Shown here piece by piece: positions 1 through 64,000 of a DNA stretch of 64,000 bases. The stretch spans positions 1,667 to 65,666 of the IMG/VR virus record IMGVR_UViG_3300030106_006201. The stretch is one strand, 5' to 3'. The notes under the pieces are model-generated. The model had not been told where the DNA came from. It did not search any database and saw only the letters and a program-made list of their open reading frames with translations. Every line of letters begins with the position of its first letter. Position 1 is the first letter of the stretch. This DNA comes from a virus (taxonomy: Duplodnaviria; Caudoviricetes). The translations under genes and the position numbers were made by a program.

Positions 1-1
1 C

Positions 2-586
2 GAGCTGCAATGCCAGCACGGCATGGCGGTCACCGGCGCGGACGGCGCGTATGTGGCCGGCCTGATCGGCGGGAACAGGTTGCGCTACGAGTATGTGCCG
101 CGTGACGAACGGCTGATCGACATTCTGGTGGCCGCCGAGCAGCACGCCTGGGAAACCTATGTGCTCGGTGACGCGGAGCCCCCGATCGACGGGTCGGATG
201 CGACCGCGGAGGCTATCGCGCAGCGCTGGCCGCGCCGCGCCGGAGTGACCGCGCAGGCCGCCGACGAGGGCGCCGTTCGCCGCGCGGTCCGCGACTATCA
301 GGGGGCGGCGCAGGCCGAGAAAGACGCCAAGGCCGCCAAATCGCGCGCCACCAACGAGCTGAACGCACTCATGGCCGGCGCAGACGTTTTGGTCGACGCG
401 CAGGGCCGCAAACTGGTGGCCCGCAAAGGCGGCCAGCTGCGCGAAAAACAGTTCATCGACGACCTCGACGGGGCACCCGAGTGGCTGCACAAAGTCGAGA
501 AAGTGGACCGGGATCGGCTCAAAGCCGAAGACCCCGAGCTGTATCGCAAATATCAGGCAACATCGATTTACATTCCGAAAGGCTAG
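2..586 (+). CDS. YqaJ/RecE-like exonuclease (5' truncated by window edge)
   Basis: Open from the window start; QCQHGMAVTG...YVAGLIGG motif typical of the YqaJ C-terminal half; directly upstream of recT. Confidence 0.8.
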   Translation, partial: ELQCQHGMAVTGADGAYVAGLIGGNRLRYEYVPRDERLIDILVAAEQHAWETYVLGDAEPPIDGSDATAEAIAQRWPRRAGVTAQAADEGAVRRAVRDYQGAAQAEKDAKAAKSRATNELNALMAGADVLVDAQGRKLVARKGGQLREKQFIDDLDGAPEWLHKVEKVDRDRLKAEDPELYRKYQATSIYIPKG

Positions 587-588
587 AC

Positions 589-1695
589 ATGGGTAGGGAT
601 TTGGCGAACCGGGCCGCCCAGCAGGTGGAGCGGCAGCAGCAGGGCGGCGTCGATCTGAAACAGCAGATCGTGTCGATGGAGGCGCAGTTTCAGCGGGCCA
701 TGCCGAAGGGCCTGGAGGCCAAGCAGTTGATCCGCGACATTTTCACCTGCATGTCGAACACCCCCAAGTTGGCGATCTGCGAACCGAAATCGGTTCTGGG
801 CGCGGCCATGACATGCAGCCAGCTCGGTTTGCGGCCGGGGGTGGGGGCGCTGGGGCACGCCTGGATTCTGCCGTTCTGGGATTCGAAAACCGGGGGGCAG
901 CGCGCCCAACTGATCATCGGGTACAAGGGCTACATCGAGCTGGGACACCGCTCGGAGCAGATCGCGTCGCTGCATTCACGGATCGTGTACGCCAACGACG
1001 AGTTCGACATGGAGTACGGTGCGGCTGAGGACCGGTGGGTGCACAAACCGTATTTCACGGTGGGGCATGACGAGCCGGGCGCGCCGCGCCTGTTCTACGC
1101 GGTGGGCCGCCTGGCTAACGGCGGCTATTCGCTGGCCGACCCGATGACGCTGCGGCAGATGGAGCAGCACAGGGACCGGTTCGCGATGGCGCGCGACAAG
1201 CAGCGAAACGTGGTGGGGCCGTGGCGCGACCACTTCGAGGCCATGTCGCAGAAAACGATGCTGCTGCGGCTGATGGCGCTGATGCCGAAGTCGACGGAGA
1301 TAAGCCGGGCGTTGGACAACGACGGGGCGGTGCGCGTCGACTTGGACCCGGGTGCGATTGACGAGCCTGCCCACATCGACGGCGAGGTCATCGTCGACGA
1401 CGAGGCCGCGCCTGATGCGGGCCAGCCGGAGCGTGAACGCGTCGAGGTGCAGCAGCCGGCCCGCGACACTGGCGGCGACACCACCCAATCCGCTACCATG
1501 ATCACGGAACGGCAGTTGACGGCGATCAACACGGCGCTGTCGAAAGAGGGGCTCGGCGGCAACACCGCCGAGCAGCGAGAAGCCAAACTAGCGTGGCTCA
1601 CCCAAGCTGTCGGCCGCGAAATCGGCTCCACGAAAGATCTGACTCAGGCCGAAGCCACGGACCTGATCAGCCTACTGAAAGGCGACACCAAATGA
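589..1695 (+). CDS. recT: RecT-like ssDNA annealing protein
   Basis: SVLGAAMTCSQLGLRP...AQLIIGYKGYIEL...W..HFEAMSQKT motifs; ATG at 589. Confidence 0.9.
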   Translation: MGRDLANRAAQQVERQQQGGVDLKQQIVSMEAQFQRAMPKGLEAKQLIRDIFTCMSNTPKLAICEPKSVLGAAMTCSQLGLRPGVGALGHAWILPFWDSKTGGQRAQLIIGYKGYIELGHRSEQIASLHSRIVYANDEFDMEYGAAEDRWVHKPYFTVGHDEPGAPRLFYAVGRLANGGYSLADPMTLRQMEQHRDRFAMARDKQRNVVGPWRDHFEAMSQKTMLLRLMALMPKSTEISRALDNDGAVRVDLDPGAIDEPAHIDGEVIVDDEAAPDAGQPERERVEVQQPARDTGGDTTQSATMITERQLTAINTALSKEGLGGNTAEQREAKLAWLTQAVGREIGSTKDLTQAEATDLISLLKGDTK

Positions 1696-1964
1696 GCGGT
1701 ACCCGGCCCCTTCTGGTCGACCAGGACGAGAACGAGCACGGCGAATTTTGGGTGCGGCTGCGCGGTGGGAACGGCATGAAAACGTTCACCTCCGAAATGC
1801 ACCCCACCCGCTCCAACGCGGTGCGCGCCGCCCGCGCCTACATCGCCGCCATCGAGCCCGTGCCCGTCATCTTCACCTACTGGACCGGGAAACTGCCCGA
1901 CCGGGACCAAACCCGCAAAGTGCGGGCCGCCGAGAAAGTCACCGAACGGTTCCACGGGGCATGA
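1692..1964 (+). CDS. DUF1508/YegP-like small protein
   Basis: GEFWVRLRGGNG..TSE....SNAVRA pattern; ATGA overlap with recT. Confidence 0.55.
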   Translation: MSGTRPLLVDQDENEHGEFWVRLRGGNGMKTFTSEMHPTRSNAVRAARAYIAAIEPVPVIFTYWTGKLPDRDQTRKVRAAEKVTERFHGA

Positions 1965-4207
1965 CCGGCGACGACTACCGCCAGTTCCTGGCGCGCAAGC
2001 AGGTGCGCGCCGAGCAGGCCGGCCCCGACGTGTCCCCGGGCGATGTGAACGGGTTCCTGCACCCGTGGCAGCGCGAGATCGTGGCGTGGGCGGTGAAGGT
2101 TGGTCGGGCCGCGCTGTGGGAGGACACAGGGCTGGGAAAGACGATCCAGCAGCTCGAATGGGCGCGCCTCGCGGGCGGGCCTGCGCTGATCATCGCCCCG
2201 TTGGCGGTGTGCCAGCAGACGGCTCGCGAGGCCCGCAAGCTGGGCATACTCGCCGAGTATGTGCGCGACCCTGCAGAGTTGGCCGCAACACCCGCCGACA
2301 TGCACATCACCAACTACGAACGGGTGGCCGCGTTCGACCCGGCACAATTCAACGCCGTTGTGCTAGACGAGTGTTTTGCTGTCGGCACATCAGTGGACAC
2401 CCCTGACGGGCCTAAGTCAATTGAACTTTTCAATATAGGCGACCGGGTAGAATCGGCGGCAGGCCCCGCAACCGTCTGGGACGTTCACCGCAGAGAGGTT
2501 CCTTATGCCATCGCAGTCAAATCGCAAGGGCAGGAAGTTGTCTGCTCGCCCAACCACCCTTGGTTCACTCAGCGAGGATGGGTCGGGGCGCAGGATCTCG
2601 AACCGGGAGATTCACTTGTCGATACAGCCGAAGCCGTGCGAATGGTGCGGCGAGCCGTTCGCCAAGAAATCGGCGACAGCGCACCGCAAGGCGCGTTTCT
2701 GCAATCGGTCCTGCTCAGCGAAATGGCGAATGAGGCAGCCGGAACACCTTGCCAAAGTGCACAATCCGACAGTGGCCGCGAAGCGTGGGGCAAAGCGGGC
2801 GGAATGGTTTCGGTCGAGGTCTCCCGAGGCGCAAGCACAGCTGGAGCGCATACGAAACCTGCGGCCGATGCTGAATCCAGAAAGTCGAGCCAAGGTCTCC
2901 CGCCGATTGAAAGAGATCGGCCACAAACCTTCCGTGCGTGGGGGAAATGGTCAGGGCCCGACTGTGCCGCAGTCGATGCTGCTGGCAATGTTGGACGATT
3001 CGTGGCAGGCGGAGCTTGCAGTGTCTTTGGGGCCACGGGAACCCGGCTATCCGACGCACTACAAGCTCGACTTAGGCAACGCCGCAATGAAAGTCGGCAT
3101 CGAGCTGGATGGTCACTCGCATCACTCAAGGAAAGCGCTGGACCGCAAGAAAGACAACAAGCTGGCTTCGCTCGGGTGGACAGTATTGCGGTTCTGGAAC
3201 CATCAGATCCTCGACTGGATAGCAGCCGGGGCGCCGACGGGCGACTGTATTTCTACGACCTTGGAGTCACACGGCATCCGTCTTATTCGGTGAACGGCCA
3301 TCTAGTGCACAACAGTTCGATTCTCAAGCAGTCCGATGGGGCCACCCGGACGGCGCTGATCCGGTGGGCGCGTGATGTGCCGTTCCGGCTGGCGTGCTCA
3401 GCCACGCCGGCGCCGAACGACCCGGAAGAGTTGACGAGCCAGGCCGAATGGTTGGGGCGCATGACGCGCACCAACATGCTGGCCGCCTACTTTGTGCACG
3501 ACCAGGCGGGCTGGCGGATGAAGCATCACGCGTGGCGGCCCATGATGCAGTGGATGGCGCAGTGGGCGGTGGCGCTGACCCGGCCGTCCGACGTGGGCGG
3601 CGACGACACCGGATACGACCTGCCGGGCCTGAACATCGTGCCGCAGATCGTGCAGGCCGACATCGCCGCCGACGGGCAACTGTTCGCGACCAGCGTGGGC
3701 GGCGTTTCCGGGCGTGCCAAGGTGCGTAAGCAGACCCTTGCGGAGCGCGTGGAACGCGCCGCCAAGCTGGTCGCCGAAGAGCCCGGGCCGTGGATCATGT
3801 GGTGCGGGCTCAACGCCGAGGCCGACGCGCTGACCGCGGCGATACCGGGCGCGGTGAATGTGCACGGCTCGATGGATCCTGACGAGAAGGCGGCGAAACT
3901 GCTCGGTTTCGCGGACGGCGAGTTCGACGTGCTGGTCACCAAGCCGTCGATCGCTTCGCAGGGCCTCAACTATCAGCACTGTCACCGCATGGCCTTTGTG
4001 GGCTTGGGTGATTCGTACGAGCAGTACTACCAGGCGATCCGCCGCTGCTACCGATACGGGCAGACCGAGGTGGTGGACGCGCACGTGATCGTGTCCGATG
4101 TGGAACGTCAGATCGCGGCCAATGTGGCGCGCAAAGAGCAGCAGGCCCACCGAATCACCACAGAGCTGGTCGCCGAGATGCAGCGCAACCGGAAGGGGGC
4201 GGCGTGA
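1961..4207 (+). CDS. SNF2/SF2 helicase precursor containing an intein
   Basis: Walker A EDTGLGKT, ITNYER, Walker B VVLDE|S, SATPAPND, motif VI QAIRRCYRYGQ; ATGA overlap start. Confidence 0.9.
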   Translation: MTGDDYRQFLARKQVRAEQAGPDVSPGDVNGFLHPWQREIVAWAVKVGRAALWEDTGLGKTIQQLEWARLAGGPALIIAPLAVCQQTAREARKLGILAEYVRDPAELAATPADMHITNYERVAAFDPAQFNAVVLDECFAVGTSVDTPDGPKSIELFNIGDRVESAAGPATVWDVHRREVPYAIAVKSQGQEVVCSPNHPWFTQRGWVGAQDLEPGDSLVDTAEAVRMVRRAVRQEIGDSAPQGAFLQSVLLSEMANEAAGTPCQSAQSDSGREAWGKAGGMVSVEVSRGASTAGAHTKPAADAESRKSSQGLPPIERDRPQTFRAWGKWSGPDCAAVDAAGNVGRFVAGGACSVFGATGTRLSDALQARLRQRRNESRHRAGWSLASLKESAGPQERQQAGFARVDSIAVLEPSDPRLDSSRGADGRLYFYDLGVTRHPSYSVNGHLVHNSSILKQSDGATRTALIRWARDVPFRLACSATPAPNDPEELTSQAEWLGRMTRTNMLAAYFVHDQAGWRMKHHAWRPMMQWMAQWAVALTRPSDVGGDDTGYDLPGLNIVPQIVQADIAADGQLFATSVGGVSGRAKVRKQTLAERVERAAKLVAEEPGPWIMWCGLNAEADALTAAIPGAVNVHGSMDPDEKAAKLLGFADGEFDVLVTKPSIASQGLNYQHCHRMAFVGLGDSYEQYYQAIRRCYRYGQTEVVDAHVIVSDVERQIAANVARKEQQAHRITTELVAEMQRNRKGAA
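2372..3313 (+). mobile_element. Intein (314 aa) inserted in the helicase Walker B motif
   Basis: Block A CFAVGTSVDTPDG, block B CSPNHPWFT, block F FYDLGV, block G LVHN followed by Ser +1; removal restores VVLDESSILK. Confidence 0.93.
2505..3293 (+). CDS. Vsr/DUF559-like (putative homing) endonuclease nested in the +1 frame of the intein
   Basis: CEWC..FCNRSC Zn motif, NUMOD3-like NPESRAKVS, catalytic-type YKLDLG..KVGIELDGHSHH..DRKKD..L...GWTVLRFWN; GAGAGGT SD upstream of the ATG. Confidence 0.85.
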   Translation: MPSQSNRKGRKLSARPTTLGSLSEDGSGRRISNREIHLSIQPKPCEWCGEPFAKKSATAHRKARFCNRSCSAKWRMRQPEHLAKVHNPTVAAKRGAKRAEWFRSRSPEAQAQLERIRNLRPMLNPESRAKVSRRLKEIGHKPSVRGGNGQGPTVPQSMLLAMLDDSWQAELAVSLGPREPGYPTHYKLDLGNAAMKVGIELDGHSHHSRKALDRKKDNKLASLGWTVLRFWNHQILDWIAAGAPTGDCISTTLESHGIRLIR

Positions 4208-4685
4208 AAGTTGAGTGGCGGCCGGTGCCAGGGTTTGAAGGCAGATACGAAGTTAGCAACGATGGCCAGGTAGCCAGCTTGCCCACCAGAACATGGCCCA
4301 CGCGCCGAATAATCGCGGTTGTAATAGCTAAGCGTGGCGGCTATCCGACCGTCGTGCTGCATATGAACAACAAACAATACGCGCGCAAGATTCACCGCCT
4401 AGTCTGTGCAGCATTCAACGGTCCAGCCCCGGCAGGCGCCACCCTAGTCCGTCACCTGGACGGTGTTGTCACCAACAATGTTCCATCCAATCTGGCATGG
4501 GGGACGACTAGTGATAACTTGCTTGATGCGGTTCGCCACGGCACGCACTTCTCGGCAAAAAAACGCACTGCAAAATGGGCCACCCTTTGAGTGGCGACAA
4601 CCTTTATATCAACGCATCCAGTGGATCTCGGCAATGCCGGATCTGCCAGGCTGCCGCAAAACGGAGATATGCCAATGCTCGATGA
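4204..4685 (+). CDS. NUMOD4-HNH homing endonuclease, split by a -1 frameshift at an A7 tract (zero frame stops at 4590)
   Basis: WRPVPGFEGRYEVSNDG, HRLVC, VRHLDG..NN..NL; the -1 frame after 4563 gives THCKMGHPLSGDNLY..RQCRIC, matching the C-termini of the two other HNH genes. Confidence 0.8.
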
Positions 4686-5625
4686 CTATGTGACCGCCGA
4701 CGAGTCGGGCGAGAACTGGACGATGATGCTGGGCGACGCGTGCGAGCGTCTCGGTGAGATCGCCACGGACTCTGTCGATCTGAGTGTTCAAAGCCCTCCG
4801 TTCGCGGGCTTGTTCATCTATTCGCCGTCGCCGCGCGACCTCGGAAACTCAGCGAGCACCGGTGAGTTCATGCAACATTACTCGTTTGTGATCCGGGAGC
4901 AGTTGCGGGTGACCCGGCCTGGCCGTTGGGCGTGCGTGCATGTGCAGAACACGACGACCACGAAGGCCACGCACGGGCACATGGGGGTTGTCGACTTCCG
5001 GGGTGATGTGATCCGAGAGTTCGTGAAGGCCGGCTGGATTTTCGGCGGCGAAGTGACTGTGTTCAAAGATCCGCAGGCGCAGGCGATCCGAACGAAGGCG
5101 CACGCTTTGATGTTTGTGACGAAGAACCGGGACAGCGCGGGCTCGCGTCCCGCCTTGGCGGACTATTTGCTGCTGTTCCGCAAGCCGGGCGAGAACGCGG
5201 TGCCGATCAAAACCGATGTCACGAACGATGAGTGGATCGAGTGGGCCGGCCCGATCTGGTTGGATCACCACGACGGGGGCTGGCTGGCCGAGGACGGGCT
5301 GGTCTGCCCGGTGTGGTTCGGTATCCGGGAGTCGGACACGCTGAACGTGAAGGTGGCCCGCGAGGACGCCGACGAGCGTCACATTACGCCTTTGCAGTTG
5401 GCGTTCGTGGATCGTTGTGTGCGGCTGTGGTCGAATCCGGGCGAGCTGGTGTTGAGCCCGTTCGCGGGGATCGGCTCGGAGCTGTATCAGGCGGTGAAGC
5501 GTGGCCGCCGCGCGACTGGGGTGGAGTTGAAGCCCAGCTATTTCCACACGGCCGTGGAGAATTTGCGTCGCCTCGAATCCGAGATGGCGGCCCCAACCTT
5601 GTTCGATGAAAGTGAGGCGTTGTGA
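4675..5625 (+). CDS. DNA amino-methyltransferase (N4C/N6A, beta class)
   Basis: Motif IV SPPF precedes motif I VLSPFAGIGS; HITP; GGAG SD at 4663. Confidence 0.88.
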   Translation: MLDDYVTADESGENWTMMLGDACERLGEIATDSVDLSVQSPPFAGLFIYSPSPRDLGNSASTGEFMQHYSFVIREQLRVTRPGRWACVHVQNTTTTKATHGHMGVVDFRGDVIREFVKAGWIFGGEVTVFKDPQAQAIRTKAHALMFVTKNRDSAGSRPALADYLLLFRKPGENAVPIKTDVTNDEWIEWAGPIWLDHHDGGWLAEDGLVCPVWFGIRESDTLNVKVAREDADERHITPLQLAFVDRCVRLWSNPGELVLSPFAGIGSELYQAVKRGRRATGVELKPSYFHTAVENLRRLESEMAAPTLFDESEAL

Positions 5626-5843
5626 GTCAGAAGGAACACCCTGCGTTGCGTAGGGCGTATGAGTGGGGTCTTACGCGCGGCGAAGTGGCGGAGGTGTCGT
5701 CGCGCGGCGTGACTGTGGCGGCGGATGTTTCGCCGGGCGACCAGGCAATCCGCCTGGCGCCGGGTTCGGAGGTGTTCGTGGTGACGGTGGATGAGCTGGT
5801 GGAGTTGGTCTCTTCCGCGGACGCTGCGGGGGTGAATCTGTGA
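5622..5843 (+). CDS. hypothetical protein
   Basis: GTGA overlaps at both ends. Confidence 0.6.
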   Translation: MSQKEHPALRRAYEWGLTRGEVAEVSSRGVTVAADVSPGDQAIRLAPGSEVFVVTVDELVELVSSADAAGVNL

Positions 5844-6982
5844 GGTTTGATCTGCATTCGGCGCTGCTGGCCGAATCTGTGGCGGCGGGTGTGTCGTCGC
5901 TGCCGGCGAAGCCTGCGGTGGCTGTCACGGCCGGTGTGTTGGTGGTGGCCGACGATGACGGTGTGCGGTTTTCGTCGTTCAACTATGACCGGGCCACCAC
6001 GCGCGCGGTGAAGGCCGATGTTGGCGAGGCTGGTCGGGTGGTGGTGTCGGGGCGCCTGCTGTCGACGGTGGCGGGTCTGTTGCCGAAGAATCGGGGTGTG
6101 GAGGTGGAGACCGATGGCCGGGAGTTGGCTGTCCGTTCTGGCCGCACCGTGTTCCGGCTGCCGCTGATGATCGCCGAGGACTACCCGGAGTTGCCGGCCC
6201 TGTCGGATGAGCATTGGGTGGGCGGCTTGGACGCGCAGTTGTTCGCGGATGCGGCGCGTCAGGTGGGTGCGTTCGCGTCGGTGGATCACGCGAAACCGGA
6301 GCTTGCCGCTTTGAACATGGCTGTGCAGGACGGGGATTTGGTGTTGTGCGCGTCGGATTCGTACACGGTTGCGCGGCGCCACATCCCGTTCTGTGATGGC
6401 GGGGACGGTCCGACGGTGATCAATGTTCCGGCCCCGGATGTGTTGGCGGTGTTGAAGGCGGTGGCGGGTACGGGTGTGGGTTCGGTGGATGTGTTGTTCG
6501 ACGGGAACATGCTGGGCCTGCGCACGGAGTCGACGACGGTGGTGACGCGCGTGCTGGCCGAGGAGTTCCCGAACATTGAGCGCATTTTGGCGGCGCCTGA
6601 GTATGAGTGCTGCGCGACGGTGTCGACGGCTGAGCTGTCGGCGATGGTGAAACGCGCGGGGGCTGTCGCCGATGACGAGTTCGCGACAGTGGCCGTGAGT
6701 GTGGCGAATGATGCTTTGTCGGTGGTGACTTTGCGGTCGCAGGCGGGGTCGACGGCTGACGAGATTGAGGCCGAGCATCACGGCCCGCCGCGACGCCTGG
6801 CGTTGAACGCCCGCAAGTTTCACGCCTGCCTGGCCGCGATCGAAGATCCGCAGGTGACGTTGGGGTTTCAGGCGGGCAAGCATCTGCTGAAGCTGCACCC
6901 GGGCGGGCCGGATGTGGACGGCGAACGCATCGGGGTGCCGGACACGGCGACCGTGGCCGCCATCATGGGCATCAGAGAGTAG
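5840..6982 (+). CDS. dnaN: DNA polymerase III beta sliding clamp-like protein
   Basis: 380 aa; LP.KP......GVL, SSFNYD, VVVSGRLL, LPLM..EDYPELP, ASDSY, EFPN. Confidence 0.85.
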   Translation: MRFDLHSALLAESVAAGVSSLPAKPAVAVTAGVLVVADDDGVRFSSFNYDRATTRAVKADVGEAGRVVVSGRLLSTVAGLLPKNRGVEVETDGRELAVRSGRTVFRLPLMIAEDYPELPALSDEHWVGGLDAQLFADAARQVGAFASVDHAKPELAALNMAVQDGDLVLCASDSYTVARRHIPFCDGGDGPTVINVPAPDVLAVLKAVAGTGVGSVDVLFDGNMLGLRTESTTVVTRVLAEEFPNIERILAAPEYECCATVSTAELSAMVKRAGAVADDEFATVAVSVANDALSVVTLRSQAGSTADEIEAEHHGPPRRLALNARKFHACLAAIEDPQVTLGFQAGKHLLKLHPGGPDVDGERIGVPDTATVAAIMGIRE

Positions 6983-6992
6983 CGGGCGCGCT

Positions 6993-7199
6993 GTGGACAT
7001 TTACGTGTGTCTCTACCAGAGTCGGGTGGTGGGCGCGTCCGCGAAATTGCAGGGCGCGGAGTTGATTCGGACTGACGAGGCTCAACGCCTGGTTGATCTA
7101 GGCTATCCCAACGACGCGGACACGGTGCGCAATGACGCATACTGCGTGTTCTACGACCGGATGACGATCGTGAACGTCGATCTGCGGGATCTCGACTGA
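6993..7199 (+). CDS. hypothetical protein
   Basis: GTG start, tightly packed in the operon. Confidence 0.55.
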   Translation: MDIYVCLYQSRVVGASAKLQGAELIRTDEAQRLVDLGYPNDADTVRNDAYCVFYDRMTIVNVDLRDLD

Positions 7200-7414
7200 T
7201 GGACTACGGCCAGGCTTTCGACGACATGTGCCCGCCGCGGGGATGCGAGTGTTTCGTGACGGATCCGTCCACGTGGTTCTACTACGGCAGCGCTGTCGAG
7301 CCGGGGAGTCAGCTGGAATGGAATCCGGACTGCCCGGTGCACGGCGACACCCCAATCGAGCGTGAAACCGCCCACGCGCTCGGCTATTACGCGACAGGGT
7401 GCCCGGTCCAATGA
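7199..7414 (+). CDS. Cys-rich hypothetical protein
   Basis: TGATG overlap; CEC...CPVHG. Confidence 0.6.
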   Translation: MDYGQAFDDMCPPRGCECFVTDPSTWFYYGSAVEPGSQLEWNPDCPVHGDTPIERETAHALGYYATGCPVQ

Positions 7415-7734
7415 CGCACAGTCCGTTTCACGAGGTGCCGATGTTTCAGGCGCGGTGCACGTCATGCGGCTACATCGAAACCGACTACGACGAGTTCGGC
7501 GGGTTCTCCGAGCCGGAGGGCGCCGTCGAGTTCGTCACCGAGGTCAGGGCTTGGCACCGCTCCGATGACTGGCCGCCAAGCGAGTTGCTGTGCGTGGCCT
7601 GCCAGAAGTGCGCGGTGTGCGGCGCTGACCCATGCTATCCGCACGACGACGGCCAGCACGTGGTGTGCGAGCAGCACGAGGACCACGACTTCGACAAACC
7701 TGCGCGCCCGCAACTCAGATCGGTTCCGTCGTGA
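7411..7734 (+). CDS. Cys-rich (Zn-binding) hypothetical protein
   Basis: ATGA overlap; several CxxC pairs. Confidence 0.6.
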   Translation: MTHSPFHEVPMFQARCTSCGYIETDYDEFGGFSEPEGAVEFVTEVRAWHRSDDWPPSELLCVACQKCAVCGADPCYPHDDGQHVVCEQHEDHDFDKPARPQLRSVPS

Positions 7735-7922
7735 GCGCGCACCGTTTCTGGGCTGTGCGCTGCGACCGGTGCGGCAGTCGGATCGTCACTGACCGGGTCA
7801 ACGTGCACCACGCCCGCGCCCAGGCCGCAGCGGAGGGCTGGACGCGCCCCCGGCACAACCCGGGACGCAACCAGATGCGCATCGACGTGTGCCCCGACTG
7901 CGCGAAACCCGGCGACCAATGA
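7731..7922 (+). CDS. Zn-ribbon hypothetical protein
   Basis: CDRC...GW...CPDC; GTGA overlap. Confidence 0.6.
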   Translation: MSAHRFWAVRCDRCGSRIVTDRVNVHHARAQAAAEGWTRPRHNPGRNQMRIDVCPDCAKPGDQ

Positions 7923-8110
7923 TGCCGGCCACAACCCTGTCGTTTCTGGAGCGCTACGACGAGCTGCACGGCCTGGGCGTCCCCGACTGGCAGGCTGCGA
8001 AACGGATGGGCATCACCTGCTCGTCGCTGGAACGGCAACTGGAACGGTACGGCCGGCCCGTGAGCGAGCTGCTACGAGACATCGCCCGAGAGGAACGCGA
8101 ACATGACTGA
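7919..8110 (+). CDS. HTH DNA-binding protein
   Basis: GVPDWQAAKRMGITCSSLERQL. Confidence 0.6.
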   Translation: MMPATTLSFLERYDELHGLGVPDWQAAKRMGITCSSLERQLERYGRPVSELLRDIAREEREHD

Positions 8111-8468
8111 CGAACTGACCGTAGACCAGCGCATCGCCGAGGCTCGGCGGCTGCTGACGCGGCGACCTGTCGATCCTGACGCTCACATAGTGTGGGACGC
8201 ACCCCCAATGCCGGGCACTTCTGCGGCGATCCATGAAGCCACGGCGCATAGTTTGCTGGCGATCGCGCAGATGATGGCCGCCGACCGGCGTGTGGTTGAT
8301 GCCGAAGTGACCGAGGACGAGGGTTGCCCGTCCGAGCTGTTGGGCCGCTGCGACGCGCTGCCCGGCGTGGTCGGCAACTACGTGCACCGCTGCACCGCCG
8401 ACCCGGGCCACGACGGGTTGCACGAATGCGGCTGCGGCAGGGTGTGGGGCAACCGTGACGACGACTGA
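8103..8468 (+). CDS. hypothetical protein
   Basis: GAGG SD; coupled to the upstream gene. Confidence 0.6.
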   Translation: MTDELTVDQRIAEARRLLTRRPVDPDAHIVWDAPPMPGTSAAIHEATAHSLLAIAQMMAADRRVVDAEVTEDEGCPSELLGRCDALPGVVGNYVHRCTADPGHDGLHECGCGRVWGNRDDD

Positions 8469-8581
8469 ATGGTGCCCCTGCTGCCAGCGCCACGACGCCC
8501 CGCACTGCCCCGCCGTGCGGCTCTGCCGGTTCCGCTACCCGTCCCGCCACCCCGGCCTGTGGGTCGACCGCATCTACGACC

Positions 8582-8785
8582 ATGTGTGGGCCACCGAAGA
8601 TGCGTAGGCCGCGCCTGTTGACCCGGCAGATCAGCGTGCGCGTCACCCGCGCCGAACACGCCGCACTCACCCGCATAGCCGCCGCCGAAAACACCTCCGT
8701 GTCCGAACTGGTCCGCACTGTGCTCACCGCCCACGCCATCGGCGACCAGCAGCAGCCGCGGCTCTGGGACGACGAAACCGAGTAG
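8582..8785 (+). CDS. ribbon-helix-helix DNA-binding protein
   Basis: ISVRVTRAEHAAL..IAAAENTSVSELVR. Confidence 0.7.
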   Translation: MCGPPKMRRPRLLTRQISVRVTRAEHAALTRIAAAENTSVSELVRTVLTAHAIGDQQQPRLWDDETE

Positions 8786-8817
8786 AGTCGTCGACCCATC
8801 TGGTAGGGTGCGAAGCT

Positions 8818-9189
8818 ATGGCAGAACCACAGCAGACAGAAGCGGCGGCGCCTAACCTGCTCGACGTGCTCGACAAGCATCAGGCAGCAGAATGCAGCTG
8901 GGGCATCGACGGCTGCGTATGCGAATGGGACGGCAGCCGCGAGAACCACCCCAGGCACGTCGCCGACGCGTGGCGGGAAGCCTGCACGATCCGCACTGCC
9001 GAACAACTCGACACGCTGCCAGTCGGCTCGGCAATCGTCGACTGTTTCGGCGACGTGTACCGGTCTCATGACCGGCCAGGCGTCCAGTCCCCCGCATGGC
9101 TGGTTTCTGGCGCGCTCCTGCGGTGGCTGTCCGACGAGATACCGATGCCTGTTCATGTGATCTGGCGGCCAGACTGGGCCGTCCAGTGA
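8818..9189 (+). CDS. hypothetical protein
   Basis: ORF with TIRTAEQLDTLPVGSAI motif seen in mycobacteriophage small proteins. Confidence 0.6.
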   Translation: MAEPQQTEAAAPNLLDVLDKHQAAECSWGIDGCVCEWDGSRENHPRHVADAWREACTIRTAEQLDTLPVGSAIVDCFGDVYRSHDRPGVQSPAWLVSGALLRWLSDEIPMPVHVIWRPDWAVQ

Positions 9190-9410
9190 CCGCATCCCCG
9201 GCGCCGCGCTGGGCGACCCGGGAAGAGGCCGCCGAGCATGCCCGCGTCAGCGTCTACACCATCGACCGGTGGCGCGCCGCCGGGCTCATCCCCGTCCACG
9301 GCGTCGGCGGCAAAATGGCCCGCTACAACCTCAACGACATCGACGCACTCCTACTCGGCGAGCGGGACACACAGGCGTCAGGGGAGGACACGCGCAGTGC
9401 CGCGCATTAG
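9186..9410 (+). CDS. excisionase/MerR-like HTH protein
   Basis: ATREEAAEHARVSVYTIDRWRAAGLI...RY...DID. Confidence 0.75.
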   Translation: MTASPAPRWATREEAAEHARVSVYTIDRWRAAGLIPVHGVGGKMARYNLNDIDALLLGERDTQASGEDTRSAAH

Positions 9411-10296
9411 GAACCTCAAGCCCCAATTCTGGGATTCGCCCGACACGGCGCGGGCCGACCTGGCGTGCCGACTGCTGTACATGGCGATGTGGAACTGGGC
9501 CGACGACGCCGGCCGCGGCACCGCCAACCTGAAAGAGTTGGAGGCGTTCGCGTTCCCTAACGACGACATCCAAACCCTGCCCCGCCGAGCTTCGGCGGGT
9601 AGCGCCCGAAATTCGGCGACTGTGTGGAGCAGTTTCGCCGAGCTGTTCCTGGAAACCATTCAGGTGTACAAAGTGGACGTTTATGTCCACGGCGGCCGGA
9701 AGTTCTACGAAATTAGCTCATTCCGCGAACACCAGTCGAAACACTTCAACCCGAACTCCACCCTGCCCGGCCCGGCCGACGGTCAAGAATGGGACGTGGC
9801 CAGCGAATACGGCCTCAACACGACCACCGGCGACGACACAGTGCCCGAGGAAGGGCCACACAGTGCCCGAAATTCGGCGATTAGCTGCCGGGATCTGCCG
9901 TTAGATAGGGATAGGGATAGGGATAGGGATAGGGATACAGAGTCTCTTACGTTAGTTGGGGGGTCCGGGGGGAAGGGCGCAACACCCGCCCGCGGCACCC
10001 GCCTCCCCGACAACTGGCAACCCGACCGCCACGTCATCGACGCCATGCGCGAAGAAGCACCCCACATCGACCTCCGACGCGAACACCGCCGCTTCACCGA
10101 CCACTGGAAAGCCGCCACCGGCCGCACCGCCACCAAACGCGACTGGAACGCCGCCTGGCGAAACTGGATCCGCACCGCAGCCGACCGCGCACCCGCCACC
10201 AACAGCCACCAGCCCCCCAGCAAGCTCCGCCAAGCAGCCGAACGCGCAGCACGAGCACGAACCGCCGAAACCAACCCCCAACAGGAACTCACATGA
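9397..10296 (+). CDS. phage replication initiator (RepA/O-like)
   Basis: PRIRNLKPQFW N-terminus, DR-repeat linker, C-terminal GTRLPDNW...DWNAAWRNWIR. Confidence 0.75.
   Translation: MPRIRNLKPQFWDSPDTARADLACRLLYMAMWNWADDAGRGTANLKELEAFAFPNDDIQTLPRRASAGSARNSATVWSSFAELFLETIQVYKVDVYVHGGRKFYEISSFREHQSKHFNPNSTLPGPADGQEWDVASEYGLNTTTGDDTVPEEGPHSARNSAISCRDLPLDRDRDRDRDRDTESLTLVGGSGGKGATPARGTRLPDNWQPDRHVIDAMREEAPHIDLRREHRRFTDHWKAATGRTATKRDWNAAWRNWIRTAADRAPATNSHQPPSKLRQAAERAARARTAETNPQQELT
9904..9937 (+). repeat. (GATAGG)5 tandem repeat in the initiator gene
   Basis: Read directly; encodes DRDRDRDRDRD. Confidence 0.9.
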
Positions 10297-10658
10297 CCAC
10301 CAGAGCCGACGCACTCGAACTCCTCGCACTCATCAGCGCCCGCCACCGACGCACCGCACCCCGCATCGACGACGACGACGAAGCCAACTTCATCGCCGAC
10401 CAATGGGCCGAAATGTTCAACCACTACCAGCTACACCAAGCCGACCTCATCGCCGCAGTGAAGAAACGCTCACTCACCCACCCCGACGCCCCCGAACCAG
10501 CCGACATCATCCGCTGGGCACGCGACATCCGAAACGACCGCGCCAACCGCGTCGACCCCGAACACCGCCAAACCGCCCTCTACCACCCCGACCAACTCGC
10601 CGACAACCAGCGCAGACTCGCCGCCATCACCGACACCATCGGAAACCCGCCCCAATGA
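10293..10658 (+). CDS. putative helicase loader/inhibitor (G39P-like)
   Basis: Position after the initiator; MTT..ALELLALI....R...W..M pattern. Confidence 0.45.
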   Translation: MTTRADALELLALISARHRRTAPRIDDDDEANFIADQWAEMFNHYQLHQADLIAAVKKRSLTHPDAPEPADIIRWARDIRNDRANRVDPEHRQTALYHPDQLADNQRRLAAITDTIGNPPQ

Positions 10659-10930
10659 ACCACCTCAACGACCTCAAAAACCGGCAAGCCCAAGCCCGCG
10701 CCGAAACCGCCTACCAACACACCCGGCAACCCGCCCAACCGAACGCCGGCCAACCCCACCGGCCAACAGACAACCCCCTACGACGCCGCTGCCCCTGGTG
10801 CAAAGCCACCCCCAGCCAGCCCTGCACCATCCCCGGAACCGGAATCCGGCTCGGCCGACACAGCCGCTACCACCCCAGCCGAACCGAAACCCCCGCCGCG
10901 CAACAGCCCGCCGCGCACGCAAACCCCTGA
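10655..10930 (+). CDS. zinc-finger protein
   Basis: CPWCKATPSQPC...HPSR. Confidence 0.65.
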   Translation: MNHLNDLKNRQAQARAETAYQHTRQPAQPNAGQPHRPTDNPLRRRCPWCKATPSQPCTIPGTGIRLGRHSRYHPSRTETPAAQQPAAHANP

Positions 10931-10960
10931 CCAGCCCAAACCGGAGATACCCTCAGACAC

Positions 10961-11467
10961 ATGACCGCCGTCGACCCCGCAACTAGCGACGACACCGCCG
11001 CCGACATGGGTGAGCGGGCCTTCGAGCTGTACAACCGCGGCAACACCTGGCAGCAGGTCGCTGACCAGCTCGGATACTCGCACCGGTCCAGCGCGAAGCG
11101 GGCTGCGGAGGCGTACCTGCAGCGGGAGGCGCATGAGTCGACGGCGACTTCGCGGCTGTACAACGAGCGGGGTTACATGCTGCTGATCGGGTCGATGACC
11201 AGCATGTTTGAGCAGGCTCGGGCTGAGGGCAGGCGGATGGAGGCGAATGCGCTGGCGCGGACGATTGGGCAGTTGCGGGATCGTTGGGCGCGTCTGTCGG
11301 GGCAGTATGTGCCGGTTGAGCAGCATGTTCATGTGCAGGTGAAGTCGTCGGCGGTGGTGGTTTTGGAGGATGCGCGGCAGCAGTTCCGGGCGATCGCGGA
11401 GCGGGAGTTGGGTGCTGCGGCCGAGTTGCCGGCGGGCCAGGTGGTGGACGGGGAGGTCGTGGAGTGA
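10961..11467 (+). CDS. HTH protein, candidate terminase small subunit
   Basis: N-terminal HTH (GNTWQQVADQLGY), coiled middle, C-terminal VVDGEVVE. Confidence 0.5.
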   Translation: MTAVDPATSDDTAADMGERAFELYNRGNTWQQVADQLGYSHRSSAKRAAEAYLQREAHESTATSRLYNERGYMLLIGSMTSMFEQARAEGRRMEANALARTIGQLRDRWARLSGQYVPVEQHVHVQVKSSAVVVLEDARQQFRAIAERELGAAAELPAGQVVDGEVVE

Positions 11468-11661
11468 GCGCGCGGCCGGGCCAGGATGCCGATTGCGCCC
11501 GTCTGGGTTCGCCGCTGGCCGATTTTCGGGCCGCCGGGGTACCCCAGTGGGGGCCGGACGGCTTACAGAGGCTCTCAGGGCGCGTTTTCGGGGGTTACAC
11601 GCTGGCGGGATTGATGGTGCTGCGCCGCGCGGACGGTTCGACCGTTGTGAGGCAGGCATGA
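11464..11661 (+). CDS. hypothetical protein
   Basis: GTGA overlap. Confidence 0.45.
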   Translation: MSARPGQDADCARLGSPLADFRAAGVPQWGPDGLQRLSGRVFGGYTLAGLMVLRRADGSTVVRQA

Positions 11662-12120
11662 GCGCCGAGCCTGTCCGGTTCGGCTGGCCGGACCCTGACG
11701 ATGACGAGTGTGTCGCGGAGACGCCGGGCAATTGCCGGGGCTGCTGCCTGGCCGATGTGGGCATGTTGTGACCAGGCCGGTCGTTTGCTGCACGCCTGCC
11801 AGTTGGTGGACGGGCACGCGGGCCAGGCATGTTTGCTGCTGCGGAAGGAGCTGGGCGTGAGTGACGTGGAGCATTCGCGGTGCCAGCTCGGATACTTAAG
11901 AGCATGACCAGGCCCGGTTCTGTCACGAGCACCGCGGGTTTCTTGAGCCGGGGTCGCCGCATCGGGTGTGCGACAAGTCGCCGCAGCATCCGAACCGTCG
12001 CAGAGACCTAGCCGCGCCACCCGACGATGATGTACGGTGATCACAATGTTAGTTCCCCGGGCGACGGCGGTCACCGTCCCCGGGGCGGCCAAGCACCAAC
12101 GCGAAAGGAAACGCTTGACG

Positions 12121-12522
12121 ATGAACGATCATAGCGGCCCGGCCCGCAACACCGAACTGTTGCAGCGGGTCATGCAGCACATCGACGACCACCCCGAGCA
12201 GCACAACCAGGCCGTGTGGCTGAGGCACGACTGCGGCACGGCGGCGTGTTTCGCCGGGTGGGCCGCACTGCTCAGCGACGAACTGGTCGAAGTGCAGGAC
12301 GTGGAGGTGGACGGGATGTTCTATGACCGCGCCGGCGTCATGCACGCCACGAGTGGTGCCGCCGTGAAGGTTCTGGGTGTCACCGGTGAAGAATCTGACG
12401 TCCTGTTCGACGCGACGAACAGCCGGGACATGCTGCGGCTCATGGTGAAAGACCTCGTCAACGGCGACACGCTGCTCGACTGCGATCACTACCGGGGCGA
12501 AGCCGAAGGTGGCACACGGTGA
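12121..12522 (+). CDS. hypothetical protein
   Basis: AAAGGAA SD; HPEQHNQ..W...CGTAACFAGWA motif. Confidence 0.7.
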   Translation: MNDHSGPARNTELLQRVMQHIDDHPEQHNQAVWLRHDCGTAACFAGWAALLSDELVEVQDVEVDGMFYDRAGVMHATSGAAVKVLGVTGEESDVLFDATNSRDMLRLMVKDLVNGDTLLDCDHYRGEAEGGTR

Positions 12523-12785
12523 CCGCGGATCATTTCTCGCCGGCTGAGCGCGCCCAGTTCGACGCGCAAACCGCGGCGGCGAAAGCGGTGTGCGACTGGC
12601 TGGACGGCGACGAGCACCGGGCGTTGATCAACTGCACGCCCGCGATGATCTCCCAAGTCGCCGTCAACGCCTACCGGAAAGCCCTGGCCGCCACGATCGT
12701 TGAGCGACGGGACGCGATCAACCATGGGCCAAGGGACGCTGACCGGGTCGCCGAACTAAACCGGGTGTTGGAGATCCTCGAATGA
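12519..12785 (+). CDS. hypothetical protein
   Basis: Coupled ORF. Confidence 0.6.
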   Translation: MTADHFSPAERAQFDAQTAAAKAVCDWLDGDEHRALINCTPAMISQVAVNAYRKALAATIVERRDAINHGPRDADRVAELNRVLEILE

Positions 12786-13144
12786 CCGGAGCGGACCCGG
12801 CGGTTGAAGCCGCGCGGCGGGCATGGGGTGCTGGCGCAGATTGGGAGTTCAACGACAGGACCACGGGCGGCATGAGTCTCGCCGCCGCCCGTGAGGCCCT
12901 AGCCCCGGTCAGGGCGCTGCACTACCGCATCGACATCGCCGCGACGAGTTGTGTCGAAGAGTGCGAAGTGCACGAGGACGAATGCCCACTGGACGTGAAA
13001 GTCCCCGTGTGCCGCGAGTGCTACCGGATCGCCGAAGAGGCCGATCTGTATTTCTCCGAGCGGCCAGGCTGGCACGAGCCGGTCGCATGGCCTTGCGCGA
13101 CTGCCCGCCTCGCCTACACCGCCGAAGAACTGGAGAGGAAATGA
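12782..13144 (+). CDS. hypothetical protein
   Basis: AAREALAPVRALH...C..C...WPCATARL pattern. Confidence 0.65.
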   Translation: MTGADPAVEAARRAWGAGADWEFNDRTTGGMSLAAAREALAPVRALHYRIDIAATSCVEECEVHEDECPLDVKVPVCRECYRIAEEADLYFSERPGWHEPVAWPCATARLAYTAEELERK

Positions 13145-13821
13145 GTGACGAGTGGGGCTGGTGCACGTGGGTGCCGCAGGGGGTGCGCGACCAGGTCGAG
13201 GACTTCTGGCGGCACCACGGCGGCGAGGCCGGGTGGCGGGCAGACATGCTCAGGCAAGGCGCCCCCAAGTACGGCGCGGTAGTCACGATGGACGACGGGT
13301 TCGGGTCGAATCCGGCGCAAGTCACGGGCATGTACGTGCACGCCTGGAACAACATCGGCCGCATCGTGATGCCGGACGGCACGTTCCGGTACACGTCATT
13401 CGTGTCAGGCCGCGACTACACGGCGACACCCGAGGACGCGTTCGCTGATGCGATCAACTCGCCGGACCTGGACATGTCGATTCCCGATCCTGGTCTGCCG
13501 GAGGATGTTCGGCTGTTCGGCGTGCTCACCGGCGACGGTTTCACGTCCACCCCGGACGGCTTGCTGGCCAGGGCGCGGGCTGTGCTCGACGGGGTCACCG
13601 AAGGGCCGTGGGTTCAGGTCGGGTTCGGCAACGTGCAGCAAGTCCCAGCCGGGCAGCATCCACCGGTCGCGAAGGCGTGGCGCTCAGCGAATGGCGAGTT
13701 CATCGCCCAGTCCCGCACGCTGGTGCCCGAGCTGGTCGCTTTGGCGGCCCGGCAGGCCGCCGAGATTGACCGGCTGAGCACCGAACTCGACACCGCCAAC
13801 ACGAAAGCCGCGCACCCGTGA
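13141..13821 (+). CDS. hypothetical protein
   Basis: GGAGAGG SD; ATGA overlap. Confidence 0.65.
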   Translation: MSDEWGWCTWVPQGVRDQVEDFWRHHGGEAGWRADMLRQGAPKYGAVVTMDDGFGSNPAQVTGMYVHAWNNIGRIVMPDGTFRYTSFVSGRDYTATPEDAFADAINSPDLDMSIPDPGLPEDVRLFGVLTGDGFTSTPDGLLARARAVLDGVTEGPWVQVGFGNVQQVPAGQHPPVAKAWRSANGEFIAQSRTLVPELVALAARQAAEIDRLSTELDTANTKAAHP

Positions 13822-14096
13822 GCGCCCCGGATTTGGCGTCTGCGCAGGCCGGGATCGACGCCGCCATGGACGTGGCCAAGGACCTGGCCGAGGGCCGTTT
13901 GAACGCCGCCGACCTGACCGCCGCCGTCGCCCAGGAGCAGCGAGCCCTGTTCGCCACCGTCGTCGGGCCCGGCGACGCCCTGTGGGACGTGCATGTTGAC
14001 GTGGCCCGCCAAGTCCTGGCCGCCGGGGGCATCGACGAAGGCGAGCTAGCCGAATGGTTGGCCGTCACACGGAAACGAAACGAGCCGCCCACATGA
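13818..14096 (+). CDS. hypothetical protein
   Basis: Coupled ORF. Confidence 0.65.
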   Translation: MSAPDLASAQAGIDAAMDVAKDLAEGRLNAADLTAAVAQEQRALFATVVGPGDALWDVHVDVARQVLAAGGIDEGELAEWLAVTRKRNEPPT

Positions 14097-14173
14097 CTGG
14101 CTTGTGGGATGCGCTGATCCTGGTGGCGTTGATCGCGGGAACCCTGTGGGTGGCGAACAGGATCGGGCTATAA
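14093..14173 (+). CDS. small membrane peptide (26 aa)
   Basis: MTGLWDALILVALIAGTLWVANRIGL; ATGA overlap. Confidence 0.45.
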   Translation: MTGLWDALILVALIAGTLWVANRIGL

Positions 14174-14203
14174 TCGGCAGGCACCCCGAACGGAAGGCCC
14201 CGC

Positions 14204-15007
14204 ATGGAATCGCTCACCGTCGCGTCCCTGTTCGACGGCATCGGCGGATTCCTACTCGCATTCTCTAGGGCTGGTGCCCGCACGGTAGCCACCGTCGAAA
14301 TTAACCAGGCCGCCGCCGCGGTCAGCGCCCGCCACTTCCCTGACGCCGCCCAATTCGATGACGTGACAAAGGTGACCGGCCATGACCTCAGAGCAGCTGG
14401 ATTTGTTCCCGAACGAGGAATCCTCACCGCCGGTTGGCCCTGCCAGGATTTCTCCGTGGCGGGCCGTCGCGCGGGCCTGGGTGGCGCACGTAGCGGATTG
14501 TGGTGGGAAGTTGTGCGGCTCCTGGCTGAACTCCGCCCCGCCTGGTTCGTTGGCGAGAACGTCCCTGGCCTCCTGTCATCAGTCTGCGACCCCGAGTGCC
14601 CCGGCGGCTGCATGCGGACTCACGGGGGCGCAATGGGTGCCGTCCTCGGGTCGCTGGCAGAACTCGGGTATGGGTTCGCCTACCGAGTGCTGGACGCTCA
14701 ACACTTCGGAGTTCCCCAGCAGCGCAAGCGTGTCGTCATTGTCGGACATTCTGGAGCCGCCTTCGGAGCGGCTGCGCAGGTACTACTTGAGCCAGAAAGC
14801 GGCGCAGGGGATTCTGCGCCGCGCGGGCAAGCGGGGGAGGGCGCTGACTCCGACGCTCCAAGCCGCCTTGCAACGACTCGCGGGGATGACATAGCCCCAA
14901 CGCTGACGACGACATACGGCAAGAGCAACTTTCGAGGTGATGGGATTGATGCCCTGATCTTGGAGGACAGCTCAGAACACACACACACACACAACGAGTC
15001 CAGCTGA
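14204..15007 (+). CDS. C5 cytosine DNA methyltransferase, motifs I-VIII only (C-terminally truncated)
   Basis: SLFDGIGG, GWPCQDFS, ENVPG, QQRKRV present; no motif IX/X; ends just after an (AC)8 tract. Confidence 0.85.
   Translation: MESLTVASLFDGIGGFLLAFSRAGARTVATVEINQAAAAVSARHFPDAAQFDDVTKVTGHDLRAAGFVPERGILTAGWPCQDFSVAGRRAGLGGARSGLWWEVVRLLAELRPAWFVGENVPGLLSSVCDPECPGGCMRTHGGAMGAVLGSLAELGYGFAYRVLDAQHFGVPQQRKRVVIVGHSGAAFGAAAQVLLEPESGAGDSAPRGQAGEGADSDAPSRLATTRGDDIAPTLTTTYGKSNFRGDGIDALILEDSSEHTHTHNESS
14382..14894 (+). CDS. nested alternate-frame ORF in the C5 MTase (candidate second subunit)
   Basis: +1 frame, 170 aa; SSLSDILE...RYYLSQKAAQGILRRA.KRG motif. Confidence 0.65.
   Translation: MTSEQLDLFPNEESSPPVGPARISPWRAVARAWVAHVADCGGKLCGSWLNSAPPGSLARTSLASCHQSATPSAPAAACGLTGAQWVPSSGRWQNSGMGSPTECWTLNTSEFPSSASVSSLSDILEPPSERLRRYYLSQKAAQGILRRAGKRGRALTPTLQAALQRLAGMT
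14977..14993 (+). repeat. (AC)8A microsatellite
   Basis: Read directly. Confidence 0.9.
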
Positions 15008-15087
15008 CTGGTGTGCGGGCTGCGGCCTGCACCGCTACGTCACCGGGCAGCACCGGGACGACTGCACACTACCGAAAGAGGAACGCG

Positions 15088-15393
15088 ATGACGGCCAGCG
15101 TTGACGCTCGGCAGGTGGCCGAGCTGGAGGAACTGTACGGGCGCGAAATCCCGTGCGGCGGAAACTGGGCGACCGGGCGGCCCTGCCCCGATTCAGCGGC
15201 TGCCGTGGTGGTGCGGAGCAACGTCGGAAAATGCCGGCATCCTCCGGTCGCGCAAGATTTCAAATGCTTGCGCTGCTACACCGACTGGCTGACCGCCGCG
15301 ATCGAAGCGGCCACTTATGGCCGTCCGGCCTGCGCGAGCTGCGGCACCGAGTTCACAACCGCGATACTTCGCCGCATGTACGTTCCACTGTGA
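15088..15393 (+). CDS. Cys-rich hypothetical protein
   Basis: GAGG SD; CxxC pairs. Confidence 0.6.
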   Translation: MTASVDARQVAELEELYGREIPCGGNWATGRPCPDSAAAVVVRSNVGKCRHPPVAQDFKCLRCYTDWLTAAIEAATYGRPACASCGTEFTTAILRRMYVPL

Positions 15394-15394
15394 C

Positions 15395-15646
15395 ATGGCG
15401 CGCCGGAAGCATCACAAGCCGCGGGGCCGCCGCCAGCCGCGCCCGAAACCGGTTGACGGGGCGAAACTTCGGGCGCAGCGCCTCGAAAACAACTGGCGCA
15501 TCAAACACACCGACCAGGGCGAGATCCTGGCCCTGGAGCCGGGCAGGGAACACGAACAGGTTTTCGAAGGCGGGGACGACCCGTACTGGGATGCCGTGCA
15601 GTTCGCGGCGAAATGTTTACGAGGAGAACAGGAACCAGACAAATGA
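15395..15646 (+). CDS. hypothetical protein
   Basis: ORF within the operon. Confidence 0.55.
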   Translation: MARRKHHKPRGRRQPRPKPVDGAKLRAQRLENNWRIKHTDQGEILALEPGREHEQVFEGGDDPYWDAVQFAAKCLRGEQEPDK

Positions 15647-15894
15647 GATGCCCCGAATGTGAACGCACAGGACAGCGGTCACGGCTGTACATGCCCGACT
15701 GCTACGGATCCACCGCGATGGGCGGGAGCCAGGAATACTACGACGAGGACGGGCGCCACCACTACCACAACGTGAACCGTTCTAGTGGGCAGGCGAACTG
15801 TTCAAGCGGGCACACGTTGACGGTGCGCCTGTCAACGAAATGCCCCGCCGAAGGCTGCGAGTACGGCAGCCCCCAGTCGATCGAACTGGCGTGA
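15643..15894 (+). CDS. Cys-rich hypothetical protein
   Basis: MRCPEC...YYDEDGRHH. Confidence 0.6.
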   Translation: MRCPECERTGQRSRLYMPDCYGSTAMGGSQEYYDEDGRHHYHNVNRSSGQANCSSGHTLTVRLSTKCPAEGCEYGSPQSIELA

Positions 15895-16166
15895 CCCCGG
15901 CCGCGGTGTTGTCTGCGCACGCCTGGAACAGCATCACCGGCAAGTGCGCGTGCGGCGGTTGGGAAGGCAACCGGGTAGACCACGGGGCGCACCAGATCGA
16001 GCAGCTCAAAGCCCGCGGATGGGTGATCGAGCCGGCCCGAATCAGCATTCTCTGCCCCGTGCAGGACTGCCAGTGGGTCACCTCGACGCCGCCGATGCTG
16101 CACCCGGCTATCGAGATGGCTAACCATCTGGTGGACGCGCACAACGCCACCCGGCAGCGCGCATGA
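15891..16166 (+). CDS. hypothetical protein
   Basis: GTGA overlap. Confidence 0.55.
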   Translation: MTPAAVLSAHAWNSITGKCACGGWEGNRVDHGAHQIEQLKARGWVIEPARISILCPVQDCQWVTSTPPMLHPAIEMANHLVDAHNATRQRA

Positions 16167-16410
16167 ACGTCTACATCGCTGACGGCCCCGCCGAGGGGAG
16201 AAGGTTCCGCTATCCGACGCCGCTACCCGACATTCTGGTCATCGCCGAACCGTGGGGACGGTCGCCGCGTCACGCCCAAGTACCACGAATACCGCCGCGA
16301 CCGCGACGCTGGGGTGTACCGGCACAAACGAGGATGCTTCTGTGGTGGCCTGCCAGGAACAGTCACAGCGCTTGACGCGGGACAGCACCAGCCGGGCGCA
16401 TAATCGACGC

Positions 16411-16737
16411 ATGGCTAGGTCACGCAGCAGGGGCAGGGCGCGCGCCGGCATCAGCCGCCGGGCCGCCACCACCAGGCGGGTCACGGGCGGGCGCAGACGG
16501 GCCGCAGTCACCGGGCGCCGGGCCGTGCGCATGTCGGCCGCAACGGGCGGGGTTGCGCAGCTCGCAAGCCGCGGCGGGCACAAAGGTTTCGTCAGCAAAG
16601 CGCAATGGCGCTACTTCTGGGCAAACAAGAAATTACGCAAATATGCACGTAAGAAGGCGCATGCAACGCCAGGCGGCAAAGTCGTGAGGTACCGTCGACT
16701 GCCGGAGCGCAAAGGCGTGAAGAAAAACTACCGCTAA
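16411..16737 (+). CDS. highly basic Arg/Lys-rich protein
   Basis: CATAAT-N6-ATG leaderless start; GFVSKAQWRYFWA. Confidence 0.65.
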   Translation: MARSRSRGRARAGISRRAATTRRVTGGRRRAAVTGRRAVRMSAATGGVAQLASRGGHKGFVSKAQWRYFWANKKLRKYARKKAHATPGGKVVRYRRLPERKGVKKNYR

Positions 16738-16994
16738 TGACCGGCTCCCAGCTCGTCCACGGCCAGTTCCGGCCCGAACCGTGGATGGACGACGCGCTGT
16801 GCCGGGAGGTGGACCCGGACATGTTTTTCACCCCGCCCGGCGACTCGTCGGGGGCTGCGGCGGCGAAGGCGGTGTGCCGACTGTGTGAGGTGTCGGCGGA
16901 CTGTTTGCGGTACGCGGTCGAGCACGATGAACGGTTCGGGATTTGGGCGGCGACCACGCCGCGGGACCGGGCACGCATCCGGGGCCGGGCGTGA
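16737..16994 (+). CDS. whiB: WhiB family transcription factor
   Basis: W...ALC...DPDMFF...AKAVC..C.V..DCL.YA....ERFGIWAA. Confidence 0.9.
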   Translation: MTGSQLVHGQFRPEPWMDDALCREVDPDMFFTPPGDSSGAAAAKAVCRLCEVSADCLRYAVEHDERFGIWAATTPRDRARIRGRA

Positions 16995-18565
16995 CCCCCG
17001 CCCCTGCCGCGCAGCCGTCGATTGACCGGGCGGGCCTGCTGCAGGTGTTGGCGGCGCGCACCGTGTGGAACCAGCGCCGCGCCCGCCGCCCCGAGTCGCC
17101 GGCCGAGCTGGCCCACCTGCTCGACCCCGAGTTCAACATCACGCCCACGATCCGGATGCTGTCGGATATCGCGGTGCGGTCGGTGCTGCTGCCGAATCAG
17201 CGGGACATTGTGACGTGCAGCCCGCGGACAGGAAAGTCGAAGCTGCTGTCGGTGTGGCTGCCGGTGTGGGCGTTGATGCGCGACCCTGACATGCAGATCA
17301 TGGTGATTTCACACTCGGACGACCTAGCGAAACGCCACTCCGAGGAGGTGCAGGACATTATTCGCCGGCACAGCGACTATCTGGGGTTCAAACTGTCGCA
17401 GGACAAGTCGGCGGCTGGCCGGTGGCGTGTCGACGGTAAGCGCGGCGGCATGTTGGCGGCGGGCATCATGTCGGGGCCGACCGGGCACGGCGCAGAATTG
17501 TTGATCATCGATGACGTGTTTAAGGATGCGCAGCAGGCGGATTCGGCGGCGCACCGTAAACGCATCTTGAACGAGTATCGCATGTCGTTGTCGACGCGCG
17601 TCCATGCGGGCGGTTCCCGGTTTCTGGTGATGACGCGTTGGCACGAGCAGGATTTGGCGGGCATTCTGCTGGACACCGAGCCGGATATGTGGAATCACAC
17701 GAATGTGCCTGCTGTTGCGGAGTCGGGTGTGCCGGACGCGTTGGGCCGCCCGTTCGGTCAGGTGATGTTGTCGGCGAACGGTTTTACTCCCGACGAGTTC
17801 GCGAAGCGGCGCCGTGAGGTGGGCGAGCGGGCCTGGTACGCCATGTTTCAGGGTGTGCCCGTCAACCCGGAGGGCGCGCTGATTAAGAAAGCGTGGTTGC
17901 AGGATCACCGGTTGACGGTGGCGCCTGCGGCACCGGATGTGACTGTGGTTGCGGTGGACCCGTCGGATTCGGGTGAGGGTGATGCGTGCGGCCTGGTGGC
18001 TATGTCGCGGTTTGGCCGGCGGGTGGCGTTGGTGGCGGATCGTTCGGCGCCGATGACCTCGGATGCGTGGGCTCGGGCGGCGGTGGCGTTAGCGCGGGAG
18101 GTGGGGGCGAGCGAGATCGCGATCGAGTCGTTCGCGGCGCGGGAAACGTATCGACGGGTGGCGCAGGAGGCGTTGGACGCTGCCGGGGTGGATTCGGTGA
18201 GGGTGTCGGCGTGGCCGCCGAAGGGCACGGACCGCGGTAAGGGTGATGCGCTGGCCCGTTCGGCGGCTTTGTTGCAGGGGTTTGAGACGGGCCGGATGGC
18301 GTTGTTGGGGCATCATCCGGGGTTCGAGGCTGCGGCGTTGTCGTGGCAGGCGGGGCAGCATCAGCCGGACTGCCTGGCGGCTGCGGTGGTGGGGTTCGAT
18401 GTGCTTGTCAGTTCGATTGGGCAGGTGTGGGATTGGTCGCCGCCGGGGCCTGCCCAGGTTTCTGAGCGCGGCATGTTCACGGGGGGTCGGGGCCGTGGTG
18501 ACCCGTTTGGTGCGTCGCGGGGTTCGTCGCTGCCGGGGTGGATGACCAAACCCTTGCCACGGTGA
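16991..18565 (+). CDS. terminase large subunit
   Basis: Walker A SPRTGKS, Walker B LLIIDD, MTRWHEQD, nuclease VAVDPS. Confidence 0.92.
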   Translation: MTPAPAAQPSIDRAGLLQVLAARTVWNQRRARRPESPAELAHLLDPEFNITPTIRMLSDIAVRSVLLPNQRDIVTCSPRTGKSKLLSVWLPVWALMRDPDMQIMVISHSDDLAKRHSEEVQDIIRRHSDYLGFKLSQDKSAAGRWRVDGKRGGMLAAGIMSGPTGHGAELLIIDDVFKDAQQADSAAHRKRILNEYRMSLSTRVHAGGSRFLVMTRWHEQDLAGILLDTEPDMWNHTNVPAVAESGVPDALGRPFGQVMLSANGFTPDEFAKRRREVGERAWYAMFQGVPVNPEGALIKKAWLQDHRLTVAPAAPDVTVVAVDPSDSGEGDACGLVAMSRFGRRVALVADRSAPMTSDAWARAAVALAREVGASEIAIESFAARETYRRVAQEALDAAGVDSVRVSAWPPKGTDRGKGDALARSAALLQGFETGRMALLGHHPGFEAAALSWQAGQHQPDCLAAAVVGFDVLVSSIGQVWDWSPPGPAQVSERGMFTGGRGRGDPFGASRGSSLPGWMTKPLPR

Positions 18566-18588
18566 TCACGCTAAGGTAGGGTGGCGGC

Positions 18589-19350
18589 ATGCACCCCTTG
18601 GAGATTGAAACCCCGTTCGGCTGTGTGATCCGGGTAGTGGAGCACCTGTCGAATCCCACTGACGGCGCGCTGCTGACTTTCGCGATGAAGGCCCCTGACC
18701 GCCGGCGGATGGAGGTGTGGCTGTCGAGCGAGAACGTGGCCGCGCTGATCGACTGGCTGCAAGCCGCATGTGATCCGTTCCCGAAGCCTGAGCCGCCCCG
18801 CCCAGGCGATGCGGCGGCCCTGGCGAACTTGCGGAAGGTGCTGGCTGACATCGACGCTGTCGGGGTGGCTGCGAAGTGGGGTCTGATAGGCGAACTGCTC
18901 GACGCGGCCCGGGTGGTGGCCGGTCAGGCGCAGTCTGGCGTCCCTGGTGTGCCGCAGGGTTTTTTCGATCGGGAGTACGAGGCGATGCGGCGGGACATGG
19001 CCGCATACACGGGGCAGGCCGCTGACGACGACCAGCGGGAGCGGGTTTGGCATGCGGCGAACATTCTCGCCGATTTCCGGGCAGGGGAGGCTACGGCGCG
19101 TGAGGCCGTGGATGCGTTGCTGGCCGCGACGGCAGGGCAACAGCCGTCGGCCCCGCGGAACGAGTGGTGGGACAGGCTGGCCGACGTTCCCGGCCACGTG
19201 TCCGCTGTGCACGACAGCATGGGCCGGCTGTGGCAGCGCGACGGCGATGACTGGTTCACCAGCGCCGCGTATTCGCAGCGCTTGTCGACGGCGGTCACAG
19301 ACCTGTCCGGGTGGGGGCCGTTCTTCGCGGAGAAAGCCGACCAGTCGTGA
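18589..19350 (+). CDS. hypothetical protein
   Basis: TAGGGT-N6-ATG leaderless start. Confidence 0.65.
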   Translation: MHPLEIETPFGCVIRVVEHLSNPTDGALLTFAMKAPDRRRMEVWLSSENVAALIDWLQAACDPFPKPEPPRPGDAAALANLRKVLADIDAVGVAAKWGLIGELLDAARVVAGQAQSGVPGVPQGFFDREYEAMRRDMAAYTGQAADDDQRERVWHAANILADFRAGEATAREAVDALLAATAGQQPSAPRNEWWDRLADVPGHVSAVHDSMGRLWQRDGDDWFTSAAYSQRLSTAVTDLSGWGPFFAEKADQS

Positions 19351-19565
19351 CGTGGTGGCTGCTGGTTCTGTTCGGGTTTTACATGTGGATGGTGGGGGCG
19401 TCGTACCGTGAGATGCGTGGGCAGCTTTCGGTGCGCGGCATAACCGGCCCGGCCCGGTTTTGGTGGTCGCAGGCCTGTTCGCTGCTGTGGCCGTTGACGG
19501 TCGGGTTCGGGCTGGCCGTGCTGGTGCGCCGGGCCGCTGCAGAGCGGGACTGGCGTATCAGCTAG
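19347..19565 (+). CDS. membrane protein
   Basis: Two hydrophobic segments. Confidence 0.55.
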   Translation: MTWWLLVLFGFYMWMVGASYREMRGQLSVRGITGPARFWWSQACSLLWPLTVGFGLAVLVRRAAAERDWRIS

Positions 19566-19614
19566 CGCGCCGGTTCCCTGACGCGGCCTTCACCTGCTGT
19601 TACCCTCGGGCCTT

Positions 19615-20169
19615 GTGGGGTGTGACCAGCCAACAGCCGTGGTGGAGCGTTGGGCGCCCGACCCGCATTTGGCGGCGTCTGTGTTGGCGGCGCCGCGGGT
19701 GTCGTGGTCGCTGGTCGATTTGTGCCCGGCCGATCGGGCGTGGACTGTTGCCGAGCTGACCCGGGCCGGGTTGGGCGCCAGGGAGATCGCGGAGCGCCTG
19801 AACTGCGGGCGCAGGCTGGTGAATCAGGTGCGGGCCGACCCGCTGTATGTGGTGGCGTCGCTGCTGCTGGAACGCCAGGCCGAGCATGCGGCCGAGTTGG
19901 CGGCGGCGCACCGGGTGTTGGCCGGGGTGCGGGGCGAGCTGGGCCGGGAGCGGCGCCTGTCGGCGCGTCTGCGGGGGCAGGTGGACCAGTTGTTGGATGC
20001 GCGGCGCGAGGCCGGCCAGGTGCCGGTGTTTGTACGGTGCGGGCATCCGCGGGTGCGGTACAACACGTACCGGCATGGCGGGTATGAGCGTTGCCGGCAG
20101 TGCCGGGCGGATTGGCAGGCGAACCGGCGGCGCGTTCTGCGGGAGCAGGCGGCGCATGCTGGCGTGTAG
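19615..20169 (+). CDS. HTH DNA-binding protein with C-terminal Zn motif
   Basis: GLGAREIAERLNCGRRLV; CGH...CRQC; start uncertain. Confidence 0.65.
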   Translation: MGCDQPTAVVERWAPDPHLAASVLAAPRVSWSLVDLCPADRAWTVAELTRAGLGAREIAERLNCGRRLVNQVRADPLYVVASLLLERQAEHAAELAAAHRVLAGVRGELGRERRLSARLRGQVDQLLDARREAGQVPVFVRCGHPRVRYNTYRHGGYERCRQCRADWQANRRRVLREQAAHAGV

Positions 20170-20229
20170 TTCCGACCGCCACCAATATCGGGTACGGTGA
20201 TTGCGTAACCCTCGGAAAGGAACTGCACC

Positions 20230-20823
20230 GTGAGCGACCTGGTTTTTATGGACACCGAGACCCTCGGATTGGAGCTGGATTCCCCGATCTGGGAGTTCGC
20301 TGCGATCCGGCGTGAACCTGGCGGCCAAGAATCGCGGCTCCACATGTTTATCAATCACAACCCGGCGCGCATGTCGATCGATCTGCCGGAGTCGTTCCGC
20401 GCCGACTACGAGAAGCGCTGGCAGGCTGCAAAAGACGGGTCGCTGGTCGCCCAGCCGCACAACGCCGCGCTGCGGATCGTCGAGTTCATGCGTGGCCGCC
20501 CTACCGTGGTGGGGGCCGTGCCCGATTTCGACACTGTGCGGATCAGTCGGCAGCTGCTGCAGCCCGCGCAGTATGACGACCCTTGGCACTACCACCTGGT
20601 CGACGTGGAGAACGTGATCGTCGGCTATCTGGCCGGGCATCTGTGGGCGCTTCGCCCTGATCGGGCTGCGAAGTGGCGGGAGCAGTTGATGCCACCGTGG
20701 TCGTCTGATGGTTTGTCGTCGGCGGTTGGCGTCGACCCGGAGCAGTTCGAGCGCCACACTGCGATGGGCGATGTGCGCTGGGTGATGGCCCAGTGGGACG
20801 CCGTGATGGGCGGTAACCGGTGA
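20230..20823 (+). CDS. DEDD 3'-5' exonuclease (DnaQ-like)
   Basis: DTETLG, FD, HTAMGD motifs. Confidence 0.85.
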   Translation: MSDLVFMDTETLGLELDSPIWEFAAIRREPGGQESRLHMFINHNPARMSIDLPESFRADYEKRWQAAKDGSLVAQPHNAALRIVEFMRGRPTVVGAVPDFDTVRISRQLLQPAQYDDPWHYHLVDVENVIVGYLAGHLWALRPDRAAKWREQLMPPWSSDGLSSAVGVDPEQFERHTAMGDVRWVMAQWDAVMGGNR

Positions 20824-21254
20824 GCGCCCCCGCCTTGGCCTTGGTGGCGGCCCTGTTTGTTCTGTCGGTGGCGCGGGTGACGCGGCTGATCAATTCGGAT
20901 CGGGTGTTTGACCCGGTGCGGGTGGTGGTGGCGCGCCGTCAGCGCAGGTGGCGCAACCTGGCGGCCGCCGCCCCGGACGGCTCCGATGGCGAGGACCAGT
21001 ACGCGCGCCGCCTGGAGCGGTGGGAGACGGTGGAGTATTACATCGGCTGCCCGTGGTGCGTCAGCATGTGGGTGGCCGGGCTGTCGGCGTGGATACCGCT
21101 GGACCTGTTCGGCTTGGAACCTGGCTGGCTGCTGGACGGGCGCCGCTGGTGGTATGCGGCCGGGTATGCGGCGGTCGTGCTGTCGACGTCGTTCCTGTGC
21201 GGGATCACTGCCCGCTGGTACAACGACGAAACCATCGACGTGGTCGACGAATGA
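20820..21254 (+). CDS. DUF1360-like membrane protein
   Basis: ARVTRLI..D.VFDP.R...CPWCVSMWVA. Confidence 0.7.
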   Translation: MSAPALALVAALFVLSVARVTRLINSDRVFDPVRVVVARRQRRWRNLAAAAPDGSDGEDQYARRLERWETVEYYIGCPWCVSMWVAGLSAWIPLDLFGLEPGWLLDGRRWWYAAGYAAVVLSTSFLCGITARWYNDETIDVVDE

Positions 21255-21378
21255 TGGACAAGGCCGGAGATGCCTGCCGTGCCGAGTTCGGTCCAGCGGC
21301 GCAATACGGCGGCCCTAGTACATGCCAGATCGAGCATGTAGAGAAGCTGCCAGCACCGTGACCCGCTAGTTTGGGGTG

Positions 21379-23013
21379 ATGGCTGACCGGTCCCTGCGCA
21401 TACGGCGCCGCCCCCGACGCGCCCCCACACCCCCGCCGCCGCCTACGCGGGCCGAGACGCCACTGCTGCAGCAGATGGCCGCCCTCACCGCGGCCGCCGC
21501 CCCCGTCGAGGACCCCGAAAAGATCTTCCGATCCGACGGCCTCGGCCTCGCCGACGCCCGCCGGCAGTGGCAGTCCGACGCGTGGGCCGCCGTGTACCGC
21601 GTCGGGGAACTCGCCTACTTCGTGTCGTGGCGCGCAGGCTCCTGCTCCCGCGCCGCTCTCGTCGCCTCCGAAATCGACCCCGACACCGGCCTACCCACCG
21701 GCGGCATCGCCGACGACAACACCGAAGGCCAGCGCGTCGCCGACTACGTGCACGCCATCGCAGGCGGGCCGTCCGGGCAGGCCCAGTTCATCAAACGCGC
21801 CGTCGAATGCTTGACCGTGCCCGGCGAGTTTTGGGTCGCCGTCCTGATCCGCAACACGATGCGCGCCGGCCGACTCACCAAGGACACGGTGTGGCTGGCG
21901 GTGTCCCGCGACGAAATCGAGCCGGCCCGCGCCGGGGGAACCACCCGCATCCGGCTGCCTGACGGGAAAAAGCACGACTTCAACCCGGCCGTCGACTCAC
22001 TGGTCCGCGTGTGGAACCCGGACCCCCGGCTGGCATACGAGCCGAACTCGCTGATCAGGGCCTGCCTGGACCCTTTGCGGGAGATTGTGCGGACCACGAA
22101 AACGATCGCCGCCGCCCAGAACAGCCGCCTGGCCACCGCCGGCATTCTGCCGATACCGCAGGAGGCTGACCTGCCGAAGGCCGCCCCGGCGCCCACGTCG
22201 GCGGACAAGCCGGCCGGGTCGCCGGCCGCGGCCGGCCAGGCCGACCCGGGGCGCGACCTGCAACAAACGCTGGTCGATATGGCGTCGCACAGCCTGGAAA
22301 ACGAGAACACCACCTTGGGTGTAGTTCCGTTGGTCATCAAGATGCCGGGCGAGCACATCGAGAAGATTCGGCTGATCGAGCTGGCCGGCGATATCCCGGC
22401 CGAGGCGGCCGCGATCCGCGACAACGCGATACAGCGCCTGGCCCGCGGCCTGGACGTGTCGCAGGAACGCATCACCGGCATGGGTGAGGGGAACCACTGG
22501 TCGAGCTGGCAGATTTCGGATGAGGATGTGCAGCTGCATGTGGTGCCGCCGCTGGAAACGGTGTGCCACGCCGTGTACGAGTATCTGATCGCGCCGCTGC
22601 TGGCGCGGGAGGGCATCGACCCGGACCGGTACACGCTGTGGTATGACACTTCGCGGCTGACGCAGGATCCGGACAAGTCGGATGAGGCGTCGTCGGCGGC
22701 GGAGGCGGGGGTGTTGAAGATCGCCGAGCAGCTGCGGTTCTTGGGCCTGCCGGAGGACGGCGGCTACGACTTGTCGACGGATGAGGGTCGCGCGGAGTGG
22801 GCGCGTGAGGCGATTATTCGCGACCCGTCGAGGCTGCGCGCGTTGCAGCCGCTGGTGCCGGAGTTGGCCGGTGTCGAGTTCCCGGACCCGCCCGCTGTGC
22901 AGCCCTCGGGCGGCGGTTCGGCGGTGGATGAGTCGGGGGCGGCGCAGCAGCGGGAGCCGCAGCTGGAACCCGACCCGCAGGAACGGCCCGCGCTCAGATC
23001 GGTACGCCAGTGA
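21379..23013 (+). CDS. portal protein
   Basis: Size and position after terminase; NSRLA.AGIL, NHWSSWQI. Confidence 0.85.
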   Translation: MADRSLRIRRRPRRAPTPPPPPTRAETPLLQQMAALTAAAAPVEDPEKIFRSDGLGLADARRQWQSDAWAAVYRVGELAYFVSWRAGSCSRAALVASEIDPDTGLPTGGIADDNTEGQRVADYVHAIAGGPSGQAQFIKRAVECLTVPGEFWVAVLIRNTMRAGRLTKDTVWLAVSRDEIEPARAGGTTRIRLPDGKKHDFNPAVDSLVRVWNPDPRLAYEPNSLIRACLDPLREIVRTTKTIAAAQNSRLATAGILPIPQEADLPKAAPAPTSADKPAGSPAAAGQADPGRDLQQTLVDMASHSLENENTTLGVVPLVIKMPGEHIEKIRLIELAGDIPAEAAAIRDNAIQRLARGLDVSQERITGMGEGNHWSSWQISDEDVQLHVVPPLETVCHAVYEYLIAPLLAREGIDPDRYTLWYDTSRLTQDPDKSDEASSAAEAGVLKIAEQLRFLGLPEDGGYDLSTDEGRAEWAREAIIRDPSRLRALQPLVPELAGVEFPDPPAVQPSGGGSAVDESGAAQQREPQLEPDPQERPALRSVRQ

Positions 23014-23405
23014 CTTTCGTTGATCAAGAGTTCCTGAACGATCCAACAACGGGATTGGTCGGTGACTGCTGGCGTTCCGCGATCGCGAGCGTGCTGGGTG
23101 TACCACGCGACGCTGTGCCTCATTTTGTGCGGGATTACGGCGACGACTGGATGCGCGCCACGCTCGACTGGCTGCAAACCAATGAGCAGCCGACGCTGCG
23201 CTACACCGAGGATTACACGTTCCCGATAGGGCGTAGCGCGTCGCCTTACGTGATGATGGCGGGCAAATCGCCGCGCGGCCACCCCCATGCGGTGGTGGCT
23301 GACGCCCGAACCGGCGAGGTGGTGCACGATCCGCATCCGTCGCGGGAAGGTTTGTCGAAGACGTGGGGCGTGTTCTATTTCGCCGACCGTGAAGGCGGCT
23401 TCTGA
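23010..23405 (+). CDS. hypothetical protein, papain/C39-like Cys-His-Asp motif
   Basis: GDCWRSAIASVL...HAVV...VHDP. Confidence 0.5.
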   Translation: MTFVDQEFLNDPTTGLVGDCWRSAIASVLGVPRDAVPHFVRDYGDDWMRATLDWLQTNEQPTLRYTEDYTFPIGRSASPYVMMAGKSPRGHPHAVVADARTGEVVHDPHPSREGLSKTWGVFYFADREGGF

Positions 23406-25852
23406 TGTGGCCGCGCCCTGGTGAGGCCCTGACGCGCACGATCGACGCCGAGCGCGCCATCGCCGCCCTGTACGGCGAGGCTTTGTCGCGGTGGGCTCCG
23501 CAGGCCCTGGCGGCGGCGCTGCCCGCCCTGCCCGGCGCTGAGGCCCTCACCGCGGCGGTGTTGCCGCCGGACCCGGACGCGGTGCAGCAGGCCCAGCAGG
23601 ACTGGGAGGCCCACGCTGAGGCTGTGGTGGTGGCCGGTGCCGCCGCGCTGTGGGCCGCGGCCGTGTCGGAGGCCGCCGACGATCTGGGCGTCGATTTGGG
23701 CCTGCCGGTGTTCGACCTGGGCGGCATCGGCGACCCCGGCGACCTGGACAGTGTGGCGGCGCAGATCGTGGCCCGCCACACCGGGGACCGGCCGCTGGTG
23801 GTGGCGCAGAGGCTCGACCAGATCCGCGACGCCCTACCCGACGCGCTGGCAGAGTTCACGGCCGCGACGCGCGCGCAGGCCGCGACCGTGCCGGTGCAGG
23901 TGCACGACAAGCTGACCGCCGAACTCGCCGCGGCCGGACAGTACGTGGCCGCCGACGTGCCCGCCCGGGAACGGGTGGGTATGGCGCGGCGGCGGGCTGC
24001 CGATGTGCTGGACCCCGGCTCGCCGCAGATGGCCGGGGTGGCTGAGCAGCGCGGATACCAGGCCGCCGCGGTCCTGAACAACGCCACGGTGGAGGCGGCG
24101 CACCGCTCCGAGGACGCCGACGAGCTGGAAAAGGTGTGGATCGCGACGCTGGACCAGCGAACACGCGACAGCCACTGGGCCGCGGACGGGCAGCGGGTGC
24201 CGCTGGGCGGCATGTTCACGGTGGGCGGCGTAGAGCTGCGCTACCCGTCGGACCCGCTTGGGCCAGCAAACGAGGTGATGGGCTGCCGTTGCCGGGTGGG
24301 TATCTTGGCGCGCGATGAGCCGTTGCCGGATGAGGTGGACCGGCACACCGAACGCTCGGCGGGCGATTCGACCGTGCGCAACCGGCAGGGCTCGCAGGCC
24401 GACGAGGTGGCGCGCCGCCGGGCTGCCGGGGTGACACGGGCACGGGATGATGAACAGGGCGTGGGCCGCGTGGCCGCCGCCGCATGGATCGAGCAGCAGC
24501 AGGGAGAGGTAGCGATGACCGCACCAGTGACCGTCGATGCGCAGGCTGAGCAGCCGGAGTTGTTCCGCACGTTCACCGACGTGGTGTTGGCGACGACCGG
24601 CACCCCGTCGATCGACGGCCGCATGTTGGCGCCGGGCATGGATTTGACGTTCCGCGATCTGCCGCTGGCCCTGCAGTTCCGGGAGCAAACGTCGGAGGGG
24701 CACAGCCAGGCGTGGACGGTGGGCGTGGTCGAATCCATGCGGTTCGACGGCCAGCAGGTGCTGGGCTCGGGCTACGTGTTGAACACTCCGGCCGCGGACC
24801 GGTGCGCCGAGCTGGCCGGTCATGGGGTGACGTGGCCGTCGCTGGACTTCGGGAATGACCGGTGGGCGTGGACTGACGGGCAGGGTGTGCCGTTGAACCC
24901 GGACGATGTGGCGGCGGCGGTGGAGGCCGGCCGCCAGGTGGAGGCGTTCAAAACGTACACGGCGGGCAAGGTGTTCGCCGTGACGCTGGTGTCGACCCCG
25001 GCGTTGGATGGAACCACGTTCACGCTGAACCCGGATCGGGAGCCGCGCCCGGTGGCGCTGGTCGCGTCGGCGGCCGAGTCGCTGCGGCCCCCCGTGTTCG
25101 ATGCGCGCCTGTTCGCCGATCCGAAGCTGTCGGGGCCGACGCGCTTGACGATCACCGAGGACGGGCACGTGTTCGGGCATGTGGCGTGCTGGGAGGACCG
25201 GCACCGCACCGTGGGGCTGGGCCATATCCGGCCGCCCCGCTCGACGTGCGGCTACGCGCATTTTCATTCCAGCCCGGCGGTGCACTTGTCGGACGGTTCG
25301 ACGCTGCCGGTGGGGCGCTTGACGGTGGGCATCGGGCACGCCCCCATGCAGGGCATCACGAACCAGGCGGCGGTGACGCACTACGACAACGCGTCGACGT
25401 GCTGGGCGCTGGTGCGGGCCGGGGAGGACCGGTTCGGGATTTACGTGTCGGGTGTGGTGGCGCCGTGGGCGAGTGCGGATCAGGTGCAGATGGCGATGAC
25501 GTGCCCGGTGTCGGGGGATTGGCGCCCGTACAACGGGCAGTACGAGCTGGTGGCGGTGCTGTCGGTGAACACGCCGGGGTTTTTGACGGCGGCGGCGACG
25601 GGCCGGCAGGGCGAGTACGCGTTGGTGGCGTCGTTGGGGCCGCCCGCGCATGTGGACGCCGCGGGGGGCGTCGAGCATCTGTCGGGTGAGCAGATCCATG
25701 CGATTGTCATGTCGGCGTTGGGCGAGCATGACCGGAGGTCCGCGTTGGCGGCCCGGCAGGCCGAGCTTGCGGCCCGGGCGGTGGACGCTGTGGGTGCGCC
25801 GCCGACGCCGCGGGACAAGATCGGGGCGATGCTGGCGCAGGTACAGCTCTGA
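23405..25852 (+). CDS. MuF-like minor head protein fused to capsid maturation protease
   Basis: KVWIATLDQRTRDSH...GCRC (MuF); C-terminal prohead protease-like region with SGDWR. Confidence 0.8.
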   Translation: MWPRPGEALTRTIDAERAIAALYGEALSRWAPQALAAALPALPGAEALTAAVLPPDPDAVQQAQQDWEAHAEAVVVAGAAALWAAAVSEAADDLGVDLGLPVFDLGGIGDPGDLDSVAAQIVARHTGDRPLVVAQRLDQIRDALPDALAEFTAATRAQAATVPVQVHDKLTAELAAAGQYVAADVPARERVGMARRRAADVLDPGSPQMAGVAEQRGYQAAAVLNNATVEAAHRSEDADELEKVWIATLDQRTRDSHWAADGQRVPLGGMFTVGGVELRYPSDPLGPANEVMGCRCRVGILARDEPLPDEVDRHTERSAGDSTVRNRQGSQADEVARRRAAGVTRARDDEQGVGRVAAAAWIEQQQGEVAMTAPVTVDAQAEQPELFRTFTDVVLATTGTPSIDGRMLAPGMDLTFRDLPLALQFREQTSEGHSQAWTVGVVESMRFDGQQVLGSGYVLNTPAADRCAELAGHGVTWPSLDFGNDRWAWTDGQGVPLNPDDVAAAVEAGRQVEAFKTYTAGKVFAVTLVSTPALDGTTFTLNPDREPRPVALVASAAESLRPPVFDARLFADPKLSGPTRLTITEDGHVFGHVACWEDRHRTVGLGHIRPPRSTCGYAHFHSSPAVHLSDGSTLPVGRLTVGIGHAPMQGITNQAAVTHYDNASTCWALVRAGEDRFGIYVSGVVAPWASADQVQMAMTCPVSGDWRPYNGQYELVAVLSVNTPGFLTAAATGRQGEYALVASLGPPAHVDAAGGVEHLSGEQIHAIVMSALGEHDRRSALAARQAELAARAVDAVGAPPTPRDKIGAMLAQVQL

Positions 25853-26022
25853 TGGGCTGCAACTGTTCGAAGCGCCGCAAGGCCGGCCGGATCTTGGGCT
25901 ACGAGGTCACCTACGCGGACGGCACGAAGGCCCCGGCGCTGTTCGCGACACAGTTGGACGCGGAGATCGCGATGCGCAAAAAGGGCGGCGGCACAGCCCG
26001 CACCGTCAAAGCCGGCGGCTAG
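25852..26022 (+). CDS. small protein (MGCNC...)
   Basis: 56 aa; TGATG overlap; below the ORF-track cutoff. Confidence 0.6.
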   Translation: MGCNCSKRRKAGRILGYEVTYADGTKAPALFATQLDAEIAMRKKGGGTARTVKAGG

Positions 26023-26374
26023 TCGGCGGACAGATAGGCCGCCAGTCGGGGCACGGCGTGGGCGGCCCGTCGACGCACAGCAGGTCCATCCACGCCACCC
26101 GGCATCCCGCGTACATAGTGGTGACCTCAATCTTGTAGACGGTGGGCTTGTCGAATCCCATGTCGAGCACTGTGTCGTGACCGTCAAAGAACTCCACCTC
26201 ACACCAGGTCGCGGCGTCGAGCCCTGATTCGCCGCCGTTGTTGCGGTGCACGTACACGGCACCGTCCTGGTCGCGCCGGTCAGCCAGGTCTAGCCGCCAC
26301 CACTGCGCGCCAGGCGGCGGCTCCCAATCCTTGGGGTACGTCACCGGCGGAATTGGCGACACGATCCGGCTCAC
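26006..26374 (-). CDS. hypothetical protein
   Basis: GTGA-coupled last gene of the leftward operon. Confidence 0.55.
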   Translation of the reverse strand: MSRIVSPIPPVTYPKDWEPPPGAQWWRLDLADRRDQDGAVYVHRNNGGESGLDAATWCEVEFFDGHDTVLDMGFDKPTVYKIEVTTMYAGCRVAWMDLLCVDGPPTPCPDWRPICPPTSRRL

Positions 26375-26622
26375 CAGCCATCGTCCCGGAATGCCCAGTG
26401 CTCGCACGGCTGACGATCCGGTCCACCGTCGCGGGACGGGTAGCGAGTCTCCCGGATCACCGGCGTGTCGGTTGATGCGATACCCCACGTGATATCCATC
26501 TGCGGCTCACCGTGGAACTCGCCGGACATGTCAGTGCACGACGAGATGGGACGCAGCTTCTCGGGACGCTCCGCGTGGAAGATCGCGTCACGTTCCTCGC
26601 AGGTGATCTTGAGCCAGCTCAT
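26371..26622 (-). CDS. hypothetical protein
   Basis: ORF in the leftward operon. Confidence 0.55.
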   Translation of the reverse strand: MSWLKITCEERDAIFHAERPEKLRPISSCTDMSGEFHGEPQMDITWGIASTDTPVIRETRYPSRDGGPDRQPCEHWAFRDDGW

Positions 26623-26662
26623 TGCGCGGTCCACCAGAGTTCGTGCCGTTCGCCGGGCCGGC

Positions 26663-26941
26663 TCACACGCACCCCGGGCATCCGTGTGAGCCGATGAGGT
26701 CGGCGTCGGTGGCGCCGCAGCCCGGGCAGCACGCGCAGTCCCCGCCGTAGCAGTTGGTGCAAACGCCCCACTCGCAGATCAGCGCCCGAAAGAGGGGCTC
26801 ATCCATACAGTCATTATCGTTGCCGGGCAGCACTGATTCGAGCAGTTCCGCGGCCAGCTCGTCAACGTCGAGCAGAGTCCCGCACCCAACCTGGTAGGCG
26901 GTGAGGCATTCACGCATCCGCGCCCGAAGAACTTCGCTCAC
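26663..26941 (-). CDS. Cys-rich hypothetical protein
   Basis: GTGA overlap. Confidence 0.55.
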   Translation of the reverse strand: MSEVLRARMRECLTAYQVGCGTLLDVDELAAELLESVLPGNDNDCMDEPLFRALICEWGVCTNCYGGDCACCPGCGATDADLIGSHGCPGCV

Positions 26942-27300
26942 TGCCCGGCCTCCGCGGCGTCAGCTTGGTCGGCGGTGGCCAGCAGTGCCGCAGCCTGGCG
27001 ACGTGCCTCGCTGGACGCAAACCGGCGTAACGTCCATCCGGCGCTGTCCTCACGGATCGGCGGTAGGCCGTTAATCCCGCCCGGAACAGACAGGCTGTAC
27101 CGCCGCTGCTCTGCGGCAAGATCGTCCGGCTCGGGCAGTTTCACGACCGCGAACCCGGCGGCGCTCAGATCGCGGGCCAGCCTGTCCGGGTCAACATCGC
27201 CCGTAGAACCCATGTAGATAAACCCGTTTTCCTGCGCAAACCCATTCTGCGCCAGCAGCGCCGCGCGAACCGCCTGCTCGGGCGTCTGGTCGCCGCTCAT
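26938..27300 (-). CDS. hypothetical protein
   Basis: ATGA overlap. Confidence 0.6.
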   Translation of the reverse strand: MSGDQTPEQAVRAALLAQNGFAQENGFIYMGSTGDVDPDRLARDLSAAGFAVVKLPEPDDLAAEQRRYSLSVPGGINGLPPIREDSAGWTLRRFASSEARRQAAALLATADQADAAEAGQ

Positions 27301-28631
27301 TCGTCGCGCCCGTACGCCGAATCGCGGGCGGTGCCGTGCCTTGCCAGTTCGGCTGCCCGGCGACGTTCCCTCTCCACGACGGACAGCCGGTTCAGCGCCT
27401 CGTCGGGGCTGGCGGACCGTTTGCAGGCCTCCACCACCTCGGACGGCGCCAGCCCGTGCGGCGCCCTATCGACGTTCACGGGCCGGTTGTACCAGCGGGA
27501 CACGATGCGCGACACCTGCCCGGCGTCGGCGTAACCGAAATGCTCCCGCAAATCCACGCGCCCGGCCCGCACCACAGCCGAATCCAAAGCCGCGACTTCG
27601 TTGGTGGTGAGCACGGTCAGGATGCCCTGCGGGGTGGCGATCCCGTCGAGCGCGTTCAACAAACCGGACAGGGTGACCCGCTGGCCCTCGTCGCGGTCAG
27701 TGGCGGCGTGGAACACGTCAGCGTCCTCCAACAGCAGCATCGACCTCGGGCTCACCCGGGACACCGCGTCGAGCAGGTTGCAGTCCTTGTCCACATCAGC
27801 CAAAGGCAGATACCAGATGTCCATCCCGAAATGGCTGGCCACCGCGCGGGCCACACTGGTTTTCCCGGTGCCGGGCGGGCCTTCGTACAGGTGCCCGCGA
27901 TGCCACGGCACGCAGCGCCGCGCATAGTCGGCCTCCCCATCGAGGAATCCCTGCACGTCGCCGATGATGCGTTCCAGCTGCCCGTCCGGCAGGATCACCG
28001 AGTCCAGGGCGCGGGCGGGCAGGTCGTCGAGTCGCCGCCAGTCGCCCCACCGGTTCAGCATGCGGAACACCGGCTGCCGGTCCGTCTCGGCGCGGCGGCG
28101 GGCCACCGCCTCTATGGCGTCGATGAGGGCTTTCTGCGCGGCCAAAGATGATGCGGTGAACACGATTTCGTCGGGTTTCCAGATACGGCCCGAATCCTTG
28201 GAGGCCTCCCCTTCGGTGACCTCGACACGGATTCGGTGCCCGCCGATGCGCACCGACTGGTGCCGCGACCCGTCGTAGCGCAGCCGCACCCGGGGCGGGC
28301 GCGGCTTGGACGGGCCGTCACTGGACACGGGTTCCAGCACGGCCATGCCGTGACTGTTCGACGTCCACGCCACCAGGGCGTGCTGATCGGCCGGCGGGAG
28401 CATGCCCAAAACCCATTCGTGTAGGTCGTCGTACACGTCGTCGGTGGACAGCACTTTGACCGTGTAGGTGGTGCGCTCCCGATACTTGCCGCGCATACGC
28501 TGCACCGCCGGGCGGGCAGCCTGCGCGGCGGCCAAAGCCATCGCCGCCCGGGGTGCGCGCAGCCGCAGCGACGCGATCAGATCCGAGGCGTGCGAACCGG
28601 CGGCAGTGGTCTCGGCGTGCAACTCGCTCAC
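27297..28631 (-). CDS. BCS1-like AAA+ ATPase
   Basis: R.LDSVIL, PWHRGHLYEGPPGTGKTS, LLLEDAD, VTLSGLLNALDG, TTN, RAGRVD. Confidence 0.88.
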   Translation of the reverse strand: MSELHAETTAAGSHASDLIASLRLRAPRAAMALAAAQAARPAVQRMRGKYRERTTYTVKVLSTDDVYDDLHEWVLGMLPPADQHALVAWTSNSHGMAVLEPVSSDGPSKPRPPRVRLRYDGSRHQSVRIGGHRIRVEVTEGEASKDSGRIWKPDEIVFTASSLAAQKALIDAIEAVARRRAETDRQPVFRMLNRWGDWRRLDDLPARALDSVILPDGQLERIIGDVQGFLDGEADYARRCVPWHRGHLYEGPPGTGKTSVARAVASHFGMDIWYLPLADVDKDCNLLDAVSRVSPRSMLLLEDADVFHAATDRDEGQRVTLSGLLNALDGIATPQGILTVLTTNEVAALDSAVVRAGRVDLREHFGYADAGQVSRIVSRWYNRPVNVDRAPHGLAPSEVVEACKRSASPDEALNRLSVVERERRRAAELARHGTARDSAYGRDE

Positions 28632-29107
28632 CGTGCGGCCTGCCTTTCTTCAATCGCGCGTCTCACCTGCTCGCGGGTCGCGCCCGGATTGTTGTTCACG
28701 AACCGCAGCCCGTCGATCAGCGCCGCGGCGGCTGCGCCGCGGCAGTCGTACTGGGCTCTGGCCAGCACATCCCACTTGCCGCCCCCGCCGTACGGCCCGT
28801 AAGGCTGCACCTGGTCAGCCGGGCAGCCCTGCACGCAAATGTTGTCGCTGTTGCGGTGCTCGTACACGCAGAACTGCCAACCCGGCACACTGAACGTCAG
28901 GCCGTACTCGCGGCAGTTGTCGAACGTTCCGAAGTCAACCCATTCCGGGCCGAGCGCGTCCAACACCAGCGCGCCCACGATACGGCTGATCGTGACTTGC
29001 ACATCGTCGCCGGTGCAGCAGCCGGGCGCGCACCCAACTTCCGCCGCGCACGGCTCAACCGTGTTGTCAGCGCGCAACTTCGCCAGGGCATCAACGTAGG
29101 CGCTCAC
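28628..29107 (-). CDS. hypothetical protein
   Basis: FDNCREYG...YEHRNSD; GTGA-coupled. Confidence 0.65.
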   Translation of the reverse strand: MSAYVDALAKLRADNTVEPCAAEVGCAPGCCTGDDVQVTISRIVGALVLDALGPEWVDFGTFDNCREYGLTFSVPGWQFCVYEHRNSDNICVQGCPADQVQPYGPYGGGGKWDVLARAQYDCRGAAAAALIDGLRFVNNNPGATREQVRRAIEERQAAR

Positions 29108-29247
29108 CGACCCAGCCCTTCGTCCGGCAGCCGCAGCGGGGGAACGCAATCCCAGCAGCGGCCAGTGAAGTTGCGGAACGGGCCGTGCTGCTCGCACATG
29201 CCTGCTCGCATTGGCATCGGATCATCGTCAGTAGAAGCGGGGTGCAT
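29104..29247 (-). CDS. small Cys protein (47 aa)
   Basis: TACAGT-N7-ATG leaderless start; CEQH...CWDC. Confidence 0.5.
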   Translation of the reverse strand: MHPASTDDDPMPMRAGMCEQHGPFRNFTGRCWDCVPPLRLPDEGLGR

Positions 29248-29294
29248 ACCCGAGACTGTACCGCGATCACAAAACCGGGGCAAGGCTGCCCGTG

Positions 29295-29555
29295 CTACCT
29301 GTAGTCGGCTTGGATCGGTTCAACGATGCGGCACGTACCCATCAGGTGAGGCAGATAGTGCGGATCGTTTTCGTCGCCGTCGTAGGACGGGCATTCACAC
29401 GGGCAGTCGTAGGAGTCGAGCCCCTTGCAGCGCCCGCCATACCGGGTGTGTTCCCGGTATTCGTGGCGGCATGTGCAGGGCACCACGTACCGGTCGAGGG
29501 TGGGGTGCTCGCCGAGCATGAGGACAACGGGCGGCTTCCCGGCGTGGCAGCTCAT
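29295..29555 (-). CDS. Cys-rich hypothetical protein
   Basis: CTCRH...H...C...CEC. Confidence 0.55.
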   Translation of the reverse strand: MSCHAGKPPVVLMLGEHPTLDRYVVPCTCRHEYREHTRYGGRCKGLDSYDCPCECPSYDGDENDPHYLPHLMGTCRIVEPIQADYR

Positions 29556-29737
29556 TTCGCGCCCGCCTGTGCATGGTCTGCGCATCCGCAGCGTTCCGGC
29601 GCGTCCACTTCGAATCCTTCCGGCCACCAGTCTTCGGGAACCTCATCGAGCCCCGCGTCGGCGGCGGCGTCGACCAGGATGAAAACGATATCGACGTGCC
29701 GCCAATTGCCGACGCCGCCGGGTAGCCGCGCGCTCAT
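29552..29737 (-). CDS. hypothetical protein
   Basis: ATGA-coupled. Confidence 0.5.
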   Translation of the reverse strand: MSARLPGGVGNWRHVDIVFILVDAAADAGLDEVPEDWWPEGFEVDAPERCGCADHAQAGAK

Positions 29738-30366
29738 TTCGCGCCAGCTTTCTGCTTGTCGACCCAGCGCTGCGACGCGTCGCGCTGGCAGTCCCGGCAG
29801 ACCGTCGTGCCGTAGCTGTCGAAACGGGTGTTCTGCTCGGTGCGGCGGTGCCCGTTGCGGCACTCCGGCGACAACTCGTCCATGGTCCGTTCACGCCCCA
29901 CGCCGCCGCGCCGCTGCCATTCGTAAGACTTCAACCTGTTACATTTCGCGCACCGAAAACCCTTGCCGGGCTTGTTTTCCTGCCGGTTCTGGCGCGTCCA
30001 CAGATGGCCTTGCGGGCACGTCAACGACACCACCAGGTTGTCCCGGTAGGTTTGCCCCGCCACGCCCCGCGCGCACAACACCTGCGCGTGCAGGTCATTC
30101 ACGCAGCGCTGATTACCGCACCGCGCATACAGGAACAGGCCGGTCGGCAAGTCGACGCCGCGGGCCAGCCGCCAGGCGTACCGCCTCGGAATCCAGGAAC
30201 GCCGGTGCCCGTGCTCGTCCACGTCATCCCAGAACCGGCCGTGCCCGTTATCCGAGGTGGCCGACGCCGCCCACAGCACGCACGGCGACCCCTCGAAAAC
30301 TGATTCGTGGTCGACTATCAGTTTGGCGGCGAAACGCTGCGGGGCCGGCAGTTTCAGTACACCCAC
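29734..30366 (-). CDS. degenerate HNH/His-Me finger protein with two CxxGH..CxxC modules
   Basis: CVLW...GHGRF...RYAW...ARCGNQRCVN; CPQGH..CAKC and CRNGH..CRDC. Confidence 0.7.
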   Translation of the reverse strand: MGVLKLPAPQRFAAKLIVDHESVFEGSPCVLWAASATSDNGHGRFWDDVDEHGHRRSWIPRRYAWRLARGVDLPTGLFLYARCGNQRCVNDLHAQVLCARGVAGQTYRDNLVVSLTCPQGHLWTRQNRQENKPGKGFRCAKCNRLKSYEWQRRGGVGRERTMDELSPECRNGHRRTEQNTRFDSYGTTVCRDCQRDASQRWVDKQKAGAK

Positions 30367-30584
30367 GCGACACGCTCCACGCTGCCGTTTTTGCGGACCA
30401 GGATTTCGTGCCCGGTGTCGCGCCAGGCTTCGATGCTGTCGGCCATGCCCACAAAGCGCCGCACCACTTCGGTGACGGTCAGCTCGTGTTTCGCCGCGTA
30501 CCGCCGCAGCGCCGCCTCGGTTTGCGCGTTGATGTTGATGTTGAGCCGCGTCTGCCGCGGCCTATCCTGGGGTGCAGATGCCAT
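30354..30584 (-). CDS. ribbon-helix-helix regulator
   Basis: RLNININAQTEAALRRYA...LTVTEVVRR; TAGCAT-N6-ATG. Confidence 0.75.
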   Translation of the reverse strand: MASAPQDRPRQTRLNININAQTEAALRRYAAKHELTVTEVVRRFVGMADSIEAWRDTGHEILVRKNGSVERVAWVY

Positions 30585-30658
30585 GCAGACATGCTACGGC
30601 TGGAAACGGTGATCACACAACCCTAGACGTTCCGTGATCACCGTGATAGCGTGACGGC
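30585..30658. promoter_or_regulatory. divergent leaderless promoters with inverted ACGGTGATCAC sites
   Basis: TAGCAT (minus, 30591-30596) and TAGCGT (plus, 30647-30652), each 6 nt from an ATG; ACGGTGATCAC at 30606-30616 and its inverse at 30634-30644. Confidence 0.7.
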
Positions 30659-31345
30659 ATGCACCCCGCCACCTACCTGTTCAACCGAACCCCAATCCGC
30701 GCACGCCCCGACCACGTGACCGGCCTAGACCCCCGCCTCATAGAAGCCACGCCAAACCTACGCCGAGCCAGCCTGCCGAACGCCGCCATGTTCGGCGGCC
30801 CGCTAGTGCGCAAGTGCCTAGAACAGGCCCCACTCGCAGGCGACCGCTTACACATCATCGTCGACACCAAAGTCTCGATGCTCATGCCCGGATGGCTGCC
30901 GGCGATACCGGGCTGGCACACCGACGGCGTCCCGCGCGGTCGCAACCTCAACCCCGCCGCCGCAGGCCAACCGTCGATGGCAGAGCAGCACCAACAGTCC
31001 GAGGCGGGGTACTTCCCGCGCTACCACACCATCATCGTCGGCAACGACTGCCCGACCGAGTTCCTCCACAGCCCCCTCACCCTCGCCCTTGAACACGGTG
31101 AAAGTGAGGACCTTTACGCGGAGATGACCAGACTCGTAGATGGAGGCGGTCATGTCGTTGACGTTCCCCGCCCGAATGAGTGGGTGTCGTGGGACTGGTG
31201 GAACGTCCACCGCGCCACCGAGGCAACCGAACGCGGCTGGCGACTACTTGTGCGGGTTACCGAATCCGACACCATCCCGCCAGCCGAGACAGGATTCATC
31301 CGCGCACAAAACCAGGTGTACGTCCCCCGAGAGTTCGGCTGGTAG
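30659..31345 (+). CDS. putative 2OG-Fe(II) dioxygenase-fold protein
   Basis: PGWHTDG (HxD) ... VHRA ... WRLLVR. Confidence 0.6.
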   Translation: MHPATYLFNRTPIRARPDHVTGLDPRLIEATPNLRRASLPNAAMFGGPLVRKCLEQAPLAGDRLHIIVDTKVSMLMPGWLPAIPGWHTDGVPRGRNLNPAAAGQPSMAEQHQQSEAGYFPRYHTIIVGNDCPTEFLHSPLTLALEHGESEDLYAEMTRLVDGGGHVVDVPRPNEWVSWDWWNVHRATEATERGWRLLVRVTESDTIPPAETGFIRAQNQVYVPREFGW

Positions 31346-31671
31346 CCCACCTCTACTGACAACGGATAGAAGCCTGGCATTGTCGGACCCTCCCAGGCCC
31401 TGACCCTCCCATTGACCGCTCACCGTCTGGTCCGCACCACGTCTGGCCCCTCGGCGGTGTGGCCGTAGGGGCTTCGATCCGTACCGTCGGGCTGCTCTAG
31501 ATCAGTCGTCGGGTGCCCCGCCTGCTTTCGGGGACTTGTGGAGTGAGCTCAACGCCGGGCGGCCGTGTCAGGTACCGCGGGACGCAGGCAGGTAGGCAGC
31601 TGGTTTGGTGACCCGGCGGGCTGCCCTCGCATCAAAACGCCGGTAGTTCTCCCTACATGTAGGGGCTGGCG

Positions 31672-31702
31672 TTGACGGGGCACACGCGATGGTGTGTAGA
31701 AT
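31672..31702 (+). promoter_or_regulatory. SigA-like promoter upstream of capsid
   Basis: TTGACG-N19-TAGAAT with TG-rich extension; spacer is long. Confidence 0.5.
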
Positions 31703-31726
31703 CGCAACCAGCCGTCCAAAGCTGTT

Positions 31727-31767
31727 TCGACCCTCGCCCCTTCGGGAGCGGGGGTCGACTCTTTTCT
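31727..31767 (+). terminator. 14-bp hairpin with C(UUCG)G loop followed by a U-rich run
   Basis: TCGACCCTCGCCCC-TTCG-GGAGCGGGGGTCGA-CTCTTTTCT. Confidence 0.6.
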
Positions 31768-31864
31768 ACCACGCGCGCCCGCGAAATGCCCACGCCCGCC
31801 CTGCCCGCACACACCCGTCCTACTGTCTGTTTCGCAGAGAGTTCCCGGTTGGGAGCGACCGACA

Positions 31865-33922
31865 ATGGACAGGAGCAGGGTTGTGAAGTTCCCTGAGAAG
31901 CTTCCCGCCGGAGCCGCCGAGCTGAAGACGCTCAAGGATGAGGCCACCACCGAGCTGCACAACTGGCTCAAGCGCCACGAGGCGGGCGAGCAGTTCAGCG
32001 AGGATGAGCAGGCCGAGTTCGAGAAGGTGTACTCGTTCCACAGCGAGGTCACTTCCGCCCACGAGTCTGCGGAGGCCGAGTCGGCGCGCCGCGCGGACCT
32101 GTTCGCGAAGGCCGCGGAGGCGGTGAAGCCGCCCGCCGAACCCGAGCCCGCAGCCCCGGAGCCCGAGCCGGAACCGGAGCCCGAACCCGCCAAGGCCGAG
32201 CAGCCCGCACCGCCCGCGCCCGCACCGGCGACCCCGGAGCCCGAACCGGCAGCCCCCGCCGCCCCCGAGTCCGGGGAACTGGTCGCCGCATCCGCGCGGC
32301 AGCCCGTGTCGTTCGCCGGGGCCAGCGGAGGCCGCAACGACATACCCGCCCCCGTCGACACCCCCGACGCGCAGCCCGCCGGCGGCCTCGAACTGCTGCC
32401 GTCCTGCCCCAACTACCGGGCAGACCGCGACCAAGGCCTCGTCTCGTTCGCCACCCTCGCCGAGCGCATCAACAGTGTTGCCCGCGGTAACCGGCGCGCC
32501 ATCAAGCCGACCGGCAACCGCGGCGGCCTGGCATCCCAAGAGCTGGCCATGATCCGCCGGCCCGGCATCAACGTGGTCAAGGACTACAACGAGCTGCTCA
32601 CCGAGCTGAACCGGCTCAACGCCGAAGCCGACGGGCCGCAGGGCCTGGTCGCCTCCGGCGGCTGGTGCGCCCCGTCCGAGCAGATCTACAGCTTCTGCGA
32701 CCCGGTGATGGCCACCGACCTTATCTCGCTTCCCGAGATCGGCATTTCGCGGGGCGGCATCATCTTCCCCACCGAACCCGACGTGTCCGCTCTGCTGTCC
32801 GATTTCGCGTTCCAGTTCTACTTCACCGAAGCCGAACTGGAGGCCGAGGACGGCAACGGTGACCCGACCGCCATCAAGGAACTCATCGAAATTGAGTGCC
32901 CCGATGACATGGTGGAGCACCGGCTGAACGCGATCGGCTACGGCGTGAAGGGCGGCATCCTGCAGAACCAGGCGTGGCCGGAGCTGACGGCGTGGTGGCT
33001 GCAGACGTTCGCCCAAGCCCACCTGCGCGGCGTGTCGTGGCGCACCATCAACGACATGGTGGCCGGGTCGGGTGTGCCGATCGTCACCCCCACTGACGCG
33101 GTGATCGGCGCGACCAGCTCGGTTCTGAACGCGTTGGAGATCAACGCGATGAACCTGCGCCTCAAAAAGGGTCTGTCGCGTACCGCGGTGATCGAGGTGG
33201 TGGCCCCGTCGTGGCTGCCCAGCGTGATCCGCTCCGACCTGGCCATGCGCGAAGGCCTCGACGCGCTCGCCGTGTCCGACGGCCAGATCCTGGAATGGAT
33301 GCGCGCCCGCAACATCGCGCCGCAGTTCGTGGCCGACTGGCAGGCCCGCGGCGTCGGCCAGCCTGGCCACCTGGACACCAAGACCTGGCCCGGCTACGCC
33401 GACGTGATCATGTACCCGCGCGGCACCTGGTTCCGGTCGATGTCCGAGGTGATCACCCTGGGCGCCATGTACCCGATCGAGCAGGTGACGGTGAACCGGT
33501 TCACCCACATGTTCACCGAGGACGCCATCCTGGTCGCGAAGCGCTGCGACGACTCGATCATCTCGCGGATGCCGCTGTGCGTGAACGGCGCGGTCGGCGC
33601 CCGCGAGCAGATCACGTGCAGCTACACCGGTGTGGAAACCCTGACCGCGACGGTCACCATCACCGGCACCCCGACCGGCGGCACATGGGAGGCCACGCTG
33701 GGCGGCCAGTCCACCGATATCGCCCACAACGCTTCGGCCGCGCAGGTGAAGACGGCGCTGGTCGCGCTGGACGACTCGTTCCTGGCCGCGGACTTCACCA
33801 CCACCGGCGGCGCCCTGCCCGGCACCCCGGTCGTGGTGACCTACCCGGCCGAGCTGGGGGCGCTCACCGTCGACGGCACCGACCTGACGGGCGGCACCTC
33901 GCCGGCAGTGACCGTGTCCTGA
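31865..33922 (+). CDS. major capsid protein with N-terminal scaffold-like region and C-terminal Ig-like extension
   Basis: 685 aa; coiled/Pro-rich N-terminus, LVASGGWCAPSE, FTED; position. Confidence 0.85.
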   Translation: MDRSRVVKFPEKLPAGAAELKTLKDEATTELHNWLKRHEAGEQFSEDEQAEFEKVYSFHSEVTSAHESAEAESARRADLFAKAAEAVKPPAEPEPAAPEPEPEPEPEPAKAEQPAPPAPAPATPEPEPAAPAAPESGELVAASARQPVSFAGASGGRNDIPAPVDTPDAQPAGGLELLPSCPNYRADRDQGLVSFATLAERINSVARGNRRAIKPTGNRGGLASQELAMIRRPGINVVKDYNELLTELNRLNAEADGPQGLVASGGWCAPSEQIYSFCDPVMATDLISLPEIGISRGGIIFPTEPDVSALLSDFAFQFYFTEAELEAEDGNGDPTAIKELIEIECPDDMVEHRLNAIGYGVKGGILQNQAWPELTAWWLQTFAQAHLRGVSWRTINDMVAGSGVPIVTPTDAVIGATSSVLNALEINAMNLRLKKGLSRTAVIEVVAPSWLPSVIRSDLAMREGLDALAVSDGQILEWMRARNIAPQFVADWQARGVGQPGHLDTKTWPGYADVIMYPRGTWFRSMSEVITLGAMYPIEQVTVNRFTHMFTEDAILVAKRCDDSIISRMPLCVNGAVGAREQITCSYTGVETLTATVTITGTPTGGTWEATLGGQSTDIAHNASAAQVKTALVALDDSFLAADFTTTGGALPGTPVVVTYPAELGALTVDGTDLTGGTSPAVTVS

Positions 33923-33948
33923 CCGCAGGGGAGCTGTCAACATAGACG

Positions 33949-34019
33949 GAGGCAGGTGTAGCGCGTGAACAGGGTGGCCTTCCGAGGGTGCATACCGCGC
34001 AGCGCGCCACACCTGCCTC
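33949..34019 (+). other. long intergenic stem-loop after capsid
   Basis: GAGGCAGGTGTAGCGCG ... CGCGCCACACCTGCCTC (17-bp stem, 1 mismatch). Confidence 0.65.
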
Positions 34020-34046
34020 TCCCGTGCAGGAAAGGACTGATCGATC

Positions 34047-34820
34047 ATGGCTGAGTTGCAACCGGTGCAGTTCCAGGCCCCGCCGGTCAACCCGGCCGCC
34101 CCGAACCTGTACGCCGTCATCAACTGGCAGCAGGACGGCGGGGACGGGCCGCTGCGGTTCCTGACCGGTGTGGACGTGGAGCCGTTCAACTACGGCGCCG
34201 CCGCCGGGGTGTGGGGCGCGGCGTGGTGCGCCTCCGAGGATGATCTGGCCGTCGACGATGTGAAAGACATCAACGACCGCCCCGACTTCCCGGCCACGTA
34301 CACGGCGGGCACGTTCTTCGGCTACGACGAGTGCACGCCCCGCGACATGTCGGAGGTGCAGGCCCGGGCCGCCCAGAATCAGCGGGTGTTGGAGCCGTCG
34401 TCGGTGGAGGACATGGTGGCCACCCGGCTGCTGGCCGACGTGTCCGGCGACGAGATTGCGGCCGTCACGGTGGTGGCCGCGGTCGGCGTGCTGGAGGCGG
34501 CGATCGCGCAGACCGGCATCCCGGGCTTCATTCACGCCGCCCCGCAGTGGGCGGCGCCGGCCGCGGAGGCCAACCTGATCAGCCGGCAGGGCGCGCTGCT
34601 GCGCACCCCGCTGGGCAACACGTGGGTGTTCGGCGGCGGCTACGTCGACACCCTCACCGACACGCTGGTCGCCACCAGCCAGCCGTACGGGTGGCGCGGC
34701 CCGCAGAACGTGCACCCGGCGTTGAAGATGGAACACAACCGGTACGTGACGGTGGCCGAGCGTTCGGTGCTGGTCGCGTGGGAGGCCACCATCGCGGCGG
34801 CCACGATCGGAGCGGAGTGA
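34047..34820 (+). CDS. virion structural protein (minor capsid/decoration candidate)
   Basis: Follows capsid; AAAGGA SD; TPLGNTWVFGGGY. Confidence 0.65.
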   Translation: MAELQPVQFQAPPVNPAAPNLYAVINWQQDGGDGPLRFLTGVDVEPFNYGAAAGVWGAAWCASEDDLAVDDVKDINDRPDFPATYTAGTFFGYDECTPRDMSEVQARAAQNQRVLEPSSVEDMVATRLLADVSGDEIAAVTVVAAVGVLEAAIAQTGIPGFIHAAPQWAAPAAEANLISRQGALLRTPLGNTWVFGGGYVDTLTDTLVATSQPYGWRGPQNVHPALKMEHNRYVTVAERSVLVAWEATIAAATIGAE

Positions 34821-35341
34821 TGACCATGAACGGTGTGGATGTGGTGGTCGATGATGGTGTCGCCACGTTCGATTTTCGGGAGCGCGGCACGCGCGGCCCC
34901 GGGCTGGCCGCGCTGATCGCGGCGGGCGGGAAGCCGCGGAAGGTGACGCGGGGCGGGCCGCGGCCCCGCTACGAGGTGGACGAGTCCGTGGCGCGGCGCG
35001 CCGGGCTGCTGGCTGAGCCGGTGGAGGCGCTGGCCACGGATGTGCGGACCTCGGCGGGGGACGCGACGGGCATTGTGCAGCCCACGGTGCCGTCGTCGGT
35101 GAATGCGCACACACAGTCGCAGCATCACGGCAAGCTGCGCCAGCGCGAGCAGCAGCCCACACTCGGCGACCGGCCCGCCGCATTGGCCGAGCCGGAGCAG
35201 CCGGTGACCTGGCCGGAAGGCGAACCGAACGACGATTGGCGCCGCGACGAAATCGATGACTACGCGTTGGCGCACGGACTCGACACCCGAGACATCCGGC
35301 TCAAAGCCGACGCGCTGCAGGCGATCAAGGATGCCAGCTGA
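34820..35341 (+). CDS. hypothetical structural protein
   Basis: TGATG overlap. Confidence 0.55.
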   Translation: MTMNGVDVVVDDGVATFDFRERGTRGPGLAALIAAGGKPRKVTRGGPRPRYEVDESVARRAGLLAEPVEALATDVRTSAGDATGIVQPTVPSSVNAHTQSQHHGKLRQREQQPTLGDRPAALAEPEQPVTWPEGEPNDDWRRDEIDDYALAHGLDTRDIRLKADALQAIKDAS

Positions 35342-35607
35342 TGGCCGACCTGTTCACCGCGCCCCCCAAATTCTGGCGCGACACCCGCGAACGCACCGTC
35401 AGCTCAGCTGTCCAAGGCTTCGTCACCGGCGCCGGCCTGCAGCAGGGCGGCGAATGGGTCGGCCAGGTCGACCTGTCGGTGCTGCCCTGGCAGGGCGCGC
35501 TGCTCGGCGCCGCAGGCATGGGCTTTTTCACGTTCGTGAAATGCATCTACGCTCGCACGAAAGGCGACAAGGATGACGCCTCGCTGGTGAAACTCGATGG
35601 GGCCTGA
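35341..35607 (+). CDS. holin (r1t-like)
   Basis: FWRDTRERTVSSAVQ, two TM segments, C-terminal ASLV. Confidence 0.75.
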   Translation: MADLFTAPPKFWRDTRERTVSSAVQGFVTGAGLQQGGEWVGQVDLSVLPWQGALLGAAGMGFFTFVKCIYARTKGDKDDASLVKLDGA

Positions 35608-35641
35608 CCGGAGGAACTCGACATGGCGGGAGGAGTGACCC

Positions 35642-35914
35642 GTGTTTGGGCTCTCGCCGGATCAATGGGACGACTGGTCGGCTATCGGGCTGCTGACAGC
35701 GTTGTGTGTTGTCCTTGGATGGCTGGTCCTGTCTGGCCGGCTGGTTCCCCGCAAACAGGTCGACGCCGAGAAAGCGCCCCTGGTTTCGGAGGTCGACTTT
35801 CTGCGCCGCGCCAACTCGGCGAAAGACGAAACGATCAGCGTGCAGGCGAAGATGCTGTCCGAGCGCGACCTGATGGCGGCGGTTCGCGACTACATGCAGC
35901 AGACCCCGCGATGA
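35642..35914 (+). CDS. membrane protein
   Basis: One TM segment followed by GRLVP. Confidence 0.6.
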   Translation: MFGLSPDQWDDWSAIGLLTALCVVLGWLVLSGRLVPRKQVDAEKAPLVSEVDFLRRANSAKDETISVQAKMLSERDLMAAVRDYMQQTPR

Positions 35915-36114
35915 GGTGGCCGTGGCAGCGGCACCAGCGCGCCGCGGTGACCAAGGCGCGCCAGCGCGCCGCGGACGCCGCCGCCGAAGCCGACCGCGCC
36001 ACCGAGCAGCTGCGGCAGGTGAAACGGTCCGCGGCGACCGAGTCGGTGCGCTCAGCCGCCATCAAAGCCGAGTTCACCAGCCTGCTCGACGCCGCGTTCC
36101 AGGCCCGGCGATGA
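35911..36114 (+). CDS. hypothetical protein
   Basis: MRWPW...; coupled. Confidence 0.55.
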   Translation: MRWPWQRHQRAAVTKARQRAADAAAEADRATEQLRQVKRSAATESVRSAAIKAEFTSLLDAAFQARR

Positions 36115-36527
36115 AACTCGTCCGCAGACACGCCTTCACTCTGGGATATGTGACATCGGCGGTGGCGGTGGCCGCGGTGATCGCCGCCGACATGTGGGCC
36201 GACCCCAACTACCAGTTCATGGCGAACGTGGCGCTGCTCGCCATCGCCGGCCTGGTCGCCGCGTTCACGCTCACGTTCTGGGTGTGGTCGGATTGGCGGT
36301 CAAGCCAGCTGGGTTTCGTGTTCCTGCGCAAATGCATCACCCTGACCGCGGTGATGGCGCTGGCCGCGATGGCCGCCTGGTGGGACCAGCACTTCCCGGG
36401 CCGCCAGCATCTGCGGTTCGCCGTGTTCACGCTCGGCGCCCTGTGGTATGCGCCGATGCTGATCGTGCTGGTGCGCACCATCCGACGCTCCCGCCGGGCG
36501 CGCGCCGCCGCCGACGCCGACACCTGA
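36111..36527 (+). CDS. multi-pass membrane protein (holin-like)
   Basis: Four hydrophobic segments. Confidence 0.6.
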   Translation: MKLVRRHAFTLGYVTSAVAVAAVIAADMWADPNYQFMANVALLAIAGLVAAFTLTFWVWSDWRSSQLGFVFLRKCITLTAVMALAAMAAWWDQHFPGRQHLRFAVFTLGALWYAPMLIVLVRTIRRSRRARAAADADT

Positions 36528-36626
36528 CGCGCCGCGGGTGCACACGGGCTGCTTAGTGTTCGACACAGCCTCGGAAAGGCCACAACGGACGGCGCCGAAG
36601 CGCCGAACATGCAGGAGAGGGCCAAC

Positions 36627-37697
36627 ATGTCGTACGCTCCCGTTCTGGGCACCCGCCTTCGAGTGAGCAAGGTGGACAACTGCGGCAAGCCCATTCAGGG
36701 CGCCAAGAATCGGCTCGTCACCGAAGGTTTCGTGCGGGTCGCCCTGACCCCCAACCAGCGCCAGGCCAACGAGCTGGAACAGAACAACGCCGCCGGCAAG
36801 GTGTGCGTGTCGCGCCGCACCCCGCCCGAACGGAAGTGGTGGGACATCGAAGCCGAGTTCTGCGACGTGGACTCCGAGCTGTGGACGCTGCTCACCGGGT
36901 GGAGCCAGGAGCTGGGCTGGGATGATTCCCCGATCGGTGTTCGCGACCAGGCCGAGGTCAGTGACCGGTTCGGTGTGGCGATGGAGGTGTGGACCGACAT
37001 CGGCTCCGACGACGAATGCGACATCCCCACCGACGACGCCGAGTTCTCGGCGAACGCGTCCGGGGAGCTGTACGGCTACACGTTTTTCTGCGCGAAAGAG
37101 TTCGTGCTGGGCGCCATCAACATCGCTGAGGCGATCTCCACGTTCACCCTGTCCGGGATCACGATGAACTGCCGCAAGTGGGGCCGCGGCCCGTACAACG
37201 TGGTGGGCACGGACGCGGCGCACACCCCGGGCCGCCTGCTGACGCCGACCACGGCGAAAGAACACATCATCATGTTCGAGACGGCGGTCCCGCCGCCGGA
37301 CGCGACGAACGGCGCCTGCGAGCTGGCGGTGCAGTCGATTTTCACCGACGCCACCCCGCCCGTCGACTACTACGGTTCGTCCGCGGCGGCGGTCGCGCCG
37401 CTGCAGCCGATCTGCGACGGCACCGCCTACACGGTGACGGTGACCGGCTCCCCGACTGGCGGCACGTTCACCCTGTCGGTGGCCGGAGACGAGACCGGCG
37501 ACATTGCCTACGACGCGGACGCCGACGATGTCCGGGCCGCGCTGGAGGCGTTGGCGACGGTGAACATCGGGCAGGTGACGGTGTCGGGTGCCGGCCCGTT
37601 CACGGTGACGCTGTCCCCGGAGCTGGGGGCGCTGTCCGCGGACGGCTCCGGTCTGACGGGCGGCACCGATCCCGACGTGACCGTGGTGGCTGTCTAA
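36627..37697 (+). CDS. major tail protein with C-terminal Ig-like extension
   Basis: G.RLRV.KVDNCG.P, WGRGPYNV; GGAGAGG SD. Confidence 0.85.
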   Translation: MSYAPVLGTRLRVSKVDNCGKPIQGAKNRLVTEGFVRVALTPNQRQANELEQNNAAGKVCVSRRTPPERKWWDIEAEFCDVDSELWTLLTGWSQELGWDDSPIGVRDQAEVSDRFGVAMEVWTDIGSDDECDIPTDDAEFSANASGELYGYTFFCAKEFVLGAINIAEAISTFTLSGITMNCRKWGRGPYNVVGTDAAHTPGRLLTPTTAKEHIIMFETAVPPPDATNGACELAVQSIFTDATPPVDYYGSSAAAVAPLQPICDGTAYTVTVTGSPTGGTFTLSVAGDETGDIAYDADADDVRAALEALATVNIGQVTVSGAGPFTVTLSPELGALSADGSGLTGGTDPDVTVVAV

Positions 37698-37700
37698 GCC

Positions 37701-37829
37701 GTGTGGCTTGAGGTGGCGGCGTGCGCCGCGGCCGTGGCCCTGGTGTTGGGGGCGGTCGCGGCGGTCGCCGTTGTGGCGGACCGTTTCGAGGTCAACCTGT
37801 TCGGTGTGGATGACGGGTCGGGATGGTGA
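37701..37829 (+). CDS. small membrane protein (42 aa)
   Basis: MWLEVAACAAAVALVLGAVAAVAVV. Confidence 0.5.
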   Translation: MWLEVAACAAAVALVLGAVAAVAVVADRFEVNLFGVDDGSGW

Positions 37830-38395
37830 GTCACGCGGTGTTGACGCTGCGCGGCCTGGATATGGGCCGCGACGACCGGATGGGCGACTTCTGCTGCGGC
37901 TACGCCCGCACGGATGGGCGTACGCAGGTGCCGGTGGATTACGGCGACAGCCTGTTCGACTCGTACATGCTGGGTGCTGACCTGCTCGATGAGGCGGTGT
38001 CGGGTGCGCTGCGCCAGTTCGAGCACGTGACGGTGATGGGGCATTCGAAGGGCGCGGTGGTGGCCGGTTTGTGGCTGGGCGACGCCGACCCCGACCCGGC
38101 CCGGGTTGATCTGGTCCTGTTGGGCAACCCGGGGCGTCGGCTCGGCGGTGACGGGCCAAGCTGGCAGCGCACCCCGGACAACACTGGTGTTCGGGTGCGG
38201 GATGTGGCGCGCCGCTGGGACGGGCACGCCAACGGCGACAACTGGCCGGACCGGCCGGGGGCGTTCCTGTCGCGGACCCGGCTGTGGCTGGGCTCGCTAG
38301 GCGGGGCGCACCGCGACTACGAGCAGGTGGACCTGTCGGGGCCGCTGATGCTGCGCGAACAGGCTGGCGGCACCGCCTACCTGGTGGCCGACTGA
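37826..38395 (+). CDS. PE-PPE/cutinase-like serine hydrolase
   Basis: GHSKG, LLGNPGR, WDG...D.WP, H.DY. Confidence 0.7.
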   Translation: MSHAVLTLRGLDMGRDDRMGDFCCGYARTDGRTQVPVDYGDSLFDSYMLGADLLDEAVSGALRQFEHVTVMGHSKGAVVAGLWLGDADPDPARVDLVLLGNPGRRLGGDGPSWQRTPDNTGVRVRDVARRWDGHANGDNWPDRPGAFLSRTRLWLGSLGGAHRDYEQVDLSGPLMLREQAGGTAYLVAD

Positions 38396-38422
38396 AACAC
38401 CCGGCGGCGCTACCGTAATCGC

Positions 38423-39214
38423 ATGGCCTGCGAATGGGAGATCGACCGCTCCTGCTACACGGTCACCCTGCCTGCGCTCGGCGACACCCCCACCGCCGAC
38501 GAGCAGGCCGCCTACGACGCGGCCCTGGCGAAACAGAACGACGCCGAAGACCTGGCCGTGCACGTGCTGTGGGCGCTGTCCGGGCGCCAGTTCGGCATCT
38601 GCGACGCCACCGCCCGGCCCTGCCCGCCGTCGTGGTGGGCGCTCACCCCGCTCTCGCCGCTCCACGACTTCCGCGCATCCGGGGTGCCCGTGTTCTGGGG
38701 CGGCACCTGGGTCAACCTCGGCTGCGGATGCGTCGGCGCCTGCCGCGTTGAAGGCCCGCGAGTCGTGCACCTGCCAGGCCCCGTCGCGGCCCCCACCGAG
38801 CAGAACCCCCTCGTCGTCACCATCGCCGGGCAGGTGCTCGCCGACAGCGAATACCAGCTGGAGGGCGATGCCCTGTACCGGCGCGGCGGCCAGCGCTGGC
38901 CTTCGCAAGACCTGTCCAAGCCGCTCGGCGAGCCCGGCACATGGTCGGTGGAGTACCGGCGGGGCCTGCCACTGCCTCCCGGGGTGCCCCGCCTGGCCGG
39001 GGCGCTGGCCAACGAATTCATCAACGCCGCCTGCGGCGACACCGACGCCTGCCGCATCCCGATCACAGTCCGCGAAATGACCGGCCGCGGCGGAAGCTTC
39101 AACTTCGACCCGTCGTTCTTTCTCGACAAGGGGCGCACTGGACTGGTCGAGGTGGACCGCTGGCTGGCGTCTGTCAACCCGTCCGGGCTTGCTGAGCGTG
39201 CGAGCGTGATGTGA
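38423..39214 (+). CDS. head-to-tail adaptor
   Basis: LWALSGRQFGIC...RPC; position. Confidence 0.7.
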   Translation: MACEWEIDRSCYTVTLPALGDTPTADEQAAYDAALAKQNDAEDLAVHVLWALSGRQFGICDATARPCPPSWWALTPLSPLHDFRASGVPVFWGGTWVNLGCGCVGACRVEGPRVVHLPGPVAAPTEQNPLVVTIAGQVLADSEYQLEGDALYRRGGQRWPSQDLSKPLGEPGTWSVEYRRGLPLPPGVPRLAGALANEFINAACGDTDACRIPITVREMTGRGGSFNFDPSFFLDKGRTGLVEVDRWLASVNPSGLAERASVM

Positions 39215-39732
39215 GCTGCATCGACCCCGCGAACGAGGTGGTGGCCGCCGCCATCGAGGCGCTGGCCCGACACTTCGACCCCGACCAGGAATGCCCGCCG
39301 GTGGGCGGCGGATCAACCGAGGTCAGGTTCATCCCCGGCGACGGCGAAATCCCGATATGGGTGTGTGACGGGCCGCTGTTGACGGTGCGGGTTGTGCAGC
39401 GCTACCGGTCGACCGCCGCCGAGTTCCCTGAGCCGCTGAAAGAGTCGGTGGCGCGCTGCGCGTCGGGCGCGTTCCCGGCGGTGGCGGTCGAGTTGGCGGT
39501 GACGCGGTGCAGCGTGATCGGGCGCGAAGCGAAGCCGTCGTGGTCGAAGATCGCCGCCGAGGCCGGGGCGTCGCTCGATGATTCGTGGCGCATCGAGAAG
39601 GCGCTGTGCGACATGCGGCGGCTGAGAACGAAATCGCGGGCGGTCAACACCGATAACGTGACACCGAGTGGACCCGAGGGCGGGTTTTTGACGTGGGCGG
39701 GCTTCGCCTACGTTCAGATCGTGAAGGGATGA
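39211..39732 (+). CDS. tail/neck protein
   Basis: GPEGG motif; position. Confidence 0.55.
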   Translation: MSCIDPANEVVAAAIEALARHFDPDQECPPVGGGSTEVRFIPGDGEIPIWVCDGPLLTVRVVQRYRSTAAEFPEPLKESVARCASGAFPAVAVELAVTRCSVIGREAKPSWSKIAAEAGASLDDSWRIEKALCDMRRLRTKSRAVNTDNVTPSGPEGGFLTWAGFAYVQIVKG

Positions 39733-39736
39733 TCAG

Positions 39737-40102
39737 ATGCCGAAGGTGACTGTCAGGGGTTCGGTGACGCCGTGCGTGGACCTGCCGACCGGCGAGATAC
39801 GGGTGTACGAGCTGACCGACCAGGTGCGGCGCCGCATCAAGGGCGGCTTCTACGACCTGGTGTCAGGCGACCTCGACGCCGCCGATCCGGCAAGTAGCCC
39901 GGACAGCGGGCCCAGCGCCGACCAGCACGAACCCGACGACGAGCCGGATCCTCACCTTGAGGCGGCGTGGCCCGAGCCAGCCGGGAACGCGTCTCGCGCC
40001 GACTGGGCGGCGTTCCTGACCGCGCGCGGCGTGACTGTTCCCGACGACGCGGGCCGAGACGACCTGCGCGAAATCTGGCAGCAAGTCGATGGCGGGAGCT
40101 GA
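39737..40102 (+). CDS. hypothetical structural protein
   Basis: PAGNASRADWAAF...RDDL. Confidence 0.55.
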   Translation: MPKVTVRGSVTPCVDLPTGEIRVYELTDQVRRRIKGGFYDLVSGDLDAADPASSPDSGPSADQHEPDDEPDPHLEAAWPEPAGNASRADWAAFLTARGVTVPDDAGRDDLREIWQQVDGGS

Positions 40103-40490
40103 CGCCCGCGTCGAAATCTACGACGCGGAACTGAACCGGCAGCTGCGGGTGATCGGCGCCCGCAAAATGCGGTCGTGGCAGAGGCAAACCGCCACGCAGG
40201 CCAAGGTGACCGTCCCAGTCCGCACCGGCAACCTGGGCCGCCAGCACCGGGAGGGCCGGGTGACGCATTCGGCGGCCCGCGACACGCACGGCTCGGTACA
40301 CAACGACGCCGACTACGCCCTGTACGTGCACGAGGGGACGCGCCCGCACGTGATCCGGCCCCGGTTCCGGCAGGCGCTGCGTTTCCAGGTGGGCGGCTCG
40401 ACGGTGTTCGCGCGGCGGGTGAATCATCCCGGCACGCGGGGCAGGCCGTGGCTGCGGAACGCGGCGACGCGGGTAGCATCACGGCTGTAG
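40089..40490 (+). CDS. HK97 gp10-like tail component
   Basis: PVRTGNL...YALYVHEGT.PH.I...V.HPGT. Confidence 0.75.
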   Translation: MAGADARVEIYDAELNRQLRVIGARKMRSWQRQTATQAKVTVPVRTGNLGRQHREGRVTHSAARDTHGSVHNDADYALYVHEGTRPHVIRPRFRQALRFQVGGSTVFARRVNHPGTRGRPWLRNAATRVASRL

Positions 40491-40518
40491 CGCGCCCTCG
40501 GAAAGGAACCCTCGGAAC

Positions 40519-41100
40519 ATGACGACACCCCAACAGCCCGCGGCACCCGTGGCCGCCCCCCCGCCGCAGCCGGCGGGCCAGTGGCAGGCCGACGAGAGCC
40601 AGGTGGTCAGCCCCGCCGGCCAAACTTTCGAGGTCATCGACCCCACCCCCGAACCGGCGCCTGAGCCCGGCCCGACAGCCGCCCCGCCCGAGCAGCCCAC
40701 ACCCGCCACTGAGGCCGCCGAGCCCGGGGCTGAGGCCGAGCCGGAACCGGAGTGGGTGGACCCCGACAGCGACTGGCCGCACCAGTGGCTCGACTTCCAC
40801 GGCGACCGCCTCGCCGTGCGCCTCCCCCAAGCAGCCCAAATCCTCGGCCTGCAATACGCCGTCAAAACCGGACGCTCCGAGGAATACCTGCTGGAGCGGA
40901 TGAACAAATTCCTCACCAACCAGATCGCCCCCGCCAGCTACGAACGGTTCCTCGACCGCATGCAAGACCCCGACGGCGGCTACGGCGCCGGGATCACCTG
41001 GGAGCTGATCAACGAACTCAGCAAGCTTTCCTCCGAGCAGGTGCAGGCCGAGACGGTGGCCGCCGCCGAAGCCGTCACCACGCAGGCAGGCGGCGCGTAA
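40519..41100 (+). CDS. tail assembly chaperone
   Basis: Directly upstream of the tape measure gene. Confidence 0.6.
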   Translation: MTTPQQPAAPVAAPPPQPAGQWQADESQVVSPAGQTFEVIDPTPEPAPEPGPTAAPPEQPTPATEAAEPGAEAEPEPEWVDPDSDWPHQWLDFHGDRLAVRLPQAAQILGLQYAVKTGRSEEYLLERMNKFLTNQIAPASYERFLDRMQDPDGGYGAGITWELINELSKLSSEQVQAETVAAAEAVTTQAGGA

Positions 41101-41128
41101 CCGCCGCGGTCACACGCAGCAGCTTTAA

Positions 41129-47125
<5,997 letters not shown>

Positions 47126-47128
47126 CCG

Positions 47129-48697
47129 ATGTTCCGGTCGTGGATCACGCTGAACGGGGTGGAGATCGCGAACTCGTCGCGCCTGGTCGCCCACCTGGGC
47201 ACCGAACCGCCCACCTCCGATCTGGGCATGTTCGGCAACGACGGCGTCGACCCGGCCGTCCTGGTGGAGGATCCGCCCGGTTCGGGCCTGTATGTGCCCG
47301 AAACGGTTGAATCCGGCGAGCTGCTGTACGACCTCGACCCGGCGCAGACACCCGACGAGGACGGCCTGTACCCGCTGATCCTGCCCGAATGCGGACTGGC
47401 CGAATCCGCCGAGCATGTCGGGCTGTACGAGATTCCCGACTCGTCGACCGAGGTTCGGCCCGGCCTGTACAGCCCCCCAGACGGGGCTCGCCGGTACGGG
47501 CCGGGCCTGATGCAGGTCGACGGGCTGTGCTGGGGGCAGGTCGACCTGTGCAGCGACTGCGCCGACCTGGTCGCATACGACGACACGTGGCCGGGCCTGC
47601 GCGAATTCCTGGGCGACACGGAGTACCGGCCCGAGCTGGCGCCCTGGTACACGGTGGAAATCCCCGAGTCGGGCGAGTTCGGCGGGGTGTGGATCATGTC
47701 GGTGACGGGGTGGGGTCCGCCACCAGTGTCGCGGCCGGTCACCGAAATGGTGGGGGCCGGGGCGGTGGCCGGGCCGCACCGCGACCCGTCGCGGACCCTG
47801 TCATTCGAAGCGCTGCTGATCGGCTGCACCAACGCGGGCGTCAACTACGGGCTGGAATGGCTGGCGTGCCTTCTGCGCGACACCACCGGGGTCACCGACA
47901 GTGTGCTGCGCTACCTGGCGGCGTCGCCGCAGGGCTCGTCGGCGGACCCGGCCAGTTTGTTGCGGGAGGCGCACGGCGCGGTCCTGACCGACGGGCCGCG
48001 CGTCACGCAGGAGTTCGTCACCGTCGACGGGCAAAACTTGCAGGCCAACGTGTACCGGGTGGCGTTCGACCTGACGCTGCTGTCGCCGTACGCGTGGCTG
48101 CCCGAGGTGACGTTGCCGGTCGACTGGGACGAGATCGCCCGCCAGCCCGTCAACTGGGTGCACGCCGCGGACTGCGAGAAACCCGAGACGTGCCTGGACA
48201 TGCCGGTGCTGTTCTCCACCGAATGCGTGCCCGAAGAGATCGAGGTGGTGACCACAGCCCCGCCGGTGTGCGGCGGCTGCGTGCCCGTCGCCGAAATCGA
48301 CAAGTACAGCTTCCGGGTGCCCACCATGGATTACGCGTTCCGCTGCCGCAACACGGCGGTGACGCTGCGCATCCGCAACCTGGGCGAATCGCCGCTCACC
48401 TTGCAGGCGTTTTGGCGGGTGTGCGGCACCGATGTGCGCTGCGAAGACAACCGGTTCCCCCTGCAGGTGTCGGGGCTGCCGCCGGCGTCGGAGCTGGTGT
48501 TGGACGGCATCACCGGCACCTACTGGGCGGTGTATGACGGGCGGGAGCATCGGGTGGTGGGGGTGGTGGGCACCCCGAACGGGGCGCCGTGGATTCCGCC
48601 CGACATTGACCGACGCACCTGCTGGGATTTCATTGTGCAAACCGCGGCGTCCAGCACGTTCGAGGTGACGATGACGTTGACGGACCGGGCGACCTGA
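47129..48697 (+). CDS. minor tail protein
   Basis: First gene after the tape measure gene. Confidence 0.75.
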   Translation: MFRSWITLNGVEIANSSRLVAHLGTEPPTSDLGMFGNDGVDPAVLVEDPPGSGLYVPETVESGELLYDLDPAQTPDEDGLYPLILPECGLAESAEHVGLYEIPDSSTEVRPGLYSPPDGARRYGPGLMQVDGLCWGQVDLCSDCADLVAYDDTWPGLREFLGDTEYRPELAPWYTVEIPESGEFGGVWIMSVTGWGPPPVSRPVTEMVGAGAVAGPHRDPSRTLSFEALLIGCTNAGVNYGLEWLACLLRDTTGVTDSVLRYLAASPQGSSADPASLLREAHGAVLTDGPRVTQEFVTVDGQNLQANVYRVAFDLTLLSPYAWLPEVTLPVDWDEIARQPVNWVHAADCEKPETCLDMPVLFSTECVPEEIEVVTTAPPVCGGCVPVAEIDKYSFRVPTMDYAFRCRNTAVTLRIRNLGESPLTLQAFWRVCGTDVRCEDNRFPLQVSGLPPASELVLDGITGTYWAVYDGREHRVVGVVGTPNGAPWIPPDIDRRTCWDFIVQTAASSTFEVTMTLTDRAT

Positions 48698-48698
48698 C

Positions 48699-49778
48699 AT
48701 GCCGGTTGTCGACGACCACCAGCTGGTGTCGCTGCGTACTGTCGGCGGCACCGCCATCACCGGGTTCACGTCGTCGCGGCAGGTGGATGTGACGTGGTCG
48801 TGGGAGCAGCGGCAAACCACCACCTGCAAGGTGACGGTGGAGTCGCCGCTGGCGCGGCGCACCATGCCGCCCTACCAGGAGATTTTTCCGGGCCTGCACT
48901 GGCTGGACGTGTGGGCGTCGAATCAGCAGCAGCGCTACTGGTCGGGGCCGGTGCTGTGGTCCGACGGGGACGATGAAACCCTGATTTTGCACGCCGCGGA
49001 CCCGTCGTTCCTCATGTCGAAAACCAGGGTGCCGGTCACGAAGCGGTGGGATGCCGCCGACCCGGCCCGCATCGCCTCCGAGCTGTGGGACGCGCTGTGC
49101 GAGCAGCACGGCATCACCGCCCCCGCCTTGGTGCGCGACGACCCCCGCAACGGGGTGTTCGACTTCTCCACCACCGGGGAGCTGGCCGGCACCGAACTGG
49201 TGTCGGACGCGTTCGCCCGGCTGGTCGACACGTGCGGCCTGTACTGGACGTTCGTTGCGGGCCGACCAGTGTTCGGACCGGCCCCGTTCGAGGCGATCAC
49301 CACGCTCGGCGTCAACGATTTCATCGGGAAGGGTCTGCGGCTGCGGCGCGACGCGTCGCAGGCCGTCAACGACCTGGTGGTGCGCGGCGCGGACGCGTTG
49401 GCGTGGGCGCGCGCCGACATGGGCGGCCTGAACTGGCAGGGCATCCGCAACATCGACAAGGTGACCGGGGTGGGCAATGTGCGGCGCGCCGCGCACGACG
49501 CGGTGGCCTATTCGGCGGCGGTCCGCACGATCGTCACCACCCCGGAGGGCGGGGCGACGCTGTCGCCGGCCGCGCCGCTGCGCATCGAGCAGCTGGTTCC
49601 GTCGACCCGCCTGGGCATCGAGGCGTACGGGGCTCAGGCCACGGTGGAGGTGTCGCGGGTGACGGTGGCGCTGCGCCAGGACGACGTGTCGACGTCGGTG
49701 AAGTTGGAGTCGGTCAACGATGATGTGCCGGAGCTGTTGACGATCGACGAGGTCAGCGGGGGCGGGGGTGCGGTGTGA
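48699..49778 (+). CDS. minor tail protein
   Basis: Position; WSGPV. Confidence 0.75.
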   Translation: MPVVDDHQLVSLRTVGGTAITGFTSSRQVDVTWSWEQRQTTTCKVTVESPLARRTMPPYQEIFPGLHWLDVWASNQQQRYWSGPVLWSDGDDETLILHAADPSFLMSKTRVPVTKRWDAADPARIASELWDALCEQHGITAPALVRDDPRNGVFDFSTTGELAGTELVSDAFARLVDTCGLYWTFVAGRPVFGPAPFEAITTLGVNDFIGKGLRLRRDASQAVNDLVVRGADALAWARADMGGLNWQGIRNIDKVTGVGNVRRAAHDAVAYSAAVRTIVTTPEGGATLSPAAPLRIEQLVPSTRLGIEAYGAQATVEVSRVTVALRQDDVSTSVKLESVNDDVPELLTIDEVSGGGGAV

Positions 49779-50449
49779 ACGAGAACCGGCAGACGAACAC
49801 GACGGCTGCGGAGTGGGCGCGCAACGTTTCGCGCCGCCAGGACCGGGCCGAGGCGTCGGACACGATGAGGTTCGGCAAGTGGGTGCAGCGCGAAGACCCG
49901 GAGACGGGGGATGTGTGGTTGACCGCGCCGGGACGCGAGCCGCACCTGCTGACCCCGGCCCCGCCCGACGATGACGCTGCGCTGGGGGTGTCGACGGCGC
50001 CGCTGTTCGCGGCGGCCCGCACCGACACCGACGCGGCGAACGCGTCGTCGGGGTTCAACCCGATGCCCGCCGACTGGTATGACGAACCTGAGTCGCTGCC
50101 CGGCTACTGGTCGTGGGATTCGGCGTCGAACACGCTGACCGTGGACACGGCGCAGCGGCTGCGGGTGCAGCTCGGGCAGGCCATCAACCCCAGCCTGATC
50201 GGGGATCGCAGCTTTCACCCGGTCGTGCTGCTCAACGGCACCGAGCACCGGGTTGGGCAGGTCGCCCCGTTCGACGATCAGCTCGCCTCGGGGCTGTTCC
50301 ATCTGCATTTCGTGGTGGAGTTCAACGTGGCCGCCAACGACGGCATCGCCCCCGGCTACCACTGCACCTCGTCGCCGGCCGGGGCGTTGACCGCCGACGT
50401 GGACGGGCTGTACACGCGCTTCGAGGTGACCAGCGTTTTCGCGCTGTGA
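49775..50449 (+). CDS. minor tail protein
   Basis: Position, coupled. Confidence 0.65.
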   Translation: MNENRQTNTTAAEWARNVSRRQDRAEASDTMRFGKWVQREDPETGDVWLTAPGREPHLLTPAPPDDDAALGVSTAPLFAAARTDTDAANASSGFNPMPADWYDEPESLPGYWSWDSASNTLTVDTAQRLRVQLGQAINPSLIGDRSFHPVVLLNGTEHRVGQVAPFDDQLASGLFHLHFVVEFNVAANDGIAPGYHCTSSPAGALTADVDGLYTRFEVTSVFAL

Positions 50450-50480
50450 CGCGCGCAGCAGCAGCCGATAGGCTGGCCAG

Positions 50481-51116
50481 GTGGCGTACCTGGAGTACAC
50501 CGAGCCCAATGTGTGCATCGGCGAGAACCTCACCACCGATGAGGCCGGCCAGCTGCTGCTGCAGCCGCACAGTGTGCCGCGCCCCGTCGTGGATGTGCGT
50601 GCCGCCGCCGCCGGTGACGGCACCGTGTATTCCACCACCGCCCTGCCGGGCAAGCTGCTGATCGACAGGCAGATCAGCCACCGCAACGACACCCCGCTCG
50701 AGCAGCAGATGTTTCTGCGGGTCACCAGGGCGTCGCGGTCGCTGATCACGTCGAATCCGAACGCTATACAGTTCCGGGACCGGTGGACGTACGCGGTGGA
50801 CGCCGAGCCGGAGCTGCCGAACCCGACCGGCTATTTCAACGGCAAGTCCGGGGCAGCGCTCGATGTGGGCACCAACTCGGTGGCTGAGCCGAATCCGGGG
50901 GTGCTGTGGTATTGGTCGCCGACCAACAGCATCGACGAGTGGCTGGACCCGCTGGAGCCGGGGCAGCAGATCCGGGTGTGGTACCGCTGCTATGTGTGGA
51001 CGCCGGACCCGTGGAGCGATAACGCGAACAAAAACAATCCGGTGCATGATGCGCGGGCGAATTGGGCGCGGCTGCAATTGTGGCTGTACCCGCAAGTAGG
51101 GGAGCTGATTCGATGA
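50481..51116 (+). CDS. minor tail protein
   Basis: TAGGCT-N6-GTG; resembles the next two genes. Confidence 0.65.
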   Translation: MAYLEYTEPNVCIGENLTTDEAGQLLLQPHSVPRPVVDVRAAAAGDGTVYSTTALPGKLLIDRQISHRNDTPLEQQMFLRVTRASRSLITSNPNAIQFRDRWTYAVDAEPELPNPTGYFNGKSGAALDVGTNSVAEPNPGVLWYWSPTNSIDEWLDPLEPGQQIRVWYRCYVWTPDPWSDNANKNNPVHDARANWARLQLWLYPQVGELIR

Positions 51117-51243
51117 GGGAGAACATGGGTCCGGGGCAGCCGGTGCGCCCGGCGGTGTGCCGGGATTGCGGGGCGTCGATCCGCGCCGACGGCACCGGTC
51201 ACCAGCTGCGCCAACTGGACGCCAGCCACAAGGCGCGGCCCTG

Positions 51244-51852
51244 ATGAGCATCAAGGTTTGCACATCCGAGAATCTGCTTTCCACGGTGGACGGCATGGAC
51301 ATGCGCCACACCTGGTTTCCCCGCAAGGTCGCCGAGGCGTTCCTCGAATCGGTGAAAGACGGCGAAATTTCGCGCTCCCCCGACCCGGTCACCATGATCA
51401 GCGGCGACCTCACCTGGTACAACGCCAACCCGGCCGCGCAGCACGTGCTGGTTCAGGTGATCCGGGCGCCCCGCGACCTGGTCGCCCAATCCCCGGCCAC
51501 CGTCGTCATCCACGACGCGTGGACCCACCGGGTGGGGGTGAACCCGTCAGCGGACTACCCGTCAGTAATGCAGGACAGTTTCGGCGGCAAAGCGCAGATC
51601 GACCGGCCCGAAACGGAAGCCGACAAGTTGGCCTACGGCCGGCTGTTCCTGGACGGTGACTCGTCGCAGGTGTGGGTGGATGTGGGTGTGGTGGGGTCGC
51701 GGGAGTCGCTGCACTTCCGGTACCTGTGCGCGGTGCAAACGCCGGGCACGTGGCGCACCCCCACCGAGTTCGAACCGCGCTGGGAGGCCCGCGCCTACTG
51801 GACACGGCTGGCCGCGATAGCGCGGCCGGCGTTGGGCTTGGCGGCGGCGTGA
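51244..51852 (+). CDS. minor tail protein
   Basis: VCTSENL N-terminus. Confidence 0.65.
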   Translation: MSIKVCTSENLLSTVDGMDMRHTWFPRKVAEAFLESVKDGEISRSPDPVTMISGDLTWYNANPAAQHVLVQVIRAPRDLVAQSPATVVIHDAWTHRVGVNPSADYPSVMQDSFGGKAQIDRPETEADKLAYGRLFLDGDSSQVWVDVGVVGSRESLHFRYLCAVQTPGTWRTPTEFEPRWEARAYWTRLAAIARPALGLAAA

Positions 51853-53156
51853 GCGACCATTTCTCGATCATCGACGGGGCGATCACCCCGGCGTCGTGGA
51901 TGCAGGAACGGCTGGTGGCGGCGTCGGCGGCGCTGTCAGTGTCCCACCAGTACGCCGTGTCGGGTGGCGGCAACAAAAACGACCTGGTGCAGACGGTGGT
52001 GGCGTCGTGGACGAACGACAGCGACACCGCGCAGTGGGTGCACGGCATCGTGACCCGCGGCTCCACCGATGTCACGTTGCAGGCCCGCTCCCGCGGCTAC
52101 TTGTCCGACCGGCACGCCGTGCTGGTCACCGCCACCCCCAGCCCGGCGCCGGTGGCCGCCGACTACGACATGGTGGAGGTGTCCCGCGCCGGGGGCGGCA
52201 TGGATGTCGGTAAGGGCGGCTCGCTGGGCGTCGGAACCGGGTTCGCGGTGGCGAAAGCGCGGTCCTCGTCCACGTCGACGCCGCTGATGCCGCACTCGCC
52301 CGGCATGTACCGCGTCGAGCCCGGCGAAACGATCTGGGGGCGCGTCGATGTGCGGTTCATCTCCGAGTTCTGGGAGAACACCAGCATCGACGGCGGCTCG
52401 TCGTCGACCGAGTCGTCGTTCATTTCGGGGACGACCCGCATCGACCTGTACGCCATCCCGGCGATCGTGGACCCCGGCCCGCGGCCCACCCCGACCGTGG
52501 TGGGTGTCGAACACGACATCGAGGTGTCGGGCCTGCTGGGGGAGGTTCCCACCGAGGTTGATGTGCCCGCCGGGGTCGCCGAGGGTGACGTGATCGTGGC
52601 GGCCACGTTCAACCAGTGGGGCCTGTTCGGCGACATCGACCCGGTGGAGCCGGGATGGACTTTGGTGCACGGCCGCGACGCCGGCTGGCAGAACACGCAC
52701 GCAAAAATCTGGCTGCGCTCAGCCAGCGCTGACGAGCCGGACACCTACAGTTTCACCAACGCGCTGGTCGCCGAGCAGGTCACGTTCCTGATCGTGCTGC
52801 GTGACGCGTCGCTGCTGCTCGACGACGGCTGGTTCATCGCGTCGAACCTGCGGAAATACTTTTGGGAGCGCGACGAGGGTCACGTGTGCCCGTCGATCGA
52901 CCGGGCGGGCGGCCTGCTGCTGTGCTTCTCCTACTTCGCGCACGCCCTGGGCCAGTCCCCGATCACGCAGCAGCCCCCGGACGGGATGACCGAGCTGGCC
53001 GATGTGCCGGGCGTGGCGTCGACGTGCGCGGTGGCGGTGCTGGCCGACCCGCCGAAACCGACCGGTGAGCGCGCGTTCACTCCGTCGAAGGAGCCGCAAA
53101 CTATCACGCGGTCGATCACGGTGACTATGCTGGTTCCTGGCACCCGACCTGCATAG
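51849..53156 (+). CDS. minor tail protein
   Basis: GTGA-coupled; VPAGVAEGDVIV...GWTL domain. Confidence 0.7.
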   Translation: MSDHFSIIDGAITPASWMQERLVAASAALSVSHQYAVSGGGNKNDLVQTVVASWTNDSDTAQWVHGIVTRGSTDVTLQARSRGYLSDRHAVLVTATPSPAPVAADYDMVEVSRAGGGMDVGKGGSLGVGTGFAVAKARSSSTSTPLMPHSPGMYRVEPGETIWGRVDVRFISEFWENTSIDGGSSSTESSFISGTTRIDLYAIPAIVDPGPRPTPTVVGVEHDIEVSGLLGEVPTEVDVPAGVAEGDVIVAATFNQWGLFGDIDPVEPGWTLVHGRDAGWQNTHAKIWLRSASADEPDTYSFTNALVAEQVTFLIVLRDASLLLDDGWFIASNLRKYFWERDEGHVCPSIDRAGGLLLCFSYFAHALGQSPITQQPPDGMTELADVPGVASTCAVAVLADPPKPTGERAFTPSKEPQTITRSITVTMLVPGTRPA

Positions 53157-53166
53157 GAGCCCGCCG

Positions 53167-53571
53167 ATGACTGCACCCGCGCCCGCCACACCCTCCGGGT
53201 ACGCCGATCTGTGTTCCGACGCCGACGACGCGCCCCCGCTCGGCCCGGTCCGGGATCTTCACGTCGACCAGGTCGGGGTTGTGCGGGCACGCAAACCGAT
53301 GCCGCGGTCGGCGGCGGTGTTGACGGCTGCGGTGCAGCCGCAGTTCCCGGCGCACGTCCCGCGGCGCGACCGGGACCGGCTGCGCGACCAGATGGCCGGC
53401 GAGGCGGCCGAACGGTTCCTGCGCGACCACCTGGCGGACGGGGAGTATGAGCGGCTGATCGACGCCATGATCGACGGGCAGGCCCCCGCCGACACCCTGA
53501 CCCGGGTGTTGGAAGGGATCGCGACGTGGGGCACGGGCCGCCCTACCTCGCCGTCGTCTCGCTGTGCGTGA
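53167..53571 (+). CDS. second tail assembly chaperone-like protein
   Basis: FL..HL....YERL.D.M shared with the 40519 gene; ends GRPT. Confidence 0.55.
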   Translation: MTAPAPATPSGYADLCSDADDAPPLGPVRDLHVDQVGVVRARKPMPRSAAVLTAAVQPQFPAHVPRRDRDRLRDQMAGEAAERFLRDHLADGEYERLIDAMIDGQAPADTLTRVLEGIATWGTGRPTSPSSRCA

Positions 53572-53894
53572 CGACGGCTACCGAGTGGCGGGTGCTGCGC
53601 CCCCGCATCCCGGGCGACCCGATGGGGCTGGCGCATCTGCATGCTCTGCTCGACTACACCGAGGCCGCGATCCTGGACGGGAAAACCGGCACCGAGCGTG
53701 ACCAGTACTGGTCGCGCATGTACGGCCCGGCCGCCTACCAGCCCCGCCGGCCGGCCCCGGCCGCAATCCCGGGGGCCGCGTCTTCTGGCAGGGCGCGCCG
53801 CCCGGTGCAGGCCCCGCCGCCAGGGTTTGAGCCGCACGCCGTGGCGGGGTCGTGGCGCAACGCGCGCGCCGCGATCGGCGGCAAGGCACGCTGA
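53541..53894 (+). CDS. -1 frame ORF, candidate frameshift extension of the chaperone
   Basis: No good SD/start; overlaps the upstream gene at CGC-CCT-AC. Confidence 0.45.
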   Translation, partial: PYLAVVSLCVTTATEWRVLRPRIPGDPMGLAHLHALLDYTEAAILDGKTGTERDQYWSRMYGPAAYQPRRPAPAAIPGAASSGRARRPVQAPPPGFEPHAVAGSWRNARAAIGGKAR

Positions 53895-53912
53895 CCCCAT
53901 AGCATGGGTGCC

Positions 53913-54329
53913 ATGTCCGACCTGTTCGTCGCGTTCGACCCGGCGCAGCCCGCGGGCGAGAAACTACCGCCCGAGGTGGTCACCGAGATTGTGACGGTGT
54001 CGCCGTCAACGTTGAACGACGGGCAGGTCACCACCGCCAAACTCGCCAACGATGCGGTCACCGGCCCGAAGATCGCAGCCGGGGCGGTGGGCGCCGGGAA
54101 GATCGCCACCAACGGGGTGGTCGCCGGGAACCTCGCCGACGACGCGGTCGACACCGACGCCATCGAAAACGCGGCCGTCACCCCAGAGAAAACCGGGGCC
54201 GGGGTGCTCACCATCAAAGCGTCCGACGGGCAATACTTGGATGTGGCCGCGCAGGTGTTGACCGTCACCGAGCATGACGCGCTGCCCGCCGAAGACCCGA
54301 CGGTGCTGTACCTGATCGTGGAGGACTAG
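53913..54329 (+). CDS. minor tail protein with VTxxKLA repeats
   Basis: TAGCAT-N7-ATG; VTTAKLANDAVTGPKIA. Confidence 0.65.
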   Translation: MSDLFVAFDPAQPAGEKLPPEVVTEIVTVSPSTLNDGQVTTAKLANDAVTGPKIAAGAVGAGKIATNGVVAGNLADDAVDTDAIENAAVTPEKTGAGVLTIKASDGQYLDVAAQVLTVTEHDALPAEDPTVLYLIVED

Positions 54330-54331
54330 CC

Positions 54332-55039
54332 GTGCCGATCCGCATCGCCGGCAAAGCGCTGCAGGGGGGCCGGCTGACCGGGAAAGACTTGGCCGGGGTG
54401 CGGTACGGCGGCAAGCAGGTGTGGTCGCCGGGCGGCATTTTCCTGGGTTTCGACGACGGCGACGCCGACGACCTGACCGGCTACGGCTTCGTTCACTACG
54501 GATCCGACCTGTACTCGGCGGGTGTCGACAACGGGGCGATGCGCCTCGCGCAGCCCGACTCGGGGCCGGGCGCGATCGGCGTGTACCGCGACGACGTGCG
54601 ATACGACGACGCCACCGCCACCGCCGACGACGGATACTTGGCGTTCCGGGCCGCCACACCGGGCTCGCCGGGCAGCTTCTCCCAGTCGAAGTACCGCACA
54701 CAACTGTTCGCGCGCGGATCCAACGGCGGCGTCACACACGGGGTGGGGGTGGAGTTGGCGAACTCGACGGCCGCGATTGTGCGGCGCGTCGCCGGCACCG
54801 ACAATGTCATGACGGACACGTACACGTTCGGCGGTGGCGACGTGGGGCGACTCAAGTTCGTGGGCGATCTGTGGACGTTGACGATCAACGGGGCGTTCGC
54901 CGCCGAATGGGACGACGCCGGGTCCAGCGCCGCATCCGGTGCCAGCTACCGGTCGCTGCTGGCCCGGGTTGATGCGGGCCGCGAGTTCAACGGCGCCCGC
55001 TACTTCTCCCCGGCGATCGATTGGGTCGAATACGGCTAA
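54332..55039 (+). CDS. minor tail protein
   Basis: VRYGGKQVW N-terminus; GGAGG SD. Confidence 0.65.
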   Translation: MPIRIAGKALQGGRLTGKDLAGVRYGGKQVWSPGGIFLGFDDGDADDLTGYGFVHYGSDLYSAGVDNGAMRLAQPDSGPGAIGVYRDDVRYDDATATADDGYLAFRAATPGSPGSFSQSKYRTQLFARGSNGGVTHGVGVELANSTAAIVRRVAGTDNVMTDTYTFGGGDVGRLKFVGDLWTLTINGAFAAEWDDAGSSAASGASYRSLLARVDAGREFNGARYFSPAIDWVEYG

Positions 55040-55078
55040 GCCCCTGCGACCGCACGTGCCGCCGATAGGATCGGGCGT

Positions 55079-55225
55079 GTGCAGCAGCCGTGGATCGACT
55101 CGTTTCTGGCCGCCCTGACCGGCCCCAACAACGGCGGCGGTAGCGGCGGGGCGGGCGGCCCGATGGTGCAGGATCCGCCCGGCTCCGGGCTGTACATTCC
55201 CGACACCAGCCAGATCGAGGAGTGA
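55079..55225 (+). CDS. small protein with DPPGSGLY motif (48 aa)
   Basis: TAGGAT-N7-GTG; motif shared with the 47129 minor tail. Confidence 0.5.
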   Translation: MQQPWIDSFLAALTGPNNGGGSGGAGGPMVQDPPGSGLYIPDTSQIEE

Positions 55226-55228
55226 CCC

Positions 55229-57274
55229 GTGGCCGACCGGCTCGTCGCCATCAACACCGCCCAACCCCAGGGCGAGCAGTTGCCCGAATCGGTGCGCACC
55301 GAACTCGCTGAGGTGGCGGGGGATCTGACCGGCACCGTGACGACCGCGGTCAACGCGACGGTGCCGGGCGCGGTGTCGACTGCCGTGGGTGAGCAGGTCG
55401 GGCCAGCTGTCACCGCAGACATCGAGGCCAGGGACGCCCAGGTTGTCGAGGGGACAGCCCCGGGCACTTCGCGGTTCAAAATCGGTGACGCCTATGGCTC
55501 GGATTTTCCGAAGGCGACCACCTGGACGGAGATCGCGTCGAAGCCGATCCGTTCGGTGTCGGAGTTCGGCGCTGTCGGGGACGGGGTCACCGACGACACC
55601 GCAGCTATCCAAGCGGCGCTGGCGTGGATGGGAAGTAACGGCGGCGGCATCCTTTATCTCGGTTGGAATCATCTCGTCTCCGCAACGCTAGTGGTGCCGG
55701 AGTGCACAATTTTGCGTGGGCATGGGGGGCACAGCAACAGCCGGGGTAGCCGGATTACGTCGTCGGCGACTTCTGGCGCGGTGGTGCATCTGTCGTCGCG
55801 GTCGACGTACCTTCAGGGTGTCAGAATCCTGTCCACGACAGGTCGCAGAGCGGCTGTGACCACCACCGGTCATGGGGTATATATCGGCGGTGATGATGTT
55901 TCGTCGGGGTACCCGTTTTTCTCGCGGATTCTGCTGGCTGATGTGGATATTCGGGATCAGCCGACCGATGGTGTGCATGCGATTGGCACGTTGGAGAAAA
56001 GCCGCTTCGATTTGGTGACGGTTTCTGATTGTGTGCGGCACGGTTATGTGTTCGACGGCGGCGCTATCGCGGGGTTCTCGAACATTCAGAAGGCCCCGTT
56101 TATGCTGGAGTTGTTGCGGGTTCGCGCGTTTGAGTGTGGTGGGCAGGCGTTGATCTGTCTGTCGGCTGGCGGTGAGGCTCCGCAGGGCTTGTATTTCAAC
56201 AAGTTCGACGCGTTGGGGTGCGCCTGGGATTCCACCAAACGCAACACGGTCGGTGTTGTTGCTGGGGCCGAGTTGTTCCAGATTCAGTTGGGCGGGCGCG
56301 GGCATGAGTTGCACCGGCTGGACGTGGAAGATCAGCAGTACGCCAACTCCACCACCGCTACGGGAGGGCGCGCCAAAACCGCCAGGGTGGTCCCGTCGAA
56401 GGGTGTGTTCTGCAAGGCCAGCGGCGTCACCGCGTACTGGCCGTACTTCTCTTCGCTGGTGCAGTCGTGGCTTCAGGACGCCACCACCGAGGGGCTAGAG
56501 ATTGTGCAGCCGTTCATCGTCTCTGGAACTTATGGGGTGAACCAGTCACCCGCGATTCAGGTTCCGGCGACGTGTTCGGGTGTGGACATCCGCTACTCGT
56601 CTAGCATGACGAGCGGCGCGACGACGGTGGTGCAGAACCAGTCGAAGAACGCCCGCATCGTGGCGAACGGGTTGCCTCGGGTCGGGTTGGGGACGACCGC
56701 GATTTCGGGGTGGGGCGACGGTATCGACCCGGTTGGTTCCACCATTTCGGCGGCGGTGTTGACCGTTGCGCATCGCCGCACCCAGGTCAACGGAGAAGGC
56801 GCCACTACCGACAATTTTCAGACGATGCGTCTCGCGCCCGGGGTGAACGGTTACGCCGGCATGGACATCTGGTTGTTCCGAGGCGCGGAAGACATCACCG
56901 TTCAGCACGGCACCGGGAATATTCGCAACTTGTCGGGCAAAGACATTGTGATGACCTCGACCGCGAACACGGTGTTGCATTACGTCTACAACGGGACGAA
57001 CTGGGTGCAGGCGTCCGGGCTGAGCCTTCCCGTCGCGGCGGGCGCCTACACGCAGACGTATGCGACCGCCGACAAAACGTTGAGCGCCTACACCCCGGAC
57101 AATGAGTCAGTCGCCTACACCGGCAACCCCGCCGATTTGGCGTCGGCGGCGAAGCTGGTCGATCAGAACGCACTGCGGGTCGCGTATGAGAACCTTCGGG
57201 TGTTCACCGAGGATTTGGCGCAGCAACACAACTCTCTGATCGCCGACCTCAAGGCACTTGGGCTGATTCAATGA
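55229..57274 (+). CDS. tailspike/fiber with pectate-lyase-3-like beta-helix
   Basis: SVSEFGAVGDGVTDDTAAIQAAL...GGGILYL. Confidence 0.75.
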   Translation: MADRLVAINTAQPQGEQLPESVRTELAEVAGDLTGTVTTAVNATVPGAVSTAVGEQVGPAVTADIEARDAQVVEGTAPGTSRFKIGDAYGSDFPKATTWTEIASKPIRSVSEFGAVGDGVTDDTAAIQAALAWMGSNGGGILYLGWNHLVSATLVVPECTILRGHGGHSNSRGSRITSSATSGAVVHLSSRSTYLQGVRILSTTGRRAAVTTTGHGVYIGGDDVSSGYPFFSRILLADVDIRDQPTDGVHAIGTLEKSRFDLVTVSDCVRHGYVFDGGAIAGFSNIQKAPFMLELLRVRAFECGGQALICLSAGGEAPQGLYFNKFDALGCAWDSTKRNTVGVVAGAELFQIQLGGRGHELHRLDVEDQQYANSTTATGGRAKTARVVPSKGVFCKASGVTAYWPYFSSLVQSWLQDATTEGLEIVQPFIVSGTYGVNQSPAIQVPATCSGVDIRYSSSMTSGATTVVQNQSKNARIVANGLPRVGLGTTAISGWGDGIDPVGSTISAAVLTVAHRRTQVNGEGATTDNFQTMRLAPGVNGYAGMDIWLFRGAEDITVQHGTGNIRNLSGKDIVMTSTANTVLHYVYNGTNWVQASGLSLPVAAGAYTQTYATADKTLSAYTPDNESVAYTGNPADLASAAKLVDQNALRVAYENLRVFTEDLAQQHNSLIADLKALGLIQ

Positions 57275-57344
57275 TCACCACCTTCTGCCTCGCCGGCGCT
57301 TCCCCGCAGCCACGCCTGGACAACGACCGACTCGGCGGGGAACG

Positions 57345-58529
57345 GTGAGCTACGGCCTGCCCCGCGGTACCCGTATCGCCTACGGGCAGGCCGGTTTTCC
57401 CGCGTGGGTGTACGAGCTGGCGGACCGGTTCGGTGTGCGCGCGAGCACCTACAAAGGCCATCAGGAAACGGACCGGGCAGAGCAGGGTTTCGCGCCCAAC
57501 CCGCAGCGGCTCAACCGGGGCATCGACTGGGCCGGTCCGGTGGATGCGATGCAACGATTCGCCGACTATCTGCTCACGGTGCGCGAACACCTGGAGCAAG
57601 TCATCTGGGAAAACCCGCGCAATGGCCGCCGCGTCGGCGTCGCCGGAGGCCGAGACGTCACCACCAGCGCCTACTACGCCTACGACGGCGGATACAACCG
57701 GCACCGCAACCACGTTCACACCCGCCAATCCCAACCCATCCCGCAGCCAACCTCGGAGGCCCCCGTGCCCGATAACCGCCCCGATTTCAACGAATGGCCC
57801 ATGTGGTCGCCGTCGCACAGTTCCCGCGGCAGCACCAAGATCGACGCGTTTTTTCTGCACACACAGGAAGGCGGCGGGGGGGATTCTGCCGCCGAGAACC
57901 TCGCGAAATACCTTGGCAACCCGGCAAATAAGGTCTCCTACCACTACACGGTGTCGCAGGCATCCGACGGCGGCGTAACCGTCGTTGACGTGGTCGACAC
58001 CGACTACGCGTCCTGGTCGGTACTGTCGGCCAACTCGCGGTCAATCAACCTGTGCTTCGCCGGATCGCGGGCGTCGTGGACACGCGAGCAGTGGCTCAAG
58101 CAGTCCAAGGCGATCGACGCCGCGGCATACCTCGCTGTGCAGGACTGCAAAAAGTACGACTTCGCCACCAGGGTCATCGCGCCGCCGTACAGCACCCGCC
58201 TACCGGGCATCTCGGACCACGCCTACGTGACCAAGGTGCTCGGCGATGGCACCCACACCGACGTCGGGCCGAACTTCCCGTGGGACTACTTCAGCCAGCG
58301 CGTCACGTTCTGGGAGGCCGGAGGAAAGGACAGCCCCACGCCGCAACCTGCCCCGGTGAAGGTGTGGCCAAAGGACTACAGCGACCGGGAACTGCTGGTG
58401 TACGTGGCCGAGCAGCTAGGGGCTGGCCGCGACGACTGGGGCGAGGACGGCGATCTCGGCCGCAACGCCAAAGGCCAACGGCGTACTCTCCGCGCCGGCA
58501 TAGCTGCGCTTCTGCGAGGCCAGCGATAG
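57345..58529 (+). CDS. lysA: lysin A (N-terminal peptidase-like domain plus Amidase_2)
   Basis: STYKGH...RGIDW...HRNHVH; FFLHTQEG, SYHY, HTDVGPNFPW. Confidence 0.9.
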   Translation: MSYGLPRGTRIAYGQAGFPAWVYELADRFGVRASTYKGHQETDRAEQGFAPNPQRLNRGIDWAGPVDAMQRFADYLLTVREHLEQVIWENPRNGRRVGVAGGRDVTTSAYYAYDGGYNRHRNHVHTRQSQPIPQPTSEAPVPDNRPDFNEWPMWSPSHSSRGSTKIDAFFLHTQEGGGGDSAAENLAKYLGNPANKVSYHYTVSQASDGGVTVVDVVDTDYASWSVLSANSRSINLCFAGSRASWTREQWLKQSKAIDAAAYLAVQDCKKYDFATRVIAPPYSTRLPGISDHAYVTKVLGDGTHTDVGPNFPWDYFSQRVTFWEAGGKDSPTPQPAPVKVWPKDYSDRELLVYVAEQLGAGRDDWGEDGDLGRNAKGQRRTLRAGIAALLRGQR

Positions 58530-58617
58530 TATGAGCCTTGAGGCGAGGTCAGGCAGCGATGATGGCGCTGCCCGACCTCTAGCCGCCTCGCTGGGATTGT
58601 CAGAGAGAAGGCTAGTC

Positions 58618-59136
58618 ATGGATGATACTACTGCTGCCGAAAGGTGGCTGCCCGTGGTCGGATTCGAAGGCCTGTACGAAGTGTCCAACAAAGGGGCCGT
58701 GCACTCCGTTCCTCGCGTAGTGCTCCGAAACGGAAATTCCGTAAAGCTCCAAGGCAAACCGATTAGGGCTTGGGCGGCGACTAAAGGTGGATACCCCTCG
58801 GTGTCGTTGTGTAGGCACGGGAAAAAGCGGAACTTCGCTATTCACACGCTCATGCTGGAGGCCTTTGTCGGACCTCGCCCGAGGGGGCTAGAAGGTTGTC
58901 ACAATGACGGCGATCCGCTTCACCTCGACATATCGAATCTGCGATGGGACACGCGCAGTGCGAATATGCTCGACGCGGTAGCGCACGGCACCCATAATCA
59001 CGCACGCAAAAAATCCTGCAAGTATGGTCACGAGTTCACGGCAGAAAACACCCGCATCTACACATTCAAAAATGGTGTCACTGCGCGATTCTGCAGGCAG
59101 TGCAAGCGCGACCACCAAAGGCGGGTCGTGTCGTGA
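58618..59136 (+). CDS. NUMOD4-HNH homing endonuclease
   Basis: WLPVVGFEGLYEVSNKG; CHNDGD...NLRW; CKYGH..CRQC. Confidence 0.88.
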   Translation: MDDTTAAERWLPVVGFEGLYEVSNKGAVHSVPRVVLRNGNSVKLQGKPIRAWAATKGGYPSVSLCRHGKKRNFAIHTLMLEAFVGPRPRGLEGCHNDGDPLHLDISNLRWDTRSANMLDAVAHGTHNHARKKSCKYGHEFTAENTRIYTFKNGVTARFCRQCKRDHQRRVVS

Positions 59137-59246
59137 GCGTTGTGGGCTGGCAGGTGTTGATGTGGCTGTCCGTCGCCCTGACGGGGTCGGTGGCGCTGAA
59201 CGTTCGGCTACTGCACTACGACCCGTATCGAGACAGGAACCGTTGA
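59133..59246 (+). CDS. small membrane protein (37 aa)
   Basis: One TM segment; GTGA overlap. Confidence 0.45.
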   Translation: MSVVGWQVLMWLSVALTGSVALNVRLLHYDPYRDRNR

Positions 59247-59247
59247 C

Positions 59248-60330
59248 ATGGCATGGTCACCCGCGAAAGCCGTTGAGGACTTCGACGTTCGGATATCCGA
59301 CGCGAAAGAGGTGCTCGACAACTACAGCTACGGCCAGGAGTTGCTGCCCGAGAAGCTGGCAGGCGGCTACACCGACACGTACACCGCCGAGTTCGGCCGC
59401 GCGATCGTCCGATACAAGACCGCGGTCAACGAACTTGTCCGGCTGGGACGCCGCCCCGGCCCGATCACCGATTTCGACACCGAATTCGATTGGGCCACCA
59501 AGGTTCAGATGGGCCTGGTGCCTCGCTCAATCATCCCCGCCCCGGCGGGGGTGCCGACTCCGAACCGGCGCCCGCTGTGGATCAGCGTGGAGGGGCACCT
59601 GTCGGACATGTGGATCGGCCCGGCGGTGGAGGTGGGCCACCGATTGGAGGCCGAGCACAAGGTTCAGTTGCAGCCAACCTGGTATGACAATGCGCGCATC
59701 CCGTTCAACAACGCGTCCGGCGTGGACATGATCTGCTCGTTTTTCCGCGACCCGAACCGCATGTGGGTGGGCCGGCCGTGGTGGCTGTCGGGGTTCTCTC
59801 AGGGCGACATTGTGGTGACGCTGTTTCTGCTGCGCCACGTGTTCCCGCCCGGCTCGGAGTTTCATGCCCATTTGCCGTTCTGGCTGGGCGCGGTCGAGTA
59901 CGGGGCGCCGTGCCGCCCGCTGGACGTGGTGGCGCCGTGGGTGGCCGATCCGCCGCGGCCGGGTACGCGCGGCATCGCGTCGGAGCGGATGCCTTTCGAG
60001 GTGCCTGACGGGCGGGGCGGGTTGGTGCCGGTGCAGAACAAGGTGGCCTATGTGTGCCGGCGGCGCGACATGTACACCGAGACGCCGGATGACGGGGCGG
60101 GCGCGAAGCAGACGGCGATCTATGACGTGGTGCAGGGTTCGTGGGGGCCGCTGCTGATGGAGCTTCTGCGGTTCGGGATTGAGCCGACGGATCAGGTGAT
60201 CGAGACGGCTATCGCGATCAGTCGGGGCGCGCTGTTCCTGGTGAACATGGATAAGCACGGGGGCTACGTGTTGGAGCCGGGGCAGGATTGGGCGCGGGCT
60301 CGTACGGATGCGTGGCTGGCTGCGGCCTAG
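59248..60330 (+). CDS. lysB: lysin B (cutinase-like esterase)
   Basis: N-terminal PG-binding-like region; GFSQG, GAPCR, GIA, DMY. Confidence 0.8.
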   Translation: MAWSPAKAVEDFDVRISDAKEVLDNYSYGQELLPEKLAGGYTDTYTAEFGRAIVRYKTAVNELVRLGRRPGPITDFDTEFDWATKVQMGLVPRSIIPAPAGVPTPNRRPLWISVEGHLSDMWIGPAVEVGHRLEAEHKVQLQPTWYDNARIPFNNASGVDMICSFFRDPNRMWVGRPWWLSGFSQGDIVVTLFLLRHVFPPGSEFHAHLPFWLGAVEYGAPCRPLDVVAPWVADPPRPGTRGIASERMPFEVPDGRGGLVPVQNKVAYVCRRRDMYTETPDDGAGAKQTAIYDVVQGSWGPLLMELLRFGIEPTDQVIETAIAISRGALFLVNMDKHGGYVLEPGQDWARARTDAWLAAA

Positions 60331-60419
60331 TTTCCGGTTTGTGATCACGAACCTGTTGCGCCCACCCCGCCAGTGCGATACGGTGATCACGTAACCGATT
60401 GCACCCCGGAAGGTACGCA

Positions 60420-60569
60420 ATGACCGAGTATGACAAGTGGAGCGCCGACGAGTGGTGGCGCGCCCAAAATCCTGGCGCGAGCGCGGCCCGCGGCGTCCTG
60501 TGGGCGCTGCTGGGCTCGGCGGTCATCGTCGGCGCGATCGTCGCGGGTGTGTGGCTGGTGTGGCCGTGA
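60420..60569 (+). CDS. small membrane protein
   Basis: One TM segment; follows the TACGGT promoter. Confidence 0.55.
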   Translation: MTEYDKWSADEWWRAQNPGASAARGVLWALLGSAVIVGAIVAGVWLVWP

Positions 60570-60748
60570 AGCGCCGCCGCACCTTGGCCGACGCGCTGGC
60601 CGACGCCCCCACCGCGGGCGGGATGGCCGTGTGCGACGCCGCCGAACGCCTGCACGCCCGCCTGGTCGACCAGCGCGACCAGATCATCGAACTGCAGTTG
60701 GATGCTGCCGAAACGCTGCGCCGCTGCGGCGAGCGGGGCCGGTCGTGA
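60566..60748 (+). CDS. hypothetical protein
   Basis: GTGA-coupled. Confidence 0.5.
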   Translation: MKRRRTLADALADAPTAGGMAVCDAAERLHARLVDQRDQIIELQLDAAETLRRCGERGRS

Positions 60749-61065
60749 TCGCGGCGGCCGTGTACGGGGTGGCCCGCGGCGCGGGCTGCGCGCTGGGCCG
60801 CCTGCTGCTGGTCGCGTTCCCCGCCCGGTCTGCGCCCGTGCGCCGCGCGGAGTCGGCCGCGGGCCAGTCCTGCCGGGGTGAGCGCGTTGGGAAGCCCGCG
60901 CCCCCGGCAGGGCGCCGCGACGACGCCACACTGATGCGGGAATCGGCGGCGTGGATCGCGCACACCATCATGGACGACCCCCGGGGGGAGCCGTGGACTA
61001 TGACGCGGCTGCTGCTCGCCGAGCTGCACAGCCGCGCCGACGAACTCGACCCGCAGCCGCAGTAG
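60745..61065 (+). CDS. hypothetical protein
   Basis: GTGA-coupled. Confidence 0.5.
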   Translation: MIAAAVYGVARGAGCALGRLLLVAFPARSAPVRRAESAAGQSCRGERVGKPAPPAGRRDDATLMRESAAWIAHTIMDDPRGEPWTMTRLLLAELHSRADELDPQPQ

Positions 61066-61168
61066 CCCGATTCTCCCCGTGTGCGCTCGGGGCAAAAAGA
61101 ATGGGGGCCGTCACAGCTGCACCCCGGGACGGCCACCCGAACAACACCCTACACGAACGGAGAACACC

Positions 61169-61498
61169 ATGATAGTCGCCAAACGCCCCCGCACGGTCCG
61201 CAGATGGCTGGCAGCCGCAGGCCTAGCCGGGATGGCCGCCGCGGGCTGCATCGCCGCCGCCGGGCCGGCCAGAGCTGATGTCGTCGACGACTACACCGCG
61301 CAGAACGCCCACACGGTGTGCGCCGTCCTCGACCGCCACCCCCATGTGGCTGGCGTTGAGGGTATCGTCCTGGCGATCGTGCAGGACGGACTGACGCCGT
61401 ATTCCGCAGGACAGGTGGTGGGCTACTCGGTGTGGAGTTGGTGCCCCGAACATTCCGACCTGGTCGACGCTTTCGTGGCGAAATGGGCGGGCAGGTGA
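61169..61498 (+). CDS. DUF732-like secreted protein
   Basis: Signal peptide ending PARAD; VC...WCPEH. Confidence 0.7.
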   Translation: MIVAKRPRTVRRWLAAAGLAGMAAAGCIAAAGPARADVVDDYTAQNAHTVCAVLDRHPHVAGVEGIVLAIVQDGLTPYSAGQVVGYSVWSWCPEHSDLVDAFVAKWAGR

Positions 61499-62055
61499 GT
61501 GGCGTGAACGATGACGTTGAGACTTGGAAAGCTATCCCAGGATGGGAGGAGCTTTATGAGGTTTCCGATCAGGGGCGCGTGCGATCAAAGGACCGCGTGG
61601 TCTATGCGCACTATTCGCCGACATTCGAATACGCCGGCCGGCGGCGGCGGGGAAAGATTCTTCGCGCATCGCTCAACCCCAAGGGATATCCAATGGTTAC
61701 GTTGTGTCGCAACGTCAATGAGCGCAGCCCCCGGACGGTACACGCGCTGGTCATGCTGACTTTTGTCGGCCCGCGCCCCGTCGGCAAGGAGGTCCGTCAC
61801 CTCAACGGCGATAGTCGTGACGCACGGCTTTCCAACCTCGCCTATGGGACGCACTCGGAGAATATGCGCGACTGCATTGCCCATGGAACCAACCCGCTGG
61901 CGCGAAAGGAGCGTTGCAAGCGCGGCCACCCGTTGTCCGGTGACAACCTGTACGTCCCCGCCAACGGATCTCGTCAGTGTCGGACATGTTGTCGCGAGCG
62001 TTCGCAGGCGTACGAGGCTAGCGGTAAGCGGGTCCGGAAGGCGCGTGCGTCGTGA
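61495..62055 (+). CDS. NUMOD4-HNH homing endonuclease
   Basis: WKAIPGWEELYEVSDQG; VRHLNGD...NLAYGT; CKRGH..CRTC. Confidence 0.88.
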   Translation: MSGVNDDVETWKAIPGWEELYEVSDQGRVRSKDRVVYAHYSPTFEYAGRRRRGKILRASLNPKGYPMVTLCRNVNERSPRTVHALVMLTFVGPRPVGKEVRHLNGDSRDARLSNLAYGTHSENMRDCIAHGTNPLARKERCKRGHPLSGDNLYVPANGSRQCRTCCRERSQAYEASGKRVRKARAS

Positions 62056-63191
62056 GGCCGGCGAAGTTGCGCCGCCTGTTGGCGCTGACGGCATCCGGCG
62101 CCATCCTGGCTGGCACCTGCACGGGCTGGGCAGCTCGCGCCGACACCGTGACGGGTGAAGGTGTGTTCATGCCACGCGGGTCGACGGCTAAGCAGTTCGG
62201 TGGCGCGTTCTGCCCCTGCGTCACGGTATCGTCGATGCCGACGAGCGTCCGCAGCCAGTCCGCCAAGTTGGACGCCGCTGTGATGGCCTCCGCGGGTCCG
62301 ACTGTGGTGGTGGCGTTTTCGCTGTCGGCGGTCGCGGCGGATGACATGGTTGCCGATTGGATCGCCGACCCCGCCACAGCCCCGGACCCGCAGCGGGTGT
62401 GGATTGTGACGACGGGTAATCCGTTGAACCGGTATGGCGGCACGCAGCGCGACCGGGCTGCAGCGATTCCCGCTGTGCAGCCCTACCGCCATCTGGACGT
62501 GGTGAACCAGTACGACTCCGTCGCCGACCGTCCCGCACGGTGGGGTTGGTATTCGCAGCGGGAACTCTCTTTGTCCCGACACCTCGCCTACGACGAAGTG
62601 GACATCAATGCCCCCGAGAACCTCGTCTACCGGGACGGCAACACCACCTACATGCTGGTGCCGGCGAAAGAGTTGCGGCAGCTGCGCGGGCTGCGGTTCC
62701 TGCGGGATATCGGCTGGGTGACGCCCGAACGGTACGACGAGCTCGACGCCGAACGTCGGACCCGCATCGAGGCCGACTACGACCGGCCCGCCTACATCGA
62801 GCAAGGCCCGGGCGCGGACTGGGGCAACGGCGTGGAGCCGGAGGTGTTGCGAGAACAGGAGATAGACGATGCTGAACTACGATCCGTTGACGACGCCGTA
62901 CAGGATGACGCTGCCACTGCCGAGCAAGTCGTGGACGACTCACCTCGGCGAAACGGTGTACCGAGCGAACCTGATCCCGATTCCCTCGACTCCGATCTTC
63001 AACTCGCTGATGACGGACCCGGTGAGGGAGACGATTCGGAAGCTTCGGACAGTGACGATGCCCGGGGTGGTGAAGCTGGCGTTCGCGAGCGCGTGGACAG
63101 CGGCGTAGAAGCAGCCGGTGACGGAGACCAGGACACCCCCGGCGACACCTCGGACTCCGCGGACAGCGAAGGCGGTGGTGGCGATGAGTGA
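62052..63191 (+). CDS. secreted PE-PPE-domain hydrolase-like protein with acidic tail
   Basis: Signal peptide; AFSLS, TGNPLNRYGG, QYDSVADRP, HLAY. Confidence 0.7.
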   Translation: MRPAKLRRLLALTASGAILAGTCTGWAARADTVTGEGVFMPRGSTAKQFGGAFCPCVTVSSMPTSVRSQSAKLDAAVMASAGPTVVVAFSLSAVAADDMVADWIADPATAPDPQRVWIVTTGNPLNRYGGTQRDRAAAIPAVQPYRHLDVVNQYDSVADRPARWGWYSQRELSLSRHLAYDEVDINAPENLVYRDGNTTYMLVPAKELRQLRGLRFLRDIGWVTPERYDELDAERRTRIEADYDRPAYIEQGPGADWGNGVEPEVLREQEIDDAELRSVDDAVQDDAATAEQVVDDSPRRNGVPSEPDPDSLDSDLQLADDGPGEGDDSEASDSDDARGGEAGVRERVDSGVEAAGDGDQDTPGDTSDSADSEGGGGDE

Positions 63192-63534
63192 CCCGTTTTG
63201 GCGGGAGCGTGCGGCGTGCCGCGACGCCGACCCCGACATGTTTTTCGATGCCGCCCACCGCGACGCCGCCCAGGCCGTGTGTGCCCGCTGCCCCGTCACC
63301 GACGAATGCCTGGCATCGCGGGGCGGCTGCGAAGGCATGTGGGGCGGGCAGGTGTTCAAACCGGAGGGCTACAAGTCGATCCCGGCGCCGTTCCTGGCCC
63401 CGGTCGGTCACGGCACAGCGGCCCGGCATCAGCAGCATTTGCGGGACAGGGAGAAGCCGTGCCGGGCGTGCACGGTCGCCGCGTTGGAGGCCCGCCATCA
63501 GCGGGCGGGGGAGAAGGTGCTCCGTGTTTCCTGA
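63184..63534 (+). CDS. whiB: WhiB family protein with C-terminal HGT..C..C motif
   Basis: WRERAAC..DPDMFF...VCARCPV..EC...GMWGG. Confidence 0.8.
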   Translation: MSDPFWRERAACRDADPDMFFDAAHRDAAQAVCARCPVTDECLASRGGCEGMWGGQVFKPEGYKSIPAPFLAPVGHGTAARHQQHLRDREKPCRACTVAALEARHQRAGEKVLRVS

Positions 63535-63739
63535 CGTAAATCGTGAGCATCCGTTGGATGCGGCGTGCCCGGGTTGTGGGTGCGCGATGTGGCTGCACAC
63601 CGAGCGGGGCTGTCTGACGGTGCGTTCGGTGCCGCGGTCCCGGAAGCGGGTGCGGCGGCCGGCTGCCCAAACAGCCGACCGCCCAGACATCAACCCAACA
63701 TCGAAAGGAAACAAAGCTGATGTCCGAAACCAACAATAA
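63524..63739 (+). CDS. hypothetical protein
   Basis: CPGCGC...H...C. Confidence 0.4.
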   Translation: MFPDVNREHPLDAACPGCGCAMWLHTERGCLTVRSVPRSRKRVRRPAAQTADRPDINPTSKGNKADVRNQQ

Positions 63740-64000
63740 CCCCACCATCGAGATTCGAAGTATCGGTGGGCGTGTGCTGTTCGTGTCCAGCAGGTCGAGT
63801 GTGCGGGTTGCTGTTGAGGAGGCTGTGGAGAAGCGCGCGGACCTCAGGGGCGCGGACCTCAGGGGCGCGGACCTCAGCGGCGCGGACCTCAGCGGCGCGG
63901 ACCTCAGCGGCGCGGACCTCAGCGGCGCGGACCTCAGCGACGCGATCTGCCTCAGCGGCGCGTACCTCAGCGGCGCGGACCTCAGCGGCGCGGACCTCAG
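63720..64000 (+). CDS. pentapeptide repeat protein (3' truncated by window edge)
   Basis: AAAGGA SD; ADLRG/ADLSG repeats encoded by 15-bp tandem repeats. Confidence 0.88.
   Translation, partial: MSETNNNPTIEIRSIGGRVLFVSSRSSVRVAVEEAVEKRADLRGADLRGADLSGADLSGADLSGADLSGADLSDAICLSGAYLSGADLSGADL

What the first reader, a model, noticed from the sequence alone, without database searches (positions are those of the whole stretch)
2372..3313. Dual-coding intein: homing endonuclease overprinted in the +1 frame inside the intein
Seen: the helicase is interrupted at its Walker B motif (VVLDE|C...HN|SS) by a 314-aa intein with intact splicing blocks A, B, F and G. The roughly 190 aa between blocks B and F show no LAGLIDADG or HNH motif and look like a low-complexity, stop-free linker. 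The same DNA in the +1 frame (2505-3293, 262 aa) encodes a coherent protein with its own SD (GAGAGGT) and ATG. It has a CxxC..FCxxxC Zn motif, a NUMOD3-like helix and a Vsr/DUF559 catalytic domain (LDLG..IELDGHSHH..DRKKD..GWTVLRFWN). This ORF starts and stops entirely inside the intein. Established: canonical inteins carry the endonuclease in-frame, and Vsr-like enzymes act as homing nucleases. Inference: this is a mobile element in which splicing and homing are encoded on two overlapping frames, so the nuclease is a free protein, and both frames are held open over about 790 nt. Whether this architecture has been reported before needs a literature check.
Basis: partly seen in the sequence, partly recalled or inferred. 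Interest (0 to 1): 0.92.

Follow-up and report, generated by a model that had tools for sequence, protein, structure and literature searches.

The report
Helicase intein with overprinted homing endonuclease
A phage helicase gene carries a self-splicing intein, and the DNA-cutting enzyme thought to spread that intein is a separate gene written one base out of step over the same DNA; the layout is real, kept by selection and common, but the general design has been described recently.

Summary
The helicase (1961-4207) is split at Walker B (VVLDE|C...HN|SS) by a 314-aa class-1 intein (2372-3313). Mycobacterium phage Ramsey has the exact intein-less allele. The +1 frame (2505-3293) encodes a Zn-finger plus DUF559/Vsr-like nuclease (Pfam 5.9e-12; Z 10.2 to 3hrl, 9.7 to I-Bth0305I).

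It is not a sequencing artefact. The same +1 nesting occurs in 4 of 4 cultured-phage records examined, 78 of 80 viral contigs and 28 of 30 full-length genome-contig relatives.

Selection switches frame. Helicase-frame wobble dominates up to about 2626, nuclease-frame wobble from 2627 to 3211, then helicase frame again. In the middle, dN/dS is 0.22 (nuclease frame) against 1.37 (helicase frame). Frame 0 is kept open: 0 of 5498 stop-prone sites carry T. Two free-standing relatives have lost it.

Corynebacterium phages phi673 and phi674 are a natural intein-plus/intein-minus pair.

The nuclease start is uncertain (ATG 2505 or TTG 2616). The architecture is not new: 2025-2026 preprints describe out-of-frame intein endonucleases. 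This scan has also found the same thing on other DNA many times. This same-strand +1 Vsr-like family at Walker B appears in no paper my searches found.

The parts
1961..2371 (+). N-extein of the SF2/SNF2-like helicase, ending in Walker B VVLDE
   Evidence: ORF and translation. Aligns to Ramsey gp65 up to VVLDE. PHROG DNA helicase match for the whole protein.
2372..3313 (+). Class-1 intein, 314 aa, frame 0 (Cys1 ... His-Asn, +1 Ser)
   Evidence: Clean 314-aa gap against Ramsey. Hint_2, Intein_splicing and PT-HINT matches. C1, H62, V312, H313 and N314 invariant in 53 sequences. Profile hits 2lwy at 7e-21 and gp41-1 intein at 2.2e-18.
2372..2671 (+). Intein N-terminal HINT lobe (aa 1-100), with block B ..SPNHPWFT..
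   Evidence: AlphaFold2 pLDDT 95-98. Foldseek best match gp41-1 intein 6riz, E 1.1e-6. Helicase-frame dN/dS 0.31 against 0.97 in the nuclease frame over 2372-2626.
2672..3151 (+). Frame-0 linker (intein aa 101-260): stop-free, rich in A, G, S and R, predicted disordered. It occupies the slot where canonical inteins carry the endonuclease domain.
   Evidence: pLDDT 41-59. Composition. No Pfam nuclease in frame 0. Helicase-frame dN/dS 1.37. Kept open: 0 T at 61 stop-prone sites, chance 6e-6.
3152..3313 (+). Intein C-terminal HINT lobe (aa 261-314), blocks F and G, ending LVHN
   Evidence: pLDDT 83-98. Helicase-frame dN/dS 0.23 against 0.90 in the nuclease frame over 3216-3313.
2505..3293 (+). 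+1-frame ORF, 262 aa: the Vsr/DUF559-like putative homing endonuclease, wholly inside the intein
   Evidence: ORF listing. DUF559 E 5.9e-12. 176 homologs. Model pLDDT 83.
2493..2507 (+). GAGAGGT Shine-Dalgarno-like motif plus ATG: candidate start 1
   Evidence: Sequence. ATG present before the Zn finger in 67 of 76 loci against 38.4 expected; SD motifs enriched.
2605..2618 (+). GGGAG plus TTG: candidate start 2, giving a 225-aa product that begins 7 codons before the Zn finger
   Evidence: Sequence. P0001 is this 225-aa form of the window's ORF, and the 88%-identical P0002 starts with M at the same place. Nuclease-frame selection begins only at about 2627.
2637..2726 (+). CxxC...FCxxxC zinc-finger module (C45, C48, C66, C70), FCS-like
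   Evidence: Alignment A1. Profile match to FCS zinc fingers 2w0t at E 0.003 and 2l8e at 0.013. pLDDT above 90.
2727..2939 (+). Helical region of the nuclease (aa 75-145), presumed DNA-binding
   Evidence: Helices H68-H137 at pLDDT 84-95. Conserved columns in A1. No PDB fold match for this part. The DNA-binding role is inferred.
2952..3224 (+). Vsr/DUF559/EDxHD-like catalytic domain (aa about 150-240). Catalytic motif E200-x-D202-G-x-x-H206 ... D213-x-K-K at 3102-3152; GWTVLRFWN at 3174-3200.
   Evidence: Pfam DUF559 on residues 185-237. Invariant E200, D202, G203, H206, D213, G224, W225, L228, R229, F230, N232 in 37 sequences. VIA-align Z 10.2 to 3hrl, 9.7 to 3r3p_A, 8.2 to 1cw0.
3161..3215 (+). 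Doubly constrained overlap. The nuclease GWxVLRFxN motif in +1 and the first strand of the intein C-lobe (..RVDSIAVLE..) in frame 0 use the same bases.
   Evidence: Lowest variability at all three codon positions, 0.34/0.13/0.14. Alignments in both frames. dN 0.16 and 0.27.
3314..4207 (+). C-extein of the helicase, starting SSILKQSDG, with Helicase_C
   Evidence: 77.8% identical to cluster-F-like Mycobacterium phage helicases. Helicase_C match. Alignment.

Best explanation
This is a mobile, two-gene intein. The helicase mRNA is translated in frame 0 straight through the 942-nt insert. The two HINT lobes (intein aa 1-100 and 261-314) fold together, and the 160-aa stretch between them is a disordered spacer. 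Protein splicing then removes the insert and restores the Walker B / motif II sequence VVLDE-SS of the helicase.

The same DNA, read one base later, is a separate cistron with its own ribosome-binding site and start (ATG 2505 or TTG 2616). It encodes a free-standing endonuclease of 225-262 aa, made of an FCS-like zinc finger, a helical DNA-binding region and a Vsr/DUF559 (EDxHD-like) catalytic domain.

This nuclease most likely cuts intein-less helicase alleles near the DE|S(C) codons. Recombinational repair from the intein-bearing copy then copies the intein and nuclease together (homing).

Shown here: the anatomy, conservation of the +1 nesting, purifying selection on each frame in its own segment, selection keeping frame 0 open, and the recent presence/absence polymorphism. 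Inferred: translation from an internal start, site-specific cleavage, homing and splicing.
For: 1. Anatomy. The insertion is precise against the intein-less Ramsey allele. HINT matches come from Pfam, a PDB profile search and fold search. The nuclease is supported by Pfam, a PDB profile search and fold search.

2. Conservation of the +1 nesting.
- 4 of 4 annotated phage records examined, out of 40 records that hit.
- 78 of 80 IMG/VR loci, which are the best 80 of 278 relatives, with 72 distinct nuclease sequences.
- 28 of 30 full-length relatives in genome contigs.
- In every nested case the nuclease is +1 to the host frame.
- 65 of the 78 nested viral loci show both junction motifs by my regular expression: DE|C in 63, and HN followed by C in 38 or S in 27.

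3. Selection, measured on 22 distinct loci. The most variable codon position is helicase-frame position 3 up to about 2626, nuclease-frame position 3 for 2627-3211, then helicase-frame position 3 again. Median NG86 dN/dS in the middle is 0.22 in the nuclease frame against 1.37 in the helicase frame. In the lobes it is 0.31 and 0.23 in the helicase frame against 0.97 and 0.90 in the nuclease frame.

4. Frame 0 is held open. 0 of 5498 stop-prone sites carry a third-position T, against 3520 of 14670 other sites. The two free-standing relatives have T at 14 of 85 (L023) and 8 of 62 (L084) such sites. L023 still shows decayed intein remnants with stops around an intact nuclease ORF.

5. Separate initiation. 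An ATG lies between the last +1 stop and the Zn finger in 67 of 76 loci, against 38.4 expected (0 of 200,000 simulations reach 67). SD matches of 5 nt or more occur at 25 of 67 candidate starts, against 6.1% at control ATGs, or about 12% allowing for the two candidates I scored per locus.

6. Mobility.
- phi673 and phi674 helicase genes differ by an exact 906-nt intein and 17 of 1605 extein bases.
- 7 of those 17 lie in the 78 nt just after the junction, including the +1 codon (Val in phi674, Cys in phi673).
- The nuclease core is more similar than the C-extein in 223 of 231 locus pairs.
- Intein GC (0.37-0.59) is compressed relative to flank GC (0.34-0.67). In the window it is 0.59 against 0.67.
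- None of the Mycobacterium phage records that share the helicase appear among the 40 nuclease hits.
Against: - No experiment or expression data. No RNA run holds the stretch, and no cleavage, splicing or homing assay exists for any member that I found.
- The start codon is ambiguous, and ATG 2505 is not conserved in position across the close clade.
- No sigma-70-like promoter lies inside the gene, so expression would depend on the helicase transcript.
- dS is saturated (medians 1.1-1.8) and pairs were filtered to 0<dS<3, so the dN/dS values are rough.
- Higher conservation of the nuclease than of the exteins could partly reflect double constraint rather than transfer.
- The sequence link to the one characterised homing enzyme of this fold, I-Bth0305I, is marginal (E 0.025). 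Foldseek E-values for the nuclease model were all above 0.001.
- 13 of the 78 nested viral loci did not yield both junction motifs with my regular expression, and I did not resolve them by hand.
Confidence: 0.8

Rival explanations
1. Artefact. The endonuclease is really in frame with the intein, and this copy is explained by two compensating sequencing or assembly indels.
For: Canonical inteins carry the nuclease in frame. The record is a metagenome assembly.
Against: The same +1 relation holds in 4 of 4 cultured-phage records, 78 of 80 viral loci and 28 of 30 genome loci. Contigs of two runs from two studies are identical over 2200-3500, one at depth 97. Codon-position patterns show long-term selection in both frames.
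Confidence: 0.01
2. Decaying relic. A once in-frame, or once free-standing, nuclease gene is now a non-functional remnant that happens to remain open, and the intein is effectively a mini-intein with junk in its loop.
For: Homing endonuclease genes commonly decay after fixation. The preprints discuss this fate. No expression data exist.
Against: Nuclease-frame dN/dS is 0.22 in the middle segment. There are 19 invariant columns, including the catalytic E, D, H and D, across 37 sequences with 39-88% identity to the window's ORF. The ORF is intact in all 78 nested viral loci. It even outlives the intein in L023.
Confidence: 0.03
3. The nuclease is not initiated internally. It is made by programmed +1 ribosomal frameshifting out of the intein frame, giving an N-extein/intein-N-lobe/nuclease fusion.
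For: The +1 frame is open for 18 codons upstream of ATG 2505. The leader of about 40 aa evolves under the intein frame. One metagenomic protein, P0121, has N-extein, intein N-lobe and nuclease in a single frame.
Against: ATG and SD motifs are strongly enriched just upstream of the Zn finger. In many distant relatives the +1 frame opens only 3-20 codons before the Zn finger, directly after a stop and with an ATG, which leaves little room for a shift site. I did not look for a conserved slippery motif. P0121 is 1 protein against 176.
Confidence: 0.06
4. The +1 gene is an independent selfish or host-useful nuclease that merely lodges in the intein's tolerant loop. It does not mobilise the intein: it cuts elsewhere, or serves in phage-phage competition or DNA repair, as Vsr does.
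For: Free-standing relatives exist (L023, L084, L108, L121). DUF559 proteins are common bacterial genes with unknown roles (L123-L171). Target specificity is untested.
Against: Nearly all full-length relatives found sit in the same slot of inteins at the same kind of site, DE|C of P-loop NTPases. The unit is present or absent as a whole in phi673/phi674, with flank changes clustered at the junction. The nuclease ORF begins and ends inside the intein in most loci.
Confidence: 0.1

Closest known systems
Non-canonical actinobacteriophage inteins with a homing endonuclease in a separate ORF (Gosselin, Arsenault and Gogarten, bioRxiv 10.1101/2025.01.02.630785; abstract, sections 8 and 15 and found passages read)
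   Same: An intein whose in-frame 'endonuclease slot' is unstructured, while another reading of the same DNA encodes a complete endonuclease. They propose origin by invasion of an intein by a free-standing endonuclease gene. One of their types is also Vsr-like, about 267 aa, with a long helical N-terminal part.
   Different: Their Vsr-like endonuclease is on the antisense strand. Their same-strand case is an endonuclease VII-like gene in frame 3. Their hosts are DNA polymerase, minor capsid, terminase and thymidylate synthase, not helicases. The family here is same-strand +1, sits at Walker B of helicases and clamp loaders, and is found mostly outside actinophages. Their supplementary tables could not be opened, so a helicase case there cannot be excluded.
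Cyanobacterial DnaX intein with an out-of-frame LAGLIDADG endonuclease (Phillips, DeSimone and Gogarten, bioRxiv 10.64898/2026.09.14.751524, abstract and section 17 read; they credit Gorbalenya 1998, which I did not see)
   Same: A same-strand overlapping ORF inside an intein, with low dN/dS in the endonuclease frame and raised dN/dS in the extein frame over the overlap. The host is a P-loop AAA+ clamp-loader subunit, as in the L053 group here.
   Different: A LAGLIDADG enzyme in a +2 ORF, in cellular genomes. Here the enzyme is Vsr/DUF559-like with a zinc finger in +1, mainly in phages.
Fractured genes: split inteins with a free-standing Vsr-like or GIY-YIG endonuclease gene between the halves, including gp41-1 (Dassa et al. 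2009, PMC2677866; found passages read)
   Same: A Vsr-like endonuclease gene with its own start, on the same strand, inside an intein-coding region of phage DNA-metabolism genes including helicases. The endonuclease 3' end overlaps the downstream intein part. The splicing domain here is most like gp41-1.
   Different: There the host frame is broken and the halves splice in trans. Here frame 0 is continuous and kept open by selection, so it is a contiguous cis-splicing intein.
I-Bth0305I, prototype of the EDxHD homing endonucleases (Taylor et al. 2011, PMC3239194; found passages read; PDB 3r3p)
   Same: A catalytic domain of the same fold (Z 9.7, rmsd 2.8 over 88 residues), an E..D..H..D motif, similar length (266 aa) and an N-terminal DNA-binding region. 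It is a proven homing enzyme.
   Different: It is encoded in a group I intron of recA. Sequence similarity is marginal (E 0.025). No FCS-like zinc finger is reported in the passages read.
Canonical bifunctional inteins such as PI-SceI
   Same: A HINT splicing domain interrupted at the same topological point by the mobility function. The model matches the PI-SceI splicing domain weakly.
   Different: There the endonuclease is an in-frame domain of the same polypeptide. Here it is a second polypeptide from a second frame.

Membership tests
Intein (class 1, HINT superfamily) | Nucleophilic Cys/Ser at position 1, block B His, C-terminal His-Asn, and Cys/Ser/Thr as the first C-extein residue | tested here: met
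   C1, H62, H313 and N314 are invariant in 53 sequences. The +1 residue is Ser in the window, and S (27) or C (38) in the 65 loci with both junctions found.
Intein (class 1, HINT superfamily) | HINT fold and sequence-family membership | tested here: met
   Profile search: 2lwy at 7e-21 and gp41-1 intein at 2.2e-18. Foldseek: 27 matches at E<=0.001, and every listed match at that level is an intein, a bacterial intein-like domain or a hedgehog Hint domain. Pfam Hint_2 scores 29.8 bits against a cut-off of 28.4 for the isolated insert; Intein_splicing is below its cut-off (28.8 against 35.8).
Intein (class 1, HINT superfamily) | Precise in-frame insertion in a conserved site, absent from close homologs | tested here: met
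   Ramsey gp65 lacks exactly the 314 aa. phi674 lacks exactly the 906 nt present in phi673.
Intein (class 1, HINT superfamily) | Protein splicing activity | not testable with these tools
   Inferred from intact motifs, from the open frame, and from purifying selection on the exteins (helicase-frame dN/dS 0.23-0.39).
DUF559 / Vsr-like PD-(D/E)xK nucleases (PF04480) | Pfam score above the gathering threshold | tested here: met
   45.9 bits against 20.6, E 5.9e-12.
DUF559 / Vsr-like PD-(D/E)xK nucleases (PF04480) | Vsr-type fold of the catalytic domain | tested here: met
   Z 10.2 to 3hrl (rmsd 2.4, 85 aligned), 8.2 to 1cw0 and 7.8 to 1vsr. Foldseek E-values alone were weak, 0.13-0.9.
EDxHD homing endonucleases (I-Bth0305I family) | Conserved E, D, H, D catalytic residues | tested here: met
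   E200, D202, H206 and D213 are invariant in 37 sequences. The motif definition is taken from passages of PMC3239194.
EDxHD homing endonucleases (I-Bth0305I family) | Detectable sequence homology to I-Bth0305I | tested here: inconclusive
   Profile E 0.025 and 17.1 bits to 3r3p_A. Structural Z 9.7.
EDxHD homing endonucleases (I-Bth0305I family) | Site-specific cleavage of the element-free allele | not testable with these tools
   No assay found for any member. Proposed under next steps.
Non-canonical inteins with an overlapping out-of-frame endonuclease gene | A complete endonuclease ORF inside the intein bounds in another frame, with no in-frame endonuclease domain | tested here: met
   ORF 2505-3293 lies within 2372-3313. 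There is no nuclease family in frame 0. The frame-0 middle is disordered.
Non-canonical inteins with an overlapping out-of-frame endonuclease gene | Purifying selection on the endonuclease frame in the overlap | tested here: met
   Wobble-position switch. dN/dS 0.22 against 1.37.
Split intein / fractured gene (Dassa type) | Host reading frame interrupted, so that the two intein halves are separate polypeptides | tested here: not met
   Frame 0 is open through the whole insert in the window and in 78 of 80 viral loci.
Group I or II intron carrying a homing endonuclease gene | Ribozyme structure flanking the ORF | tested here: not met
   No Rfam match at E<=0.1 over 1900-4300. The insert is translated in frame, with HINT lobes at both ends.

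The most novel reading that the evidence does not exclude
This is not a transient accident. It is a large, old and evolutionarily stable family of bicistronic inteins specialised for the Walker B 'DE' codons of P-loop NTPases.

One founding event placed a zinc-finger/Vsr-like endonuclease gene in the +1 frame of a gp41-1-like mini-intein. The composite has since diversified, with nuclease identity falling to about 31%. It has spread through phages of Actinobacteria, Proteobacteria, Chloroflexi and others. It has jumped between unrelated NTPase families (SNF2-like, ResIII/DEAD-like helicases, helicase-methylase fusions and AAA+ clamp loaders). It has also shed free-standing endonuclease genes such as L023.

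On this reading it is the long-sought living intermediate between invasion of a mini-intein by a free-standing endonuclease gene and both end states: in-frame bifunctional inteins and split inteins. It would also show that out-of-frame coding can be a stable solution rather than a stepping stone.
Probability: 0.5. Interest if true: 0.7.

Novelty: new variant of a known kind. Interest (0 to 1): 0.55.

Why it matters
Inteins are textbook examples of one polypeptide with two functions, splicing and homing. Here the two functions belong to two genes that share the same bases. Both frames are demonstrably under selection, and the selected frame changes twice within 942 nt.

This gives a natural system for several questions:
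- how a free-standing homing endonuclease gene becomes part of an intein;
- how split inteins arise;
- how much sequence freedom an intein loop has, since a 160-aa disordered insert is apparently tolerated;
- how overlapping genes evolve under double constraint.

It also matters for annotation. Gene callers report either the helicase or the nuclease, never both. In the four phage records examined (phi673, MR14, CP-T1 and Vibrio phage 1.194.O) no separate nuclease gene is annotated under the match, and the 2018 phi673 paper notes the intein only.

The cultured pair phi673/phi674 on Corynebacterium glutamicum ATCC 13032 makes the homing hypothesis directly testable.

Tried and rejected
- Sequencing-error explanation: rejected.
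- Intron explanation: rejected. There is no Rfam match.
- DNA-level search of the intein against phage records found nothing. Only protein-level searches found relatives.
- The search for related loci with the single protein gave only weak N-terminal matches in viral contigs (L007-L012) and in metagenome contigs (L172, L173). These were not used. The alignment query A1 was needed.
- Search for in-frame fusions ('longer'): one protein only, P0121. Its DNA could not be fetched, so I cannot tell whether it is a real fused or split form or an assembly frameshift.
- Foldseek of the nuclease model against the PDB gave no match at E<=0.001. The VIA-align second look gave the Z scores used. The N-terminal two thirds of the nuclease has no recognised fold match.
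- NUMOD3 was not detected by Pfam.
- Promoter scan: 0 sigma-70-like sites in 1600-4700. Four terminator-like sites is within the shuffle expectation.
- Sequencing runs: no RNA holder is listed, so nothing can be said on expression. No contig joins across the intein, so an intein-less allele in the same samples was neither seen nor excluded. X16 and X17 hold only fragments.
- Literature: six searches found no paper describing a same-strand +1 Vsr-like endonuclease in a helicase Walker-B intein. Gorbalenya 1998 is not in the library, and I know it only through citations in the two preprints. For the ShiLan paper (PMC11855218) I saw only the listing and the start of the abstract.
- Rows dropped. 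One search used 22 of 28 loci (WIN plus L013-L039). Dropped were L013 (no C junction found by my regular expression), L023 (free-standing), L030 (N junction mis-set, length out of range), and L027, L032 and L033 (duplicates). One search kept only pairs with 0<dS<3, which left 38 to 231 of 231 pairs depending on zone. One search counted each distinct nuclease ORF once and left L005 (the window itself) out. One search left out L044 (cut by the contig end), L023, L084 and L005.
- In one search my first count of junction-flank identity with Ramsey used a wrong offset. One search corrects it: 22/30 and 18/30.

Full report
**What is in the window.** The + strand carries a helicase gene at 1961-4207. 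Its product matches phage DNA-helicase PHROGs and Helicase_C. Between the Walker B residues VVLDE and the continuation SSILKQSDG lies a 942-nt insert (2372-3313, 314 aa) that begins CFAVGT and ends LVHN. The helicase of Mycobacterium phage Ramsey is 77.8% identical over the C-extein. It aligns with one clean gap of exactly these 314 residues. The window is almost the whole of a 65,666-bp IMG/VR virus record with direct terminal repeats. GC falls from 0.67-0.72 in the flanks to 0.55-0.63 in the insert.

**Frame 0 is an intein without an endonuclease domain.**
- The insert matches Hint_2, Intein_splicing and PT-HINT, and no nuclease family.
- In an alignment of 53 frame-0 inserts from related loci (A2), C1, H62, V312, H313 and N314 are invariant.
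- The A2 profile hits a bacterial intein-like domain (2lwy, 7e-21) and the gp41-1 intein (6qaz, 2.2e-18).
- AlphaFold2 gives pLDDT 95-98 for residues 1-100 and 83-98 for 261-314, but only 41-59 for 101-260.
- Foldseek's best match is the gp41-1 intein (6riz, E 1.1e-6, rmsd 1.7 over 86 columns).

The helicase-frame product is therefore a mini-intein fold with a 160-aa spacer rich in A, G, S and R.

**Frame +1 is a nuclease gene.**
- ORF 2505-3293 (262 aa) matches DUF559 above threshold (E 5.9e-12) and MTES_1575 below it.
- A database search finds 176 relatives.
- In an alignment of 37 of them (A1), E200, D202, G203, H206, D213 and the GW.VLRF.N motif are invariant.
- The A1 profile hits the DUF559 structure 3hrl (1.7e-12), FCS zinc fingers (2w0t, 0.003) and, marginally, I-Bth0305I (3r3p, 0.025).
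- The AlphaFold2 model has mean pLDDT 83. Residues 1-40 are disordered and most of the rest is above 90.
- Foldseek E-values were weak. VIA-align gives Z 10.2 to 3hrl, 9.7 to the I-Bth0305I catalytic domain and 8.2 to Vsr, all over residues about 150-259.
- The N-terminal zinc finger and helical part have no fold match.

**The arrangement is conserved, so it is not an error.**
- tblastn of the nuclease against phage records hit 40 records, all under genes annotated as helicase or hypothetical.
- In all four records I examined, the nuclease ORF lies in the +1 frame of a helicase CDS that is open throughout, with junctions ..DE|CF.. and ..VHN|CHH. These are Corynebacterium phage phi673, Pseudomonas phage MR14, Vibrio phage CP-T1 and Vibrio phage 1.194.O.
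- An alignment-driven scan of IMG/VR found 278 relatives. Of the best 80 loci, 78 have the nuclease nested in the +1 frame of a host ORF of 535-1773 aa, with 72 distinct nuclease sequences.
- My regular expressions found both junction motifs in 65 of the 78: DE|C in 63, and +1 residue C in 38 and S in 27. The other 13 were not resolved.
- In genome contigs, 28 of 30 full-length relatives are nested the same way. A further 49 loci match only the 50-aa DUF559 core and are ordinary bacterial genes.
- Contigs of two runs from two studies carry 2200-3500 without a single difference. Both may be the source sample.

**Both frames are under selection, each in its own segment.**
- Data: 22 distinct loci of the window's clade. 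Six of 28 were dropped, as listed under Tried and rejected.
- The most variable codon position is helicase-frame position 3 from the N-extein up to about 2626. It becomes nuclease-frame position 3 from 2627 to 3211, and returns to helicase-frame position 3 from 3212 on.
- Median NG86 dN/dS follows the same pattern:

| Segment | Helicase frame | Nuclease frame |
|---|---|---|
| N-lobe | 0.31 | 0.97 |
| Middle (2637-3160) | 1.37 | 0.22 |
| C-lobe | 0.23 | 0.90 |

- dS is saturated, so these figures are rough.
- At 3161-3215 all three positions are nearly frozen. There the nuclease motif GWTVLRFWN and the first strand of the intein C-lobe (RVDSIAVLE) share the same bases.
- The switch points coincide with the first zinc-finger cysteine (2637) and with the end of the catalytic domain.

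**Frame 0 is actively kept open.**
- A helicase-frame stop arises when a nuclease codon ending in T precedes one starting AA, AG or GA.
- Over all distinct nested loci, 0 of 5498 such sites carry T, against 3520 of 14670 other sites.
- The chance of an open frame is 6e-6 for the window, and 8e-4 down to 1.6e-20 for the others.
- Two free-standing relatives serve as natural controls. L084 sits upstream of a terminase gene and has T at 8 of 62 risk sites. L023 has T at 14 of 85.
- In L023 the helicase frame still shows recognisable but stop-ridden remnants of the intein lobes around an intact 267-aa nuclease ORF.
- So the nuclease gene can outlive the intein, and without a host gene the second frame decays.

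**How the nuclease is probably expressed.**
- An ATG lies between the last +1 stop and the zinc finger in 67 of 76 loci, against 38.4 expected. None of 200,000 simulations reaches 67.
- SD matches of 5 nt or more occur at 25 of 67 candidate starts, against 6.1% of control ATGs, or about 12% allowing for the two candidates scored per locus.
- In many distant relatives the ATG is 2-10 codons before the first cysteine, with a strong SD.
- In the window two starts are possible: ATG 2505 with GAGAGGT, or TTG 2616 with GGGAG.
- The database holds the window's ORF as the 225-aa TTG form (P0001), and the 88%-identical P0002 has M at that position.
- The first roughly 40 residues of the long form are disordered and evolve under the intein frame.
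- No internal promoter was found, and no RNA data exist.
- A programmed +1 frameshift remains a minor rival. One protein, P0121, has N-extein, N-lobe and nuclease in a single frame.

**Evidence for mobility.**
- phi673 and phi674 infect the same C. glutamicum strain. Their helicase genes differ by an exact 906-nt intein and 17 of 1605 extein bases.
- Seven of these lie in the 78 nt after the junction, where about 0.8 would be expected by proportion (my arithmetic). They include the +1 codon, which is Val in phi674 (DEVH) and Cys in phi673 (DE|CH).
- The 2018 genome paper notes the intein in phi673 and its absence in phi674. The passages found do not mention a nuclease gene inside it.
- In the window's clade the nuclease core is more similar than the C-extein in 223 of 231 pairs. 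Intein GC is pulled toward the middle relative to flank GC.
- The Mycobacterium phages that share the helicase lack the nuclease.

**Host range of the element.** Pfam on eight host ORFs shows:
- SNF2-like and ResIII/DEAD-like helicases;
- helicase-methyltransferase fusions;
- in L053 (junction ..YLLDE|CF..HN|CHK), a clamp-loader-type AAA+ ATPase (DNA_pol3_delta2, AAA, RuvB_N).

The common denominator is therefore the Walker B DE motif, not one helicase family. Three hosts also carry a second, canonical LAGLIDADG intein.

**Comparison with what is known.**
- Out-of-frame or antisense intein endonucleases are described in two Gogarten-lab preprints, which credit Gorbalenya 1998. One covers actinophage inteins with antisense LAGLIDADG, antisense Vsr-like and frame-3 endonuclease VII-like genes. 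The other covers the cyanobacterial DnaX intein with a +2 LAGLIDADG ORF and the same dN/dS signature.
- Dassa et al. 2009 described Vsr-like endonuclease genes between split-intein halves.
- Taylor et al. 2011 proved homing-type cleavage for the related fold in I-Bth0305I.
- None of the six literature searches found the present combination: same strand, +1, zinc finger plus Vsr-like, at Walker B of helicases and clamp loaders. Supplements were closed.
- This scan has met the same layout before on other DNA. 150 notes in at least 113 genomes hold the search words, and the follow-ups shown reach the same verdict. No look-alike of this particular nuclease was indexed.

**Verdict.** Splicing, cleavage and homing remain inferred. 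The kind is known, this family is an undescribed variant of it, and a cultured phage pair exists to test it.

Noticed in passing
L053:2283-4385 (also L058, L068, L074, L082, L083, L085 by junction pattern): The same +1-nested nuclease/intein unit sits at Walker B (..LLDE|CF...HN|CH..) of a clamp-loader-type AAA+ ATPase (DNA_pol3_delta2, AAA, RuvB_N), not a helicase. The element has therefore crossed between NTPase families. Pfam was run on L053 only; the others are grouped by junction and size alone.
   Followed up: partly
L023:2787-3776: A free-standing 267-aa nuclease gene (57% identical), with no helicase nearby, is still surrounded by stop-ridden remnants of the intein lobes in the -1 frame. 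It looks like an endonuclease gene that outlived its intein.
   Followed up: yes
L001:1861-4371 and L174:1501-3105 (phages phi673 and phi674): A natural intein-plus/intein-minus pair with 99% identical exteins. The first C-extein codon is Val in the empty allele and Cys in the occupied one, and flank differences cluster just after the junction.
   Followed up: yes
P0121 (560 aa, metagenomic): A single protein in which helicase N-extein, intein N-lobe and the Vsr-like nuclease are in one frame, ending after the nuclease. It may be a fused or split variant, or an assembly frameshift. Its DNA could not be fetched.
   Followed up: partly
L017:1293-4661, L073:705-4811, L092:1116-5627: These host proteins carry a second intein upstream with an ordinary in-frame LAGLIDADG domain. 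Canonical and overprinted inteins therefore coexist in one gene.
   Followed up: no
L031:614-4783 and L013:2421-5666: The host is a helicase fused to an N6/N4 DNA methyltransferase. L031 has a further Hint_2 match at residues 989-1032, possibly another intein.
   Followed up: no
window 4204-4590: A 128-aa ORF starts at the helicase stop codon and lies directly before a DNA methyltransferase gene (4591-5625). In Ramsey an HNH endonuclease gene lies just upstream of the helicase instead. I did not check that.
   Followed up: no
window 2672-3151, frame 0 (alignment A2): The 'junk' linker of the intein has nearly invariant residues (L110, L230, Q231, R244). These are shadows of invariant nuclease codons read in the other frame, and a trap for anyone inferring function from conservation.
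   Followed up: partly
window 3314-3343 against Ramsey (L006): The 15 nt before the insertion site are 14/15 identical to the intein-less Ramsey allele. The 15 nt after it are only 7/15 identical although they encode the same SSILK peptide. Possible explanations are flank co-conversion or target-site immunity.
   Followed up: partly
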